DNA of 63,016 nucleotides, filler included, from GCF_002087085.1; 3 parts of 3 records of this genome joined end to end with filler, not necessarily neighbours in it, one strand, 5' to 3'. Positions 1-63,016 are shown, numbered from the whole stretch's first letter. Numbers and translations are program-made. Notes: generated by a model from the sequence alone, not told the origin.

Positions 1-83
1 GCTAGGGTAAAACCGCTGGCGGAGTTCATTTCTATTCGGAATCGCTCACTTTAGGTAAAACTAAATTTTTTAGGAGATTGAGC

Positions 84-1022
84 ATGAAGAAACTCGCACT
101 TCTACTTCTGGCTCTGGCGATCGTAATCCCCGCCTTTGCCGACGACGCAAAAGTCCTTCCCGCGGGGGTTTTGAGGACGACTATTGCAGGTATTTATAAC
201 ACGTTTGATGAGCAATACGACAAGGACGGTGATAAATTCGATGCTCCCAACGGTAAGGTCTCTGTTTTTAATCTAGCTGGTGCTCTCGAGTACGGTGCTA
301 CTGACCAGATCACTATTGCACTGCAGTGGACACCTGGTTATAACGTTTGGTCTGAGGTTGAAGATAACGATAAAGCTAATCTTAATGGCCCCATGGGACT
401 ATTTATCGGGGCTAAAGGTCAGATCCTTGGACCGAACGGATTTGTGCCTAATGACACAATGCGTTTCGCTGCTGCAGCAGGACTTCTTGTTCCTTTATCT
501 AATCCGGATTGGGAAGAAGAGTATGACAACGTGGTGGCTGGTGATGATTTCCAAGCTAAAGAGATTAATAATGGGGCATTGGGTATTGGTGCAAGACTCT
601 ATTTTGACTATCTAGTTAGCTCGTCTTTTTTCGTAAATCTTTACAATGAAACTATTTTCTATCTCCCCGTTGATAAAAACGGAACAAGCCCGAATCCAGC
701 AGGAACAGATCAGGAGTATAAATACGGGTATAAAACAACCTTCGAGGTGGAGCCTGTTTACACCTATCCGGTAAACGAGAAACTGGATATAACCGGAAGC
801 CTTCCTTTTAACTGGGTTCTTACCCCGGATTATGAAGTAGAAGGTAATGAGGTTGATGACTCAGCAACCAGCTTTCTGAAGATGACCCCCTACGTAGCAG
901 CGTTCTTTAAAACCACCATGCCCTTCGAACTGAAAGCCGGCTATTCTATCCCCCTCATGGGTAAGAATGAGAATGTTGCCAGCACTGTTATCTTCCAGTT
1001 CAAAAGCTACCTGAAGTTCTAA
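84..1022 (+). CDS. Probable outer-membrane beta-barrel / exported protein
   Basis: GGAG RBS before ATG 84; signal peptide MKKLALLLLALAIVIPAFA; amphipathic beta-strand pattern; C-terminal aromatic signature (FKSYLKF). Confidence 0.65.
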   Translation: MKKLALLLLALAIVIPAFADDAKVLPAGVLRTTIAGIYNTFDEQYDKDGDKFDAPNGKVSVFNLAGALEYGATDQITIALQWTPGYNVWSEVEDNDKANLNGPMGLFIGAKGQILGPNGFVPNDTMRFAAAAGLLVPLSNPDWEEEYDNVVAGDDFQAKEINNGALGIGARLYFDYLVSSSFFVNLYNETIFYLPVDKNGTSPNPAGTDQEYKYGYKTTFEVEPVYTYPVNEKLDITGSLPFNWVLTPDYEVEGNEVDDSATSFLKMTPYVAAFFKTTMPFELKAGYSIPLMGKNENVASTVIFQFKSYLKF

Positions 1023-1047
1023 AAAAACGCCTTACACAAAACTTTCC

Positions 1048-1075
1048 AGCCCGGCACACCCCGCCGGGCTTTTTT
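1048..1075 (+). terminator. Intrinsic terminator
   Basis: AGCCCGGC-acacccc-GCCGGGCT followed by a T run, just after the stop at 1022. Confidence 0.85.
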
Positions 1076-1109
1076 CATGTCCAATCACCAACCCCGCATC
1101 CCACGACAA

Positions 1110-1266
1110 CTCCGCGCCCTCTCCTCTTTGCGATCTCTTCCCCTCTGCGCTCTCAGCGCCCTCTCCTCCCTCTGCGTTCCTCAGCGGCCTCTGCGTGGTT
1201 CTGCGTCCTCTCCTCCCTCTGCGTTCCTCAGCGGCCTCTGCGTGGTCTCCTCCCCCTCTGCGTCCC
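1110..1266. repeat. Pyrimidine-rich tandem repeat built on CTCTGCG/CTCAGCG; exact 40-nt duplication
   Basis: CCTCTCCTCCCTCTGCGTTCCTCAGCGGCCTCTGCGTGGT at 1160-1199 and 1207-1246, with degenerate copies either side. Confidence 0.9.
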
Positions 1267-1270
1267 GCAC

Positions 1271-1299
1271 TTGTCATTATTCCCCTTCTTTGCTATCAT
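1271..1299 (+). promoter_or_regulatory. sigma70-type promoter for tex
   Basis: TTGTCA-17 nt-TATCAT with extended -10 TGn. Confidence 0.6.
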
Positions 1300-1450
1300 T
1301 GCTGCATCCCATGTCTTTCCGTTCAGCAACGTAAATGACTAATACAACGACTCTGCATCACCGCCCCGCCCGAAATCGCGGGAACGCGGTTACTTGTGCA
1401 GGTCCTGAATACACCGGCCACTGAGATATATGCCGGTTCAAGGAGAAATT

Positions 1451-3751
1451 ATGCCAGAAAGCTACCCGGAGGTTATCGCACTGGAACAGCGTATCGAACC
1501 GCGACAGGTCGAAGCGGTACTCAAGCTGTTCGAAGAAGGTGCGACAGTGCCCTTTATCGCCCGCTATCGTAAAGAAGCGACCGGCGGACTCGATGAGGTG
1601 CAGATTATCGCAATTCGCGACAGAATAGAAAAGCTCAAGGAGCTGCACAAGCGTCGTGAAGCGATTCTGAATACCATGCGGGAGCACGATCAGCTTACTC
1701 CTGAACTGGAAAAAGAGATTAATGCCGCTGACACTATGGCCCATCTGGAGGATCTCTATCTGCCCTTCAGGCCCAAGCGTCGTACCCGGGCCATCATTGC
1801 CAAGGAGAAGGGACTCGAGGATCTTGCCCACAAGATTTATGACGAGGACCATATCGATTTGCTGGCTGAAGCCGAAAAGGCGGTTGATCCGGAGAAAGGG
1901 GTCGATTCTGTAGAGTTCGCTCTTCAGGGTGCCCGGGACATCGTTGCAGAATGGATCAGCGAGGACCCGGATGTGCGGGCTGACCTGCGCCACCTGTTTG
2001 AGGACGAAGCCACAATCTCTTCCACCGTCGTCAAAGGCAAGGAACGGGACCGGGATGCCCACAAGTACAAGGACTATTTCAACTGGTCCGAAAAAGCTTT
2101 CTCTGCGCCGTCCCATCGGGTTCTGGCTGCCCTGCGCGGGGCCGACGAGGGATTTCTTACGGTTCACATCCACCCCGACGAAGAGGCCACCATCGACATG
2201 CTGGAGCGGGGTTTCACCAACGGCAGAGACGACGATACCGAACAGTTGAAACTTTCCATCCGGGATGCCTACAAGCGCCTGATAGCTCCTTCCCTGGAGA
2301 ATGAGTTCAGAAAAACGATAAAAAAACGGGCCGACGAGGCCGCGGTACAGGTCTTTGCCCAGAACCTCAAGGACCTCATGCTGGCAGCCCCCCTTGGACA
2401 GAAACCGGTACTGGCCATTGATCCGGGCCTTCGAACGGGCTGCAAGCTTGTATGTCTGACCGCCCAGGGAGACCTGGTTCATACCGAGACGATTTTCCCC
2501 CTTCCTCCCCGCAACCGCAAGCAGGACGCCGCGGAAACGGTACGGAAGCTGATCGATAAATATAAAATCGAAGCCATTGCCATCGGAAACGGTACCGGCG
2601 GCAGGGAAGCCTTCGCCTTTGTCCGGACCCTGGGACTCAAGATTCCCCTGGTAATGGTCAACGAGTCGGGAGCATCGGTCTATTCCGCCTCAAAAGCGGC
2701 CAGGGAAGAGTTCCCGGACTACGATGTTACAGTCCGGGGTGCTATATCCATCGGACGGCGGCTGATGGATCCTCTGGCGGAACTCGTCAAAATCGATCCC
2801 AAGGCCATCGGCGTGGGGCAGTACCAGCACGATGTGGACCAGAAGCTCCTGAAGCGCAGCCTTGACGATGTTGTGGTATCCGCGGTCAACTCCGTGGGGG
2901 TGGAGGTAAATACAGCCTCTCCCCATCTGCTGCAGTATGTCAGCGGTCTGGGCGGAAAGATCGCCCGTTCCATCGCCAAGTATCGGGAAACTCACGGTGC
3001 CTTTAAAACCAGGGAAGATCTCAAGTCCATAGAGGGAATGGGAGACAAAACCTACGAACTTGCCGCCGGATTTCTGCGTATCCAGGAGGGTGAGAATCCG
3101 CTGGACAGAAGCGCGGTTCATCCCGAGCGGTATCCCATTGTGGAAAAAATGGCCAGTGATATCGGCGTTGATATAAAGGCTCTGATGGATGACGCCTCCC
3201 TGCGGGACCAGATCGATCTTGCCAGTTATGTCGAAGGGGATGTGGGGCTTCCCACCCTGAAAGATATTATGACCGAGCTTGCGAAACCCGGCCGGGACCC
3301 CCGGGACGAGTTTGAGGCTGTCGCCTTTGCAGAAGGGGTCACCGAGATTTCCCAGCTGGAACCCGGTATGGAACTCCCCGGTATCGTGACCAACGTAACA
3401 AACTTCGGTGCTTTTGTAGACATCGGCGTGCACCAGGACGGACTGGTACATATCTCGGAACTCTCCGACGATTTCATCCAGAATCCCGCGGACGTTGTAA
3501 AGGTTCATCAGCAGGTCAAGGTCAAGGTTCTTGAGGTCGATGTCGATCGCAAGCGGATCGCCCTTACCATGAAGAGCGGTGCCCCGTCTCAACGGAGCAA
3601 CGACCGGCGACCTCCCAGGAATGACAACCGCGGCGGCGGACCCCGGGGCGGCGGTAATCGAGGTGGCGGTAACCGCGGCGGCGGACGGGGCGGCAGGAGC
3701 GATAACAGCTCCGGCGACTCATACAATCCCTTTGCCGATCTTTTGTCCTGA
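1451..3751 (+). CDS. tex: Tex family RNA-binding transcription accessory protein with C-terminal S1 domain and RGG-rich tail
   Basis: EGATVPFIARYRKEATGGLDE, AIDPGLRTGCK, IGVGQYQHDV, S1 motif NVTNFGAFVDIGVHQDGLVHIS; AGGAG RBS before ATG 1451. Confidence 0.95.
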   Translation: MPESYPEVIALEQRIEPRQVEAVLKLFEEGATVPFIARYRKEATGGLDEVQIIAIRDRIEKLKELHKRREAILNTMREHDQLTPELEKEINAADTMAHLEDLYLPFRPKRRTRAIIAKEKGLEDLAHKIYDEDHIDLLAEAEKAVDPEKGVDSVEFALQGARDIVAEWISEDPDVRADLRHLFEDEATISSTVVKGKERDRDAHKYKDYFNWSEKAFSAPSHRVLAALRGADEGFLTVHIHPDEEATIDMLERGFTNGRDDDTEQLKLSIRDAYKRLIAPSLENEFRKTIKKRADEAAVQVFAQNLKDLMLAAPLGQKPVLAIDPGLRTGCKLVCLTAQGDLVHTETIFPLPPRNRKQDAAETVRKLIDKYKIEAIAIGNGTGGREAFAFVRTLGLKIPLVMVNESGASVYSASKAAREEFPDYDVTVRGAISIGRRLMDPLAELVKIDPKAIGVGQYQHDVDQKLLKRSLDDVVVSAVNSVGVEVNTASPHLLQYVSGLGGKIARSIAKYRETHGAFKTREDLKSIEGMGDKTYELAAGFLRIQEGENPLDRSAVHPERYPIVEKMASDIGVDIKALMDDASLRDQIDLASYVEGDVGLPTLKDIMTELAKPGRDPRDEFEAVAFAEGVTEISQLEPGMELPGIVTNVTNFGAFVDIGVHQDGLVHISELSDDFIQNPADVVKVHQQVKVKVLEVDVDRKRIALTMKSGAPSQRSNDRRPPRNDNRGGGPRGGGNRGGGNRGGGRGGRSDNSSGDSYNPFADLLS

Positions 3752-3763
3752 TTGCATCCCCGT

Positions 3764-6730
3764 ATGAATATGCACCACGGTCAGAGCATCCACGGCTTCC
3801 GCATCGAATCGGTCAGTGATCTTCCTGAATTCCGCGGCAGGGGAATCAGCGCGCGTCACGAAGCCACAGGGCTGGAGCTTTTTCATCTTCATAACGATGA
3901 TCCGGAGAATCTTTTCTCCTTCGTATTCAAGACCCCGCCGAAGGACAACAGCGGGGTCGCTCACATCGTGGAGCATGCCGTTCTCGCCGGATCACGGCGG
4001 TTTCCCATCAAGGACCCTTTTCTTGTACTGCTGAAGGGGAGCCTGAATACCTTTCTCAATGCCATGACCTACCCTGACAAGACTGTCTACCCGGGAGCAA
4101 GTACGGTCCCCAGGGATTACTATAACCTGATGACCGTCTATGGAGACGCTGTTTTCTTTCCCCTTCTGCGCAGGGAGATCTTTTTGCAGGAGGGAGTGCG
4201 CCTTCAGCCCTCGGAGGACGGCCTCGAACTTTCCGGGGTGGTTTTTAACGAAATGCAGGGAAACTACTCCTCCTTCGAGTCCCTTGTGGGGGAGTGGTCA
4301 TATCGGGGTCTCTTTCCCGATTCAAGCTACGGCTATGATTCCGGCGGTGAACCCCAGGCTATCAGGGAGCTGAGTTACGAAGAGTTCTGCAGGTATCACG
4401 CCGATTATTATCACCCCTCCAACTGCAGGATTTTTTTATACGGTAACATCCCCACGGAAGAACAGCTGGCCTTTCTGCAGGAGCAGTTTCTGTCATCCTT
4501 TGACTCGCCCCGGCAGGTGGATGCCTCCATAAGCATGGAGCCGGATTGGGATGCTCCCCGTACCTTGACGGTCAACGCTCCCGCCGGCTCAGGGGATGAG
4601 GGGGGAGGCGAAAACGGGGCCAGTGTGCTGGTGAGCTGGCGCCTGAGGAATGTTGACGATCCGGAATACCTCCTTGCATGGGAGGTACTTGCCGAAATAC
4701 TGCTGGGAAACCCCGGCTCACCTCTCTACAAAGCTCTGATGGACTCGCGGCTGGGAGAGGACCTTTCTCCTTCCTGCGGACTGGATTCGGAACTCCGGGA
4801 CCTGGTTTTTTCCGCCGGTCTCAGGGGGATGGATCCGGACAGGAGAGAAAGCCTCGAGGATACAATTTTCGGGCTGTTGAAAAACCTTGCCGCGGAGGGA
4901 ATCCCCGGGGAGTTTCGTGAAGCGGCTCTCGCCAGAATCGATTTCCGTCACCGGGAAATCCGCGGAGGTGTTCCTTTCGGACTCAGGCTGATGGGAAGAG
5001 CTCTGCGGGGATGGCTCCACGGGCATCGACCGGAGACGACGATGCGCTATGAGGAGGTCATTCAGTCCCTCAAGACCCGTCTTCAGCGGGAGCCGGACTA
5101 TTTTTCCCGGCTTATCAGGGAAGAGCTCCTGGAGAATACCAACCGGGTGGTGGTTACCATTCGTCCCGATGATCAGTATTACCTTCATAATGAAGAGGAT
5201 GAAAAAGAGTGGCTCTCCAGGAAGGTCTCTGAACTGGGAGGTGAGGGAGTACGAAAGGTAACTGAGGAGTATCGCCTGATGACGAGCTTCCAGGAGACGC
5301 CGGATTCGGCGGAGGAGCTTGCGAAGGTCCCCTGTGTTTCCATCGAGGATCTGCCCCGGGAAGTTAAACGATACTCCCTGGAGGATCATCTCCTGAACGG
5401 CAGGGCCGGAATGGTTCCCGTCTCCCTTCATGAGACCTTCTGTAACGGCGTGGTGTATCTTGATCTTGCCATTGATGTCTCCGGGCTTGAACAGGATGAG
5501 TACCTGCTCCTGCCCTATTTTTCAAAGTATCTCTGCAATACGGGATACCCGGGGGTTTCCTACGATCGGGTGGCCACCCTGCTGGCGCGCCATTCCGGAG
5601 GTTTTTACTCTTTCCTCGAGGCCTCGGACAGGATCGATGCACCTGATGATCCGGCGCTCTATCTCTATTTCCGGATCAAGGCCCTGGAAGCTGAGCTGCC
5701 CCGGACTCTGGAGATAATCAGCCGACTTCTGAACAACGGAATTCTGGATGACCGTCAGAGACTGAAAGAGGAACTCCTGGAACTGCGGAATGATATGCGT
5801 TCTGCAGTGGTATCTTCGGGACACTCCTTTGCGTCTTTACGGGCATCCCGTGGGTTCTCCGGAGTTCTTTCTCTGGAAGAGCTGTGGCGCGGGATCGAAC
5901 AGTTTCTGTATATAAACGCCCTGAGCAGCGATTTCGATGATTCCTGGAAAAAGCTCTCCCGAAGGATGTCCGCACTTCGGAAGAAGCTCCTGACCCGCGA
6001 ACGCATGCTTCTGAATATAACCGCGGATACCGGTCTCCTGGAGAGAATTGAACCGGCGGTGACGGAATTTTTCACCGCCTTTCCCTCCGGAGAGAAGAAG
6101 AAAAAGCGACCCCTCGCTGATGCCCTGCCCGTTCCCCGATACCAGGCCCTGCTTATTCCGACAACGGTGAATTACGCGGCTTTGGCATTTCCTTCTTCCA
6201 GACTGGGAGACAGGGAGCATCCCTATGAGGACCTTCTTGCCCATATCCTGAAGGTCGAATCCCTCTGGGAGAAGATCCGTATGCAGGGCGGGGCCTACGG
6301 TGCTTTTGCTTCGGTGAATGCAACCGAAGGTGTCTTTGCCATGGCCAGTTATCGCGATCCCCATACGTTCCGGACCTTCCAGGCATTCCGGGATTCCCTG
6401 GCGGAACTGAAGGAAGGTACCGATCCTCTGCTCCTGGAAAAAGCTGTTATCAGTGTCGCGGGACGGGAACTCCGGCCTCTGGCCCCCGGTGAGGAGGGGA
6501 TGCTCGCCTTTCGACGAAGACTCTACTCAATCAGTGACGATGAGAGACAGAAAAAGCGGGAAATAATTCTCTCCGCCGGATCTGAGGATATACGCAGGGC
6601 TGCCGAAAGGCTGATGTCTGCCCTGGATGCTCATGCAAAGGCGGTCCTGGTAACCAGCAGGGAGGGATGGAAGGAATCAGCGGAGATTATTCCTGAACTC
6701 GCTTCCGACTATCTGAACCTCCCGGTTTAG
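3764..6730 (+). CDS. Insulinase-family (M16C, presequence protease-like) zinc metallopeptidase
   Basis: HxxEH motif (GVAHIVEH), FLNAMTYPDKTVYP, LWEKIRMQGGAYG, SYRDP; start approximate. Confidence 0.92.
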   Translation: MNMHHGQSIHGFRIESVSDLPEFRGRGISARHEATGLELFHLHNDDPENLFSFVFKTPPKDNSGVAHIVEHAVLAGSRRFPIKDPFLVLLKGSLNTFLNAMTYPDKTVYPGASTVPRDYYNLMTVYGDAVFFPLLRREIFLQEGVRLQPSEDGLELSGVVFNEMQGNYSSFESLVGEWSYRGLFPDSSYGYDSGGEPQAIRELSYEEFCRYHADYYHPSNCRIFLYGNIPTEEQLAFLQEQFLSSFDSPRQVDASISMEPDWDAPRTLTVNAPAGSGDEGGGENGASVLVSWRLRNVDDPEYLLAWEVLAEILLGNPGSPLYKALMDSRLGEDLSPSCGLDSELRDLVFSAGLRGMDPDRRESLEDTIFGLLKNLAAEGIPGEFREAALARIDFRHREIRGGVPFGLRLMGRALRGWLHGHRPETTMRYEEVIQSLKTRLQREPDYFSRLIREELLENTNRVVVTIRPDDQYYLHNEEDEKEWLSRKVSELGGEGVRKVTEEYRLMTSFQETPDSAEELAKVPCVSIEDLPREVKRYSLEDHLLNGRAGMVPVSLHETFCNGVVYLDLAIDVSGLEQDEYLLLPYFSKYLCNTGYPGVSYDRVATLLARHSGGFYSFLEASDRIDAPDDPALYLYFRIKALEAELPRTLEIISRLLNNGILDDRQRLKEELLELRNDMRSAVVSSGHSFASLRASRGFSGVLSLEELWRGIEQFLYINALSSDFDDSWKKLSRRMSALRKKLLTRERMLLNITADTGLLERIEPAVTEFFTAFPSGEKKKKRPLADALPVPRYQALLIPTTVNYAALAFPSSRLGDREHPYEDLLAHILKVESLWEKIRMQGGAYGAFASVNATEGVFAMASYRDPHTFRTFQAFRDSLAELKEGTDPLLLEKAVISVAGRELRPLAPGEEGMLAFRRRLYSISDDERQKKREIILSAGSEDIRRAAERLMSALDAHAKAVLVTSREGWKESAEIIPELASDYLNLPV

Positions 6731-6740
6731 GAGGCGGGGC

Positions 6741-7703
6741 TCAGTATCCCCGCTCCCGGTCAACCAGATTTGCCGGTTCTTTTCCGTTTATGTAGAGTTC
6801 CAGGTTACTGAGAAAAAGCGCGTTTCCCCGTTCTTCGTAACGGGGCGTAACCCCCGCGTAGTGTCCGGTCAGGATCAGGTTGTCCATCTTCCAGGCGGGA
6901 GAATCATTGCCCAGGGGCTCCGGATCGATTACATCCAGACATGCACCGGCGATGCTTCCCTTTTCAAGGGCTTCGAGCAGTGCGTCCGTATCGACGGTTT
7001 TGCCGCGGCCAACGTTTATGAAAACCGATTCCGGATGCATCAGGCTGAACTCCCCGGGACCAAAGAGCCCTTCAGTCTCCGGAGTCAGGGGAAGAATATT
7101 CAGCACCACGTCGGCGGTTTTCAGGTATTCCCGGAAGCCTTCCCAGGGAACAACTTCGTCAAAGGGACCAAGACGGTCGAGATGACGCCGTTTTGCGGCA
7201 ATTACCCGCATGCCGAAGGCCCTGGCGATTGTGGCGCTGCGGCGTCCGATGGCACCGGCCCCCAGGATCAGCATGGTTTTCCCCTCCAGTTCAAAGAGCC
7301 GCAGGGAGGGTACCTTTTTCCATTTGTGCTGGCCGCGAAAATCCTGAGAGTACTGCAGTCCCCGGGAAAGGGTCAGGAGCAGGGCAAAAATGTGTTCCGT
7401 CATGGCTACCGGATGGATTCCGCTGGCGGTGCTGATCTGAAAGGAGCTCTTCATTATCCGGGGATCTTCCAGCAGATGGTCAACCCCCGCGGTCCAGGCC
7501 TGGAACCATTTAAGGGCGGGCATCCTGAGGAGCAGTTCGGTATCTACCTCCCGGAATGCGATCTCCGCATCCGCAAGGTACGGGGAAAGTTCTTTCTCCG
7601 TTTTTCCGCAGACGACTTCATATCCTGGCGCAATGGACCGGATCTTATCGATCAGCTGGTCATCCGCCTTCGCCGGATCTGTTCCATAGATTAAATACTT
7701 CAT
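6741..7703 (-). CDS. D-2-hydroxyacid dehydrogenase family protein
   Basis: GAGAIG Rossmann motif, FINVGRG, LDVIDPEPL, LTGH; RBS before ATG 7703. Confidence 0.9.
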   Translation of the reverse strand: MKYLIYGTDPAKADDQLIDKIRSIAPGYEVVCGKTEKELSPYLADAEIAFREVDTELLLRMPALKWFQAWTAGVDHLLEDPRIMKSSFQISTASGIHPVAMTEHIFALLLTLSRGLQYSQDFRGQHKWKKVPSLRLFELEGKTMLILGAGAIGRRSATIARAFGMRVIAAKRRHLDRLGPFDEVVPWEGFREYLKTADVVLNILPLTPETEGLFGPGEFSLMHPESVFINVGRGKTVDTDALLEALEKGSIAGACLDVIDPEPLGNDSPAWKMDNLILTGHYAGVTPRYEERGNALFLSNLELYINGKEPANLVDRERGY

Positions 7704-7762
7704 TCGATAAACTCCTTGTGTGTAGAATATAGCCCTGCCGCCGGAAAGGGACAAGGCAATCT

Positions 7763-8542
7763 TCATGTGCGGTAGACGATGTGGGGTTTACCATTTATGG
7801 GATTTGTCGTGACCGCCGCTTCAACTCCGTAGACCTCCTCGATCGCCCGGGGGGTCAGAATCTCCCCGGGGGGACCTGAACTGTAGACGGAACCTTCATG
7901 CAGCAGCAGTACCATGTCTGCATAACCGAGGGCGAAATTGAGATCATGGAGGATCGTCACCACGGCTATCCCCTTGTCCCGGCACAGATCCTTAAGAAGT
8001 CCGAGTATTGCAGTCTGATGTCGAATATCCAGGTGATTGGTCGGTTCATCCAGGGCGAGGATCTGCGGCTCCTGGGTCAGTGCCCGGGCTATCACGACCC
8101 GCTGGGCTTCTCCACCGGAGAGTCGGGTAATGTGCTGGTCCCGGAGTTCAAGAACTTCCGCCCGGCGCATGGCTTCATGGGCGATCTCCCTGTCCCCGGC
8201 GCTGAGTCGCTGCAGGCGTCCCAGGTGGGGGTACCGTCCCATCAGGACAATGTCCTCAACGGTGTATTCGTAATCCAGGGAGGGATTCTGCGGGACGCTC
8301 CCTGCGGCCCTGGCGTATTCCCTGCGGGATAATTCGCGTATTTCCCTGCCGTCCAGCAGAACAGTACCCCTCTGCGGGGTCAGCTGGCGCAGCAGGTTTT
8401 TGAGAAAGGTGGTTTTCCCGGAACCGTTGGGACCGATTATGGCGCTAAAGACCCCGGGCTGCACCGAGAGGGAGACATCCCGGAGAACCCGGCGGTTTCC
8501 GTAGGAAAAGCTGACTCCGCTGGCATCGAGTTTCCCCTTCAT
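7763..8542 (-). CDS. ABC transporter ATPase (cobalamin/Fe-siderophore type)
   Basis: GPNGSGKT, LSGGEAQRV, LDEPTNHLD, LHDLN. Confidence 0.92.
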   Translation of the reverse strand: MKGKLDASGVSFSYGNRRVLRDVSLSVQPGVFSAIIGPNGSGKTTFLKNLLRQLTPQRGTVLLDGREIRELSRREYARAAGSVPQNPSLDYEYTVEDIVLMGRYPHLGRLQRLSAGDREIAHEAMRRAEVLELRDQHITRLSGGEAQRVVIARALTQEPQILALDEPTNHLDIRHQTAILGLLKDLCRDKGIAVVTILHDLNFALGYADMVLLLHEGSVYSSGPPGEILTPRAIEEVYGVEAAVTTNPINGKPHIVYRT

Positions 8543-9582
8543 GCCGGTCTCCCCGTCCTGCGGCGCAGCAGATAGAGAAAATAGGGGGCCCCGAAGAGGG
8601 CGGTAATAATTCCCACGGGAATCTCCGTCGGTTCAAGAAGGGTCCGTGCCAGGGTATCGCTCACCACGCAGAAAAGGGCTCCGCTGAACATCGCCCAGGG
8701 AAGGAGGAGTCTGTGGCGGGGACCTGTGACAATGCGTACGGCGTGGGGAACAATAAGCCCGACAAAGCCGATGATACCGCTTACCATAACCGCTGCGGCA
8801 CTGATCAGGGTAGCAGTAACAAGAAGAAAAAGGCGTGTTCTTTGAACATGCATTCCCAGGGTGCCTGCGGTATCCTCACCCATGCTCAGAAGATCCAGAT
8901 CCCGGTTGAAAAGGGAGATCAGGATCGAAGCGGACAGAATAATGGGTCCCGCCAGGAGTATCTGCTCCCAGCCTGCGGCGGAGAAGCTGCCGAAGGTCCA
9001 GATTACGATTGATTCCACCTGCTCCCGGTTCAGGTACATCATCAGGGAGATGCCGGCGGAAAGGAGAAAGCTGACGGCGATGCCCGCCAGAAGCAGGCTG
9101 ATCAGGGACGCATCCCTGAGCCCGCCGGCTACGCCCAGTACCAGCAGGGTTGCGGCCAGGGCACCGAGGAAGGCCGAGGCAGGAACCAGACCGGGCCCTA
9201 TAAGGGGCAGGGCGGACAGGCCGGAAACCATGGCCATGGTTACCCCGAAAGCGGCTCCCGAGGAGACCCCCAGCACATAGGGATCTGCCATGGGATTGCG
9301 GAAAACCCCCTGAAATACCACTCCCCCCGCGGCCAGACCGGTACCGACCAGCAGGGCGAGGATAATCCGGGGAAGACGTATCTGGAGTACAATAAGCTCC
9401 ATGGTTTCGGGGTAGCTCCAGTTTAAAAAGGGAAAGAGCCGGTTGAGGATAATCCCGCTGGAATCCCTGAAACTCACGCTGGCGGAACCGAAGGAGGCGG
9501 AGAGAAGAATGACCATCGCCATTATAATGGGGAGGGTAAAACTGAGGGGACCCGCCAAGGGTTTCCGTGAAGGAGTTTTCAT
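8539..9582 (-). CDS. FecCD/BtuC-family ABC permease
   Basis: IRLPRI, FRNPMADPYVLGVSSGA, GIIGFVGLIVPH, EIPVGIITALFGAP; ATG overlaps upstream stop. Confidence 0.92.
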   Translation of the reverse strand: MKTPSRKPLAGPLSFTLPIIMAMVILLSASFGSASVSFRDSSGIILNRLFPFLNWSYPETMELIVLQIRLPRIILALLVGTGLAAGGVVFQGVFRNPMADPYVLGVSSGAAFGVTMAMVSGLSALPLIGPGLVPASAFLGALAATLLVLGVAGGLRDASLISLLLAGIAVSFLLSAGISLMMYLNREQVESIVIWTFGSFSAAGWEQILLAGPIILSASILISLFNRDLDLLSMGEDTAGTLGMHVQRTRLFLLVTATLISAAAVMVSGIIGFVGLIVPHAVRIVTGPRHRLLLPWAMFSGALFCVVSDTLARTLLEPTEIPVGIITALFGAPYFLYLLRRRTGRPA

Positions 9583-10532
9583 CTGAAGGCCTCGGGATGG
9601 ATGATTCCCGCCAGGACTTCCAGTCCATCGATCAGACGCGGCCCCTGACGGTCGATCAGGTCCACATCGATCTGAAATACCCTGTCCTCTCTGACGGCCC
9701 TCAGGCTGCGGTACCCCGGGCTTGCAGTGAGTCTCTCTCTGAATCCCGGAATATCCGGACAGATTATCAGGTCCGGGTCTCCCTGTATGACCATCTCGAC
9801 GCTGTAGGCCCATCCTTTCAGATCCTCAGCAATATTACGTGCTCCCGCCATGGTCAGAAGCTGGTGGATAAAGCTGTTTCCCCCGGCGGTGTAGTCTCCG
9901 CCGGCTCCGAAATCTATGACATAATAGACCTTCGGCCTCGCCAGACCTGCAGTTTTTTCCTGTACAGCTTCGATTCTCCGGCGCATGTCCGTTTTTATCC
10001 TGGAAGCGGCTGCTTCGGCATCCACCAGGCCTGCAAGCTTGTCGATGGTGTAGAAAAGGCCATCGAAACTTTCCGGACCAAAGAGTATCAGTACCGGAAC
10101 TCCCAGGCGATCGAGCTTGTCGAGGCTCCCCCGCTGAAAATGGGCAGAGGCAATGATCAGATCAGGACGCAGGGATGCGATTTTTTCGATGTTCGGCTCC
10201 ATCAGACTGCCGGCATCGGGAACATTCTCTACCCCGGGGGGATAATCGCACCAGCTGGATCGCCCCGCCAGCCGGTCTCCTTCTCCCAGAGCAAAGAGGA
10301 TCTCCGTTATGTTCGGGGCCAGCGAAACGATTCTCTTCGGTTCCCTGGATATGATAACCCTCCGGTCAAAGGAATCGAGAACACTAACAGGAAAACCGTC
10401 AGCGGGAGAATCGTCGGGCAGAGGCTTCTCGGATGCACCCCCTGCGATCAGGAAGGGAGATACTAAAAATAAAGCCGCAAGAACCAGTGCCGGTCTGAAC
10501 GGCCAGGATTTGAATAATCTGCAGGAATGCAA
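9579..10532 (-). CDS. BtuF-like substrate-binding protein (cobalamin/Fe complex)
   Basis: RIVSLAPNITEILFALG, CDYP, PNIEKIASLRPDL, RQGPR; hydrophobic N-terminus. Confidence 0.85.
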   Translation of the reverse strand: MHSCRLFKSWPFRPALVLAALFLVSPFLIAGGASEKPLPDDSPADGFPVSVLDSFDRRVIISREPKRIVSLAPNITEILFALGEGDRLAGRSSWCDYPPGVENVPDAGSLMEPNIEKIASLRPDLIIASAHFQRGSLDKLDRLGVPVLILFGPESFDGLFYTIDKLAGLVDAEAAASRIKTDMRRRIEAVQEKTAGLARPKVYYVIDFGAGGDYTAGGNSFIHQLLTMAGARNIAEDLKGWAYSVEMVIQGDPDLIICPDIPGFRERLTASPGYRSLRAVREDRVFQIDVDLIDRQGPRLIDGLEVLAGIIHPEAFR

Positions 10533-10677
10533 GTATCGAGCTCCTTGCCCGTGGTTGTGCGGGCGGGCCGCAAAAGCAGCGGGCCGTGACTCGCTACCTT
10601 TTATACACCGGGGTATTATCCGGGGTCAAGGCAGCTTTTTCTTTCTATTTTTTAATCCTCAGGGTAGAATATCGCCT

Positions 10678-11604
10678 ATGAATAAACCAGGTGTAATAAA
10701 ACAGGTCCTGCAGATGTATACTGCATCCAATGGTCCAATGCTGGCAAAAGGACTTACCTATAATCTTCTTCTTGGGCTGCTTCCCTTTTTATTTCTGGTT
10801 TTCTGGTCTGCAGCAGTTCTGGTCGATGTGGTTCCTGGGTTACTTGAACTGCTGGAGCTTGAACTGATTGATGTTCTTCCTGCACAGATCGGTCAAATAG
10901 TACGTAATCAGATTTCCTACCTGGGTAGGTCGAAGGGGGCGCTTGGAATCCTTACTGTTGGGATCTTTTCTGTGACAGTCTTTCTCCTTTTCGAATCCCT
11001 TGGCAGGATTATCCGGATTTTGCATGGCAGACCACGTTATCGCTGGTTCAGCAGACACCTGATCTCCCTCGGGATGGTTTTCGGAACGCTGCTTTTTATC
11101 TATATTTCTGCAGTTCTATCGCTGGGAGTCAAGACAGTCCATCATTTGCTTGATTTTGCCGGTGAGTTTCCGCCTTTTGGAACAACCCTGCTGGTCATTA
11201 TTCTACCGGCCCTGTTCTTCGCTTTGAGTCAGATCATCTATGCGGGCCGACGTTTGAATCTGCTTTCTCTTATTCCTGTTTCCCTGATATCCTCCGGGCT
11301 TTGGTATGCGACTGCCCTGGGGAGCAACACTCTTATCCGGTATGCCGGAAGAAGATTCATTATATACGGCGCTATGGCAGGAGCAGTGAGTTATGCAGTC
11401 TTTCTGAGAATCCTGGCGGAGATTGTAGTCTTTGCTACTCTTATCGTTCGCTTTACTTCTTTCGGAAAAGGGGATGATCGTGAATCGGCAGGTGACATGT
11501 CAGGATGGGTTCCGCACTGGGAGGAGACAGACAGCTCAGTATCTGAAGAACCTGAGACAAGGACAGTTCAGGATGGCGGAATCAACAGCGAGAGTGCAGA
11601 ATAA
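10678..11604 (+). CDS. YihY/virulence factor BrkB family membrane protein
   Basis: Multi-TM protein, LAKGLTYNLLLGLLPF and IYGAMAG segments resemble YihY. Confidence 0.7.
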   Translation: MNKPGVIKQVLQMYTASNGPMLAKGLTYNLLLGLLPFLFLVFWSAAVLVDVVPGLLELLELELIDVLPAQIGQIVRNQISYLGRSKGALGILTVGIFSVTVFLLFESLGRIIRILHGRPRYRWFSRHLISLGMVFGTLLFIYISAVLSLGVKTVHHLLDFAGEFPPFGTTLLVIILPALFFALSQIIYAGRRLNLLSLIPVSLISSGLWYATALGSNTLIRYAGRRFIIYGAMAGAVSYAVFLRILAEIVVFATLIVRFTSFGKGDDRESAGDMSGWVPHWEETDSSVSEEPETRTVQDGGINSESAE

Positions 11605-11636
11605 AAAAAGACCGCCTGACGTATGAATGCAGGCGG
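11603..11636 (-). terminator. Intrinsic terminator (minus strand, possibly bidirectional)
   Basis: CCGCCTG...CAGGCGG stem with A7 run at 11603-11609. Confidence 0.6.
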
Positions 11637-11798
11637 CCCCCGATGGAAGAAGCTGAAATGTCCTCGTAAGTTACTCCATTCTCATTGTATGCTAGGACGC
11701 ATAAGAAATCCAATAAAAAAAGTGAAATATCCGCAGATTTAGCGTAAAATCCCGTTATCGGGTCAATCTGACCTGGACTGAAAGGCCTGGCTCGGCTA

Positions 11799-13922
11799 TC
11801 AGTCCACTTTCGGGGCTTTTCTGCGAACGGTAAACTCCCTCCTGGGAGACACAGGAACCGCCTCTGTCTTGCGGTATGCCATGCGATGGAACTCCTCCTG
11901 GGCCCGCAGGGGCTCTTCCCCGGATTCCGGTTCGAGCCGGCGATAAGTTCCGTCGGGCATCAGCCGGTGGCTCTTCATGTTCGAGTTGAAATAGACTGTC
12001 ATTACCTCCGAGAGTCGCCGCTTATGGTACTCCTGCATTACCGGAAACATCAGTTCCACCCTGCGTTCCAGGTTTCGGGGCATCCAGTCGGCACTGGAGA
12101 GGTAATACTCGTCGTTTCCGCCGTTCTGGAAGTGGAACAGCCGTGTATGCTCCAGGTAGCGGTCGATGATGGATACCACGGTGATGTTCTCGCTCATGTT
12201 CTTTATGCCCGGAATCAGCATGCAGATACCCCGCACATTCAGCTCTATTCTGACTCCCTCCTGGGAAGCCTTGTAGAGGGCCTTGATGATATCCGAATCC
12301 GCCAGGGAGTTCATCTTTGCACGTATGAGTCCCGGGGAATCCTTGCTGGATCTGGAAGTCTCCCGTTCAATCAGGCTCAGAAGCCTCCGTTTCAGGGTAA
12401 TGGGAGCCATAACAAGCTGCCGCAGCTCCGGTATGTTCGAGTAGCCGGTTATGGCGTTAAAAACCAGGGCGATATCCTGACTGATCTCCTCATTGGAGCT
12501 TAAAAGACCGATATCGGTATAGAGTTTCGCCGTCGAGTCGTTATAGTTACCGGTACCCAGGTGCACGTAACGGCGGATGCGGTCCTCTTCGCGGCGGACG
12601 ATCATGAGGGCTTTAGCGTGGATTTTCAGGTGGGCGATACCGTAGACCACTATGACTCCGGCCCGTTCCAGCTCCTCCGCCCAGCGGATGTTGCGTTCTT
12701 CATCGAAGCGGGCCTTGAGTTCCACCACTGCAGTCACGTGTTTGCCGTTGGCTGCGGCTTCCTTCAAGGATTTCACAATGGGGGAGGATCCGGAAGTGCG
12801 GTACAGGGTCATCTTGATAGAGAGCACCCTGGGGTCCTGGCTTGCCATCTGCAGCAGCTGAATCAGTATATCGAAACTTTCATAGGGGTGATGGAGCAGG
12901 ATGTCCCGGTCCTGCAGGGCTTCCCACAGGTTTTCGTCTTCATCGATTTCCGCAGGCCGGTAGCTCTGCCATTCCGGATCATGAAGTCTCTTGTCAGCAG
13001 GAGTAACGGCCAGGTTCATCAGGCTCTTGAGGTCCACCGGGCCGTCGATTGAGTAAATATCCCTGGTGTCGATATCCAGCTTCTCGATAATCAGGTTCCT
13101 CAGCTTATCCGAACGGGTACTGATCTCGAGGCGTACGACCCGGCTTGTGCGGCGGCTCTGGATGATCTCTTCCATGGCCTCGACAAAGTCCTCGTCCCGC
13201 TGTTCATCCACTCCCATATCGGCGTCCCGGGTCAGCCGAAAAATGGCGGCCTCAGAAATCTCATACCCCGGGAAGAGGTTCTCCGCCATATGAAGGATAA
13301 TGTCGTCAAGGAGGGTGAAGATCTTGCCGGAGCCTGGATCAGGAATGAATATAACCCGCTGCTGGGACTCCGGTATCTGCACCAGGGCGTACTTTTCCTC
13401 CGCTTCTCCCGGGCGCTTGAGGGAAAAGAGGATGTGAAGGCGCAGTCCGCAGATAAAAGGAAAGGATTCCTCCCCGGTAATCCTGACGGGACTGATTACG
13501 GGAAAAATCTCCTCGTTAAACAGATCTCCTATGGCCCGTATCTGCTGCTGGTTCCACTCTTCCGGAGGGGCGTAGGTGACCCCTGCTTTTTTCAGGGACG
13601 GAATAAGCTCGTTTTTCAGACATGAATACTGCTGTTCCGTTATTGAACGGACCCTGCGGTCAATTTCCTCCAGCTGTTCAGAGGGGCTCAGCCCGGATGG
13701 GCAGGTTATTGCGTCTCCGTGGCGCACTGCCCGTTTCAGGGTGGCGACCCTGACCATAAAGAATTCGTCAAAGTTCGAACTTGTAATGGCCAGGAATTTC
13801 ATCCGTTCCAGCAGAGGAACCGACTGATCGAGACCTTCGGAGAGTACTCTGCGATTGAATTCCAGCCAGCTCAGATCCCTGTTGAAAAACCTGTATCTGG
13901 GAGATTGTTTTGTGCTGCTCAT
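11799..13922 (-). CDS. ppk1: Polyphosphate kinase 1
   Basis: FNRDLSWLEFNRRVL, LHHPYESF, ELKARFDEERN, KIHAK, HLGTGNYN, SSADWMPRNL. Confidence 0.97.
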   Translation of the reverse strand: MSSTKQSPRYRFFNRDLSWLEFNRRVLSEGLDQSVPLLERMKFLAITSSNFDEFFMVRVATLKRAVRHGDAITCPSGLSPSEQLEEIDRRVRSITEQQYSCLKNELIPSLKKAGVTYAPPEEWNQQQIRAIGDLFNEEIFPVISPVRITGEESFPFICGLRLHILFSLKRPGEAEEKYALVQIPESQQRVIFIPDPGSGKIFTLLDDIILHMAENLFPGYEISEAAIFRLTRDADMGVDEQRDEDFVEAMEEIIQSRRTSRVVRLEISTRSDKLRNLIIEKLDIDTRDIYSIDGPVDLKSLMNLAVTPADKRLHDPEWQSYRPAEIDEDENLWEALQDRDILLHHPYESFDILIQLLQMASQDPRVLSIKMTLYRTSGSSPIVKSLKEAAANGKHVTAVVELKARFDEERNIRWAEELERAGVIVVYGIAHLKIHAKALMIVRREEDRIRRYVHLGTGNYNDSTAKLYTDIGLLSSNEEISQDIALVFNAITGYSNIPELRQLVMAPITLKRRLLSLIERETSRSSKDSPGLIRAKMNSLADSDIIKALYKASQEGVRIELNVRGICMLIPGIKNMSENITVVSIIDRYLEHTRLFHFQNGGNDEYYLSSADWMPRNLERRVELMFPVMQEYHKRRLSEVMTVYFNSNMKSHRLMPDGTYRRLEPESGEEPLRAQEEFHRMAYRKTEAVPVSPRREFTVRRKAPKVD

Positions 13923-13968
13923 CTGTGCCGTTCCTTATTCCTGAATATCCGCATTATGTGCTGTAATC

Positions 13969-15501
13969 CTATCGCAGTATTACCTTCAAACCAAAGACCT
14001 CTTCAAAAAGATCCTTCTTTTCTGCAATTCCTGCCCGTTCGACGGCTATATCCCCGGTGGCGTTGCAGTTGATGATCAGGCGGTTTTCGTCCCTCTCAAG
14101 GCGGATACTCTTTATTCTGTCGTTATGTCCCCTGTCCAGGGCATCGGCAATCCTGAGGATAGCCGCCAGTTTGAGTACCCGGAGTCTCTCCTTTCGGGGG
14201 AGCCGGTTGTAACTTTCATTCGACGGATTGGGGGCCCGTTTCCGATGGAAGCGGACGACGTTGGATATTATCTGGATGTCTTCCCGGGTCAGACCGAATA
14301 TATCCGAGTTTTCCACCAGATACTGACCGTGCTTGTGATGTCCCGCAGTACGAATATAGGTACCCACATCGTGGAGGATTCCGGAAACCTCGAGAAGCAG
14401 CCGGCCCTCGGGTTTCAGCTGGAAGTCCTTTTTCAGGTCATCGAATATTCTGAGGGCCATTCGGGTAACCTGGCGGGCATGTTTTTCATCATAATGGTAT
14501 TTGCGACCCAGGCTTACCGCCGAGGCCTTTATCTGATCGACGAATTTCTCCCTGACAACATGTCCCTGATGAAGGGTGTAGCTCAGGAGGGCTCCTTCCC
14601 GGATGCTGATGGATGGAACAATCAGCTCCTCTGCGGCAGTAGCCTCCAGGAATTCACTGTAGAGAATCAGGCCGGGGATAAGCAGTTCTGCTGTGGCGTA
14701 GGGGATCTGAAGAGAATCCATGATCTCTTCTATGCTCAGGGCGGAAATCCGGTCTACGAAACGGTTGAAATCCGCCTTCTGCACGATGGTGTAGTACTCA
14801 TATTTCTGTTCGCCGATCTGGCTGGCAGCCACCCGGGCATCTCCACCCACTGCAACGAAATGCTTGATCCGCTTGAGTTCAAACTCCCTGTCCAGATGGT
14901 CTTTGAGGGTCTGCACGCTTTCGGCAATGTACCGGGCCATGTTTTCCCTGTGCCCCAGGGATGTTATGACCTGCTGCTGTGTTCGTACGGTCCCGATTTT
15001 CAGGGAATGGGCGGCCACCATATGGTTTCGCTGAAGCAGCATCAGTTCGGTGCTGCCGCCGCCGACTTCCATGATAAGCGAGTTGGAGCGGCTGATCTGT
15101 GCGCTTATGGGGGCAAGGGCGTATTGAACGGCGATATAGGTGAGTCTGTTCTCCTCTATGCCGTCGGCGATGGTAATCATTATGCCTGTCTGGATCGCCA
15201 CCCGGTCGATAAAGGTGTCCCGGTTGGATGCTTCCCTCACCGCCGAGGTGGCGATTGCTTTGACATCCTCAGGAGCTATACTCCACCCCTTGAGGATTTC
15301 CACAAAGCCTTTGAGAATAGCTACGGCCTGGCGGAGGCTTTTTGTGCCTATACGGCCGGTGGTAAAGGCATCACGACCGAGGGGGATGGATTTTCCCGCG
15401 GATTCCACGATCCGCCAGTTGTGGTGCTCATCGATTTCCGCGATCAGCATTCGGATTGCGGTGGATCCGATGTCGATGACAGCCATCAGACGGTAATTCA
15501 T
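13969..15501 (-). CDS. ppx: Ppx/GppA exopolyphosphatase with HD domain
   Basis: VIDIGSTAIRM, ATSAVREASN, EVGGGSTE, LHDVG, LRIADALD. Confidence 0.92.
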   Translation of the reverse strand: MNYRLMAVIDIGSTAIRMLIAEIDEHHNWRIVESAGKSIPLGRDAFTTGRIGTKSLRQAVAILKGFVEILKGWSIAPEDVKAIATSAVREASNRDTFIDRVAIQTGIMITIADGIEENRLTYIAVQYALAPISAQISRSNSLIMEVGGGSTELMLLQRNHMVAAHSLKIGTVRTQQQVITSLGHRENMARYIAESVQTLKDHLDREFELKRIKHFVAVGGDARVAASQIGEQKYEYYTIVQKADFNRFVDRISALSIEEIMDSLQIPYATAELLIPGLILYSEFLEATAAEELIVPSISIREGALLSYTLHQGHVVREKFVDQIKASAVSLGRKYHYDEKHARQVTRMALRIFDDLKKDFQLKPEGRLLLEVSGILHDVGTYIRTAGHHKHGQYLVENSDIFGLTREDIQIISNVVRFHRKRAPNPSNESYNRLPRKERLRVLKLAAILRIADALDRGHNDRIKSIRLERDENRLIINCNATGDIAVERAGIAEKKDLFEEVFGLKVILR

Positions 15502-16472
15502 CTTTCCTTGAACTCCAAAGCGGCCAGGGCAGCGGATCCGACCAGCGCAGCATCGTCGCCCAGTTCCGCGGCCATGACCCGAACATCTTCGATCAGCCCC
15601 GGAAGGCTGTGGGCCCGCAGGGATTTTACTGTCTGCTTGATAAAAGGTGCTCCAAGCTTTTCTACAAGTCCTCCGCCAAGAATGATGGCTTCCGGGTTCA
15701 GGAGATTCACGCAGTTTGCCAGCCCGATGCCAAGGTACTGGGCTCCCCGTTTTATCAGGTCCCTGGTTACGGGATCCCGCTTCCTGAGGGCTTTTGCAAA
15801 AACCCCGCTCTTGTAGCCGCTGATATCCGTGCCGGCCAGACCCAACAGTACCGGTGCTTTGCCGCTGGCGGCAAGGGAAACCGCGTCCTTGGCAAGGGAG
15901 AGCCGTGAAGCCAGGGATTCAAGACAGCCCTGCTGGCCGCAGCCGCACAGGGGGCCGTCGGTCTGAAGGATCATATGCCCCACTTCCCCTGCGTTTCCGT
16001 TGGCCCCGCGGTACATCTGCCCGTTGATAATGAGTCCGCCGCCGATGCCTGTTCCCAGGAAAACACCCATCAGATTCCGGAAACCCCTGCCGGCACCCTT
16101 GATAAACTCGCCAAAAGTACCGGCATTGACGTCGTTGTCCAGGCAGACGGGTAGTCCCGTCTCCTCTTCAATATAGCTCTGAAGGGGAATATTCTCAAAA
16201 CCCAGGTTCGGCGTATTTATCACGATGCCTGCTTCCCTGTCCAGAGTGCCCGGAGCGGCAAGCCCAATTCCCCGTATATCGGAGCGGGGGACTCCGCTGG
16301 TCAGAATTACCTCTTCGATAGCGGCGGCAATCCTCTTGAGTACCGCTCCGTTTCCTTCCTGAGGCTCCGTGCGCTTTTTTACCCTGCTGAGAATTGCATA
16401 GTTTTCATCCAGCAGGGAGGCTATCATTTTGGTTCCTCCCAAATCGAATCCGATCCAGTATGCAGCACCCAT
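15498..16472 (-). CDS. ROK family sugar kinase (glucokinase-like)
   Basis: DLGGTK, DNDVNA, GTGIGGG, GEVGH, CGCGQQGCLE. Confidence 0.92.
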   Translation of the reverse strand: MGAAYWIGFDLGGTKMIASLLDENYAILSRVKKRTEPQEGNGAVLKRIAAAIEEVILTSGVPRSDIRGIGLAAPGTLDREAGIVINTPNLGFENIPLQSYIEEETGLPVCLDNDVNAGTFGEFIKGAGRGFRNLMGVFLGTGIGGGLIINGQMYRGANGNAGEVGHMILQTDGPLCGCGQQGCLESLASRLSLAKDAVSLAASGKAPVLLGLAGTDISGYKSGVFAKALRKRDPVTRDLIKRGAQYLGIGLANCVNLLNPEAIILGGGLVEKLGAPFIKQTVKSLRAHSLPGLIEDVRVMAAELGDDAALVGSAALAALEFKER

Positions 16473-16494
16473 TAATAGCCTCCCGAAATACTTA

Positions 16495-17151
16495 TCAGAG
16501 TCCCGCTACGGCCTCAACGGCTTCTTTGGTAAGAGCGGTTATCTTGTCGAACTCCCCGGCACTGATCAGGTCCGAGGGCACCATCCAGCTTCCGCCGCAG
16601 GCAAGAACCCGGGGAAAAGCCAGGTAGGTACCGATGTTCTTTGCGTTGACTCCTCCGGTGGGCATGAACAGAATGTCGCCGTAGGGAGCGGCCATGGCTT
16701 TCAGCATCGCAAGACCGCCGGAAGCTTCCGCGGGAAAGAACTTGACAGCCGGCAGTCCCCGTTCAAGAGCCATCTCGATTCCCGTGGGATTGTTTATTCC
16801 TGCAAAAATCGGCATGTCCATGGCAAGACAGTGGTCCACCACCCGCGGGTTGAATCCCGGGGAGACCATGAACTTTGCCCCGGCTTTTTTGGCCGCGTCC
16901 GCCTGCTCCGGAGTCAGAACGGTTCCGGCTCCCACCAGCAGCTCGGGGACCTCTTTGGTCAGCAGTCCGATGGCCTCTGCCGCGGCACTGGTTCGGAAGG
17001 TAATCTCCGCGCAGGGGAGTCCTCCGGCGATCAGGGCCTTTCCAAGAGGAACTGCCTGTTTTGCATCCTCGATTTTAACCACCGGGACCACCTTGATTTT
17101 TTTTAATGTCTGAATCATGGAAGAATAGGTTTGTGCGAGTTCCTGTTTCAT
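16495..17151 (-). CDS. eda: KDPG/KHG aldolase
   Basis: EITFRT, VGAGTVL, FMVSPG, KFFPAE, FMPTGGV. Confidence 0.95.
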   Translation of the reverse strand: MKQELAQTYSSMIQTLKKIKVVPVVKIEDAKQAVPLGKALIAGGLPCAEITFRTSAAAEAIGLLTKEVPELLVGAGTVLTPEQADAAKKAGAKFMVSPGFNPRVVDHCLAMDMPIFAGINNPTGIEMALERGLPAVKFFPAEASGGLAMLKAMAAPYGDILFMPTGGVNAKNIGTYLAFPRVLACGGSWMVPSDLISAGEFDKITALTKEAVEAVAGL

Positions 17152-17156
17152 AACTC

Positions 17157-17936
17157 TTACTCCTTGGTTGTTGGGGTTGATGAGCTGTACTCATCATGAT
17201 TATAAAATCCGAGACGGCGGGAAATGCCGTCAACGCATTCAATCAGGGGAGGCAGAAGCTCAGCTTCGGGCCGGAGGGCCGAAAGGTACGGAATGCTGAC
17301 GGCGGCGACAATTCCGCCGAAGGAGTCCCGCACCGGTGCGGCAATACCGCTGATACCGATGGTCTCCTCCTGCCGGTCTCTGGCGAGGCCTTCGGCACGG
17401 ATCGCTTCGATCTCTTTCCTGAGCATATCCCGGTCGGTAACGGAGTTTACCGTGTATTCTTCGAGCTCCTGTTCAAGATACTCATCGATCTCTTCATCGG
17501 GAAGGGACGAGAGCAGCAGCTTTGCAGCAGCCCCTATGTGGGGAGGGAAAACGGTACCGGACTCCACGGTTATCTTCATGATCCTTGGACTGAGAACCGT
17601 ATTGATCACGTAGACCTTCTTGTGGCGGATGACGCTGAGTTTTACTGTTTCCCGTGTTCTGGATGAGAGCTCTTCCAGGTAGGGGGTTGTTATCCGGTTA
17701 AGGTTCAGCCGGCGTTCGGCTGCCCGGGAGAGGGACAGAAGCTTTGGCCCGAGAAAAAAGCGGCCGCTGTGGTGGTCTTGTTCGATATAGTCGAGTTCGC
17801 TTAAGGAGATGAGCAGCCGGTGAGTGGTTGATTTGGGTATTCCAAGTATGGTGCTGGTCTCCTTAAGGGTCGCGCCTTCGGGATGCTGCATGAGAAAAGA
17901 GAAGATCATGTCCGCCTTTTCTATCGCCGGTACCAT
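17157..17936 (-). CDS. IclR family transcriptional regulator
   Basis: HTH (LGIPKSTTHRLL) and C-terminal IAAPVRD...VAAVSI. Confidence 0.93.
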   Translation of the reverse strand: MVPAIEKADMIFSFLMQHPEGATLKETSTILGIPKSTTHRLLISLSELDYIEQDHHSGRFFLGPKLLSLSRAAERRLNLNRITTPYLEELSSRTRETVKLSVIRHKKVYVINTVLSPRIMKITVESGTVFPPHIGAAAKLLLSSLPDEEIDEYLEQELEEYTVNSVTDRDMLRKEIEAIRAEGLARDRQEETIGISGIAAPVRDSFGGIVAAVSIPYLSALRPEAELLPPLIECVDGISRRLGFYNHDEYSSSTPTTKE

Positions 17937-18002
17937 ACGTGATACCCATTGTAGTCCTATTCCGTGGCGAGGTCAATTGTTCCCTATAAGGTACGCTGTT
18001 CC

Positions 18003-19235
18003 TTATCTGGGACTGTTCTGTTTTTCCATCCGTGAGACGGCGGAGCTGAAGGCATCAAGAAAGGCGGTGATTCCCGGAGGATTATTGCCTCCTCCCTGCC
18101 AGAAGGGAGGCCGCCCGCCGCCTTTGCCGTCGAGGAGGGGCATCAGGGTTTCCTTAAGTTCGTCGAAAAGCCCGGGGCGGGAATCGGGGGCGGCGATGAT
18201 CCATTTAACCCCGTCCCCGGACCTGGCGGCCAGGGCAAGAAAGACGGGGCCGATTGTGCGGATTCCGTCGGCTATCTCCCGGATCTGGCCTGCGTCAGCT
18301 TCCGGAAGTTCCGCTGTCACAATCCTGCCGCCGTGCACCGGTATGCCCCTTTCGTAGATCTCGGCGGCGATACAGCTGTTCAATCGTCGCAGCACCGCGG
18401 TGCAGAATCTGTCCCGATCGGCGTTTTTCTCGAGATACTCATCCAGCTTCGGCAGAACCTCCGCCTGGGGTGCCGAGAGAAGATCAACCATGCGGGAGGC
18501 GATTCTGCTTTTTTCCCGGTAGTCCGCCATGGCGGCATCCCCGATTACGAACATAAGCCGGCTGTTGCCCCTGACGCTCTCCGTGGCAACATGTTTGACC
18601 AGCCGTATCTCCCCGGTACGCCGCAGATGCACCCCGCCGCAGCCGACCTGATCGGCGTCGTCGATTTCGACGATACGGATATTTCTGTCCGTTTTCAGGG
18701 AGCGGCGTAGCTCGATTTCTTCAAGCTGGTCCTGGTCGATGAATCGGGCCTTTACCTCCCGGTTTTCGCAGATGATCCGGTTTACCTCGTCCTCAACCTG
18801 GATTATCTCGAAGGGAGTGATATCTGTCCCCTCTATTTCGATGGAACTGCAGGAATCACCAAGATGCACCGAACGGGTGGGGTAGCCGCAATGGCGATGC
18901 AGGACGGCGGAAATCAGGTGCTGGCCCGTATGCTGCTGCATATAGTGGCGCCGGTGCATCGGCTCGATTCGGCCGAAAACCTCCTGTGTTCCCTCATCCA
19001 GGGGTGCGGAAAGGAGGTGAACCACCTCATCGTTCTCCAGGAGGACCTCCTCCACCTCCCGGTCGTTCAGGGTCCCCCTGTCGGAGGGCTGACCGCCTCC
19101 GGCGGGGTAGAAACAGCTTGCCTCCAGTATGACCTGCCAGCGGGGCCCCTTCTTCGTATCGATCCTCCGGGAACTGACGAGGCGGCTGGTAAATTCCGTC
19201 TGATACTGATCCAGATAATAGAGTTTCTCCGTCAT
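18003..19235 (-). CDS. Alanyl-tRNA editing protein (AlaX-like) with DHHA1 domain
   Basis: FYPAGGGQPSDRG, MQQHTGQHLISA, CGGVH, C-terminal GKGGG...QGGG. Confidence 0.88.
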   Translation of the reverse strand: MTEKLYYLDQYQTEFTSRLVSSRRIDTKKGPRWQVILEASCFYPAGGGQPSDRGTLNDREVEEVLLENDEVVHLLSAPLDEGTQEVFGRIEPMHRRHYMQQHTGQHLISAVLHRHCGYPTRSVHLGDSCSSIEIEGTDITPFEIIQVEDEVNRIICENREVKARFIDQDQLEEIELRRSLKTDRNIRIVEIDDADQVGCGGVHLRRTGEIRLVKHVATESVRGNSRLMFVIGDAAMADYREKSRIASRMVDLLSAPQAEVLPKLDEYLEKNADRDRFCTAVLRRLNSCIAAEIYERGIPVHGGRIVTAELPEADAGQIREIADGIRTIGPVFLALAARSGDGVKWIIAAPDSRPGLFDELKETLMPLLDGKGGGRPPFWQGGGNNPPGITAFLDAFSSAVSRMEKQNSPR

Positions 19236-20524
19236 CCCCGTACCATTCCCATGGCAGCCCGGATGCCCGATGCCCAGGCTGCGGTTATCCCCCGGCTGGT
19301 GCCGGCGCCGTCTCCGGCAAAGTAGACTCTCTCTTTTACCTGAAAATTCTCATCCCGGAACTTCGGTTTGTTGGCGTAGAGCTTGATTTCCGGATAGTAC
19401 ATTACGGTGCTGGGATGGAGCAGCCCGGGAACTATGGTGTCCAGCAGTTTCATGGATTTCCAGATGCCCCTGAGGATTTTCGCCGGCATGGAAAGGCTGA
19501 TGTCCCCGGGGGTGCAGCTTTTCAGGGTCGGCTCGAAGTCGTACAGGTCCCCGGTAAAGGAGTCTCTCTTGGAGCGCTTGCCCAGGCGGAAGTCTCCGAC
19601 CCGCTGCATGATCGGGTGTCCTCCCCCCATGAGCATTGCCTGCAGTCCCAGCCCCTCGGCGAAGGCCTGTCCCGAAGCGACGGGTTCGGTCAGTTCGATG
19701 GTTTTGAGCATGGCAAAGTTGACCAGACCGTTCTCCCTGCCCCGGCTTTTTGAATAGGCGTGGCCGTTGACGCTGTAGTAGATATCGCCGTTGTGGGTAG
19801 TGTATTTTTCCTGAACCACGTGGGCGTTGCCGGAGTTTGTGCAGAAGGTGCGCACCTGCCCGGGAAAGAGGAACTTGGGATCATAGTAATCCTGTACTAT
19901 GGGAAAACGCTCCTGCCGGGTCTCGATCCGGATGCCGATGTCCACCACATGATCGACGTAGCTTACATCCAGGGAGTCCATAACGCGCTGCAGGAACTTG
20001 AAACCCCGCCTGCCGGGGGCGATCAGGATTCTGCCGTAGCCGATCTCCCGCTTTGTCGTGCGGATACTGGAGCTTGCTTCATCCAGACTGAGCATCTCCT
20101 CTCCCAGGGCAAAGTCCACCCCTTTTTCGGCGAGTTCCGCTGTCAGTTCCTTTATAAGCTGCAGGCCCCCGTCGGTTCCCAGGTGGGTCTGCTCGATCTC
20201 CAGCAGCTGGACCCCCAGGCGCTCGGCCCGCTTTGCATAGATACCCAGGTTCGTTTTCGCCAGAATGGCCGGGGCCAGCTTCCTGCGGACCAGATCGAGG
20301 TACTCCTCCGCCTGTTCCCGGTTCCAGTTCTCCGTGGGAAAACCGATGGGATAGGTGAAGTTCATCTTGCAGTCGTTCCTGAGCCCCCCGGTGGAGTAAT
20401 TCTCCATGTCCAGGATCAGTATCCGGGGAGAATCCGCGGCCTCGAGGAGGTAAAAGGCCGCCCCCAGCCCCGCGGGACCCGAGCCGACGACGATGTAGTC
20501 GTAGTGTTCCTTTGTGTTTTGCAT
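19232..20524 (-). CDS. FAD-dependent oxidoreductase (uncharacterised dehydrogenase family)
   Basis: VVGSGPAG, VRTFCTN, VNGH, YYPEIK, FAGDGAGTSRGI. Confidence 0.8.
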   Translation of the reverse strand: MQNTKEHYDYIVVGSGPAGLGAAFYLLEAADSPRILILDMENYSTGGLRNDCKMNFTYPIGFPTENWNREQAEEYLDLVRRKLAPAILAKTNLGIYAKRAERLGVQLLEIEQTHLGTDGGLQLIKELTAELAEKGVDFALGEEMLSLDEASSSIRTTKREIGYGRILIAPGRRGFKFLQRVMDSLDVSYVDHVVDIGIRIETRQERFPIVQDYYDPKFLFPGQVRTFCTNSGNAHVVQEKYTTHNGDIYYSVNGHAYSKSRGRENGLVNFAMLKTIELTEPVASGQAFAEGLGLQAMLMGGGHPIMQRVGDFRLGKRSKRDSFTGDLYDFEPTLKSCTPGDISLSMPAKILRGIWKSMKLLDTIVPGLLHPSTVMYYPEIKLYANKPKFRDENFQVKERVYFAGDGAGTSRGITAAWASGIRAAMGMVRG

Positions 20525-20591
20525 GCCGGAATAGAATGCTATCAACTTACGCAGGCTGGTTCAAGGGCGCATTCCCGAGACCACCGTTTTT

Positions 20592-20628
20592 AAAAAGCCC
20601 CGGCCGCCCAAGCTGAACTGCCGGGGCG
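20592..20628 (-). terminator. Intrinsic terminator downstream of the 20635 gene
   Basis: GCCCCGGC...GCCGGGGC stem with A5 run on the plus strand. Confidence 0.6.
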
Positions 20629-20634
20629 ATCCCT

Positions 20635-21057
20635 CTAATCAGGCAGGGTCGGTCCCGCACCTATTACGAAGGTTCCCTCGAAGTAGAGTCGTCTGGTGCG
20701 GGCCGATTCGGCCAGGAATCCCTCCATTCCGAGCTGTTTCAGCCGGCAGAGGTTATAGACCTTCAGGTTGTGGGGGGTACGCTCCGCACCCTGCTTCATC
20801 GGCTGGAGCCGTCGGCAGGGGAATTCACTGCACTGGTGGCAGAAGTCTAGCCCCTTCTCCCTGACGCAGGCCAGGGTCCGGCAATCCTTGAGAATCGGGC
20901 AGCCCCCCTGTTCCCTGCAGCCTCTGCACTGCACCTCCTCGATGCTCTTTCCCGTCATTTTGGCCACCCGCTCCCAGACCTCCCGTCGCCCGTTTTCCGC
21001 GAACAATTCGCAGTTGACGCAGTCGATACCGCAGGGGGCTACCATATTGAGTTCCAT
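20635..21057 (-). CDS. DUF3795-like Cys-rich protein
   Basis: APCGIDCVNC, CRGC, FCHQCSEFPC; AAGGAG RBS before ATG 21057. Confidence 0.8.
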   Translation of the reverse strand: MELNMVAPCGIDCVNCELFAENGRREVWERVAKMTGKSIEEVQCRGCREQGGCPILKDCRTLACVREKGLDFCHQCSEFPCRRLQPMKQGAERTPHNLKVYNLCRLKQLGMEGFLAESARTRRLYFEGTFVIGAGPTLPD

Positions 21058-21157
21058 GACTATCTCCTTCATTCGTGATTGTGTCTTCAGGTATATTGGT
21101 GTCAACGGAAGGAGTGATGTGACAGCAGAGGCTGATTTTTTTCAAGGACATTGATAA

Positions 21158-22057
21158 TCATGAGATAAGCACGAGCACGACGGGAACTGTTATGATACTA
21201 AGTGCGGTTGTAACAAAAGTGGCGGCTGATACCAGCCCTGGTTCCGTACCATATCGTTCTGCTAATAAAGCGGGGGTGATCCCTGTTGGAGAGGCTGAAA
21301 TCAGAAACAGCACTTGTGTAGACAAGCTTTCTGCACCAAATATGCTTATTGCTAATACCAGTCCAACCACCGGATATGACAGTAACCGCAGGGCACTGGC
21401 AGTAATGAGAAAACGATAATCAGAAACAATTTTTATTCTCGCTAATTGTATCCCCAGGATTATCAATAAAGTTGGTACCGATGCCTGTCCCAAAAGATGA
21501 ATTGGACGTAAAATTGGTACAGGAATTGTGATTGCGGTCCATTTGATGAAAACTGCCAGTAGAACAGCAATAAAGCCGGGAAAACTGAGTATAGTTTTTA
21601 TGGATTTTATGACTGACCTGCTATTGTGGGATGCAAAATATACACCAGCACTGTTGATCAATAGCACTTGAAACATAGCAAAGACAATAGCGCGTTCAAA
21701 TCCTGCTTGTTCGAACGCAAAAAGGACCATGGGGAGTCCGTAATTCCCACTATTGGGAAAACAACTGCTGAGAAATAAAGCGTTTCGTTTTTGCCGTGTA
21801 AATCTCAACACTTTTGACACGAGGTAGGCAAGTGCTGTCGAAATCAAGAACAGAAGGATGGAGAATAAAAAGATAGGTCCAAAATCTGATATCTGTAATT
21901 CTGCATTCAGAATCGAAGAAAAGAAGAGACATGGCGTAAACACATATAAAGTCATCCTTGCTGGCATTTCCAGCGAGAAATCGATTCGTTTACCGAATAC
22001 CCAGCCGATTGCAGCTATAAAAAAAATGGGGATAACAGTGTTAACTATTAAAATCAT
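21158..22057 (-). CDS. AEC (auxin efflux carrier) family transporter
   Basis: About 10 TM segments; FPNSGNYGLP, ILGIQL, terminal TTALSIITVP. Confidence 0.88.
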   Translation of the reverse strand: MILIVNTVIPIFFIAAIGWVFGKRIDFSLEMPARMTLYVFTPCLFFSSILNAELQISDFGPIFLFSILLFLISTALAYLVSKVLRFTRQKRNALFLSSCFPNSGNYGLPMVLFAFEQAGFERAIVFAMFQVLLINSAGVYFASHNSRSVIKSIKTILSFPGFIAVLLAVFIKWTAITIPVPILRPIHLLGQASVPTLLIILGIQLARIKIVSDYRFLITASALRLLSYPVVGLVLAISIFGAESLSTQVLFLISASPTGITPALLAERYGTEPGLVSAATFVTTALSIITVPVVLVLIS

Positions 22058-22107
22058 ATAGTCGGCCCGTTTCCTGATTGTCCTCGACAGAAGCCTAATC
22101 ATAATAG

Positions 22108-22119
22108 TGAAACGTTTCA
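22108..22119. promoter_or_regulatory. LacI-type operator between the divergent AEC and lacI genes
   Basis: Perfect palindrome TGAAACGTTTCA, same core as 23272-23287. Confidence 0.75.
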
Positions 22120-22180
22120 AGAGAGATGCTGTTTATTTATATCCTTTTTATGATACAATCTTATCGAGAGAAAGAAACTA

Positions 22181-23221
22181 ATGAATGGAAACGGAAAACG
22201 AGATAGTTTGACCCTTAAAGATATTGCGCATCTGGCAGGAGTGTCTGTAGGAACGGCTTCAAAGGTGATCAATGGAGTAGGAAATGTCAGCCTTGAACGG
22301 CGTATACGAGTTGAAGCTGTTATTGAAAAACTCGGTTATCGTCCCAGCGCTCTCGCTCGAAGTATCAAGAGACGCAAGACAATGGTTATCGGGCTGATTA
22401 TCCCGAAAATCAAGAATGCCTTTTACATCCAGATAATCGACGCAATAGAAAAGCTGGTCCAGAAAAAGGGATATACACTTTTTTTGGGAAACTCTGACGA
22501 GAACCTGTCGACTGAAATCGGGTATTTGCAAACTTTTGCTGCCTTGCGTGTAGATGGATTGATATTAGCCTCTGCCGGGCGCATAGATCCCGGCAAAATA
22601 ATGAGAGAATTAGATACATTCAAGTCAATGTCGATTCCGGTAGTTTCAATTGTACGTCAGCTTGATGGTTCCCAGCTTGATACGGTTCTTCTGGACAACG
22701 TCCAGGGAGCCTATGAGGCTACAAAACATGTACTTGAGATGGGGCATCGTCGAATAGCAATTATATCAAGTCCGGAGCATACCTCCGCCAGCCGGGAGCG
22801 TATTGAAGGATATTCTCGTGCTCTCGAAGAGTACAAGCTTCCCTATACAAGAGATATGATAAAAGTAAGCGAAGCCATTCCGGAAAGTGGATATCGGATT
22901 ACCAAAGAGATTATCGGTATGAGAAATCCCCCAACGGCTCTTTTCGTTGCAAGTAACTATCCGCTTATTGGCAGCTTACAAGCTCTTCGTGATACCGGTC
23001 GGACAATACCGGATGATATCTCTCTCATCTGTTTTGACGATCCCGAGTGGAGTCCCTACATAGATCCTCCTTTAACCGCAGTTCATCCCAACACAGATGA
23101 GCTGTGTACTGCAGCAGTCAATACTTTGATGGAGAGAATCAATGGCGACTCTTCCGGCCAGCCGGTTTCTGTTCGAATACCGACGCAGCTGATTGTTCGG
23201 AAATCTGTTCGGCGGATGTAA
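22181..23221 (+). CDS. LacI family transcriptional regulator
   Basis: TLKDIAHLAGVSVGTASKVIN HTH, LGYRPS, IPDDISLICFDD. Confidence 0.95.
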   Translation: MNGNGKRDSLTLKDIAHLAGVSVGTASKVINGVGNVSLERRIRVEAVIEKLGYRPSALARSIKRRKTMVIGLIIPKIKNAFYIQIIDAIEKLVQKKGYTLFLGNSDENLSTEIGYLQTFAALRVDGLILASAGRIDPGKIMRELDTFKSMSIPVVSIVRQLDGSQLDTVLLDNVQGAYEATKHVLEMGHRRIAIISSPEHTSASRERIEGYSRALEEYKLPYTRDMIKVSEAIPESGYRITKEIIGMRNPPTALFVASNYPLIGSLQALRDTGRTIPDDISLICFDDPEWSPYIDPPLTAVHPNTDELCTAAVNTLMERINGDSSGQPVSVRIPTQLIVRKSVRRM

Positions 23222-23239
23222 TTTATAGCAAATAAAAAT

Positions 23240-23287
23240 TTGACAAATAAGAGAACATACTGTAAAATCAGAATGAAACGTTTCATT
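23240..23287 (+). promoter_or_regulatory. sigma70 promoter plus LacI operator of the TRAP operon
   Basis: TTGACA(23240)-17 nt-TAAAAT(23263); 16-bp palindrome AATGAAACGTTTCATT at 23272-23287 over the expected start site. Confidence 0.85.
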
Positions 23288-23368
23288 ATCTACTGTGCAA
23301 GGTAGCCTGGTGTTTACGGGGATTTACCTCGTGCGGTAGAAAGCGCACTTCTTCAAGGAGGATAGTAA

Positions 23369-24382
23369 ATGAGAGTGAGCAGAGTAGTTCTTTTATTTTT
23401 CCTGATCATAGGTTCTGTCGGAATCGCATTTGCTGCCGGGAACCAGGATACGGCAGGTTCTGTCTCTGGTGATGCCCCAAAGGAAATGGTTGTTGCTACA
23501 TTCCATAGCAAAAAAGGAACTCCATCGGTAGATGGACTTTTTAAGTTCAAAGAGATTCTGGAACAAAAAACAGACAAAATCGATGTTCAGGTTTTCTTCG
23601 GAGGTACTATGGGGGGAGAGCGAGAGTTGGTAGAGCAAGTCAAGCTTGGTACTGTTCATATGTGCATCGAAGGATGGGGAACAAAAGGTACCTACCTCAA
23701 AAAAGTTATTCCATGGGGAGTACCGTATCTTTTTTCTTCGTCTGAAGAAATTACTGCGACCATTCAAGGAAAAATTGGACAGGAGGTGTCAAGAATATTC
23801 GAGAATAACGGAATGGTCTGGGCTGGAGAATACTTTCGCGGCAATCGGCAACTGACCAGCAATATGATGGTTCGAAGCCCTGAGGACCTTAAAGGCCTGA
23901 AGCTCCGACTTCCTGAGAATCCTGACTGGATCGTTGTCTGGAAGGAGTTTGGATCACTTCCTACACCCATTCCTTCTCCGGAGGTGTTTGCTGCACTCCA
24001 GACAGGTGTAGTAGACGCACAGGAAAATCCGATCTCGTCGAACTATGACAAGCGTTTATGGGAAGTACAAAAATATACAATACTTACCAACCACATCGTT
24101 GATCTGGAAGGATATGTTCTAAGCAAGCAATACCTGGACGGACTTTCGCCAGATCTGCGTCAGATAGTTCTCGATTCTGCCAAAGAAGCACTGGAATGGG
24201 CGACGGAGACCTCGTTCTCAAATGAAGATACTTTAAAGGCGGATATGGAATCCAAAGGTATGGAGTTTGTGAAGGTTGACTTGAAGCCGTTTCAAGAGAC
24301 GGCCTTGAGTACAATGCCTCACTTCCAGGAGACCTGGGAGCCATGGGTCATCGATGAGGTGAGAAAGGTTGTAGGCAAATAA
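23369..24382 (+). CDS. dctP: TRAP transporter substrate-binding protein
   Basis: Signal peptide; PEDLKGLKLR, EVFAALQTGVVDAQENP, LWEVQKY. Confidence 0.93.
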   Translation: MRVSRVVLLFFLIIGSVGIAFAAGNQDTAGSVSGDAPKEMVVATFHSKKGTPSVDGLFKFKEILEQKTDKIDVQVFFGGTMGGERELVEQVKLGTVHMCIEGWGTKGTYLKKVIPWGVPYLFSSSEEITATIQGKIGQEVSRIFENNGMVWAGEYFRGNRQLTSNMMVRSPEDLKGLKLRLPENPDWIVVWKEFGSLPTPIPSPEVFAALQTGVVDAQENPISSNYDKRLWEVQKYTILTNHIVDLEGYVLSKQYLDGLSPDLRQIVLDSAKEALEWATETSFSNEDTLKADMESKGMEFVKVDLKPFQETALSTMPHFQETWEPWVIDEVRKVVGK

Positions 24383-24443
24383 CATTCACTAGGCAGCCCC
24401 TACAGCGGGGCTGCTGCTAAACCTGAATTTCCCTGGAGGTTTT

Positions 24444-24914
24444 GTGTCTTCTCTTCTTGAAAAAATAGGCAAGGTGGGTGAAGTTCTTGCCGCATGGCTG
24501 TTAGCAGCTGTTACAGTTATTGTAGCTTTACAGGTTCTCTTCCGGTATGTTCTTGGCATCATTGCACCATGGACCGAAGAGCTCGCCCGTTACACCGCTG
24601 TGTGGATGGTTTATCTTGGTATTATAGTCGCAACAGTAAGGAAGGATCATATCAAGGTCACTGTACTCGTCAACCGCTTTCCTGCGGCCGGAAGGATCAG
24701 TGCTGAATTTCTGGCAATTTTTGTTGCTTTTTTTGTCAGCCTTATCGTCTTTATCGGCAGTATTCGACTTATTGCGAACAACTGGCAACAAATGGCGGTT
24801 ACCATACCGGTAAGTGTAACTGTTCTCTATATCCCCCTCATTATCTTTTCTTCGCTATCAATGCTGGTACTGATCGGGCGGACAGTGGAAATAGTAAAAG
24901 GGAGCGCTCGATGA
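24444..24914 (+). CDS. dctQ: TRAP transporter small permease
   Basis: QVLFRYV, WTEELARY, HIKV; 4 TM segments. Confidence 0.92.
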   Translation: MSSLLEKIGKVGEVLAAWLLAAVTVIVALQVLFRYVLGIIAPWTEELARYTAVWMVYLGIIVATVRKDHIKVTVLVNRFPAAGRISAEFLAIFVAFFVSLIVFIGSIRLIANNWQQMAVTIPVSVTVLYIPLIIFSSLSMLVLIGRTVEIVKGSAR

Positions 24915-26206
24915 GTATTATTCTGATCTTTACCGGGTTATTGTTAAGTTTTCTGATTCTTGGTGTACCTGTAGCATTTTCGATTGCAGCGACTTCGATT
25001 GTATCATTAATCATAAAGCTGGGACTCCCTAACCTTTCGTTCGGGATGATAGCGCAAATGCTGATTTACGGAATAAACAATTTCCCGTTGCTGGCAGTTC
25101 CACTCTTCCTCCTCGCCGGAACTATCATGAACTCAGGAGGTATAAGCCGTCGTATATTTGATTTTGCCCAACGCATTGTAGGGAGTTCTCGAGGAGGATT
25201 GGCTCATGTCAATATTATTGCCAGTCTGATTTTTTCGGGGATGTCCGGTGCGGCTGCCGCCGATGTAGCCGGCCTGGGACCAATCGAATTGAAAGCAATG
25301 AAGGATGCAGGTTATGACGACGACTTCAGCTGTGCTGTTACAGGAGCCTCATCGACAATAGGGCCGATTATTCCACCAAGCGTTCCGATGGTTCTTTACG
25401 GGGTGCTTGCTTCGGTGTCTGTCTCCAAGCTTTTTATCGGAGGGATTATTCCCGGATTGCTTCTTGCAGTAACCCTGATGGTATTGAGTGCAGTGATCTC
25501 GGCAATAAAAGGTTACCCTCGCGGCGAAGCATGGAATGCGATGAAGATACTTTCGTCTTTGAAAGGGGCATTTTTCGCTTTGCTGACTCCGCTCATCATT
25601 ATAGGAGGGATTTGGACCGGTGTTTTTACTCCCACTGAAGCTGCCGCGGTTACAGTAGTCTATTCGGTTCTGCTTGGACTTTTCTATCAGGAAAGTTCCT
25701 GGCAAGAACTGTTTGAGAACCTAAAGCATGCGGCTGTGACAGCATCTGCCATCATGTTTATTCTGGCGGCTGCAACGATCTATAATGCCGCTTTAGCACG
25801 GACACAGATGCCGGAGATGGTTATCAGAGCAGTCTCCGCGGTAAGTGAGAATCCATTTGTCGTGTTGATAATCTTGCAGTTTGTACTCTTTATTGCCGGT
25901 TGTTTCATGTCGACCGCGGAGACCATCACCCTTTTTACTCCGCTCTTTATACCGATGCTTGAACAATTCGGTATAGACCCGCTTCATTTTGGTGTTGTCA
26001 TGGTTCTGAACCTCATGTTAGGGCAACTGACGCCGCCTTTCGGTATTGTTCTGTTTGTTCTATCCCGGGTAGGAAATCTTGATATGGCCAGACTCGTCAA
26101 AGCGTGTCTACCTTTTTACATTCCGATACTCGTTGTTTTAATAGCGCTTATTTTATTTCCACCTCTGGTCACCTATCTGCCGAATTTGGTATTCGGAAAC
26201 TGGTAG
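24911..26206 (+). CDS. dctM: TRAP transporter large permease
   Basis: LLAVPLF, IGPIIPPS, GVFTPTEAA, GQLTPPFG. Confidence 0.95.
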   Translation: MSIILIFTGLLLSFLILGVPVAFSIAATSIVSLIIKLGLPNLSFGMIAQMLIYGINNFPLLAVPLFLLAGTIMNSGGISRRIFDFAQRIVGSSRGGLAHVNIIASLIFSGMSGAAAADVAGLGPIELKAMKDAGYDDDFSCAVTGASSTIGPIIPPSVPMVLYGVLASVSVSKLFIGGIIPGLLLAVTLMVLSAVISAIKGYPRGEAWNAMKILSSLKGAFFALLTPLIIIGGIWTGVFTPTEAAAVTVVYSVLLGLFYQESSWQELFENLKHAAVTASAIMFILAAATIYNAALARTQMPEMVIRAVSAVSENPFVVLIILQFVLFIAGCFMSTAETITLFTPLFIPMLEQFGIDPLHFGVVMVLNLMLGQLTPPFGIVLFVLSRVGNLDMARLVKACLPFYIPILVVLIALILFPPLVTYLPNLVFGNW

Positions 26207-26253
26207 CTCTCAGGTGAAAATATAAGAATATAACATCAGAAGGAGAAATACAA

Positions 26254-26655
26254 ATGAAGGAAAAAGAACTTTTCGCATATCAGAAGGATATGAAGTATGT
26301 CGTAAACAAAACCAATGGACGGCACTCCACGCTTATCGTGACTAAAGACGATATGGGTGCGGAGAATTTCATCGTAGGAACCCACACAATGGATCCCGGT
26401 GGCGGAGCACCTGTTCATACTCATGAAAAAGAAAGTGAGGCAATGTATTTCTACGAAGGGACTGGAATCGCAATTATCGGAGATAAGGAGTATCAGATAA
26501 CCAAAGATTCTGTAATGTTGGCACCTCCGGGGATTCCTCATGCTATCAGGAATACAGGGAATGGTCCACTTCGCTTTGTTTTTATTTACAATCCTCCGCT
26601 TCCGGAACATGTAAGCCGTGAGGAGTACTACAAACGGGCAAAAGACAAGATCTGA
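26254..26655 (+). CDS. Cupin domain protein
   Basis: PGGGAPVHTHEKESE and PPGIPHAIRNTG cupin motifs. Confidence 0.88.
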   Translation: MKEKELFAYQKDMKYVVNKTNGRHSTLIVTKDDMGAENFIVGTHTMDPGGGAPVHTHEKESEAMYFYEGTGIAIIGDKEYQITKDSVMLAPPGIPHAIRNTGNGPLRFVFIYNPPLPEHVSREEYYKRAKDKI

Positions 26656-26663
26656 GTAGTTTC

Positions 26664-26696
26664 GGGCCTCGGTTGCTTCCCGAGGCCCTCTTTTTA
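26664..26696 (+). terminator. Terminator or attenuating hairpin after the cupin gene
   Basis: GGGCCTCGG-ttgctt-CCGAGGCCC then TCTTTTT. Confidence 0.65.
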
Positions 26697-26721
26697 AAGT
26701 AGATATAAGGCGACTAATGAT

Positions 26722-27552
26722 ATGAATCACAATTATGATAAGACTTTGCTCGGTATCAGCAGCTATGCTTACCGGTGGGCTTTTGGCTTCGGAGAATTTG
26801 TTCCGGATCGTGTGATGCAACCGGAGGACTTGCTCGAACGAGCATACAACTACGGACTGCAATCTGTGCAGCTTTGTGACAACATACCCTTTCTTTGTTA
26901 TGACGACTCCCGGATACACTCTCTGCATGATCTTGCTTCCGGCTACGGAATCAGTGTTGAAACCGGGATCCGTGGCACTGAACCTGGTATCCTGCGACGA
27001 GCGTTAAACATTTCTCAGGGGTTAGGAGCCAAACTGCTTCGTATTGTCGTAGAAGTGGATCGGAAGAGTGATCTTCAGTCACAACTTCGCTCACATGCAG
27101 ATCGTATTCGTGAAGCATCCAAGGAGGCGAAAGAGAAGGAGATTATTCTCGCCATAGAGAACCATGCTACGATGAGTTCACGTGATATGAATTTCCTGAT
27201 CGACACAGTAGATCATGAAAACTGTGGTGTCTGTCTTGATACAATGAACTCTGTACTACTGCTGGAAAAACCGGAAGAGACCGTGGCTTCATTACTACCC
27301 CACGTTGTCTCTGTTCATTTCAAAGACTTTAAAATAGTAAAGGAACCTGACTGTTATCGTGTAGTGGGCACGTGCCTTGGAGCGGGTGAAATTGATTTTC
27401 CAAGACTGTTAGATGGGATTCTTCGATCCGTCACTCCCTATTCAATTCATGTAGAGCTTTACATTCCCAGCCATAGTACCCAAACCCGTACACTCCAAAT
27501 AGAGGAGGATTGTGTTGCCTCCAGCGTTGAATACCTTAAGAGTCTTTTATAG
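26722..27552 (+). CDS. Sugar phosphate isomerase/epimerase (xylose isomerase-like TIM barrel)
   Basis: LAIENH, CLDTMN, VHFKD, LGAGEIDF metal-binding motifs. Confidence 0.85.
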   Translation: MNHNYDKTLLGISSYAYRWAFGFGEFVPDRVMQPEDLLERAYNYGLQSVQLCDNIPFLCYDDSRIHSLHDLASGYGISVETGIRGTEPGILRRALNISQGLGAKLLRIVVEVDRKSDLQSQLRSHADRIREASKEAKEKEIILAIENHATMSSRDMNFLIDTVDHENCGVCLDTMNSVLLLEKPEETVASLLPHVVSVHFKDFKIVKEPDCYRVVGTCLGAGEIDFPRLLDGILRSVTPYSIHVELYIPSHSTQTRTLQIEEDCVASSVEYLKSLL

Positions 27553-27676
27553 AGCTGCTTCACTGCATCATTTTCCACGATGATAAAAACATGTTTTTAA
27601 ATGTTCATATAAGAAAGTTGTAAAGAGATCAGACTGTAAACTATTAATGGATCTCTTTAATATTCAATCCCGGGAG

Positions 27677-28858
27677 CTAATTGAGGGGAAAATGAATTGT
27701 ATACTCAAAACCCGCAGAACTGTCAACTCGTATTTTTCCCTCTCTATATTTTACTATCTCCGTGATAATCTGTAGCCCTGTATGCATTGGAAGGTCCTTA
27801 ATCTTATCCACGCTTTCCATACCGGCTCCGTTATCCCGATAGATTATCGATAATTGTTTATTTACTACATGCACCTCAACATTGATTAGGAGATTTTGTC
27901 CTTTTGGTTTTGCATGTTTTATCGAATTATTGACGAATTCAACAATAATCAATCCTACTTCAAGGGCAAACTTGACATCGAGGCGAATCTGATCGATATT
28001 CGATGTAATATTAGCTGTCCTTCCAATCCCAACGACATCATTAAGTAGTTTTTTCAAATATTCAGAAAGGTCTATTTCTTCGTATGAATCTTCGGAATAC
28101 ATCGTCTCATGGAGAAGCATAATTGCATCTACCTTGCCTCGTAATTCCTCGAGCACACTATGCTGAGAAAAAAGATGATATTTACTTTCCAGACTGATAA
28201 GCGAGCTCAGTGTCGCCAGATTATTCTTTATCCGGTGATTAGATTCTTTTAACAATAATCTGTCGCATTTACTTAAGCGTTCCAAGCGATTCATACCGTT
28301 GAATAAAATATATGTAACTGCAATCGGAAAGGAAAAGAAGTATATTAAAGAAAGCACAAATGTTAGCAAGAAAACATCGGAATGATAAAGAATGGAATAA
28401 AGAATAAGTCCGATTAAAGCACTAATAGAATATATATGGATATAAATTACTTTCCGAACTGTTAGCCCAGATAAGAAGAAAAAGAAGATCAAGATAGCCA
28501 GATAAATTTCCGTGTCAAAAGGAAAATGATCATAAATTCTTAAAAGTGGAAATAAGATTATCCTGTACTGAAATACTATACCTAAACCAATAATGCCAAC
28601 ACCAATGGCTAAATCGTATTTCCCGTTGAGCATTAAGAAAAGTGAGGACCCGCTGATGCAAATCCAGAGCAAGTTAATTCCAACAAGGACCCACTTACTC
28701 AAAAGAGCGTATAACACTAAATATACAAGAGTAGTTAGAAGAAATATTGATACTAAGATCAGAAACGCCTTGATTCTTACTTTATCAAATTCATTTGCAC
28801 TTGGATAAGCTACAGAAATACGCCGCGAACAGCAATTACATATCTGATTCACTCTCAT
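27677..28858 (-). CDS. Membrane sensor histidine kinase (HisKA_2 type)
   Basis: About 6 TM segments, LKESNHRIKNNL H-box, EFVNNSIKHA, YRDNGAG. Confidence 0.88.
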   Translation of the reverse strand: MRVNQICNCCSRRISVAYPSANEFDKVRIKAFLILVSIFLLTTLVYLVLYALLSKWVLVGINLLWICISGSSLFLMLNGKYDLAIGVGIIGLGIVFQYRIILFPLLRIYDHFPFDTEIYLAILIFFFFLSGLTVRKVIYIHIYSISALIGLILYSILYHSDVFLLTFVLSLIYFFSFPIAVTYILFNGMNRLERLSKCDRLLLKESNHRIKNNLATLSSLISLESKYHLFSQHSVLEELRGKVDAIMLLHETMYSEDSYEEIDLSEYLKKLLNDVVGIGRTANITSNIDQIRLDVKFALEVGLIIVEFVNNSIKHAKPKGQNLLINVEVHVVNKQLSIIYRDNGAGMESVDKIKDLPMHTGLQIITEIVKYREGKIRVDSSAGFEYTIHFPLN

Positions 28859-29156
28859 AGTTGAGCCCTCCTCGCTATTTATACATCTCAACTACATTGT
28901 GATCATGTCGCGACACACTATATAATCTAGTATAGTATCTATCAACTATTTGTCAACGAAATTTTAACAGAAATCTGAACAGAGATAAAGGTAAATGTTC
29001 CAATATAAACACCTGTAATACTTTTTAAGAAATATTCCTATAAATAAAAAAGTATCTTTCAAATCTATTCCGATTTTCCTATCTTTGGTATAATCACCAT
29101 GCGTCTCTACCCGCCCAATCGAGGATTCATACAGCAGGAACAACTACGGCTACATA

Positions 29157-29873
29157 TTATAAAACGAACGTAATGGAGTTCACACTGGTTTGATCTATTA
29201 TCATAGTCCCTTCAATCTGCGTTAATAATGCCTCGATAATTTCTGTCTCTATGATTTGTCGTTCTCTGACAACTGAATGAAAAATATTCTTTTTCGAAAT
29301 CGAGATTGCCACGTCAGTTTTATTCAATTTATCGACCATTGTAATCTTAATCGTTGGCTTTTCTACTCGTTCTCGTATTTCCATATAAATATTTGTTAAC
29401 ATGATTGTATATAGCATACCAAACGGTAAAGCTTTATCGATATGCTGTTCCTTATCGAATAATCTTAATTGGATATTACACCTGGGGACAAAATACTTCT
29501 CAGCTAAATCGATTGTTATGAAATTCAGGTAACTTTTCATGTTTATTACCTGTTGTTCAAAATTCTTAAAGAATTCATAGTTCAGAAATGTCATTGTTTG
29601 AATAATGTCATCAACTTTCTCAAGGCCATCGGATTTATCTATCATATCATCTGAGAAGTACAGATTTATATACGCTCGTATACCAGCCAGGCTGTTTCCA
29701 ATTCGATGACTCATTTCGGACAACAAATACTCATTCCGTTGTTTTAATACTTCTATCCGGACATTTTTTTCATTTATTTCCGTTATATCGATTAAAAAGC
29801 CTAAACTTCCTGTTGAGTCTCCTTCTTGATGTATGTATGGTGTTGCAGCAACTGAAATAAGGCGAGGCCCTAA
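29157..29873 (-). pseudogene. 5'-truncated PAS/PAC HisKA_2 kinase-like gene with degenerate HATPase
   Basis: Frame stays open upstream of 29726 through a PAC-like segment (RLISVAATPYIHQEGDSTGSLGFLIDITE) to EMSHRIGNSL, then runs into a probable IS end; no DxGxG box. Confidence 0.6.
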
Positions 29874-29924
29874 CCCGCATTTCTCACAAATAAAATGAAA
29901 AAGAGGGCCTTTTTATGATAAATT
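29874..29924. mobile_element. Probable IS terminal inverted repeat at the contig end (ISNCY-like)
   Basis: CCCGCATTTCTCACAAA; reverse complement reads FVRNAG*, which I recall from some ISNCY-type ends; abuts a truncated gene and an assembly break. Confidence 0.4.
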
Positions 29925-30024
29925 NNNNNNNNNNNNNNNNNNNNNNNNNNNNNNNNNNNNNNNNNNNNTTAATTAATTAANNNNNNNNNNNNNNNNNNNN
30001 NNNNNNNNNNNNNNNNNNNNNNNN
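29925..30024. other. Artificial contig linker / assembly gap
   Basis: N44-TTAATTAATTAA-N44 (stops in all six frames). Confidence 0.99.
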
Positions 30025-30057
30025 CAATATATACCGCGTTTAGCTTTTTTTCAATAT

Positions 30058-30158
30058 ATATAACATCCAATTGAGCTGCAAACCGTTAAGCTGGCGCGTG
30101 TTCTTGCGAAAGCAAGAACCGTGACAGTAGGTTTGACTGCTCCAATTGCTGGTTATGT
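30058..30158 (-). mobile_element. attC: Integron attC recombination site
   Basis: Minus strand: R'' ACATAAC, 5-nt spacer, L'' ATTGGAGC, long imperfect inverted repeat with GTTCTTGC-tttc-GCAAGAAC apex, L' GCTCAAT, spacer, R' GTTATAT; the HEPN gene stop lies within R''. Confidence 0.9.
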
Positions 30159-30623
30159 AGTAATCTCGAAAATTTTCCTAATCAATTTTTTTGTATCGTC
30201 ATAATATTTTGTTAAACTTACCATTGACAAATCGATTGTGTTTCCGTGTGCGATAGCATGTCGTACAGTTATTAAACTGTTAACCGATCCTTTTATTTCT
30301 TCATAATCTCTCATTTCAACTAAATTTGATTTCCACTCTCTGTTAAATTGCTCCAAAAGACTCTCTATCTTCCCCGTGCGTGCATTTGTAAAATTCTTTA
30401 GATTTGAATCAATATAATTTCTTACCTCTATTGAACCATGGTTAGATGAATAAGCCAAAAGACACATATAAATAGATTTTTCTAAATGACCAGACACAAG
30501 CACACATAGGTATTTAGTGAATTCAGCAATTAGTTCGATATCATAACTATCGCCCTTTAGAATCACTGTGACTTTTTTAAATAAATTATCAATTCTTCGT
30601 TGCCTACTATCAATTTCTTTCAT
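30153..30623 (-). CDS. HEPN domain protein (MAE_28990/RiboL-PSP-like), putative RNase
   Basis: Rx4H motif RHAIAHG; N-terminal LVSGHLE; translationally coupled (TAATG) to DUF262 gene. Confidence 0.8.
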   Translation of the reverse strand: MKEIDSRQRRIDNLFKKVTVILKGDSYDIELIAEFTKYLCVLVSGHLEKSIYMCLLAYSSNHGSIEVRNYIDSNLKNFTNARTGKIESLLEQFNREWKSNLVEMRDYEEIKGSVNSLITVRHAIAHGNTIDLSMVSLTKYYDDTKKLIRKIFEITT

Positions 30624-31696
30624 TATTCCAATGATCTTATAATAATCCTAATTCTATTCTTAATACTTTCAGTATGGTGCGTCTTCCCAGTCATTATTGT
30701 TTTCTGAAATTCAGTGGATTGAATTATAGACAATAACTTATCAGAAATATTTCCTACATTTATTTTTTTTCCATTCAGATATAAATGTGATAATCCTGCA
30801 TAAACACTGTCTAATATTGCTAGATTGATTGGCCCTTTATTAGGCCGAAAAACATTATTATCAATATGGTTGCTAATTACATCAATTACACTGATAAATG
30901 ATGTGTATATCATGTCATAACTATATTTTTCAAAGTTCTTATTATAATCAATAAAATTATTTAAAAATTGCTTCATATTACCTGTATAGTTTTCATAATC
31001 TAACGATAACGCAATTAGCCTTAGACAGATCTCTTCATGTTTTTTTCTCTTTTTGTCAATTCGCAGTATATCTAGAAATTTTTCATTATTTGCTAACTCA
31101 ATAATTAATTTAAGGAACTCTCCTTGGTAGATACAATTACGAATCTCTTGTGGGCTCAGATTCATTCCACCAGTATTCAACCTTTCAAATATCAAATAAA
31201 CACTAGAGTAATTCTTTTCAATCGGATCATCTGCTTTAATAACTGTTGAGTGTATAACAGTATCTTCTAATTTCATTTTTAGTTCAGAAGGTAAATCATT
31301 TATTGTTTTGCCGTTAAATGCATTACTTACTCCTGATAATCTAAATTTTTTGCCTAAAAAATCATTATTAAAATATGACGCCAAACTTGTTAGACGTTGC
31401 AAACCATCTATAATAAGAAATTTTTGGCTTTCGTCCTCTTTCAATAAGAAAATTCCTGGAACAGGCAAACCTAACAAAAGGGATTCTATAAATTTAGATG
31501 CTTTCCTTATATTCCAAACAAAACTTCTTTGAAATTCTGGAGCAAAAACCGTTTTTGCATTAAAACGACGAACAAGTCCTGTTACATCAAAGTCAATACC
31601 ATAGCTAGTTAATGAGTATTCAATATTATAATTTTCTTCAAGTTCATCAGGTTCAAGTTCGTCATAATCCATTAGATCTTCTGGGAACTCAGGCAT
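30623..31696 (-). CDS. DUF262 (GmrS/ParB-like) domain protein
   Basis: PEFQRSFVW, FIESLLLGLPVP, IIDGLQRL, FERLNTGG, EIRN. Confidence 0.92.
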   Translation of the reverse strand: MPEFPEDLMDYDELEPDELEENYNIEYSLTSYGIDFDVTGLVRRFNAKTVFAPEFQRSFVWNIRKASKFIESLLLGLPVPGIFLLKEDESQKFLIIDGLQRLTSLASYFNNDFLGKKFRLSGVSNAFNGKTINDLPSELKMKLEDTVIHSTVIKADDPIEKNYSSVYLIFERLNTGGMNLSPQEIRNCIYQGEFLKLIIELANNEKFLDILRIDKKRKKHEEICLRLIALSLDYENYTGNMKQFLNNFIDYNKNFEKYSYDMIYTSFISVIDVISNHIDNNVFRPNKGPINLAILDSVYAGLSHLYLNGKKINVGNISDKLLSIIQSTEFQKTIMTGKTHHTESIKNRIRIIIRSLE

Positions 31697-31744
31697 CAGC
31701 TACTCCTATTTTTACTATAGTACTATTACTCTTAAGTTTTATCT

Positions 31745-31806
31745 ACATAACATAATCTACTCACCACTTTTGTATTATTCTACACCCCCTTAGTAAAACA
31801 ACACAA
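31745..31806 (-). promoter_or_regulatory. attI-like core site with putative upstream Pc-type promoter
   Basis: GTTATGT core without attC arms; TTGTGT-18 nt-TAGAAT upstream on the minus strand. Confidence 0.45.
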
Positions 31807-31908
31807 TTGCATTTTTCCTCGTCTCTGACAGATGATTTCTATCACCGACTGGTTGAGAACATGAGCTTGATACACTTGTTTTACAGGAAAGATCAGATCG
31901 TAACCGTA

Positions 31909-32499
31909 TTAACCGGTTTTTTCGTCATTAAGGGCCTGTTCAGCTGTAATTAAATGAAAGATTGACTTTGTATCAGGATCGACCTCCCCGAAACGTACGA
32001 AAATGGCAATCTCTTCGATAAAGCCGATCAGGTAAATTACCAGAATGATTGTTATAAAGTATGTGGTATTCAGGTAACCGGACAGGATTACCAGGGCATA
32101 AACCAGAACGCCGTTAAGTCTGAGAAGAAAAGTATGCATCATGATCGGTTTTCCGCAGTAAAAGCCCGAAACAATGAAGGAAAGCACAAACAGAGCGAAG
32201 AAGACCTTTAAAAGAAGCATATTCGGCACCAGGTAGACCAGATAGAGCTTGTACATGAACCAGGCGCTTCCCAGGTAGAAAAATATGTCCACGAATGAAT
32301 CGAGCTTCTTCCCAAGCTCTGTTTTCTGATTGAAGGTCCGGGCAACCCAGCCGTCAAAAAAATCCGTGGAACCGAGGATAATGTAGGCCACAAGAAAAGC
32401 TGAACGCCTGTCGAACTGCACAAAAACGACGAGAACAGGAAGAAAAATCAGTCGGGACAGGGAAAGCGCATTGGGAACATTCAAGACCCTCTTTTCCAT
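31909..32499 (-). CDS. CDP-alcohol phosphatidyltransferase family protein
   Basis: NVPNALSLSR, TDFFDGWVAR...GKKLDSFVD signature. Confidence 0.9.
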   Translation of the reverse strand: MEKRVLNVPNALSLSRLIFLPVLVVFVQFDRRSAFLVAYIILGSTDFFDGWVARTFNQKTELGKKLDSFVDIFFYLGSAWFMYKLYLVYLVPNMLLLKVFFALFVLSFIVSGFYCGKPIMMHTFLLRLNGVLVYALVILSGYLNTTYFITIILVIYLIGFIEEIAIFVRFGEVDPDTKSIFHLITAEQALNDEKTG

Positions 32500-32652
32500 G
32501 CTGGATAACCCCCATATAAAAGGAAACACCCCGATTCATGATATGTCTGCTATCAAATTACAAACACGAACTGTAAAGAGTATACAGTGCAATACTTCAG
32601 ATAGCGAGAAAAATCGTCTTCTGTCGGGTCTGAACACCAGGGGCCACACTGC

Positions 32653-32681
32653 AAAAACCGCCCCAATTGATCGGGGCGGTT
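32653..32681 (-). terminator. Intrinsic terminator
   Basis: AACCGCCCC...GGGGCGGTT stem with T run on the minus strand, after the 32713 gene. Confidence 0.65.
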
Positions 32682-32712
32682 CCATTGTACTATCGACAGG
32701 CAGCTTCTGTTC

Positions 32713-33177
32713 TTATCTCCGTCCTCCGGGACCTGTTTTACCCGCTGGACCTCTGGAAGAGCCTCGCCCCTGGCTGTTTCCGCCCCGGTCAGAAGCAAAC
32801 CTGGGCCCCTGAGCCATCGCTCCGGTTTGCCGGTAGGATTCAACATCGTATTCAGTACCGTCAATAATGGCCCGGGTTACACTGATTACCTGCTTATCTG
32901 CAGTATTCCTGCCATATCCCTCATGAACATAGCCCTCCAGACTCACCTGGGCGCCGTCTTCAACGGCAATTTCTTCCTGGTAGGTCCGGGGAACCATAAC
33001 AAGGTACTCTTCACCTCCGGATTTCAGAACCGGCGGGTTCACGGACAAATCGATGCTTCCCGTAAGGGTAACCAGGTCCCCTTCAAGTGCGGGCCTCGCC
33101 ACTTCTCGTGAACCTTCGGCAAAAACAGCCATGCCTGCAAGAAGTACCAGCATAAATACAAGTGCGAAATGTTTCAT
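32713..33177 (-). CDS. Hypothetical exported protein with G/R-rich tail
   Basis: AGGAGG RBS, signal peptide, OB-fold-like core. Confidence 0.7.
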   Translation of the reverse strand: MKHFALVFMLVLLAGMAVFAEGSREVARPALEGDLVTLTGSIDLSVNPPVLKSGGEEYLVMVPRTYQEEIAVEDGAQVSLEGYVHEGYGRNTADKQVISVTRAIIDGTEYDVESYRQTGAMAQGPRFASDRGGNSQGRGSSRGPAGKTGPGGRR

Positions 33178-33337
33178 AACGTCCTCCTGGTCGTCTGTGC
33201 GACCTCTCTTTGGTTTACATCGATGAATCTATACCGAAGGTATGAACAAGTTATGAAAGAAATTTGGAGTTTCAGTGAAGTGATGATATAATTCCAGCTG
33301 CATGGAGACGGCGAAGGCGGTTAAACCCAGGAATACA

Positions 33338-33799
33338 ATGAATGCAGATATTATCAACCTGTTTCTCCATTCGGCAATCCGTCTTTTCAGGGATATGTTC
33401 GGGCTCAGAATAACCTCGTGTCCGGCTTATGTTCTGGAAAACCAGTTGAGCCATCGCTGGGAAATCTCCGGGATTCTCGGAATTACCGGTGATTATTCGG
33501 GTATTATCTCCTTCAGGCTGCCGAGCCTGCTTGCGGACAAGCTTCTGGAAAAATCGGGGATCATCCTCCACGATGACAACAAACGTCGGGAGACTGTCTA
33601 CAGCATGGTCGGGGAACTTACCAACATCATCTCGAGTAATGTATCCGACCAGCTTGTTCAGAGCTCCATCAGCATCTCTCCGCCGGCGGTGATTATTGGA
33701 AAGAATCACCGCATCCTCTGGCCTAAAACTACCCCGGTTATCGCGATCCCCTTCAGTACCCAGTACGGCCCCTTCGAAGTCGATGTCTGCATGAAATAG
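33338..33799 (+). CDS. cheX: CheX-like chemotaxis phosphatase
   Basis: ISGILGITGD, GELTNII (ExxN), ISPPAVIIG, IPFST. Confidence 0.85.
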   Translation: MNADIINLFLHSAIRLFRDMFGLRITSCPAYVLENQLSHRWEISGILGITGDYSGIISFRLPSLLADKLLEKSGIILHDDNKRRETVYSMVGELTNIISSNVSDQLVQSSISISPPAVIIGKNHRILWPKTTPVIAIPFSTQYGPFEVDVCMK

Positions 33800-33810
33800 A
33801 AGAGGTCCTG

Positions 33811-34368
33811 TCACTTTAGAAAAATCTGAAACGACTGCCCCGGTATTTGCGTAATTCTCTCAGAAAAACGGAAGCCCGTCCCTTCAAGTACCCGGCTGAT
33901 TCTTTCCGGCGGAGTACTGTGACCATGCTTCGGCATCCAGCCCCGGGAGCCATCGTGATCGATAACCGCCACAGCGCCCCCCGGCTTGAGGGCCCGGCGC
34001 ACGGAAGAAAAATACGTATTCGGATTATCCAGATGATGAAAGCTGTTTCTGGAAAAAACCAGGTCCACCGAATCTTCCGGGATCAGGCAATCATCCGTGT
34101 CGCCCAGGACCAGTATGATCTGATTACTCAATCCTGCCCTCCTGGCCGTCCTGGCTATATATGCCAGCCGGTGGGAGTCGGTATCGACGGCATAAACCTC
34201 TCCTGCGGCACCGACTGTCCGGGCCAGGGGAAGGGTAAAGGCCCCTCCCCCGGCACCGATATCCGCCACTTTCTGCCCGGATTTCAGGGGCAGATGCCCG
34301 ATTATTGCATCGGTGAATTTCCGGGCCTCCAGATTAAGCATTTTCAGGTTCAGTTCAGTCAGCAGCAT
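33811..34368 (-). CDS. Class I SAM-dependent methyltransferase
   Basis: VADIGAGGG, VYAVD, FHHL, ALKPGG. Confidence 0.9.
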   Translation of the reverse strand: MLLTELNLKMLNLEARKFTDAIIGHLPLKSGQKVADIGAGGGAFTLPLARTVGAAGEVYAVDTDSHRLAYIARTARRAGLSNQIILVLGDTDDCLIPEDSVDLVFSRNSFHHLDNPNTYFSSVRRALKPGGAVAVIDHDGSRGWMPKHGHSTPPERISRVLEGTGFRFSERITQIPGQSFQIFLK

Positions 34369-34705
34369 CTTCGTTTTCCCCCTCCCCGTTCAGATTCACC
34401 TCTTCGGTTCTACCGAATTTCTCATGGAATTTTTCCCGCCATACATCATGATGTCTCCGGCTGTCCCCGCGATGATCACTGTGATGATGTCCGCCCTTGA
34501 ACAGGATCTGGGCCAGCAGGACAAGTCCCCAGGCCTGCCAGTAGGTAATTTCGGTCAAGCCGAAAATCTGCGGCATAAGCCAGTTCCACAGAAACATGAC
34601 CACCAGGCCGAAAATCAGGGCCAGAAATGCCGCGCCCAGTATTCCGAGGATAACCCAGGGAATGATCCGGAATACCTTGAACTGTCTGTCCTTGTGAATG
34701 TGCAT
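34355..34705 (-). CDS. Small membrane protein downstream of ECF sigma (candidate anti-sigma)
   Basis: VMFLWNWLMPQIFGL..ITYWQAWGL hydrophobic motif; directly follows sigma gene. Confidence 0.7.
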   Translation of the reverse strand: MHIHKDRQFKVFRIIPWVILGILGAAFLALIFGLVVMFLWNWLMPQIFGLTEITYWQAWGLVLLAQILFKGGHHHSDHRGDSRRHHDVWREKFHEKFGRTEEVNLNGEGENEDAAD

Positions 34706-34726
34706 AGTATCTCCTCCCGATAAATA

Positions 34727-35272
34727 TCAGTGTTCCATTTCATCAAAAAAAACTTTAAGATCTGCAAGCCGCCTGCGAAGGAAGCGCAGGGCATAGCGTT
34801 TGCGGGCCGTAAGGGTATTGATTGAGACACCCGTCAGTTCGGAAATCTCCGCAAAGGTTCTTCCATCCACCGCCTGGAGCAGAAATACCTCCCGCTGCTC
34901 AGGGGGAAGTTCATCGAGACTCTCATACAGGGCGTCTATCATCTCCTCCCGCAGCAGGGCATCTTCGACACCCGGAGAGCGGTCATCCATCAGATCATTT
35001 TCTCCCTCGAGGGTCCCGGGTACAACGGAGGATTCTCTTTTAAGCCAGGTCTGTTTTGAACGGTAATAATCGATGATTCGGTTTCGTGCAGCCGCCCAGA
35101 TCCAGGCACCAAGATTTTCCACAGGGCTCAGGGCATCCAGGTTCTCGGCGGCCCTGGTAAACAGGTCCTGCAACAGGTCTTCCGCATCCCCGGGGTTGCC
35201 TATGCGCTTCCTTATAAAGGAGAGAAGCTGACTGGATTTTTCACGAAAGAGTGTATCGAGCCTGCGGCTCAT
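34727..35272 (-). CDS. ECF sigma-70 factor
   Basis: DAEDLLQD, ARNRIIDYYR, LDELPPEQREVF, region 4 HTH. Confidence 0.93.
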   Translation of the reverse strand: MSRRLDTLFREKSSQLLSFIRKRIGNPGDAEDLLQDLFTRAAENLDALSPVENLGAWIWAAARNRIIDYYRSKQTWLKRESSVVPGTLEGENDLMDDRSPGVEDALLREEMIDALYESLDELPPEQREVFLLQAVDGRTFAEISELTGVSINTLTARKRYALRFLRRRLADLKVFFDEMEH

Positions 35273-35372
35273 CTTCGCCTCCTACATGTATAGTAGACGT
35301 ATCCGCAGGCTTTTTGGTGCAGCTTGTGCGTAACTTTTTTTGAAAAAGTCAGGTGGATTCAGGTCCTGAGGT

Positions 35373-36023
35373 TTACTCAACCTGCTGTTTTTTTCTTCTG
35401 GTATTCACAAAACGCTGGAAGTCGTTGATGTTTTTGACGACAATCCGGTCACTGAATATATCCACCCGCCGCTGGGCGACGAAATGGTTCAGGATCTGCC
35501 TGACCTTGTCCGTGCTCATCCCCGCCCAGTGGGCGATATCGTCAACACTGGTCATGAAGGTACGCTCGTCGTTGTCATTCAGCTGCCGCTGCTGGGTTTC
35601 CGCCAGCATGAGGAACACATCAGCGACCCGGGCCTGTTCATCCTCCAGGGTCAGGATCATAAAGCGGCGTTTCTGATCGTAGACCCGCTTGGTAAAGAGT
35701 TTCAGCAGTTTAAGAGCGATCTGGGGATTACCCTGCATCAGAACTTCAAAGTTCTCCTGATTGAATTCCAGCAGCTTGCAGGGATCCAGGGCGATGGCGG
35801 TGGCCGATCTGGGAGAGTCCTCCAGGATGGCCATTTCGCCGAAGATCTCCCCGGGCTGAAGAATATCCAGATTCTTTTCCAGGTCTTCCATTATCTTGAC
35901 GATCTGTACCCTGCCGGACTGTATCAGGTAAAAGGTGTCCCCCGGTTCGTGTTCACAGAATATTATATCCCCTTTTTCAAAGGTAACGGCGAATCGGTTG
36001 AACATGGACATATCCAGAGCCAT
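35373..36023 (-). CDS. Crp/Fnr family regulator
   Basis: cNMP domain (GEIFGEMA...PRSATA) plus C-terminal HTH-like segment. Confidence 0.9.
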   Translation of the reverse strand: MALDMSMFNRFAVTFEKGDIIFCEHEPGDTFYLIQSGRVQIVKIMEDLEKNLDILQPGEIFGEMAILEDSPRSATAIALDPCKLLEFNQENFEVLMQGNPQIALKLLKLFTKRVYDQKRRFMILTLEDEQARVADVFLMLAETQQRQLNDNDERTFMTSVDDIAHWAGMSTDKVRQILNHFVAQRRVDIFSDRIVVKNINDFQRFVNTRRKKQQVE

Positions 36024-37012
36024 TATCCCCTCCCCTCCAGCGATTTCAAGGCTTTTCTGGATTTTCTGTTAACAGGATTATCCTCGGTGGTCATATTCAG
36101 GATCTTGGTAAACAGTCCCCTGGCTTTCGTGGCGCTTCCTTCCTTGTCGTAGGCACTGGCTACATAGAAGAGAGCGTCGGCCAGGTCAGGATGCTTTGGA
36201 TAGCGCTGAATCAGACCGGTAAAGTGGCTGACAGTCTCAGTATACTTGTTCAAAGAAAAGAGACAGCGGCCCATCTCGTAATAGGACTTGGCCACATACT
36301 CGTCGTCATCGCCTTTTTCCACAATCAGTTTGAACTGTTTCAGGGCCTCATCGTAGCGCTGCTGGCTGAAAAGGCTGACTGCATCGTAGTATTCCCGTGC
36401 TCCGGCACTCAAGCCGGCACCCCTGGCGGCGGGTCTGACCTCGTTGGGGTTTTCCTCCCGCAGGGGAACGTTCCGCTGGCTGTACTGTTCGGCCAGGGAG
36501 ATGTTTGCCGTGGCCTCCTCGGCGTATTTTCCGTGGGGATAGTATAAAAGATAGCGCTGAAAGGTATACAGGGCCTGTCGGTATCGCTTGTTTTTCAGGT
36601 AGTATTCACCGATCTGAAACAGCCCGTCTTCAGGATCCGTCTCGCTGTCGCTGGTGGAAATCAGGTTCTGGACCTGTTGATGGATCCTGCGCAGCTGATT
36701 TGAAAAGACCTTGAGCATCTTCATGATGATACGGGTGTTCTTCAGCACGACCTGTTCAAACTCGGGTACGGAAAACACAAGCATCGTGGAATCCGAGAGT
36801 ACCATAGCGGTCTCTTCCCGGGGGTATTTTCCCAGAGAAGATTTAACGCCGAAGAACTCGCCGGTTTTGATCTGCTCGTTTATCTCCTGCCCTGTTTCGA
36901 TATCGTTGGAACGAAGATTGACGCGTCCTGACTTGAGTATATAGATTTTTTCGCTGACATCGCCCCGGAAGTAGACCACCGAGTTTGCCTTAAAATTAAT
37001 CGCTTTAGGCAT
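36023..37012 (-). CDS. cNMP-binding domain + TPR protein
   Basis: GEFFG...PREETA cNMP motif; C-terminal TPR/BamD-like repeats. Confidence 0.88.
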   Translation of the reverse strand: MPKAINFKANSVVYFRGDVSEKIYILKSGRVNLRSNDIETGQEINEQIKTGEFFGVKSSLGKYPREETAMVLSDSTMLVFSVPEFEQVVLKNTRIIMKMLKVFSNQLRRIHQQVQNLISTSDSETDPEDGLFQIGEYYLKNKRYRQALYTFQRYLLYYPHGKYAEEATANISLAEQYSQRNVPLREENPNEVRPAARGAGLSAGAREYYDAVSLFSQQRYDEALKQFKLIVEKGDDDEYVAKSYYEMGRCLFSLNKYTETVSHFTGLIQRYPKHPDLADALFYVASAYDKEGSATKARGLFTKILNMTTEDNPVNRKSRKALKSLEGRG

Positions 37013-37163
37013 CGCAGGTTACCACCACCTCGCTTGGTGAAAATTGTAGCGACGAAACGGAGATACTGTCAATCGCCGCCTCTCCTTATAACTATCGGAT
37101 TAATTCCCGAATAATGGAAGCCTTTCCCTTGTTAAAGAGGGATATATTGCCTAGTATAGCCGG

Positions 37164-37997
37164 GTGATCGACCTTCATCTCCACTCAACTGCCTCCGACG
37201 GCCGGCTCTCACCCACGGATCTGATACGTAAAGGGGCAGAAGAGGCGGACTCGATCCTCGCCCTGACCGACCACGATACCCTTTCGGGATTGCAGGAATT
37301 TACCTTGGCCGCGGCGGAACTCGGCGTAACGGCCCTTACCGGAGTAGAACTATCCGCGGAGTTCAGCCATGGCGAACTTCATCTTCTGGGATACAACTTT
37401 GATCCGGCACGCCTTGAGGCCGTCGGGCTTCTGGCCCGTATCCGGGAAGCCCGGGAAGAACGTAACCGCAGAATCTTCAGAAGCATGACGGCGGATGCTC
37501 TGCCCGTGGACTACCATGAATGGAGAGAGGCAATCCCCGGCCCATCCCCGGGACGCCCCCATATTGCCGATTACTTTATTCAAAAAGGCATTGCGGGAAG
37601 CAGAAGAGAGGCCTTCGACCGTTTTCTTTCCGAGGGGCGGCCCTATTACCTTCCCAGAGAAAACCCTCCCCTCCATGAGTGTGTCAATGCCATTCGGTCG
37701 GCGGGGGGGATACCGGTGGTTGCCCATCCCTGGTCACTGAAAATCTCCTTTTCAACCCTTTTGGAGCTCATTCCCCAATGGAAGGAGATCGGCATAATGG
37801 GCATGGAAATTATCCATCCCTCCGTTAACCGCGACCAGAGCAGTCGCCTCGGCCTTCTTGCCCGGGATAACGGCCTCGTCTGTTCCGGGGGTTCGGATTT
37901 TCACGGAGTTCCGGAGGACCGGCGCTTTTTTGGAAAAACCTCCTGGGGTAAAAAAATCCCCCGGGACCTCTCCCTGCTGGTTCATCTTGGGCTCTGA
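37164..37997 (+). CDS. PHP domain phosphoesterase (TrpH/YciV-like)
   Basis: DLHLHSTASDG, LTDHD, GVELS, GRPHIA, AHP, GGSDFHG. Confidence 0.93.
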   Translation: MIDLHLHSTASDGRLSPTDLIRKGAEEADSILALTDHDTLSGLQEFTLAAAELGVTALTGVELSAEFSHGELHLLGYNFDPARLEAVGLLARIREAREERNRRIFRSMTADALPVDYHEWREAIPGPSPGRPHIADYFIQKGIAGSRREAFDRFLSEGRPYYLPRENPPLHECVNAIRSAGGIPVVAHPWSLKISFSTLLELIPQWKEIGIMGMEIIHPSVNRDQSSRLGLLARDNGLVCSGGSDFHGVPEDRRFFGKTSWGKKIPRDLSLLVHLGL

Positions 37998-38051
37998 GCG
38001 CCGGCTGCGAACTTGCGGTATGTGCCGCTATACCCTATTATAGTAGCATCT

Positions 38052-38828
38052 ATGGTAGCACAACTTGGCCGCTGGTTTATCGGGAAACTTGAGGGTCTTG
38101 CCTACGCTGCGGGCTTTTTCTTCCTGGTAATCAAGGAGGCAGCACTCTTTATCCGCCGGAAACAGGTCGGTTTTCATGTACTTGTCATGCAGATTCTCTT
38201 TACCGGCTTCGAGGCCCTGGCCATTACCGGTCTTATCGCCATGGCCCTGGGGGCGGTCATTATCGTTCAGGGGGTCAATCTGCTGCCCCAGTTCGGCCAG
38301 GGAGAACTGATCTACACTATTCTGATAACCGTGATAACCCGCGAGCTCGGACCTCTTCTGACGGCATTTATCATTACCGCCCGCTCGGGTACCGCCATTG
38401 CGACGGAACTGGGAAACATGGTGATCTCCCACGAGGTGGAGGCCTACGTCTCCATCGGCATCAATCCCATCTCCTATCTCGTGGTTCCCCGATTTCTGGG
38501 CGTGACGATTTCTCTGCTGGTGCTCAACATCTATTTCAACATTTTCGGGCTGGTGGGGTCCTACTTTCTGACCCAGTTGATTCGTCCGATCCAGTTTCTG
38601 GAATACTTCGGAAACCTCCTGGCCCAGATCCGGCTGGCGGACATTGCATCGGCCTTCGTCAAGAGCCTGGTTTTCGGCGTAATTATCAGCACCGTTGCAA
38701 CCTACAACGGCTTTGCGGTACAGCAGGCTTCCACCGAGATTCCCCAGAAGGTCATAAAAGCAGTGGGACAGGGTTTTATTCTCTGCATCATCGCCAACGC
38801 GGTAATAACCATGATTTACTATCTGTGA
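38052..38828 (+). CDS. mlaE: MlaE family ABC permease
   Basis: RELGPLLTA, RSGTAIATELG, YLVVPR, KSLVFG. Confidence 0.92.
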   Translation: MVAQLGRWFIGKLEGLAYAAGFFFLVIKEAALFIRRKQVGFHVLVMQILFTGFEALAITGLIAMALGAVIIVQGVNLLPQFGQGELIYTILITVITRELGPLLTAFIITARSGTAIATELGNMVISHEVEAYVSIGINPISYLVVPRFLGVTISLLVLNIYFNIFGLVGSYFLTQLIRPIQFLEYFGNLLAQIRLADIASAFVKSLVFGVIISTVATYNGFAVQQASTEIPQKVIKAVGQGFILCIIANAVITMIYYL

Positions 38829-38837
38829 GGCCCGGAT

Positions 38838-39650
38838 ATGGCACTGGAAACTGTCCTTGAACTTGAAGCTGTAAGCCTTATTCGCGGAGGCGTACAGATC
38901 ATCAAAGATGCCTCCGCACGTTTCCGGGAAGGACGGGCCACCTTTTTCCTGGGACCATCGGGATCGGGAAAAAGCACCTTTCTCAAAATAGCCGCCGGCA
39001 TCATTCCGCCGGAAAGCGGCCGGGTCTATTATCGGGGAAATGATATTTTTCAGATGAGTGAGAAAGAAAACCGGGATTTCCGGCGGCGCTGCGGCTTTGT
39101 TTTCCAGGACGGCGCGCTCTGGGCCAATCGTTCCATCTGGGAGAATCTCAGTCTCCCCCTGGAGTATCATTATCCCGGCCTGGACAAAAAGGAGAACCGT
39201 CGAAGAATAGAAGAGGCCATCCGACAGATCGGTTTCAGGGACAATCCCCAGTTGCGGCCCGCCCAGCTTTCGGGGGGCGAGTGCAAAATGATCGGTTTCA
39301 TGCGCGCCCTGATAACGGATCCGGATATTCTGTTTCTGGATACCCCCACAGGAAATGTGGATGCAAACATCGCCGCCAGGATGCACCGCATTATCAAAAA
39401 CCTGAAAGGACAGGGAAAAACCCTTTTTATCTGTTCCCACGACAAGGAGTTGATCTCCGCCGTCGCGGATGATCTGATGGTCATAGACGGCGGTTCCATC
39501 CTGAGCCATGGTCCTTTACGGGACGTACTGAGCGGTGAAAACGATGCAGTTAAAGAGATTATCGGAACGGTAGTGGACGCGGAATCAATTCTCGGCGATG
39601 ATCTGCTCCAGTTGCTCTCTCCCGAAGGGGAAAATCCCTTTGATCTGTAG
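38838..39650 (+). CDS. MlaF-like ABC ATPase
   Basis: GPSGSGKST, FVFQDGAL, LSGGE; Walker B reads LFLDTP. Confidence 0.85.
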   Translation: MALETVLELEAVSLIRGGVQIIKDASARFREGRATFFLGPSGSGKSTFLKIAAGIIPPESGRVYYRGNDIFQMSEKENRDFRRRCGFVFQDGALWANRSIWENLSLPLEYHYPGLDKKENRRRIEEAIRQIGFRDNPQLRPAQLSGGECKMIGFMRALITDPDILFLDTPTGNVDANIAARMHRIIKNLKGQGKTLFICSHDKELISAVADDLMVIDGGSILSHGPLRDVLSGENDAVKEIIGTVVDAESILGDDLLQLLSPEGENPFDL

Positions 39651-39743
39651 AAGAGCCGGTTTCCGGGCTGACCCGATAATTGACAGGCAGGACGGGCAGC
39701 ACTAGAATGAGAGACGTCATCGTGATGAATGTGAAGGAAAGGC

Positions 39744-40775
39744 ATGAAGTTTAAAATTCGCTACGCAGAGCAGATAACCGGCATCTTTGTCTTACTGGCA
39801 ATCGTTTTTGTAGGCCTGGTTATGATTCTGATGGGAATTAACCAGCGCTGGTTTAAAAATGATCCCTCCTTCTACAGCATTTTCGACTCAGCGGAGGGCC
39901 TGAAACGGGGAATGTCCATTACCCTCAAGGGATTTCAAGTAGGGAAAGTCAACGATATCAGTCTGATGGACGACAACCGTGTGGAGATAAACTTTTCCAT
40001 TTTCGATAATTTTCACGAAAAGATATACGAAAATTCAATCCTCGAGCTGGCTTCCAATCCTCTGGGACTGGGGGGAGGGCTTATCCTCTACCCGGGCTTG
40101 AAACCCACAGATCCGCTTCCCGGCGGGGCGTATATACCGTCAACCGATTTTGATGAAGGTCGCCGCCTGGTAAGCGCTGGTCTGGTGCAGATAAGCCGAA
40201 GCGATGCGGTAAACGTACTTATGAACGATGTTTCCACCATCATTGCCGTCGCCACGGACACCCTTCTCTCTCTGAATGATCTGATCGAGACTACCACGAG
40301 TACCCTGGCAGGACAGAATCCCGGTCCCGTGGGAGGAACGATCCGTAACGTGGAGAGTATAAGCTCTCAGCTTGCGGATTCCATGGAGGGGCTTACAGGC
40401 AGGCTGAACGCCACCATGGCGAATGTGGAAAAGCTCTCGGGTGAACTTTCCGATCCCCGGAAGTTCATGTCCGATATCGTGGCCTCGGACAGTTCCATTG
40501 CCATGTTCCTCGACGACAAAGCCCGTCTGTATACCGAAATCGAGGGTATTCTGACAGGGATCAATAAAAGCCTCGTTCAACTCGAAGAGTTCGCTGTTTT
40601 TATCAACGCGACGACCCCCCAGCTCTCCGGTATAATTGAGGACGGAAGAGTGGCCCTGGATCACGGCAAGGATGTACTCGAGGCACTTAAAAACAATCCT
40701 CTTCTCAGGGGCGGTATAAGCGAGACCAAAGAGCAGGCAGCCATCTACAAATCATACAGAGACAGGGACTTCTAA
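39744..40775 (+). CDS. MlaD/MCE family protein
   Basis: N-terminal TM, AEGLKRGMSITLKGFQVGKV MCE motif, helical C-terminus. Confidence 0.88.
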   Translation: MKFKIRYAEQITGIFVLLAIVFVGLVMILMGINQRWFKNDPSFYSIFDSAEGLKRGMSITLKGFQVGKVNDISLMDDNRVEINFSIFDNFHEKIYENSILELASNPLGLGGGLILYPGLKPTDPLPGGAYIPSTDFDEGRRLVSAGLVQISRSDAVNVLMNDVSTIIAVATDTLLSLNDLIETTTSTLAGQNPGPVGGTIRNVESISSQLADSMEGLTGRLNATMANVEKLSGELSDPRKFMSDIVASDSSIAMFLDDKARLYTEIEGILTGINKSLVQLEEFAVFINATTPQLSGIIEDGRVALDHGKDVLEALKNNPLLRGGISETKEQAAIYKSYRDRDF

Positions 40776-41716
40776 TGAGTAAACAGCACTTTGGCCTCTT
40801 CTGCCTGGCACTGGTTCTACTCTTCAGCGGCTGCTCCTCCACGCCGGATCGGCCGGAAACGGTGTCCCTCGCCAAAAACCGGGCAGCCGAGTATACCGAA
40901 TACGGCAACCGCTATTTTGATCAGGCTCTTTTTGACCAGGCCCTGAAGTTCTATATCATGGCTCTGGAAAACAATATTGCCGTGGATTATAAAGAGGGGA
41001 TCGTCCTTTCCCGGGATGCCCTTGGACAGACCTATCTTATGCTTGGGCGCTTTGCCGAGGCCGGAACTTCGCTCCAGGCTGCCAGGGAGCTGGCGGCACG
41101 CATGCAGCGAAGCGACCTGGAACTCCGGGTACTGAACAGCCAGCTAAAGCTGGCACTGAACCGGGGCAGCATGCAGCAGGCCCGCAGGATCTTCGACGAA
41201 GCCCGGGAACTGCTGAATAAAACCGGGAATACTCCTGAGGATATTCTTGCGGATATCTATCACAGCATGGGAGCCCTGGAAAAGGCGGACGGGAATCTCC
41301 AGGAAGCCAGGGGAAATCTGGAAAAGAGCATAGCGATCAACAGACGCCTGGACCGCAGGGAAGAGATTGCCGGATCCCTGTACATGCTGGCTTCGGTTTT
41401 CTCAAAACTTGAGGAGTATCCTGCAGCCCGGGATTATCTGCACTCCGCCCTGGATATGGACAAGCAGATAGAAAACACCCTCGGAATAGCGGATGACTAC
41501 TTTGCCCTGGGGATTGTAAACAGCAGGATGGGAAACCGGGAGGAAGCCTATCTTCATCTGCAGACCGCCCTGGATATATACGCCGTACTCAACAGGCGCG
41601 AGAACACCATGGAAACCCTCTCTGTCCTGATTGACCTGGCGGGGGAACTGGGCCGTGAAGACGAAGCGGACATCTACAGAAGCACTATGGAAAAGATTCA
41701 GAGGACCGCAGGATGA
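40775..41716 (+). CDS. TPR lipoprotein
   Basis: Lipobox LFSGC; repeated TPR helices. Confidence 0.85.
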   Translation: MSKQHFGLFCLALVLLFSGCSSTPDRPETVSLAKNRAAEYTEYGNRYFDQALFDQALKFYIMALENNIAVDYKEGIVLSRDALGQTYLMLGRFAEAGTSLQAARELAARMQRSDLELRVLNSQLKLALNRGSMQQARRIFDEARELLNKTGNTPEDILADIYHSMGALEKADGNLQEARGNLEKSIAINRRLDRREEIAGSLYMLASVFSKLEEYPAARDYLHSALDMDKQIENTLGIADDYFALGIVNSRMGNREEAYLHLQTALDIYAVLNRRENTMETLSVLIDLAGELGREDEADIYRSTMEKIQRTAG

Positions 41717-42105
41717 CAGATTACCGTGATATTTTTCGTTCCATTCTTGCAGGCTATGGAAATTTTTTCAGAAATCTTCTGCGCTTTTTTCTGGCCGCGA
41801 TCATAATTGCCCTGACGGCCGCGATAATAGCTTTTCCCCTCTGGTTCCTTGCCATACAGCACACGGCCCTTTACTCCCGGCTGCTGATTGTCTGTACCCT
41901 GGCATGGCTGGCATACCGTTCGGTGCGTCGAAGACATCTCCCTGTTCTGCTGCTCCGGACGCTTCATGCCGGGGGGATTCTTCTTGCAGTCTACGCGGCC
42001 GTGGCAGCCTTTATATACGGGGCAGTCCTGCCGGGGATCCTGTCTGCCGCCCTGGGGCTTCTGCTCTTCGGACTGCTTATCCGGCGAAAACCTGAAAGAG
42101 CATGA
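41713..42105 (+). CDS. Hypothetical membrane protein
   Basis: About 4 TM segments; ATGA overlaps with both neighbours. Confidence 0.7.
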   Translation: MTDYRDIFRSILAGYGNFFRNLLRFFLAAIIIALTAAIIAFPLWFLAIQHTALYSRLLIVCTLAWLAYRSVRRRHLPVLLLRTLHAGGILLAVYAAVAAFIYGAVLPGILSAALGLLLFGLLIRRKPERA

Positions 42106-42977
42106 GAATCAGAAGCATACTCTGTCCCGTACTGCTGATTCAGGGGCTTCTGTTTGCCCTTCCCGACTATCCTCTTATCAGAGAATTGAGCTTTCGGGAC
42201 CCCCTTTTTATCCAGCTGGGGGAAGAAATCGCTGATTTTTACAAGGCAGAGGCCCGAAAATCAGTCCTTCCGGAACTGATCTTTTTCAGACATATCCTCA
42301 AGGAGGATCAGGATCTTTTTTCCATCGCATCCCGCTGCTCTCTGCCCTACGATACCCTCGCCAGCCTGAACGGTTACGTCCGCAACACAAGACTGCAGAA
42401 GGGAGAAAGTCTGTTGCTGCCGAATCAGCCGGGTCTGTTCGTACCCCGGGATCCCCGTAACGATATGGACAGGTTTTCCGAATCAATTCCCCGGGAAAAC
42501 GGTATTCCCTGCAGTCCCTTTGGCGACCAGGAGTATATTTTCTATCCCGGAGAACGCTTCGGACCTGTGGAACGATCATTTTTCCTGGGAGTTTTTCTCG
42601 GTTTTCCCCTGCGGGCAGGGGTTGTCAGTTCCAGTTACGGAGAGCGAATCGATCCCTTCAGCGGACACAGCCAGTTTCATCACGGAATCGATCTTGCCGC
42701 TCCCATGGGCGCAGAGGTCCTGGCCGCCAGGGAAGGGAGGGTGATTTTTAATGGCGCTGACGAGGTTTACGGCCTCTACATAGTCCTGGAGCATGCAAAC
42801 GGCTACCAGACCCTCTACGGACATCTAAAAAAAAGCCTTGTACGATTGAATCAGGAAGTAGTATTGGGTATGATTATAGGAGAGGTTGGTGTTACAGGAC
42901 AGACAACAGGTCCTCATCTCCATTTCGAAGTCCGACGGAAGGGTGTCTCCAGGGACCCTTCGTATTTTATTCGGTAA
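42102..42977 (+). CDS. M23 peptidase with LysM-like domain
   Basis: HHGIDLA (HxxxD), LYGHL, TGPHLHFEV. Confidence 0.92.
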   Translation: MRIRSILCPVLLIQGLLFALPDYPLIRELSFRDPLFIQLGEEIADFYKAEARKSVLPELIFFRHILKEDQDLFSIASRCSLPYDTLASLNGYVRNTRLQKGESLLLPNQPGLFVPRDPRNDMDRFSESIPRENGIPCSPFGDQEYIFYPGERFGPVERSFFLGVFLGFPLRAGVVSSSYGERIDPFSGHSQFHHGIDLAAPMGAEVLAAREGRVIFNGADEVYGLYIVLEHANGYQTLYGHLKKSLVRLNQEVVLGMIIGEVGVTGQTTGPHLHFEVRRKGVSRDPSYFIR

Positions 42978-42986
42978 GGGTACACG

Positions 42987-43955
42987 ATGAAATCGGTATT
43001 CCCCATTCTTCTTATCCTCATTTTATCCCTCCCGGTATCACCGGCCCTGACAGCCGATGCGGTACGGGGTTCGGTAGTCGATATTCTGGAAGTACGGGCG
43101 GACAAACAGCCCGAGGCTTCTTTTACCATCGAGGAGCTCGTTTCCCTGGACCTTGGTGCAAACACCGAATTTATTACCGGTGTAGAGATTGAACTTTCAA
43201 TCCCTGAAGAGTTACGGCGTTTACGGGACAGTTTCGCCGTATACCTTTACAGAAGAGTCGATCCACGGCCGGAAACCACCGGAATGCGCCGCTATTTCGG
43301 TGAATCCCTGAATTATTATATTGTCCCTGCTGCACGTAAGATGTATATCCAGATTCCCCTGCGAAAGGATACCGAACTGCCGCGAAACCCTGAAACGGTT
43401 CTTCTCAGGAACCAAGTTACCGTGGAGGATTTTCCCCTGATTCTGACCGTTCTTCCCATTATGAAAGGTATCCCGTCGGACATATACAGCGCCCCCTTGA
43501 AAATAAAGGCATATCCCTATCTTGCCGCAGAGGGAATTCTCGATCTGACGGTTACCGCTCCGGATGAACACCCCTACACCCTGCGTATAGACGGCCGGGA
43601 GCTTGAGTACCGGGAAAAGGGCTATCTTCTTTCCGAAGGTATCCACGAGGTGAGCATTGAATCTTCCGCCTATATGCCGGTAAAGCGCTCTGTCTCCATC
43701 ACCAGGGGAACCAGAACCGGCCAGAACATCGTTCTTGAAAAGAAGGAACCCAGGATTAATTTTGAAACTCCCGAAGGAACGCTTATTTTCCTTGACGGCC
43801 AGCGAGTCAGCGGTGCATCATTGAAAGTAGAGGAAGGGGTGCATACAGTTGTATTTAAACTGGGGGATTACTCCATGACACGGGAGTTCGAAGTACTGGG
43901 TGGAAAAACCTATACAATCACCCTGTTTTTAGATGTTTTTGTAAAGGAAAACTAA
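42987..43955 (+). CDS. Exported hypothetical protein with PEGA-like repeats
   Basis: Signal peptide; IDG..LSEGIHEV and LDG..EEGVHTV repeats. Confidence 0.7.
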   Translation: MKSVFPILLILILSLPVSPALTADAVRGSVVDILEVRADKQPEASFTIEELVSLDLGANTEFITGVEIELSIPEELRRLRDSFAVYLYRRVDPRPETTGMRRYFGESLNYYIVPAARKMYIQIPLRKDTELPRNPETVLLRNQVTVEDFPLILTVLPIMKGIPSDIYSAPLKIKAYPYLAAEGILDLTVTAPDEHPYTLRIDGRELEYREKGYLLSEGIHEVSIESSAYMPVKRSVSITRGTRTGQNIVLEKKEPRINFETPEGTLIFLDGQRVSGASLKVEEGVHTVVFKLGDYSMTREFEVLGGKTYTITLFLDVFVKEN

Positions 43956-44045
43956 TCTTTTTTGCAGAATGACCGAAAATAAAGGTGTCGGATATTTATA
44001 GTTCCCCTCCCAGTTTACTATGGTATTCGGCAACCTACCAACCTG

Positions 44046-44073
44046 GCCGATTCTTCGGAATCGGCCTTTTTTT
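44046..44073 (+). terminator. Intrinsic terminator
   Basis: GGCCGATTC-ttcg-GAATCGGCC followed by T7. Confidence 0.85.
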
Positions 44074-44134
44074 AGGTCCCCGGGGATGATCGTCCTATCT
44101 TGACAAAACCGGAGTGCCTACCTACTGTAGCCCT

Positions 44135-46630
44135 ATGGCATTTTCCCGTCGTCAGCGCGTAATTGTGCAAATCATCATCGGTATAACCCTCCTGGTCGCC
44201 CTGGGCGTCGGAATTACCCTCGGACTGGCAATCGCATCGATACGTAATATCGATGTAGTCCGGGAACTCAGGGACTACCGCCCTTCTCTACCGACCCAGA
44301 TCCTTGATCGTAACGGCAAACTCATTACCGAACTCTTTGGAGAGGAAAAACGGGAGATCATTCATGTTGATGAGCTTCCCAAGCACCTTATTTACGCTGT
44401 ACTTACCAGGGAAGACCGCAATTTTTACACCCATTCCGGTTTCGACTTTGTCCGGACCACCAAGGCGGCCATCGATATGGCCATGGGCCGCTTCTCAGGC
44501 GGCGGAAGCACCATAACCCAGCAGGTAGCGGGCCGACTTTTTGCGGACCGTTCGAAAAAAACGATTGAACGCAAAATTCGGGAACTCTGGTTTGCATTCC
44601 TGTTGGAAAGATCCTTTACGAAAGATGAGATCCTGGAACTCTACCTTAACCAGGAGTTTCTGGGCCATGGTACCTACGGTGTGGAGGCGGCATCCCAGCT
44701 CTATTTCGGCCACTCGGCCAGGGAAGTAAGCATAGCTGAAGCGGCTATCCTTGTACCTCTTTTTTCTGCCCCTTCGGGCTACTCCCCCATTCTCCATCCC
44801 GAAGCCGCCCGGGACCGTCAACGCTACGTCCTGGATCAGATGATTCAACTGGGATACGTGGCCAAAGAAGAGGCCGACGACTCCTTCCGGGATTTCTGGG
44901 ATTCCTGGGATTATACCAGATCGAGCAGCACCAGCGCCTATCTGTCGAATGAGAGCCAGGCTCCCTATTTCAGCGAATATATACGCCAGCAGCTCGAGGA
45001 TCTTCTGTTCGGCTCCGTGGACATCTACAAGGACGGATATATCGTACATACAACCCTGGATCTGGAATATCAGCGCACCGCCGATTCAATTATGCGTGAG
45101 GGGATACGTTCCATCAATCAGCGATACAGATCTTCATCCCAGGAACGTTTTTCCGTTGTCGATACCAGGTACGTACCGCTGCTTGACATGATGTCTCTGG
45201 CATTCAATATCGATAATATAAAGGTTGCCGGGGCACGGCAGCGACGGGAAGCAAAATCATCGTACCTGGGAAAAATGAATCCCCTGGTGGACCTGATCGC
45301 CATGTCCACGGGCTCCCAGTCCCTCAAGAGCTTTGTCAACCGTACCTACGATTACCAGAAAACAGAAAATGACCGTTCAATTATAGAGGGGGCCCTGATT
45401 ACCCTGGAAAATGAGACGGGACACATACTCTCCATGGTGGGAGGTTCGGATTTTGAAACCACAAAACTGAATCGCGCCGTCCAGTCCAAGCTTCAGCCCG
45501 GATCCTCCTTCAAACCCCTGTACTATTCCGCCGCCATTTCTTCGGGTAAATTCACCCCCGCCACCCGTCTTTATGACGGCCCCATTGTCTTCTGGAATGC
45601 CGACGGTACCCCCTACGAACCCCAGAACTTCCTGGGTGAGTGGGAGGGTTCCGTACTTCTGCGATATGCCCTGGCTACATCGATGAACGTGCCTTCCATC
45701 CAGGTACTGGACGGTATCGGTTTCGACGCCGCTATTGAACGGGCCTCCCGCCTTCTGGGACTGTACGATCAGCGAAATAACGAGGATGTTTTTCCCCGCC
45801 GCTATCCCCTGGGCCTTGGAATCGTCTCGGTGGCACCCATCAATATGGCCCGGGCCTTCGCCACTTTTCCCAACGCCGGCAAGGAGGTTGTACCCATCGG
45901 TATAACCTATATTCAGGACAGGCAGGGGAACATGGTCCTGGAACACGAGAAGGAACTACTCAGTCAGCGCAAGGGACAGAATACCCGCATACTCTCTCCC
46001 CAGGCCGCCTACGTTATGGTGGACCTCCTCGAGAGTACCGTTGAATTCGGAACCCTGGCGAACAGACGTCGCAACATCGGCGGTTTCGACGGCATGCCCA
46101 TGGCGGGAAAAACCGGCACGACCCAGAACTGGGGAGACGCCTGGACGGTGGGGTTTTCGCCGTACATGACAACCGCAGTCTGGTTCGGGTTCGATATGCC
46201 GGGAAACAGCCTCGGCCGTTATATTACCGGAGCCACAGCCGCCGGTCCCATTTGGGCCCGTTTCATGAAAGAGGTCCACAGCAATCTTGAACCGAAGGAC
46301 TTCTTCAAGCCCGACTCCGGTATCGTTACTGTTCGGGTATGTGCCGTCTCGGGAAAACTGCCGACCCAGGAGTGCGACGAAGGAATAATAGAGGAGATAT
46401 TTATTGCCGGGACCGAACCCCGTGAAGCCTGCGAAATCCACCAGTTTCAGCAGCAGCGGGATGAAGTACTCTTGAAGCATATTCAGGATAACATGCTTAT
46501 TCAGGACTTTTCCGTACCCGACACTGAATTTCCCGAACTGACACCTCCTTCTTTTGACAATGACCTGAATGAAAATCCTGCGCTGGAAGATCCCGATACA
46601 TCCGGGTCTTTTAACCCGCTGCTCGATTAG
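44135..46630 (+). CDS. Class A penicillin-binding protein (PBP1A family)
   Basis: TG motifs EDRNFY, GGSTITQQ, RKIRE, ILELYLN; TP motifs SSFK, SMN, KTG. Confidence 0.95.
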   Translation: MAFSRRQRVIVQIIIGITLLVALGVGITLGLAIASIRNIDVVRELRDYRPSLPTQILDRNGKLITELFGEEKREIIHVDELPKHLIYAVLTREDRNFYTHSGFDFVRTTKAAIDMAMGRFSGGGSTITQQVAGRLFADRSKKTIERKIRELWFAFLLERSFTKDEILELYLNQEFLGHGTYGVEAASQLYFGHSAREVSIAEAAILVPLFSAPSGYSPILHPEAARDRQRYVLDQMIQLGYVAKEEADDSFRDFWDSWDYTRSSSTSAYLSNESQAPYFSEYIRQQLEDLLFGSVDIYKDGYIVHTTLDLEYQRTADSIMREGIRSINQRYRSSSQERFSVVDTRYVPLLDMMSLAFNIDNIKVAGARQRREAKSSYLGKMNPLVDLIAMSTGSQSLKSFVNRTYDYQKTENDRSIIEGALITLENETGHILSMVGGSDFETTKLNRAVQSKLQPGSSFKPLYYSAAISSGKFTPATRLYDGPIVFWNADGTPYEPQNFLGEWEGSVLLRYALATSMNVPSIQVLDGIGFDAAIERASRLLGLYDQRNNEDVFPRRYPLGLGIVSVAPINMARAFATFPNAGKEVVPIGITYIQDRQGNMVLEHEKELLSQRKGQNTRILSPQAAYVMVDLLESTVEFGTLANRRRNIGGFDGMPMAGKTGTTQNWGDAWTVGFSPYMTTAVWFGFDMPGNSLGRYITGATAAGPIWARFMKEVHSNLEPKDFFKPDSGIVTVRVCAVSGKLPTQECDEGIIEEIFIAGTEPREACEIHQFQQQRDEVLLKHIQDNMLIQDFSVPDTEFPELTPPSFDNDLNENPALEDPDTSGSFNPLLD

Positions 46631-46640
46631 GAGTCCGTGT

Positions 46641-47039
46641 ATGCAGATCAATGTTAAGGACATAAGCGTCAAGAACCGCATTCGAGTAAACCTTGGAAAC
46701 CTTAATCAGCTCATGGAGAGTATCCGCCATTACGGTCTTATGAACCCGATTATCGTTACTCCCAGGTACGAGCTGATTGCCGGCCAACGGCGCCTTGAGG
46801 CGGTCAAACGCCTGGGATGGCAGAAAATAGAAGCACGCGTTGTGGATAACCTTAGTGATGCGGACAGACTTGAAATGGAGATCGATGAAAACCTGCACCG
46901 CCGCCCGCTGAATCCCGATGAGCTGGCGGACGGCTACTCCCGCCTCACCAGGCTGAGGAACCCCGGTTTCTTTCGCCGGCTGTGGCGATCGATAACCGGG
47001 TTCTTCAAGCGTCTGTTCAAATTCAGGAAACGACGTTAA
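46641..47039 (+). CDS. Small ParB N-terminal domain protein
   Basis: GLMNPI, LIAGQRRL, EIDENLHR; no HTH or C-terminal domain. Confidence 0.85.
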   Translation: MQINVKDISVKNRIRVNLGNLNQLMESIRHYGLMNPIIVTPRYELIAGQRRLEAVKRLGWQKIEARVVDNLSDADRLEMEIDENLHRRPLNPDELADGYSRLTRLRNPGFFRRLWRSITGFFKRLFKFRKRR

Positions 47040-48604
47040 AAATCCCAGATCTCATGAAACGAGTGGCTGTGGTCACAGTAGCGGCAGACAAAACGGTTAC
47101 CCTTTGACCGGATAAACTCGGGCTGCACATTCTCAAACAGCTCGGGACGGGAAATGCAGTTCTCGTTCTTGCAGGAAATCTCCTTGAATCCGTAGACCTT
47201 CGGGGGAATACGAAGACGGTACTTCTTCTGCACCCTGCTGTCATCGATGATATTGAGGGTACATCCCGGGGCAATGGCAGCCAGCATCTTGAGCTGGCTC
47301 TCGTCGAAGGAGATGATATCCGGCAGGGAGATTATTCCCTTAAATATTTCGCTGTCGTTGGTGTGATAGACCCCGTGGGACGAGCGAATGTCGAAACCCA
47401 TGATCCTGCGTATCTTGTCGATGTGGTCCCAGATCTTTTTCAGGTCCCGTCCTCTGCCTATATGATCTATCACGATTCCCCGCTCCACCGGTTTAATACC
47501 CACCTTGTACTCGGGCTTTCTACCGCTGCCCACCGGGGCCTCCTGAATAAAATCATCGGGGAGTTCTTCCCACTGCCTCGTTGATCCCGTAAAGCCGTCT
47601 CCCAGTTTTCCCGCCAAAAGAGCGATCTCCACAATCCGGGTAAAATAGCCGTTGGTTGACTGTTCGTCCCAGGCATTCAGGGATGTATGATCAAGAAATC
47701 CCGGAATGGTGGGGTATTCCCGATGCCGGGGAAGGGGGTGATAAAAGCGGGTCCCCTCCTTCAGGCGTCCCATATATTCCTTTCTGAAGGTAATCGCGTT
47801 TCGCAACACGGCAGCCTTTTCCCGGATTTCCTCACCCATCCGCTCGAGCTGCGGCCGGGTAAAGTACCAGATTTTCGCCGGATCCCCGGTTGCCAGGTAC
47901 TCCTCGATGGAAGGATACTCCCTGACCTTAAATCCGTTGTCTTTCATCCGCTCCACATAGTAGGAGGGCATGGCCAGCTCTTCGGGAGCGACGAGATCGA
48001 CTTCCACGTTCTTGAATACCTTGAGACCGTCCACCTTGGAATGTACGGTCCTGCCGTGAAAAAGATCCCCCACAAGTACTATACGCAGGTGATCGCGGTT
48101 CCAGTTCTGCTGTTCAAGAAAACTGAACTCATCCAGGAATTCCTGGGTGGGGTGCTCGTGCTTGCCGTCCCCGGCATTGATAAAAACCGGTCTGGGCATG
48201 GATATTCTTTCGGCGTAGGCCCCCAGCTCGTCATGCAGCCAGCGGCACAGGCCTTCCTGTCGGGACCGCACGACAAAAAGAGATTTGTCACTATAGCCGA
48301 AGAGCATCTTGATGGTGTCGGTTATACTTTCGTTTTTATTAAAGGAAGACGTGGCGGTATTAAAGTGGTTTACTCTGACCTCATGAAACTGGGCTGCGTT
48401 GGCAAAGGATTCCCGTGTACGGGTGCTGTCCTCCAGAAAAACAAGGTATACCCCCAGGCTCCTGTCGCCGATTTTAAAATCCGAGACATCGGCGCCGGAG
48501 CGAATGCGCTCCTTGAGCTCCCGGGTCTTTTCGTACAGATACACTTGTTCGTCGATGGAAAAATCCTCAACAACCGTTAAGCTTCGTCCGGTAAATGCAG
48601 ACAC
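47036..48604 (-). CDS. pyrBI: Fused aspartate carbamoyltransferase catalytic/regulatory subunit
   Basis: EDSTRT, HEHPTQ, GRTVHS, HPLP, then PyrI motifs GIVIDHI, CKNENCIS, CRYC. Confidence 0.95.
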   Translation of the reverse strand: MSAFTGRSLTVVEDFSIDEQVYLYEKTRELKERIRSGADVSDFKIGDRSLGVYLVFLEDSTRTRESFANAAQFHEVRVNHFNTATSSFNKNESITDTIKMLFGYSDKSLFVVRSRQEGLCRWLHDELGAYAERISMPRPVFINAGDGKHEHPTQEFLDEFSFLEQQNWNRDHLRIVLVGDLFHGRTVHSKVDGLKVFKNVEVDLVAPEELAMPSYYVERMKDNGFKVREYPSIEEYLATGDPAKIWYFTRPQLERMGEEIREKAAVLRNAITFRKEYMGRLKEGTRFYHPLPRHREYPTIPGFLDHTSLNAWDEQSTNGYFTRIVEIALLAGKLGDGFTGSTRQWEELPDDFIQEAPVGSGRKPEYKVGIKPVERGIVIDHIGRGRDLKKIWDHIDKIRRIMGFDIRSSHGVYHTNDSEIFKGIISLPDIISFDESQLKMLAAIAPGCTLNIIDDSRVQKKYRLRIPPKVYGFKEISCKNENCISRPELFENVQPEFIRSKGNRFVCRYCDHSHSFHEIWDF

Positions 48605-48626
48605 ATACTCCTCCTGATCAGCTTGT

Positions 48627-50168
48627 CTAGGGTGAAACAGATTGCAGAGATACCGGATCCAGGACCAGGAGCCTTCCGCTGTCCTGTACGTAGAGTTTTC
48701 CCTCCCGCAGGCTTATCCAGGTATCCGGATTGACCGTCACTTCCGAAAGGGCCTGTAATGAAAGATCCGTATTGAATCGGGCTACCCGGTATCCGTTGCT
48801 GTCGGCTATGCCGTATACATTCCGGCGATCAAGCAGAAGAAAGCTCATTGGATACATGTCCGTATCGCCCTGGTTCTTCATTTCAAAGCTCACCGGGTCG
48901 ATGGTAACCAGGCGTACAGCCTTGTTGCCCCCGGTCTCACCTGCTACCACGAGGTAGGAGTCCCCGAGGATCAGCAGATCCCGTGAACGAATAGTGTTTA
49001 TCCCGGAACGTCTGCGGATTTCTCCGGTGCCGGATAACGCGGAAACGAGCATTCTGAAGTTTTCCCGTCCCTCAACAATATATAGAAAAGGCACTTCCGG
49101 GGGGGCCTCTTCCCTCTGGTCTTCCAGGATACCCCGTTCATCCGAAGCGATCTCTTCGCGCTCCTCCCGGATCCGCTCCACCCGCTCCTGGACATCCTGT
49201 TCCGCCCTGGCGACCTCCTCTTTCTGCTCATCCACGGCTTCCCGGCGCTCATCCAGGGCCGCTTCCCGTTGGCTGACATCTTCCTCGGCAGCAGCTATGG
49301 CCGCCTCTTCCGCGGCCCGTTCTCCCTCGTCCTCAATGGCGGCGGCCTCATCCCTGCGGCGTTCAAGATCCTGCCGTTCAGCTTCAAGCTGCTGTTCCTC
49401 TGCGCTGATCTCAGCCTCATCCTCCGCTATCTCCGCCCTGGCGCTGTCTATGCGCTCCTCGTCAGCTTCAATCTCCTTTTCCTTGAGTTCGGTCATCTCC
49501 TTGCGTTCCGGGATGCCCTTGTCCTCATCCTCCTGGAGTTTGGCGATTACCTCATCCTCGGTAAGGGTATCCATATCAACGGCCCCGATTCCTCCGCTTA
49601 AGGGGAGAACCCGCAAAGGGAGCAGCATCTGGGTCTTCCCGGGCCATTGGGAATAGACCGTCGCAAGACCTGCCTTATCCGGATCAAGGTTGCTGACGAC
49701 CCGGTCCTGGTACTTTTGACCGATATACTCCATATCTCCCCGGTAAACGGCATTGTAGTAGGTGGCAAACTCGGCAAGAATCTCGGCATCGGCGAAACTG
49801 TAGTCGAAGGCCTGTGAAAGATAAGCGGCGAGAATCCTCCTGAGGTTGCGGACATGGTCCACACGGGCGTCCGGCTCCAGAATGAAGATATCAGCGCTCA
49901 GGAGTACTGCTCCGGCATCAAAAATACGCCGTACCCGGTATTTTCCGTCAAAGAGAAATCCCTCGCCTCCTTCCGCAAGACCTGCAGCCAGAGACCGGCC
50001 GATCCCCAGAATCTGGGCCAGGGTATCGATTCTCTCATGGGGACCTTCGTAGTTTACAAACTCAACAGTCCCGATATCGATGCTTTTCAATTCTGTTTCC
50101 GCAAGGTCCTGGGCAAACAAGGCCGGAACCAGCAGCAGAACAAGCAGTATCCGGAAATAACCTTTCAT
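48627..50168 (-). CDS. P83/100 family spirochaete antigen
   Basis: VEFVNYEGP, ADIF, VDHVRNLRRI, YNAVYRG, WPGKTQ; acidic coiled coil. Confidence 0.88.
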   Translation of the reverse strand: MKGYFRILLVLLLVPALFAQDLAETELKSIDIGTVEFVNYEGPHERIDTLAQILGIGRSLAAGLAEGGEGFLFDGKYRVRRIFDAGAVLLSADIFILEPDARVDHVRNLRRILAAYLSQAFDYSFADAEILAEFATYYNAVYRGDMEYIGQKYQDRVVSNLDPDKAGLATVYSQWPGKTQMLLPLRVLPLSGGIGAVDMDTLTEDEVIAKLQEDEDKGIPERKEMTELKEKEIEADEERIDSARAEIAEDEAEISAEEQQLEAERQDLERRRDEAAAIEDEGERAAEEAAIAAAEEDVSQREAALDERREAVDEQKEEVARAEQDVQERVERIREEREEIASDERGILEDQREEAPPEVPFLYIVEGRENFRMLVSALSGTGEIRRRSGINTIRSRDLLILGDSYLVVAGETGGNKAVRLVTIDPVSFEMKNQGDTDMYPMSFLLLDRRNVYGIADSNGYRVARFNTDLSLQALSEVTVNPDTWISLREGKLYVQDSGRLLVLDPVSLQSVSP

Positions 50169-50233
50169 AGCAACCTCCACACATCTTCAGTATAAGCCAC
50201 AGGACCGGTTTTGACAGCCCATTTCTCATATCT

Positions 50234-52009
50234 TCAGGTTTCGAAGCGGAGAATTTTAAGCGCCCATTCACGGGACATCCTGTCCCTGGATCGTCGATAT
50301 ACTTCAACAGCGCATTCGTAGAGCGAGCGGTCGGGAGCAGACCCATTATATGCAAGTATCCTGTGCAGTGCTTCCATGGAAACCGCGGTAAGGCCGGGTT
50401 TCGTTTCAATTGTGTTCCCCGCCAGAAGAATACCTGCAATAGTTCTGGTTGACCTGGCATCGGGATCGCTTCCAATACGCCCGAGCCCCTGTATGGCGAC
50501 GATCCTGTTGTCGGAAAACCACTCCCGGGCTGCGGCGGTGCGCAGGGTATGCAATGAGGCATATGCGGCTTCCCGGGAGAGCAGTTCCAGGGCCTCTTTT
50601 CGCAGATCCGGGTAGTCGTTGACAACACGTCCGCTCTGGAGAATAGGCCTTTCGAAGGGTTCCCCGGCAATATCGCGGGCAAAATTTCCATAGTAGGGAG
50701 GATACCGTCGATCACCGGGGCTGCTCTTGTTCAGAATCTCCTGAATAATATCAAGAGCCATCTCACGGCCTTCCCGTCCGCCGGAAGCCATGAGAGCGGA
50801 AAGCAGCAGATAATCAGGTTCACTTTTCCATATCTCCACCGGTCGTGCTGCTCCGACAAAACGCCTGTTCCAGCGATTGCCGGTCTCAGCCCCGGGACCG
50901 CTCCACACTTGATTGTCCCGGGCCCTGCTTGCAAGGGCATAGATGTTCCAGTCTTCACTGCCGGCGATGAGTCCTCCGGTGGAGGACAGTCCCGCCGTGG
51001 TCAGTCTGGAAGGGATGCTGCCGCTCCCTGTGAGTTCCCCCTCCCTGGAAAAGGTTTTTACTCCCCCTCCCCCGCCGACGGCAAGCAGACCGTCTTCCAG
51101 GGAAAAGAGCCCCACCGGGCGAGGTACTGCATACACCGCATCATGCAGCATCTCACCATCCCGGCTGAGGAAGCTAAGCCTGCCCGAGGCATCGAGGGCA
51201 GCGATTCCTCCACTGAATTCTGCAAGATAAAGGGCAAAGTTTTCCAGCCGCCTCGTCCACAGCAGGGTTCCCTGAAGGGAAACCTTTGCGATTGTCCCTT
51301 CGTCGCTGGAAGCATAAAGGGCTGTTTCGGCGGCAAGTGCCGCCGTCTGCCTGCCTGCCAGGCGAAAACGCCAGAGAAAACGTCCCCAGGGCAGCCAGGC
51401 ATTCAGGAACCCGGAGCCGTCGGGAACAATCAAAACGCCCCGGGAATCGATCAGGCTCTGTCCTCCCGGGCCGCCGTTCAGGGTCTCCTTCCACAGGAGT
51501 TCTCCCCGATGATCAAGAGCAGTCAGGGTCCCGGAGGCGTCAACAAGAAAAATCCGTCCATCAGCGCTGATAACCGGATCGAAAGCGAGGGGCGCGGAAA
51601 GGTGATGCCGCCACAGGAGTCCACCGGATGGATTTATCGCTGCAAGGGAACTGCGAAAGGAAATATAGACGGTGCCGTCGACTCCCAGGGCGTTAAAGCC
51701 CTGGGGCACCCCCGGAAGATCGGAGCGGGAAAGAATCTGTCCCTGCCGGTCGACGCGGTACAGATAGCGGTCCTCCGAAGCTGCAAGAAACATGCCGTCA
51801 TGGTCCTCCATGGGCCGTCCGCTTACCCTTCCTCCCGTGGGCAGCCTGAAAAGGAGCGACAGCTCAGGGATTTCCGTGTCAATTGAATAGAGAGAGAAGC
51901 CCACAACAAGAAGCAGAGTCAGCAGAACAGGCTTGCCGCCGGGACTCCACCGCGTAATCACCGTAGTCAAGCTCCCTGACTGCTGAGACAGAATGAACTG
52001 CACGGACAC
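50234..52009 (-). CDS. PQQ-like beta-propeller (BamB-like repeats) protein with helical C-terminus
   Basis: Repeated G..LW.. blades (PSGGLLW, RGELLW, GRFLW, QGTLLW); start uncertain. Confidence 0.75.
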   Translation of the reverse strand: MSVQFILSQQSGSLTTVITRWSPGGKPVLLTLLLVVGFSLYSIDTEIPELSLLFRLPTGGRVSGRPMEDHDGMFLAASEDRYLYRVDRQGQILSRSDLPGVPQGFNALGVDGTVYISFRSSLAAINPSGGLLWRHHLSAPLAFDPVISADGRIFLVDASGTLTALDHRGELLWKETLNGGPGGQSLIDSRGVLIVPDGSGFLNAWLPWGRFLWRFRLAGRQTAALAAETALYASSDEGTIAKVSLQGTLLWTRRLENFALYLAEFSGGIAALDASGRLSFLSRDGEMLHDAVYAVPRPVGLFSLEDGLLAVGGGGGVKTFSREGELTGSGSIPSRLTTAGLSSTGGLIAGSEDWNIYALASRARDNQVWSGPGAETGNRWNRRFVGAARPVEIWKSEPDYLLLSALMASGGREGREMALDIIQEILNKSSPGDRRYPPYYGNFARDIAGEPFERPILQSGRVVNDYPDLRKEALELLSREAAYASLHTLRTAAAREWFSDNRIVAIQGLGRIGSDPDARSTRTIAGILLAGNTIETKPGLTAVSMEALHRILAYNGSAPDRSLYECAVEVYRRSRDRMSREWALKILRFET

Positions 52010-52677
52010 CCGCGGCAGACAGGCCGGGCGCTGCAGTGCTCCTTTCCGTGCTTCACGATAAGAGCGTGATACTCGGCGTAGAGGTCCGCTTTTTTGGGAA
52101 GGGCTTTTTCAAAGATTGATTTCACCCTTTCATATTCACCTATTTTCTGTTCTCCCGCAAGACGGGCATGAAAACGTCGTGTATACAGGTCCGCAATAAA
52201 AGAGGCCTCGTTACCGGCGTACAGGAGAATCGAATCAGCAGTCTCCGGACCGATCCCCTTCAGGGACAGCAGAAAATTCCTTCCATGAGAGCCATCTGTA
52301 CCACTGTCTGATTCTCCAAAGAGAAGGGGGATAAGCTCCTTGAGACGCCGCGCTTTCTGCCGGTAGTACCCGCTGGGCCGGATAAGTGTTTCCAGCTCTG
52401 CCACGGAGATTTCCGCAATACTCTCCGGGGATAGAGCCTTTGCATTAAGCAGGTTTTCAAGGGCCATTTCCACGTTCTTCCAGCTGGTATTCTGGGTTAG
52501 GACTGCTCCAAGGGTAATCTCGAAACGTTCTGCCCTGTTAAGGGGATGCAGTGCAGGGGAAAGACGATAGCCCCGGCTGTCGAAACCGGGGCTGTCGCGT
52601 TTTGATACCAGGGGCCACCACCCCTGGTATCCGTAGGCAGCTGACAGAATCTTGTAAACATCAAAGACTGTCGGCAT
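51967..52677 (-). CDS. Endonuclease III-related HhH-GPD protein
   Basis: GAVLTQNTSW, IRPSGYYRQKA, LKGIGPETADSI, C-terminal Cys4 cluster. Confidence 0.9.
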   Translation of the reverse strand: MPTVFDVYKILSAAYGYQGWWPLVSKRDSPGFDSRGYRLSPALHPLNRAERFEITLGAVLTQNTSWKNVEMALENLLNAKALSPESIAEISVAELETLIRPSGYYRQKARRLKELIPLLFGESDSGTDGSHGRNFLLSLKGIGPETADSILLYAGNEASFIADLYTRRFHARLAGEQKIGEYERVKSIFEKALPKKADLYAEYHALIVKHGKEHCSARPVCRGCPCSSFCLSSQGA

Positions 52678-52685
52678 GGAGAATA

Positions 52686-55346
52686 TCAGGTTCTGGCCGC
52701 GATAGCCGCCTGTGCCGCTGCAAGCCGTGCCACCGGAACCCTGAAGGGGGAACAGGAGACATAGTTCAGACCTGTTTTATAGAAGAACTCGATGGACCGG
52801 GGGTCTCCTCCGTGCTCGCCGCAGACACCCATCTTCATATCCGGTTTTGTCTTGCGTCCAAGCTCAACGGCGGTGGCCACCAGGCGTCCGACTCCGGAAA
52901 TATCGATACTGGAGAAGGGGTCGTGGTGCAGGATGTTCTGCTCCAGGTAGAGGGGAATAAAACTTCCCGCGTCGTCCCGGGAGAAACCGTAGGTCATCTG
53001 GGTCAGGTCATTGGTACCGAAAGAGAAGAAGTCCGCATGTTCTGCAATCTCGTCGGCGGTCATCGCAGCTCTGGGAATTTCGATCATGGTCCCCACAGAG
53101 TAGTTGATGCTCATTTTCCGCCTGGCGAGCACGTCCTGCGCCACGGCTTCGATCCGGTCATGCATTATCTGGGTCTCTTCCCTGGTTCCCACCAGGGGTA
53201 TCATAATCTCAGGATGAATATCCCCTCCCGATTTTACGACATCGCAGGCTGCAAGCATTATTGCCTCCACCTGCATTTCGTATATTTCGGGATAGGTGAT
53301 CCCAAGACGGCATCCCCGGTGCCCGAGCATGGGGTTTGCTTCTTTAAGGTTCGCAATCTTTTCCCTCAGCTTTGCAGGCTTGATTCCCAGCTCGTCGGAG
53401 ATTGTCTTGATATCCTTGACTGTGGAGGGAACAAACTCGTGAAGCGGCGGATCGAGGAGCCGGATTGTAACGGGAAGACCGTTCATGGCCTTGAAGATCC
53501 CCGCGAAGTCTTTCTTCTGCAGGGGAAGCAGCTTTTTCAGGGCCGCCTTTCTGTCCTCCAGGGTATCGGAAACAATCATCTCCTGAAAGATTTCCAGTTT
53601 TCCATCGTCGAAGAACATGTGCTCGGTACGGCACAGACCGATACCCTCGGCGCCAAAGGAGCGGGCTACCTTGGCATCATTGGGCTGGTCCGCATTGGTC
53701 CGGATAACGATGCCCTTGTCCTTAAGGCCGGGCCGTACCGCGGATTTCCGGATTTTATCGGTCCAGCTTAAAAAGCGGGTCAGGTCCTGGGTCATTTTGG
53801 GAACGGAAAGGATTGCCTTTCCGGAATAGACATTCCCGGTGGTTCCGTTAATGGTGATCCAGTCACCCTCCTTGTACTTCTTCCCTCCCACGGTAAAACT
53901 CTTTCCGGTGATTACGATATCCTTACAGCCGGCGACACAGGGGGTGCCCATACCCCGGGCGACAACCGCCGCGTGGGAGGTCATTCCGCCGGTGGAGGTA
54001 AGAACGCCCTCTGCGGCATGCATACCGCCGATATCCTCCGGACTGGTCTCTTTCCGGACCAGCAGTACCTTCTGCCCGACGGCGACCCAGCGTTCCGCCT
54101 CTTCAGCGGAAAAAACAACCTGGCCGGTGGCGGCTCCGGGGGAGGCGTTCAGTCCGGTGGCTATCAGCTCCATTACCTGTTTCTGCTTCGGATCGATATT
54201 GGGATGAAAGAGCTGGTCGAGCTGTGCAGGGCTTACCCTGCTTACCGCCGTCTCCTCGTCAATGAGCTTCTCGTCCACCATGTCGACGGCGCATTTTACC
54301 GCTGCAGCTCCGGTCCTTTTGGCGTTCCTGGTCTGAAGAATAAAGAGCTCTCCCTCCTGGAGGGTAAATTCCATATCCTGCATGTCCCGGTAATGATTCT
54401 CCAGCCGGTCCTTCAGTGCCACAAGCTTCCTGTAGGCTTCAGGATTCGTCTTTTTCAGGGAAGAAATAGGCTCGGGGGTACGGATTCCCGCCACCACGTC
54501 CTCTCCCTGGGCGTTCATGAGGTACTCTCCGTAAAAAACGTTCTTTCCTGTGGAAGGATCCCGGGAAAAGCAGACTCCGGTACCGGAGGTATCTCCAAAG
54601 TTGCCGAACACCATGGTCTGGACATTTACTGCTGTTCCAAGAAGACCATCGATGGCATTGATTTTACGGTATTTTATGGCCTGAGGGTTGTTCCAGGATC
54701 CGAAGACCGCGTCAATGGCAGCCTTGAGCTGCTTTTTGGGGTCCTGGGGGAACTCCTCTTTTTTATGTTTCTTGTACGCCTGCTTGTACAGTCCTACAAG
54801 CTTTTCCAGGTCTCCGGCATCAAGCTGGGTATCCAGCTCAACACCCTTGTTCTTTTTCATTTTTGCCAGGATTTCCTCGAAAACGTCGATGTCCATGCCC
54901 ATGGCTACATTGGCAAACATCTGAATAAAGCGCCGGTAGGCGTCCCAGGCAAAGCGGGGATTCCCGGTCTGGGAGCTTATTCCCCTGACGGCCTGATCGT
55001 TCATGCCAAGGTTCAGGATGGTATCCATCATACCGGGCATGGAAACTGCTGCACCGGAACGTACGGACACCAGCAGGGGATCCTCAGGGTCACCCAGTTT
55101 TTTTCCCATCAGCTTCTCGAGCTTGTCCAGGTTTTCATCGACCTGATTCAGTACACCCGAAGGATAGGTACGGTCATTCTCATAATAGGCCCTGCACACC
55201 GCTGTAGAGATCGTGAAACCCGGGGGTACAGGGATCCCGAGGTTTGTCATTTCAGCGAGATTTGCTCCTTTTCCTCCAAGAAGCTCCTTCATGCCGGCGT
55301 TTCCGTCGGCTTTGCCGTTACCGAAGAAATAGACGAATTTCTCCAT
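52686..55346 (-). CDS. ppdK: Pyruvate, phosphate dikinase
   Basis: LLGGKGANLAEM, VSVRSGA, GGMTSHAAVVARG, GIGLCRTEHMF, GVCGEHGG. Confidence 0.98.
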   Translation of the reverse strand: MEKFVYFFGNGKADGNAGMKELLGGKGANLAEMTNLGIPVPPGFTISTAVCRAYYENDRTYPSGVLNQVDENLDKLEKLMGKKLGDPEDPLLVSVRSGAAVSMPGMMDTILNLGMNDQAVRGISSQTGNPRFAWDAYRRFIQMFANVAMGMDIDVFEEILAKMKKNKGVELDTQLDAGDLEKLVGLYKQAYKKHKKEEFPQDPKKQLKAAIDAVFGSWNNPQAIKYRKINAIDGLLGTAVNVQTMVFGNFGDTSGTGVCFSRDPSTGKNVFYGEYLMNAQGEDVVAGIRTPEPISSLKKTNPEAYRKLVALKDRLENHYRDMQDMEFTLQEGELFILQTRNAKRTGAAAVKCAVDMVDEKLIDEETAVSRVSPAQLDQLFHPNIDPKQKQVMELIATGLNASPGAATGQVVFSAEEAERWVAVGQKVLLVRKETSPEDIGGMHAAEGVLTSTGGMTSHAAVVARGMGTPCVAGCKDIVITGKSFTVGGKKYKEGDWITINGTTGNVYSGKAILSVPKMTQDLTRFLSWTDKIRKSAVRPGLKDKGIVIRTNADQPNDAKVARSFGAEGIGLCRTEHMFFDDGKLEIFQEMIVSDTLEDRKAALKKLLPLQKKDFAGIFKAMNGLPVTIRLLDPPLHEFVPSTVKDIKTISDELGIKPAKLREKIANLKEANPMLGHRGCRLGITYPEIYEMQVEAIMLAACDVVKSGGDIHPEIMIPLVGTREETQIMHDRIEAVAQDVLARRKMSINYSVGTMIEIPRAAMTADEIAEHADFFSFGTNDLTQMTYGFSRDDAGSFIPLYLEQNILHHDPFSSIDISGVGRLVATAVELGRKTKPDMKMGVCGEHGGDPRSIEFFYKTGLNYVSCSPFRVPVARLAAAQAAIAART

Positions 55347-55449
55347 AGATAATTTCTTCCTCCATATTTGTTACCGCCGTTTTTCCAGCGGCCAGAATTC
55401 GCATAACAATTGGTCTTACCAGTTCCACACTATATAGGAAATACAAAAT

Positions 55450-55490
55450 AAAAAAAAGCCCCCGATACCACATATGTGATAATTGGGGGC
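55450..55490 (-). terminator. Intrinsic terminator of the sigma factor gene
   Basis: GCCCCC...GGGGGC stem followed by T8 on the minus strand. Confidence 0.75.
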
Positions 55491-55514
55491 ATTATATTCA
55501 ACCCGTGGGACAGA

Positions 55515-56387
55515 TCAAGCCGTATAGGCCTCGAGATACTGACTCCGGGAGGGGTGCTGAAGCCGTTTAATGGCTTTCTTTTCGATCTGACGGATCCGCT
55601 CTTTGGTCAGGTTGTACTTGTCGCCGATCTCCTTTAACGAGAGAGGACTGAAACCGTTCAGGCCGAAGCGGTACTGGATTATCTCCGACTCCTTTTCCGT
55701 GAGCGTGTTCAGGACTTCATTGATATCCTCGATCAGGGAATGCTCAATGGCTGCGTCCTCAGGATGTTCATAACCGGAATCTTCGATGAAATCACCCAGC
55801 TGGGACGAATCCTTTTCGTTGTACACTGGAGTTTCCAGGGAAACCAGGTCTCTGGATATGTTGATCAGGTCGAGGACATGGGATTCATCCATGTTAACCG
55901 CCCTTGCGATCTCTTTGAGTTCGGGGTCTTCTGCTTTTCCGGACTGCAGCTCCTTTCTGGCTTTTTCTATCTGCACCAGTTCATTCGCACGGTTAAGGGG
56001 AAGCCGTATCATCCTGGATTTCTCGCAGATGGCTTTGAGAATTGCCTGCCGGATCCACCAGACAGCGTAGGAGATAAAGTGGTACCCCTTCTCCACATCA
56101 AAGCGCTCTATCGCATTCATCAGGCCTATATTGCCTTCGCTTATCAGGTCGGTCAGGGGCAGTCCCTGATTCTGGTATTTCTTGGCGACGTTGACCACAA
56201 AGCGCAGATTCGACTTGACGAGCATATCCTTGGCATACTGTTCGCCCCTGGCAGCAGCTCTGGCGTACTTATCCTCTTCTTCCCTGGTCAGAAGGGGGAT
56301 CTGATTGATCTCCTTCAGATACATGGAAAGGACGTTTTCGTCATCGTATGTACTTCTTGTGCCGTTATATCGTCTGTTCTGGGCCAT
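55515..56387 (-). CDS. Group 2 sigma-70 factor lacking region 1.1 (RpoS-like)
   Basis: YLKEI..IPLL, NLRFVVNVAKKY, DLISEGNIGL, SYAVWWIRQ, TKERIRQIE; 290 aa. Confidence 0.9.
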   Translation of the reverse strand: MAQNRRYNGTRSTYDDENVLSMYLKEINQIPLLTREEEDKYARAAARGEQYAKDMLVKSNLRFVVNVAKKYQNQGLPLTDLISEGNIGLMNAIERFDVEKGYHFISYAVWWIRQAILKAICEKSRMIRLPLNRANELVQIEKARKELQSGKAEDPELKEIARAVNMDESHVLDLINISRDLVSLETPVYNEKDSSQLGDFIEDSGYEHPEDAAIEHSLIEDINEVLNTLTEKESEIIQYRFGLNGFSPLSLKEIGDKYNLTKERIRQIEKKAIKRLQHPSRSQYLEAYTA

Positions 56388-56409
56388 TTATGCCTCCTGA
56401 TAATATAGA

Positions 56410-56426
56410 TGCAATCTACATGCCAA
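56410..56426 (-). promoter_or_regulatory. sigma54 (-24/-12) promoter
   Basis: Minus strand TTGGCATGTAGATTGCA fits YTGGCACG-N4-TTGCW, 22 nt upstream of the ATG; AT-rich tract further upstream. Confidence 0.8.
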
Positions 56427-56561
56427 CTCAGAAGGAATTGTTAAAATTGTTATCTCCTTACTATATAAATAATTATAATGCATTACTTTTATAATCAGAA
56501 ATATAGAAAATGCCGACTGTGTCGATATAACCCATTTAGCTGTTTATACGCTTATACTGCG

Positions 56562-57230
56562 TCAAAAAAGACCATACAGGAGCTCTTCGTCGCATTTAAT
56601 GCGTCCGCAGCATTGCCCATAGGGTAGTCCGCTGTGGCAGGGACAGGGATCGTCGGGGGAAACCCTGGATCTGGAAAAGAAATCCACTTGAATAATCTCG
56701 TGCTTTTCCGCAGGAAGTGAAAAATAGGGAAAAATTATCTCAACATCAGAAAAAAGAGCCAGCTTTTCGCTGTTGCTTTTCCCCCGGAGTACCCCGGAGC
56801 GAAGAATACCCTGCCAGTATTCGAAAATAAGATCCCAGATCATGTCTTTTTCGCCCTGGCTGCCTATTTTACGGCTGCGCTTTGATTCCAGATACTTTTT
56901 CAGCTGAACGGAGTAGAAGGCATTCCAGTCGTCCAGCTCACTGCTCATCTGCCGGAGCATTCCGTAATCGTTCATGTAGCGATCCGCCATCCTGCCGGCA
57001 TAACTGCGCTTATGCAGACCGCGGGCGGTCAGCCAGGTTTTCAGGGCCGATGATGGAAGTCCGACCTGTTTAAGCACGATACCGATATAGAACAGCGTTC
57101 TGACCAGCTCCTGACGCTCGTCTACAGGACAGCTGCGCAGTGCTTTTCGGAAATACTCAAGGGCGATCTGCGGACGATGCCGGGCAAGAAAACGCCTGCC
57201 CGTCCGGAAGGATCTGCTGCTGGCATGCAT
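56562..57230 (-). CDS. TPR-like protein with C-terminal SEC-C motif
   Basis: DDPCPCHSGLPYGQCCG; AGGAG RBS before ATG 57230. Confidence 0.8.
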   Translation of the reverse strand: MHASSRSFRTGRRFLARHRPQIALEYFRKALRSCPVDERQELVRTLFYIGIVLKQVGLPSSALKTWLTARGLHKRSYAGRMADRYMNDYGMLRQMSSELDDWNAFYSVQLKKYLESKRSRKIGSQGEKDMIWDLIFEYWQGILRSGVLRGKSNSEKLALFSDVEIIFPYFSLPAEKHEIIQVDFFSRSRVSPDDPCPCHSGLPYGQCCGRIKCDEELLYGLF

Positions 57231-57341
57231 AGTAACTCCTTGAAATAAAATACTTAAGCCCGGGCTCTTTGACAACCGCCCTTGACCCCAGGGCGAACGC
57301 ACATAAACTCATCCAGGCAGGCGGCGGTCGATAGCCTCGTC

Positions 57342-57441
57342 NNNNNNNNNNNNNNNNNNNNNNNNNNNNNNNNNNNNNNNNNNNNTTAATTAATTAANNN
57401 NNNNNNNNNNNNNNNNNNNNNNNNNNNNNNNNNNNNNNNNN
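57342..57441. other. Artificial contig linker / assembly gap
   Basis: N44-TTAATTAATTAA-N44. Confidence 0.99.
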
Positions 57442-57579
57442 AGGATTGTAGGGTATACAGCTATCCGGTATAAGGTGGGGTTTAATTGACGGTTACCAAT
57501 TGATCGATTCGGTGGAGTGTAGTATGGCTCTTTTCATGTTTCTGAAATCTTGTTATACTTGTAATACATGGAGGTGGGA

Positions 57580-57792
57580 ATGCTTGCGGTAAGACTTGAT
57601 CCTGACATGGAAGAAAAGCTCAACAAGCTTTCAAAAGAAACGGGAAGGAGCAAAAGCTTTTACGTGAAACAGGCATTAGAAAACTATCTAGAAGATAGAG
57701 AAGATTATTTGCTTGCGCTTTCAGTCCTGGAAAAGAAAGAACCACGGAAATCGATCAAGGAAGTGAGAAAAGAGCTTGGCTTGGACGATTGA
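57580..57792 (+). CDS. RHH/CopG-type antitoxin (RelB-like)
   Basis: MLAVRL...KLSKETGRSKSFYVKQAL..YLEDREDY; GGAGG RBS; overlaps toxin gene. Confidence 0.9.
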   Translation: MLAVRLDPDMEEKLNKLSKETGRSKSFYVKQALENYLEDREDYLLALSVLEKKEPRKSIKEVRKELGLDD

Positions 57793-58042
57793 TTTTTCTG
57801 GTACAGCAGAGAGGCAATTAAAGAAATTAGATCGGCAATGGCAGCGAGCCATCTTGGATTATTTGGAAGATGAGATAGCCCCTCTCGATAATCCACGGCA
57901 ACGGGGAAAAGCTCTTGTCGGCGATAAAAAAGGCTTGTGGCGCTATAGAATTAATGATTATCGAGTTATCTGCCAAATACTGGATACAGAACTGGTAATA
58001 TTAGCTTTAGCAATCGCACATCGTAAAGATGTGTATAAGTAA
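57776..58042 (+). CDS. RelE/ParE family toxin
   Basis: AERQLKKLD, GKALVG..GLWRYRINDYRVI, HRKDVY. Confidence 0.93.
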   Translation: MAWTIDFSGTAERQLKKLDRQWQRAILDYLEDEIAPLDNPRQRGKALVGDKKGLWRYRINDYRVICQILDTELVILALAIAHRKDVYK

Positions 58043-58080
58043 TTACCGATCCTTGAAAAAGTAGAGACGGAAAACTTAGG

Positions 58081-58189
58081 AGGACGGGCCGTTTGGCCCG
58101 TCCTTCATAATACCGCTGATTCGCGCGGATTATAGAAAAGTACCCCATTAACGGGGCTGGCCCCGGGTATTAACCAACCGTTTGTAGTA
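58081..58189. repeat. Repeat A copy 1: hairpin + motif D + 3' end of GxxExxY gene
   Basis: AGGACGGGCC-gttt-GGCCCGTCCT then TCATAATACCGCTGATTCGCGCGGATT; recurs at 59266-59395; hairpin variant at 60088-60112. Confidence 0.9.
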
Positions 58190-58537
58190 GAGCGACGGAG
58201 CATTAAAGTTGAACAGATACCCGACCTGTAAGCTTGAGAGCTTAAGGTAGTTGTAAAGCTGAGATTCCATACCGGAAGTAACCTGCGAGACAGCTTTAAG
58301 CTCGATGAGGATAGCATTGTTTACCACCATATCGGCCCGGAACGTACCGACGGACTCTCCGCGATAAAAGACGGGGAAGGCCGCCTGCTGTACTACGGAA
58401 AGCCCCTGGGCCTGGAGCTCCAGCATGTACGCCCGCTGATAAACCTTTTCGAGCAAGCCTTCGCCCAACGCGGAGTGCACCTTGAACGCAGCCCCTAAAA
58501 CCTTGTTTGACAGTTCCTTGTGAATGAACCCTGACAT
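58148..58537 (-). CDS. GxxExxY protein (PD-(D/E)xK-like nuclease), copy 1
   Basis: GLLEKVY motif, RADMVV, IELK, QLYNYL, GYLFNF; AGGAGG RBS before ATG 58537. Confidence 0.93.
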   Translation of the reverse strand: MSGFIHKELSNKVLGAAFKVHSALGEGLLEKVYQRAYMLELQAQGLSVVQQAAFPVFYRGESVGTFRADMVVNNAILIELKAVSQVTSGMESQLYNYLKLSSLQVGYLFNFNAPSLYYKRLVNTRGQPR

Positions 58538-58542
58538 ACAGA

Positions 58543-58622
58543 ACCTCCTGTTTTTCTTAACAAACACCTGTCAAGCGAGGAGCAGTCACAGGGCGAAGAG
58601 CGATAGCGTCCCTTGACGGCGA
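58543..58622 (-). repeat. Repeat B copy 1: 80-nt upstream leader of GxxExxY gene
   Basis: 77/80 identical to 60536-60615. Confidence 0.92.
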
Positions 58623-58678
58623 CGAGCGGGGGGTACAATGAAAAAGACAGGAGAATACCGCAGATTCGCGCAGATTTC

Positions 58679-59101
58679 ATGATTCGTACGGATTTTACAG
58701 TGAAATCTTTCGATTTGGGAACATTTTTCCTATTTCATCCACCCAAAATAATGATATCTAGTAATTTTAATGGGCAACTTAAGGACCTTGAACTTGAAAT
58801 AGAATCCGATATTCCGATAGCTTCCAAGTATAGGATTAATATTTATCGTTCAGATAATGAGAAAGGAAAAATGAATTCTGTTAAAAGAGTAGTGTCTATC
58901 TGTTTGCATGGAGACAAAAGAAAAATTTACTTGGGTAATCTCAACAAACTAAACATAGGACAAAATAATATGGATTTAGTAACGATTGATTTATATGAGC
59001 CAATAATACCAAATTATTATATGATCAAAACTTTGGCACTTAGCGACAATGATACCATTCTTGCATCATCTTCCGTAGAATTTATTGAGATCACCGAATG
59101 A
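58679..59101 (+). CDS. AT-rich hypothetical protein (possibly a truncated orphan immunity-type gene)
   Basis: Open frame of low GC ending at the first bases of repeat C; start uncertain; no recognisable motif. Confidence 0.5.
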   Translation: MIRTDFTVKSFDLGTFFLFHPPKIMISSNFNGQLKDLELEIESDIPIASKYRINIYRSDNEKGKMNSVKRVVSICLHGDKRKIYLGNLNKLNIGQNNMDLVTIDLYEPIIPNYYMIKTLALSDNDTILASSSVEFIEITE

Positions 59102-59257
59102 GAAAGTTGAGCCGCGCCGTTTTAAAAAAACCGGCGTCAGTTCCAACGATTTGTTCGGGGCTCGTAGAGAAGTTTTGATGAGTATAAACAAGAACCGGCA
59201 TGAAGGAAAAAAAGTAACTGAAAAAGTGTGATCATTGAAAAATCAGAGAAGGAAGAA
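59092..59257 (-). repeat. Repeat C copy 1: attC-like site (59093-59159) plus 98-nt purine-rich flank
   Basis: Minus strand CCCGAAC-aaatc-GTTGGAAC-TGACGCCG...CGGCGCG-GCTCAAC-tttctc-ATTCGGT; recurs at 62824-62992. Confidence 0.85.
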
Positions 59258-59265
59258 ATTTCATG

Positions 59266-59395
59266 AGGACGGGCCGTTCGGCCCGTCCTTCATAATACCG
59301 CTGATTCGCGCAGTTTTCAGGCAGATTCGCGCGGATTATAGAAGAGTACCCCATTAACGGGGCCCGCCCCGGGTATTAACCAGCCGCTTGTAATA
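59266..59395 (-). pseudogene. Repeat A copy 2 with 14-codon GxxExxY 3' remnant (59354-59395)
   Basis: Hairpin AGGACGGGCC-gttc-GGCCCGTCCT; remnant reads YYKRLVNTRGGPR* versus YYKRLVNTRGQPR* in copy 1. Confidence 0.85.
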
Positions 59396-59411
59396 AAACA
59401 AGATAAATTAA

Positions 59412-59708
59412 TTACGACGCTTTCTGAATACTTAGCTTTAAACCAAGCGCAAGAAGAACAGCATTTAAGGTACGGATAGTGGGATTGCCTGTTTCTGATA
59501 AAGAACGATAAAGGTGCTGACGATTTAATTCAGTTTTTTCAGCGAGAATAGTCATGCCGCCTTGAGCATCGACAACTGTACGTATGGCCTTAAGAAAAGC
59601 AGACAGATTGCCATCGTGTTCATATTCTTCTAATGCTGCTTCCAGGTAGAGCGAAGATTCGTTTGAGTCTTTTACAACATCTTTGACAAAGTTCCTATAT
59701 TCTCGCAT
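59412..59708 (-). CDS. Addiction module antidote protein (HigA-like HTH antitoxin)
   Basis: YLEAALEE, GGMTILAEKTELNRQHLYRSLSETGNPT; RBS before ATG 59708. Confidence 0.9.
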   Translation of the reverse strand: MREYRNFVKDVVKDSNESSLYLEAALEEYEHDGNLSAFLKAIRTVVDAQGGMTILAEKTELNRQHLYRSLSETGNPTIRTLNAVLLALGLKLSIQKAS

Positions 59709-59709
59709 C

Positions 59710-60042
59710 CTAATTCTCCCTTCTGTAAATATCCCAATACTGGCGTGCCTTCTTGATGTCCCTGTTCTGTGTACTTTTTGACCCGCCTGCAAGCAGCAGG
59801 ATAAGGCTTTTCTCTTCCATCCCAAAATAAACACGGTATCCAGGTCCGAAGGTAAACCGCAATTCAAAGAGATTATCGCCAAGCGATTTATAATTGCCCA
59901 GATTTCCTTGTTCAACTCGATCCAAACGAGTGAAGATACGTGCACGATCGGTTCCAGCAATACTGGAAACCCACTCAGCAAAAGGTTCCTTGCTATTTGT
60001 AGGATCCTGAAAGATAACAATTCTTATAGGCTGAGCAATCAT
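59710..60042 (-). CDS. Addiction module killer protein (HigB/RelE-like toxin)
   Basis: PFAEW, GNLGNYKSLGDNLFELRFTFGPGYRVYF, LLAGGSKSTQ.RDI. Confidence 0.92.
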   Translation of the reverse strand: MIAQPIRIVIFQDPTNSKEPFAEWVSSIAGTDRARIFTRLDRVEQGNLGNYKSLGDNLFELRFTFGPGYRVYFGMEEKSLILLLAGGSKSTQNRDIKKARQYWDIYRREN

Positions 60043-60047
60043 AGGAT

Positions 60048-60076
60048 AGTGTCGCACAAAAGCGACACTGCGTCAA
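60048..60076 (-). promoter_or_regulatory. TA promoter with palindromic operator
   Basis: AGTGTCGC-acaaaa-GCGACACT (60048-60069) just downstream of a minus-strand TTGACG. Confidence 0.7.
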
Positions 60077-60087
60077 GTAGAATACAA

Positions 60088-60112
60088 GAAGGACGGGCAA
60101 AGTCCGTCCTTC
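60088..60112. repeat. Repeat A hairpin variant
   Basis: GAAGGACGGGC-aaa-GTCCGTCCTTC, downstream of the second GxxExxY gene. Confidence 0.8.
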
Positions 60113-60146
60113 ATCATTTAAGTAACCGACTAAAAAGGGGGACGGC

Positions 60147-60530
60147 TCACCCGTCCCCGGTTTGCACAAATCTGCGCCACTCGACTTTGCTGTTGCGGAA
60201 GTTGATAAGATAGCCAACTGGAACCTTGGACAGACGGAGGTAATATATAAGCTGTGCCTCCATGGCGGATGTGAGCTGCCGTACTGATTTGAGTTCCAGT
60301 ATGATGCTGTTTGCAACAACAAGATCAGCGATGTAGGCACCTGCCAGTTCGCCCTTGTAGTAGAGGGGATAGATTTTTTCTGTACAGAAGGGAATACCCC
60401 GTTTTTTAAGTTCGATGACCAGGGCCCCATGATAGGCAGATTCCAGAAGCCCGGGACCACAAATGTTATGAACCGAAAAGACTGCTCCCAGCACCTGATG
60501 AGACAATTCCTTGAAAGCTATGTGTGCCAT
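60147..60530 (-). CDS. GxxExxY protein, copy 2
   Basis: GLLESAY motif, IADLVV, LELK, QLIYYL, GYLINF; GGGGACGG/CCGTCCCC terminator-like hairpin spans the stop. Confidence 0.93.
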   Translation of the reverse strand: MAHIAFKELSHQVLGAVFSVHNICGPGLLESAYHGALVIELKKRGIPFCTEKIYPLYYKGELAGAYIADLVVANSIILELKSVRQLTSAMEAQLIYYLRLSKVPVGYLINFRNSKVEWRRFVQTGDG

Positions 60531-60535
60531 ACTGC

Positions 60536-60615
60536 ACCTCCTGTTTTTCTTAACAAACACCAGCCAAGCGAGGAGCAGTCACAGGGCGAAGAGCGACAGC
60601 GTCCCTTGACGGCGA
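60536..60615 (-). repeat. Repeat B copy 2
   Basis: 77/80 identical to 58543-58622. Confidence 0.92.
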
Positions 60616-61007
60616 TGATGCCCCAGCGATTCGCCACAGGCGATATCGCAAGCCCAAGGTTTACGCAGTAAACCGCAGGGGGGAGGTATACTGGAAAGAA
60701 CAGGAGGAGGCGAAGAGGAAAACTAAACCGCTGATGAACGCTGATGATACTGGGTACAACGGAGAAGCGGTTCACTGATGTATATGGGGTCGGGCATAAC
60801 AGAGATATAGAAAAGAGGATTTCCCATCTGTTCTCTTTCTGTTACACTGTTTCAAATATGAAAAGTCTGGTTCCAGCACATACGCGACAGCAATCAGCGT
60901 ACCGCCTGCCTGCGCATACATGCACCATCAGCGGGGCCCCCCTGCCTTGCCCCATACCGATCAGTGGTTCAATAACTTCTCTAATCTGTGACAGAAATGA
61001 TCGTGAA

Positions 61008-62372
61008 AGCTACGATGCCAACGGGAATGTAACCCGTGAATCAACCCTGCCTGAAGGCCAGTCCTCCGCCCATGAAGCCCCGAACCTGAGCACCATCGGG
61101 GAGGTCCGCCGGGCCGACCAGGCCTTCGGCTTTATCAACGAAGTGGAAAGCGGAAACGAGAACGAGTACATCCGCAGCTTCAGCTGGGATGCGGAGAACC
61201 GCTTAAAGAGCGTCCTGACCTCCAACGGAAAGAGCGTGAAGTACCTCTACGACGCCGACGGCAAACGTACCACCAAGTACGCAGGGGACGGCTCCTACAC
61301 CGAAGGCATAAGCGGCGAGACCCTCTACTTAAACGAATGGTGGACCGAAACCGCCGACTCCGGCAGCTTCCGGCGGGCCAAGCACATCTACGTGGGAAAG
61401 GAGCGCATCGTAACGCGCTTAAGCAACCCTTCTACCGGAGGGACTCCCTATGAGGACGTCAACACCTATTATTACCACCCCGACCACCTGGGAAGCGCCC
61501 ACTGCATTACCGACCCGCAAGGAAACCCCTACGAGAGGATAGAGTATACCCCCTACGGTGAGATGTGGATCGAGATACAGGAAGATGAGGCTACAGCAAG
61601 TTATAACTACATACCTTTTAGGTTTACCGCAAAGGAATATGACGAGGAGACCGGGCTGTATTATTACGGGGCCAGGTATATGGATCCGAAGACGTCGAGG
61701 TGGATGAGTGGGGACCCTGCGGGGTACCAGTTGATGAATCCGATGGGACAAGACGGGAAGCCGAGACAGGGATACAGCATAGTTGAGGCGACGAACTGGT
61801 ATAGCTATGTGAGTAATAATCCGGTGAAGTATGTTGATCCGACGGGGATGGAGGGCGTAAGGGAAGAATTAGAAGATCCGTTTATGACGGATCGTATATT
61901 CGAAGAACAGTTTGAGGAATATAGGCAGGATGTTTATTCGCAAGTAAGAAAGAGAACTCCTGAAGAAGATGACCAGTTTTATAATGATGTGCAGCCAGCT
62001 CTTATTCTATATTCTGAAGGACAAATGGATGAATTACTTTCAGAACTTATTGGATTAGAACAAGATGTTGCGAATAAGCGGCTCGAGGTAATGGATTTAG
62101 TAAATGAATACTACCATAGCAATAAAAGAGTTAATGGCTTAGTTGAAGAAGGTATTATTACACCACTTATACCTGGCCCCACTGATAAAGCTGGCTATGA
62201 GGTTATAAATTTCATAATCCCTGAATATATTGATGAATTGACAAATGTATATTCACTTCCACGGAGGATTGATATTGCTATTAATGAATACAATTCTCTT
62301 TTCCAGACACGAGATTTTGTAAAAAAGGAACATATATCTCAATGTAAATTGAGGCAACAAATAAGGCAATAA
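61008..62372 (+). CDS. Orphan (5'-truncated) Rhs core + C-terminal toxin domain
   Basis: YD repeats (YDANGN, WDAENRL, YDADGKR), YYHPDHLGS, YYYGARYMDP, NNPVKYVDPTG; GC drops at CT start 61848; no convincing start or RBS. Confidence 0.88.
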   Translation, partial: SYDANGNVTRESTLPEGQSSAHEAPNLSTIGEVRRADQAFGFINEVESGNENEYIRSFSWDAENRLKSVLTSNGKSVKYLYDADGKRTTKYAGDGSYTEGISGETLYLNEWWTETADSGSFRRAKHIYVGKERIVTRLSNPSTGGTPYEDVNTYYYHPDHLGSAHCITDPQGNPYERIEYTPYGEMWIEIQEDEATASYNYIPFRFTAKEYDEETGLYYYGARYMDPKTSRWMSGDPAGYQLMNPMGQDGKPRQGYSIVEATNWYSYVSNNPVKYVDPTGMEGVREELEDPFMTDRIFEEQFEEYRQDVYSQVRKRTPEEDDQFYNDVQPALILYSEGQMDELLSELIGLEQDVANKRLEVMDLVNEYYHSNKRVNGLVEEGIITPLIPGPTDKAGYEVINFIIPEYIDELTNVYSLPRRIDIAINEYNSLFQTRDFVKKEHISQCKLRQQIRQ

Positions 62373-62373
62373 A

Positions 62374-62757
62374 ATGAAAAAAAATCTGATAATAGTATTA
62401 TTTCTACTAATAGCTTTCACATCGTGTTTAGATGCGTATACAGGAAATACTTCTGTTTTATGTCTTACAAATGATTATGAATACATAAGACTTGAAATTG
62501 ATTTTTCAATGGATGTTTCAAAAGCGCAAACTGATAATATTGAAAGTGATACCCTTGAAATGTTCATTGTTGATTATGTTAGTTCGAGTATTGAGATTTA
62601 TTTATTAGATATTATCTCAAATATTGAGTTTTCAGAGGTAGAATTGATGATAGATAATCAGCGCTTGAATGAAATGTTGCTAGACCACTTGAATTCTTTA
62701 CCTAGATTGAACGGAGATCCTGTAAGGTCTGTTTCCATAACGATTAGTAGTATGTAG
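62374..62757 (+). CDS. Putative immunity lipoprotein
   Basis: Starts 1 nt after the Rhs stop; AT-rich; lipoprotein signal MKKNLIIVLFLLIAFTSC. Confidence 0.75.
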   Translation: MKKNLIIVLFLLIAFTSCLDAYTGNTSVLCLTNDYEYIRLEIDFSMDVSKAQTDNIESDTLEMFIVDYVSSSIEIYLLDIISNIEFSEVELMIDNQRLNEMLLDHLNSLPRLNGDPVRSVSITISSM

Positions 62758-62823
62758 ATTGTCTGGTAAAGTCCGAGCAACAGAACGTAAGTTTATAGGA
62801 TGTACAGCAGTGGTGTTTGATCA

Positions 62824-62992
62824 CACCGAATGAGAAAGTTGAGCTGCGCTGTCTATTGAAAAAGGACAGCGTCAGTTCCAACGATTTGTTCGGGGCTCGT
62901 AGAGAAGCTTTGATGAGTATAAACAAGAACCGGCATGAAGGAAAAAAAGTAACTGAAAAAGTGTGATCATTGAAAAGTCAGAGAAGGAAGAA
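62824..62992 (-). repeat. Repeat C copy 2: attC-like site (62825-62894) plus 98-nt flank
   Basis: Same R''/L''/L'/R' boxes as copy 1, different apical loop; flank 96/98 identical. Confidence 0.85.
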
Positions 62993-63016
62993 GATTCGGG
63001 AGAAAGAAACGTCGAG

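Follow-up and report, generated by a model that had tools for sequence, protein, structure and literature searches.

Does the array of repeated modules at the 3' end of the stretch of DNA analysed here represent a dedicated system for shuffling Rhs toxins, or is it assembled from parts with separate histories? The window, a stretch of 63,016 nucleotides including filler, comprises three contigs joined by N44-TTAATTAATTAA-N44 linkers; the array, at 57442-63016, is one of these, the entire contig C36 (5,575 bp) of a draft with 79 contigs. A sequence-only reading had described two units here, in which toxin-antitoxin (TA) pairs, GxxExxY genes and cargo are separated by near-identical non-coding joints (A, B and C), and had proposed an undescribed cassette system. 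Profile (HMM) searches and repeat comparison confirmed that all of the listed parts are in place:

57442-57496, unstranded: first 55 nt of C36, identical to the end of C44, a 2,392-bp element (55-nt overlap)
57568-57792 and 57776-58042, plus: RelB antitoxin and RelE/ParE toxin (NF048017, 84.6 bits; PF05016, 58.5 bits; TIGR02385)
58081-58134, minus: joint A1, terminator hairpin (58081-58104) and 26-nt periodic repeat (58109-58134)
58148-58537, minus: GxxExxY-1, 129 aa, PD-(D/E)xK nuclease fold (TIGR04256, 133 bits; PF13366)
58538-58696, unstranded: leader B1, with ribosome-binding site, hairpin arms (58585-58593, 58610-58617) and periodic repeats (58654-58689)
58697-59101, plus: cargo 1, 3' part of an AT-rich gene (GC 0.31)
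59085-59267, plus: repeat C, copy 1, a variable hairpin followed by a conserved tail of ~150 nt
59266-59395, minus: joint A2, hairpin (59266-59289), two periodic repeats (59294-59340) and a 13-codon 3' remnant of a GxxExxY-1-type gene (59354-59395)
59412-59708 and 59710-60057, minus: HigA-like antitoxin (TIGR02684, 55.6 bits) and HigB-like toxin (TIGR02683, 103.5 bits)
60088-60158, minus: joint A3, two terminator-like hairpins after GxxExxY-2
60147-60530, minus: GxxExxY-2, 127 aa (TIGR04256, 131 bits)
60531-60996, unstranded: leader B2, with ribosome-binding site, hairpin arms (60578-60586, 60603-60610) and a 65-nt insert (60616-60680)
61008-62372, plus: orphan Rhs, core fragment (61008-61850, GC 0.56) and variable toxin tip (61851-62372, GC 0.35)
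62374-62757, plus: presumed immunity gene directly after the tip, 127 aa, lipoprotein-like N-terminus, GC 0.30
62817-63016, plus: repeat C, copy 2, passing off the contig end into C64

The repeats are real, their length within 5.6 kb being far beyond chance. The copies of A are 89% identical between 58070-58131 and 59255-59316 and 91% between 58115-58189 and 59321-59395; those of B are 93% identical over 94 nt (58532-58625 and 60525-60618), and those of C 93% (59121-59267 and 62856-63002) and 86% (59085-59120 and 62817-62852). The two GxxExxY proteins, both far above the TIGR04256 cut-off of 35 bits, share 47-48% identity, slightly more than the ~45% first estimated. Relatives of GxxExxY-2 are 96% identical on contig C40, 93% in a better-assembled congener (G002, six contigs) and 86-87% in a second congener (G003). 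Seven residues (G25, G27, E30, Y33, D69, E79 and K81) are invariant in 28 of 28 aligned GxxExxY sequences, so that the predicted catalytic motif of GxxExxY-1, E30/D69/E79/K81, is intact. The AlphaFold2 model of this protein (pLDDT 92.4) gave Cas4 SSO0001, lambda-type exonucleases and Hjc as its best Foldseek matches; searches of PHROGs and PADLOC returned no match. The Rpn/YhgA proteins are likewise small PD-(D/E)xK proteins and have been proposed to promote recombination; they belong to PDDEXK_2, whereas GxxExxY forms another Pfam family, PF13366, whose nuclease role here is predicted from sequence and fold. Steczkiewicz 2012 gives GxxExxY as a family of unknown function.

Joints A and B proved to be flanks of the nuclease genes rather than joints of an Rhs cassette. 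A terminator scan scored hairpin A, on the minus strand, as an intrinsic terminator for the GxxExxY genes, and the periodic repeat at 58109-58134 recurs in direct orientation at 58654-58679, within leader B1. The leader hairpin carries a TTGAC core and covaries: 87.5% of cells are paired, against 39-49% when slid, and four pairs have changed on both sides. Of 55 units, 23 have a -35/-10-like site facing outward, where shuffles predict 0.1, and none has one facing inward; in C36 the outward site (58613-58639, plus strand, in B1) has a 15-nt spacer, and in B2 the 65-nt insert, which is absent from the contigs of two other strains' sequencing runs (X1 and X2), parts the two hexamers. The stretch occurs in no RNA run, and promoter activity here is predicted. 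The leaders further contain periodic repeats of ~10 nt arranged as inverted copies, with proximal repeats at ~60726-60750 and inverted distal ones at ~60893-60975 in B2; a GxxExxY-1-type unit of G002 has its inverted distal copy at the start of the Rhs fragment, and the GxxExxY-2-type units have no recognisable downstream repeat. By a crude exact-word test, flank repeats exceeded the null 95th percentile in 10 (direct) and 8 (inverted) of 55 units. Leader B1 ends at the joint 58696/58697, and the outer end of the B2 unit, at 60986-60996, appears as a loose end in run X5. The same leader architecture was found at GxxExxY paralogues far from any Rhs, where the neighbours of the units include core genes, other TA genes and candidate restriction-modification genes. 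Judged from these sequence features, a GxxExxY unit is bounded by A at one end and B at the other.

Units on the same plan sit as insertions in viral contigs, with inverted repeats of ~26-30 nt at both ends. Among 22 related viral loci, four sites are filled (L128, L129, L137 and L141) and five empty (L130, L131, L132, L146 and L147). Terminal inverted repeats together with presence and absence at one site were found for viral units only; a search for empty sites of the spirochaete units among congeners gave no clear case, and no target-site duplication was recognised by eye at the viral units.

Behind leader B2 lies the Rhs module. Its reading frame is open from 60744, and Rhs homology begins exactly at 61008, the truncation point seen by comparison with other strains' contigs; the ORF 60744-62372 matches PF05593 (RHS_repeat) and TIGR03696, the latter with 69.7 bits against a cut-off of 32.5, and no start preceded by a Shine-Dalgarno sequence was found for it. 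The C36 core is 90-96% identical to those on C39, C40, C43 and C48, and each of these five contigs continues from the same core end into a different tip. Pfam, NCBIfam, PADLOC and PHROGs gave no family for either the presumed immunity protein or cargo 1. Cargo 1, which begins at 58697, is the remnant of a gene truncated at its 5' side; the 5' part of this gene is found on C73, beside an IS66 copy, and a further match on C40, where the order is cargo-1 tail, C, A, GxxExxY-2', B, another Rhs tip and immunity gene. Since repeat C comes next, cargo 1 is probably also an immunity-type gene.

Repeat C itself is the conserved tail of Rhs toxin-tip/immunity modules. It had been called attC-like, a likeness that seems not to be borne out, because C is conserved in primary sequence (81-93% over ~150 nt) and no tyrosine recombinase was found on the island contigs: in a tblastn search of this incomplete draft, the tyrosine recombinases of the G002 island matched only C6, C4 and C34, and none of the island contigs. 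C also has one hairpin with compensating changes. Integron gene cassettes carry attC sites, TA pairs stabilise superintegrons, and some introns target attC. The present array resembles these in its promoterless-looking modules ending in a hairpin repeat, in the TA pairs inside it and in a group II intron that sits within repeat C in G002; it differs in having no integrase on the island contigs, in the conservation of C beyond structure only, and in exchange between the end of the Rhs core and C, which homologous recombination would predict.

A full-length Rhs gene, expected at the head of such an array, was found. Its pieces on C33 (a 1,919-aa ORF with open 3' end and SpvB, FG-GAP and TcdB_midN domains), C63 and C39 (1,277 aa plus tip) are joined in this order by 55-nt overlaps, and the gene is contiguous in G003, where it encodes 3,388 aa; from these we size the main Rhs protein, with SpvB, FG-GAP, TcdB-mid and RHS-repeat domains, at ~3,300 aa. 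Contig overlaps of 55 nt and synteny with a congener place C36 directly 3' of this gene and its immunity gene. C44, which overlaps the start of C36, has three co-directional ORFs (112, 115 and 514 aa), the last of which matched IS copies in relatives; we take C44, on inspection by eye, to be an IS66-family element. The contig graph runs from C44 through C36 to C64, where a BrnT family match marks a BrnT/BrnA pair (TA pairs assigned by HMM, activity predicted), and on to C69 or C72 (GxxExxY-1-like), C67 (leader), C74 and C63 (Rhs). C36 would then be the proximal part of an Rhs orphan island, with an IS66 copy between the island and the main Rhs and immunity genes. The draft is broken at every repeat of the island, and an exact repeat of 68 nt within C36 exceeds the 55-nt overlaps, so that the order of its two halves depends on the assembler's repeat resolution; misassembly, or one duplication followed by decay, is nevertheless a highly improbable source of the pattern, given that every kind of joint occurs again in G002, G003 and other runs' contigs and that the repeats lie with other cargo on at least six further contigs.

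The order TA pair, GxxExxY, leader, cargo and tail recurs with different cargo on sister contigs and in both congeners. In this genome A, B and C are found again on C40, C48, C64, C67, C69 and C72; they stay associated with Rhs, TA and GxxExxY genes and are not confined to one duplication. G002 encodes a full Rhs, an immunity gene, A-GxxExxY-B and then a 1,572-aa Rhs fragment, and its RelBE pair occupies the same place after the main Rhs (97-100% identity; 83-85% in G003). One stretch of G003 carries Rhs, immunity gene, RelBE, GxxExxY, leader, HigBA, GxxExxY, leader and core genes, and the GxxExxY-HigB-HigA order is shared with Salinispira. GxxExxY genes divergent from a 5'-truncated Rhs fragment were found in Salinispira and several other spirochaete assemblies. 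Outside the genus, such a fragment lies upstream of 11 of the 24 distinct copies with enough upstream DNA (27 listed rows minus one duplicate and two too short), and in a sample of the class with one locus per genome, Rhs motifs were upstream in only 5 of 30 rows. It should be noted that many copies within the same genome are probably tandem duplicates, so that these counts do not represent independent events.

Natural variants indicate where modules change. In a contig of run X2, 1,303 other letters stand in place of tip and immunity gene, with 61850 and 62824 as the exact limits; in the contigs of X1 and X2 the HigBA module is missing between two A joints; and the order C, BrnTA-like pair, GxxExxY-1 was found again in other strains' contigs. 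The suggestion that the joints are points of exchange holds for modules exchanged at these same positions, and fails for A and B as parts of an Rhs cassette.

We consider it somewhat probable that the locus is an array of Rhs orphans which undergo exchange through homologous recombination and among which GxxExxY mini-elements have settled. In each orphan module, an Rhs core without its 5' part would be followed by the variable tip, the immunity gene and tail C, and tips would be exchanged through homology in the core (~840 nt, left) and in C (right). The mini-element would comprise a PD-(D/E)xK nuclease gene with its own terminator (A) and leader (B). Type II TA pairs, the third kind of module interleaved here, lie 3' of the nuclease genes. 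The outer end of the mini-element would form the fixed 5' joint of the orphans, and the variable Rhs-side joints could stem from insertion or adjacent deletion at the unit's end.

In Salmonella, E. coli and Dickeya, a full-length Rhs or CDI gene is followed by arrays of orphan toxin tips and immunity genes. The island resembles these: its full-length Rhs has an immunity gene, the 5'-truncated copies behind it retain a portion of the core, each copy ends in a tip unlike the others and an immunity gene, GC is low in the tips and exchange takes place at the core end. It differs in the divergent GxxExxY unit that precedes the orphan and whose end is the joint, in the conserved tail of ~180 nt as 3' limit of the exchanged part, in the interleaved TA pairs and in its spirochaete hosts. 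Two further known classes are free-standing homing-endonuclease genes and small insertion elements that have inverted repeats at their termini and promoters facing outward. With these the units have in common their shortness, inverted repeats at both ends, one gene for a nuclease-fold protein, a promoter-like site directed outward, a fixed end next to variable neighbouring sequence and, among related viral contigs, sites both filled and empty. Unlike these, they encode a protein of no known transposase or homing-endonuclease family, have no recognised target duplication and carry unit-specific tandem periodic words as repeats, and they are candidates for movement rather than elements seen to move.

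A fairly unlikely alternative is passive accumulation, in which a dispensable island gathers orphans, TA pairs, IS66, GxxExxY units and group II introns alike, the adjacency is multiplied by tandem duplication of a block, and the unit does nothing for the orphans. The island does hold IS66 and, in G002, also IS21, group II introns and integrase genes; remnants and deletions are present; the copies in Salinispira are all truncated at one point and have nearly identical nuclease genes, as tandem duplicates would; and G003 retains units with no orphan behind them. Accumulation of this kind fits poorly with truncation points that vary (at ~residues 2905, 2890, 2767 and 1839 of the G003 protein), with at least four in the Marispirochaeta-type and Salinispira loci and more in two other assemblies, with two nuclease clades (~45% identical) that both lie at Rhs fragments, and with a conserved outward promoter-like site that always points at the cargo.

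The undescribed cassette system originally proposed, in which GxxExxY cuts at or near the joints and shuffles toxin/immunity modules and TA pairs penalise loss, we regard as distinctly improbable. The motif intact in all 28 aligned copies, and a modelled fold nearest to Cas4, lambda-type exonucleases and Hjc, would suit a cutting enzyme; at the joint the unit's side is constant and the Rhs side takes no fewer than four positions, unit ends are marked by truncated genes and a GxxExxY remnant, four TA families are represented beside the units, and the adjacency is kept in several genera whose Rhs proteins are only 25-30% identical. Against this, the same units occur far from Rhs and as simple insertions in viral contigs, tip exchange in the other strain uses the Rhs core end and C but not the nuclease unit, and no cleavage site or recombinase partner was found. 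A second Rhs family, on C18, has C and an orphan fragment and works without any GxxExxY. None of the analyses run shows nuclease-driven shuffling or a penalty imposed by TA pairs, and the repeated joints are element ends rather than sites of a proven new system; the observations of the sequence-only reading are confirmed and its interpretation is partly supported.

For an orphan array colonised by mini-elements, the sequence pattern suggests that the GxxExxY units fix the 5' joint of the Rhs orphans and may supply their promoter. An outward promoter that transcribes orphan and immunity gene would explain why the units are kept there.

The module array described by the sequence-only reading is real. 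It occupies contig C36, the whole of which (5,575 bp; window coordinate = C36 position + 57441) is the region of the finding, and HMM searches recovered in it a RelB/RelE pair, two GxxExxY genes, a HigB-like/HigA-like pair and an Rhs fragment with an RHS-associated core. The joints between the modules are near-identical, as had been stated: leader B, 5' of the nuclease genes, is 93% identical over 94 nt, the terminator-hairpin joint A 89-91% over 62-75 nt, and repeat C, which follows the cargo, 93% over 147 nt. The divergence of the two nucleases, read as about 45% identity, was likewise borne out, with 47-48% of residues in common. No family match was found for cargo 1 or for the last ORF in HMM searches, PADLOC or PHROGs; the GxxExxY nuclease had no match in PADLOC or PHROGs, and an Rfam search of the contig with E up to 1 returned two chance-level matches only. 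The features needed here are as follows.

58697 onward: cargo 1, an AT-rich ORF, here a truncated copy whose 5' part lies on contig C73
59354-59395: remnant of a third GxxExxY gene, 13 codons, from repeat comparison
60147-60530, minus strand: GxxExxY-2
60986-60996: outer end of the GxxExxY-2 unit
61008: first position of Rhs homology
62374-62757: last ORF, presumed immunity gene

The draft consists of 79 contigs (4.2 Mb), three of which form the window; the artificial linkers at 29925-30024 and 57342-57441 (N44-TTAATTAATTAA-N44) join the separate contigs C22, C24 and C36, so that features read across them have no real adjacency. On C24, a 246-aa ORF (56562-57302, minus strand) unrelated to the Rhs island ends in a Cys-rich CPCHSG...CCG motif, which we take to be of SEC-C type. 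The first 55 nt of C36 are identical to the end of C44, a contig of 2,392 bp with three co-directional ORFs that by eye we presume to be of IS66 type, and the last 55 nt to the start of C64. Such 55-nt overlaps give the order C33, C63, C39, C44, and then C36, C40 or C73, with the main Rhs gene, its tip and a 230-aa ORF spread over C33, C63 and C39; after C36 they lead through C64, C69 or C72, C67 and C74 to C63. By its overlaps, C44 joins four contigs on the incoming side and three on the outgoing side, so it must be present in at least three or four copies, several of which flank pieces of the Rhs island. C36 has an exact internal repeat of 68 nt, longer than the overlaps between contigs, so which of its halves comes first depends on the assembler.

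Repeats A, B and C recur in the source genome, by BLASTN, only on C40, C48, C64, C67, C69, C72 and C18. Read in reverse, C40 shows the tail of cargo 1, then C and A, then a copy of GxxExxY-2 (96% identical) and B. Behind B come an Rhs tip unlike that of C36, in an ORF of 545 aa, a lipoprotein-like ORF of 209 aa, a hairpin and IS66. On C64 a BrnT gene sits with a partner ORF; the path onward has two copies resembling GxxExxY-1, at 92% and 97% identity, then a leader (C67) and a long Rhs fragment. The Rhs cores on five contigs share 90-96% mutual identity, and the tip differs on each. The remaining GxxExxY genes of this genome (two on C4, two on C23, one on C75) are none of them near Rhs.

Among relatives, a search of 41 genomes with the A-nuclease-B stretch gave matches in 6, counting the source genome and four of its five congeners. 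In one congener (G003) a single stretch encodes a 3,388-aa Rhs protein, a 284-aa ORF, RelBE, a broken GxxExxY gene, a leader, HigBA, GxxExxY, a leader and then ordinary genes, which is the same frame as on C36 without an orphan behind either leader. In another (G002, on 6 contigs), A-GxxExxY-1-B and an Rhs fragment of 1,572 aa come after a full Rhs gene and its downstream ORF; a second place has RelBE, a GxxExxY remnant and a 1,044-aa Rhs fragment, with a C that group II introns split, and then BrnTA and GxxExxY-1. In G002, the interruption of repeat C (L032, 9215 / 13049) is a block of reverse-transcriptase genes of group II introns, and at locus L031 an intron of the same type separates a GxxExxY leader from its Rhs fragment.

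Outside the genus, an Rhs fragment in divergent orientation is found upstream of GxxExxY-2-type genes, at a distance of 250-400 nt, in Salinispira, a Spirochaetia MAG and a Spirochaetales MAG; it was present in 11 of the 24 distinct copies that have sufficient upstream DNA. The association of GxxExxY with Rhs is not general. In the class, only 27 genomes out of 301 encode a close relative of GxxExxY-2, and on a motif-based label that undercounts, as it misses the long-leader G002 copy and the intron-separated copy, Rhs motifs were found upstream in 5 of 30 loci drawn from those 27 genomes, while all 8 labelled rows in a tree of 56 copies fell within one 27-row clade.

The sequence-only reading had taken A and B for exchange points of an Rhs cassette system. 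This does not hold, since copies without Rhs show the same plan, including those whose neighbors are core genes or other genes of defence type; A and B are thus parts of the nuclease unit. Hairpins A were called by a terminator scan as the minus-strand terminators of the nuclease genes. Upstream of many copies an alignment revealed a common plan, which from the far end consists of periodic words, each some 10 nt long and frequently in inverted sets, a conserved block and a hairpin, then a CTCCTCGC word and the ribosome-binding site directly before the gene. The hairpin arms carry GT(C/A)AAGG and CCTTGAC, and the loop between them ranges in length from 16 nt to about 80 nt. Ten named pairs are paired in 87.5% of cells against 39-49% with the partner slid, a test biased toward the structure, which was derived from these very sequences; both-sided changes were seen at four pairs, and in distant paralogues the stem extends by 8-10 further pairs of unrelated sequence. 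The conserved block and the 5' arm together form a -35/-10-like pair pointing away from the nuclease gene. Such an outward site was found in 23 of 55 units, where shuffled sequences gave an expectation of 0.1, and the same pattern yielded no inward promoter for the nuclease gene (0/55). The "leader peptide" common to the orphan ORFs is the distal repeats in translation.

Beside the leader hairpin of GxxExxY-2 lies a 65-nt insert with a small palindrome of its own (60616-60680), which is absent from the C40 copy; one copy in G003 has a comparable insert within the hairpin loop. The insert is possibly a tiny insertion element. Directly downstream of five GxxExxY copies away from Rhs (L056, L053, L094, L101 and L107) lie genes that, judged by eye, presumably encode subunits of type I restriction-modification systems, a HEPN-type protein and a ribbon-helix-helix protein. 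GxxExxY units may favor defence islands in general.

GxxExxY proteins are a very widespread family for which, to our knowledge, no role is known, and the accessible part of the searched literature held no functional study of GxxExxY or PDDEXK_3. The motif residues are invariant in all 28 copies compared. GxxExxY-1 had no sequence match in the PDB; an AlphaFold2 model of the protein is confident (pLDDT 92.4), with Cas4 SSO0001 (TM 0.58), lambda-type exonucleases and Hjc as its nearest Foldseek neighbors at weak E-values, which allows assignment of the general fold only.

GxxExxY relatives are encoded at seven viral-contig loci, and at all six whose flanks were read the gene is flanked by periodic words in matching inverted sets at both ends; four filled loci have inverted repeats of about 26-30 nt, each of three tandem words specific to the unit. 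To compare sites, 22 related viral loci were found via the upstream gene. The unit lies between this gene and the next in four of them, only 97-136 nt separate the two genes in five, one has 330 nt with repeat remnants, and 12 lack a recognizable downstream gene. In viral contigs the GxxExxY unit therefore behaves as an insertion. The 330-nt stretch (L144, 2909-3239) has periodic words and no nuclease gene at the site filled by a unit in related contigs, and is possibly a gene-less derivative of the unit. A crude exact-word test of flank repeats in 55 units, weaker evidence than the viral sites, exceeded the 95th percentile of the null in 10 units for direct and 8 for inverted repeats, and a search for empty sites of two other GxxExxY copies in five congeners gave no clean comparison.

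Within the Rhs islands, the joint between unit and orphan is fixed on the unit side and varies on the Rhs side. In the numbering of the G003 protein its Rhs end lies near residues 2905, 2890, 2767 and 1839, with different positions again in two more assemblies. On contigs from three other sequencing runs the Rhs sequence runs on upstream of the position corresponding to 61008. A fixed unit end with a varied Rhs end would be left by insertion, or by deletion starting at the unit end.

Repeat C begins directly past unrelated cargo, with a hairpin whose pairing is kept through changed letters and which the terminator scan did not call as a terminator, followed by about 150 conserved nt. Modules of both the C36-type and the C18-type Rhs family are followed by it, with examples from two species. 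An ORF of 16-17 codons within C (59159-59231 and 62894-62966) is open in copies from both families, with some synonymous-looking changes. The strain variants are metagenome contigs matched at 88% likeness, and reliance was therefore placed only on joints with long sides; 59302-60045 and 61906-62649 lack cover in runs X1 and X2 and were used only where a contig joins across. An X2 contig matches up to 61850 and again from 62824 on, with 1,303 other letters in place of 61851-62823, the pattern expected from homologous recombination between core and C; on the same contig C is followed by 639 letters and a GxxExxY-1 gene. Other strains' contigs lack HigBA and the remnant between two A joints, and those from X1 and X2 lack the 65-nt insert. 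No integrase was found on the island contigs of the source genome.

The island is best read as a known kind of Rhs orphan array colonized by GxxExxY units and TA pairs. The predicted outward promoter-like site could be a reason why units stay in front of orphans. A wider reading, which we consider unlikely as a whole, would make the GxxExxY units small mobile elements of an undescribed family, each a PD-(D/E)xK nuclease gene with a leader hairpin and an outward promoter, framed by inverted arrays of words that are about 10 nt long and specific to the unit. Under this reading, cutting or insertion directed to the unit ends would give rise to the 5'-truncated orphans of spirochaete Rhs islands, bring about expression of the immunity genes stored there and favor the shuffling of toxin tips. 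Rhs orphan arrays are known, and the limits of their modules and the upkeep of immunity-gene expression are poorly understood. Here, an orphan is bounded on its 5' side by the end of a nuclease-gene unit that recurs and bears an outward promoter-like site, and on its 3' side by a conserved tail. The way the unit is built, taken together with viral sites that are filled in some contigs and empty in others, offers a concrete hypothesis for the role of GxxExxY proteins.
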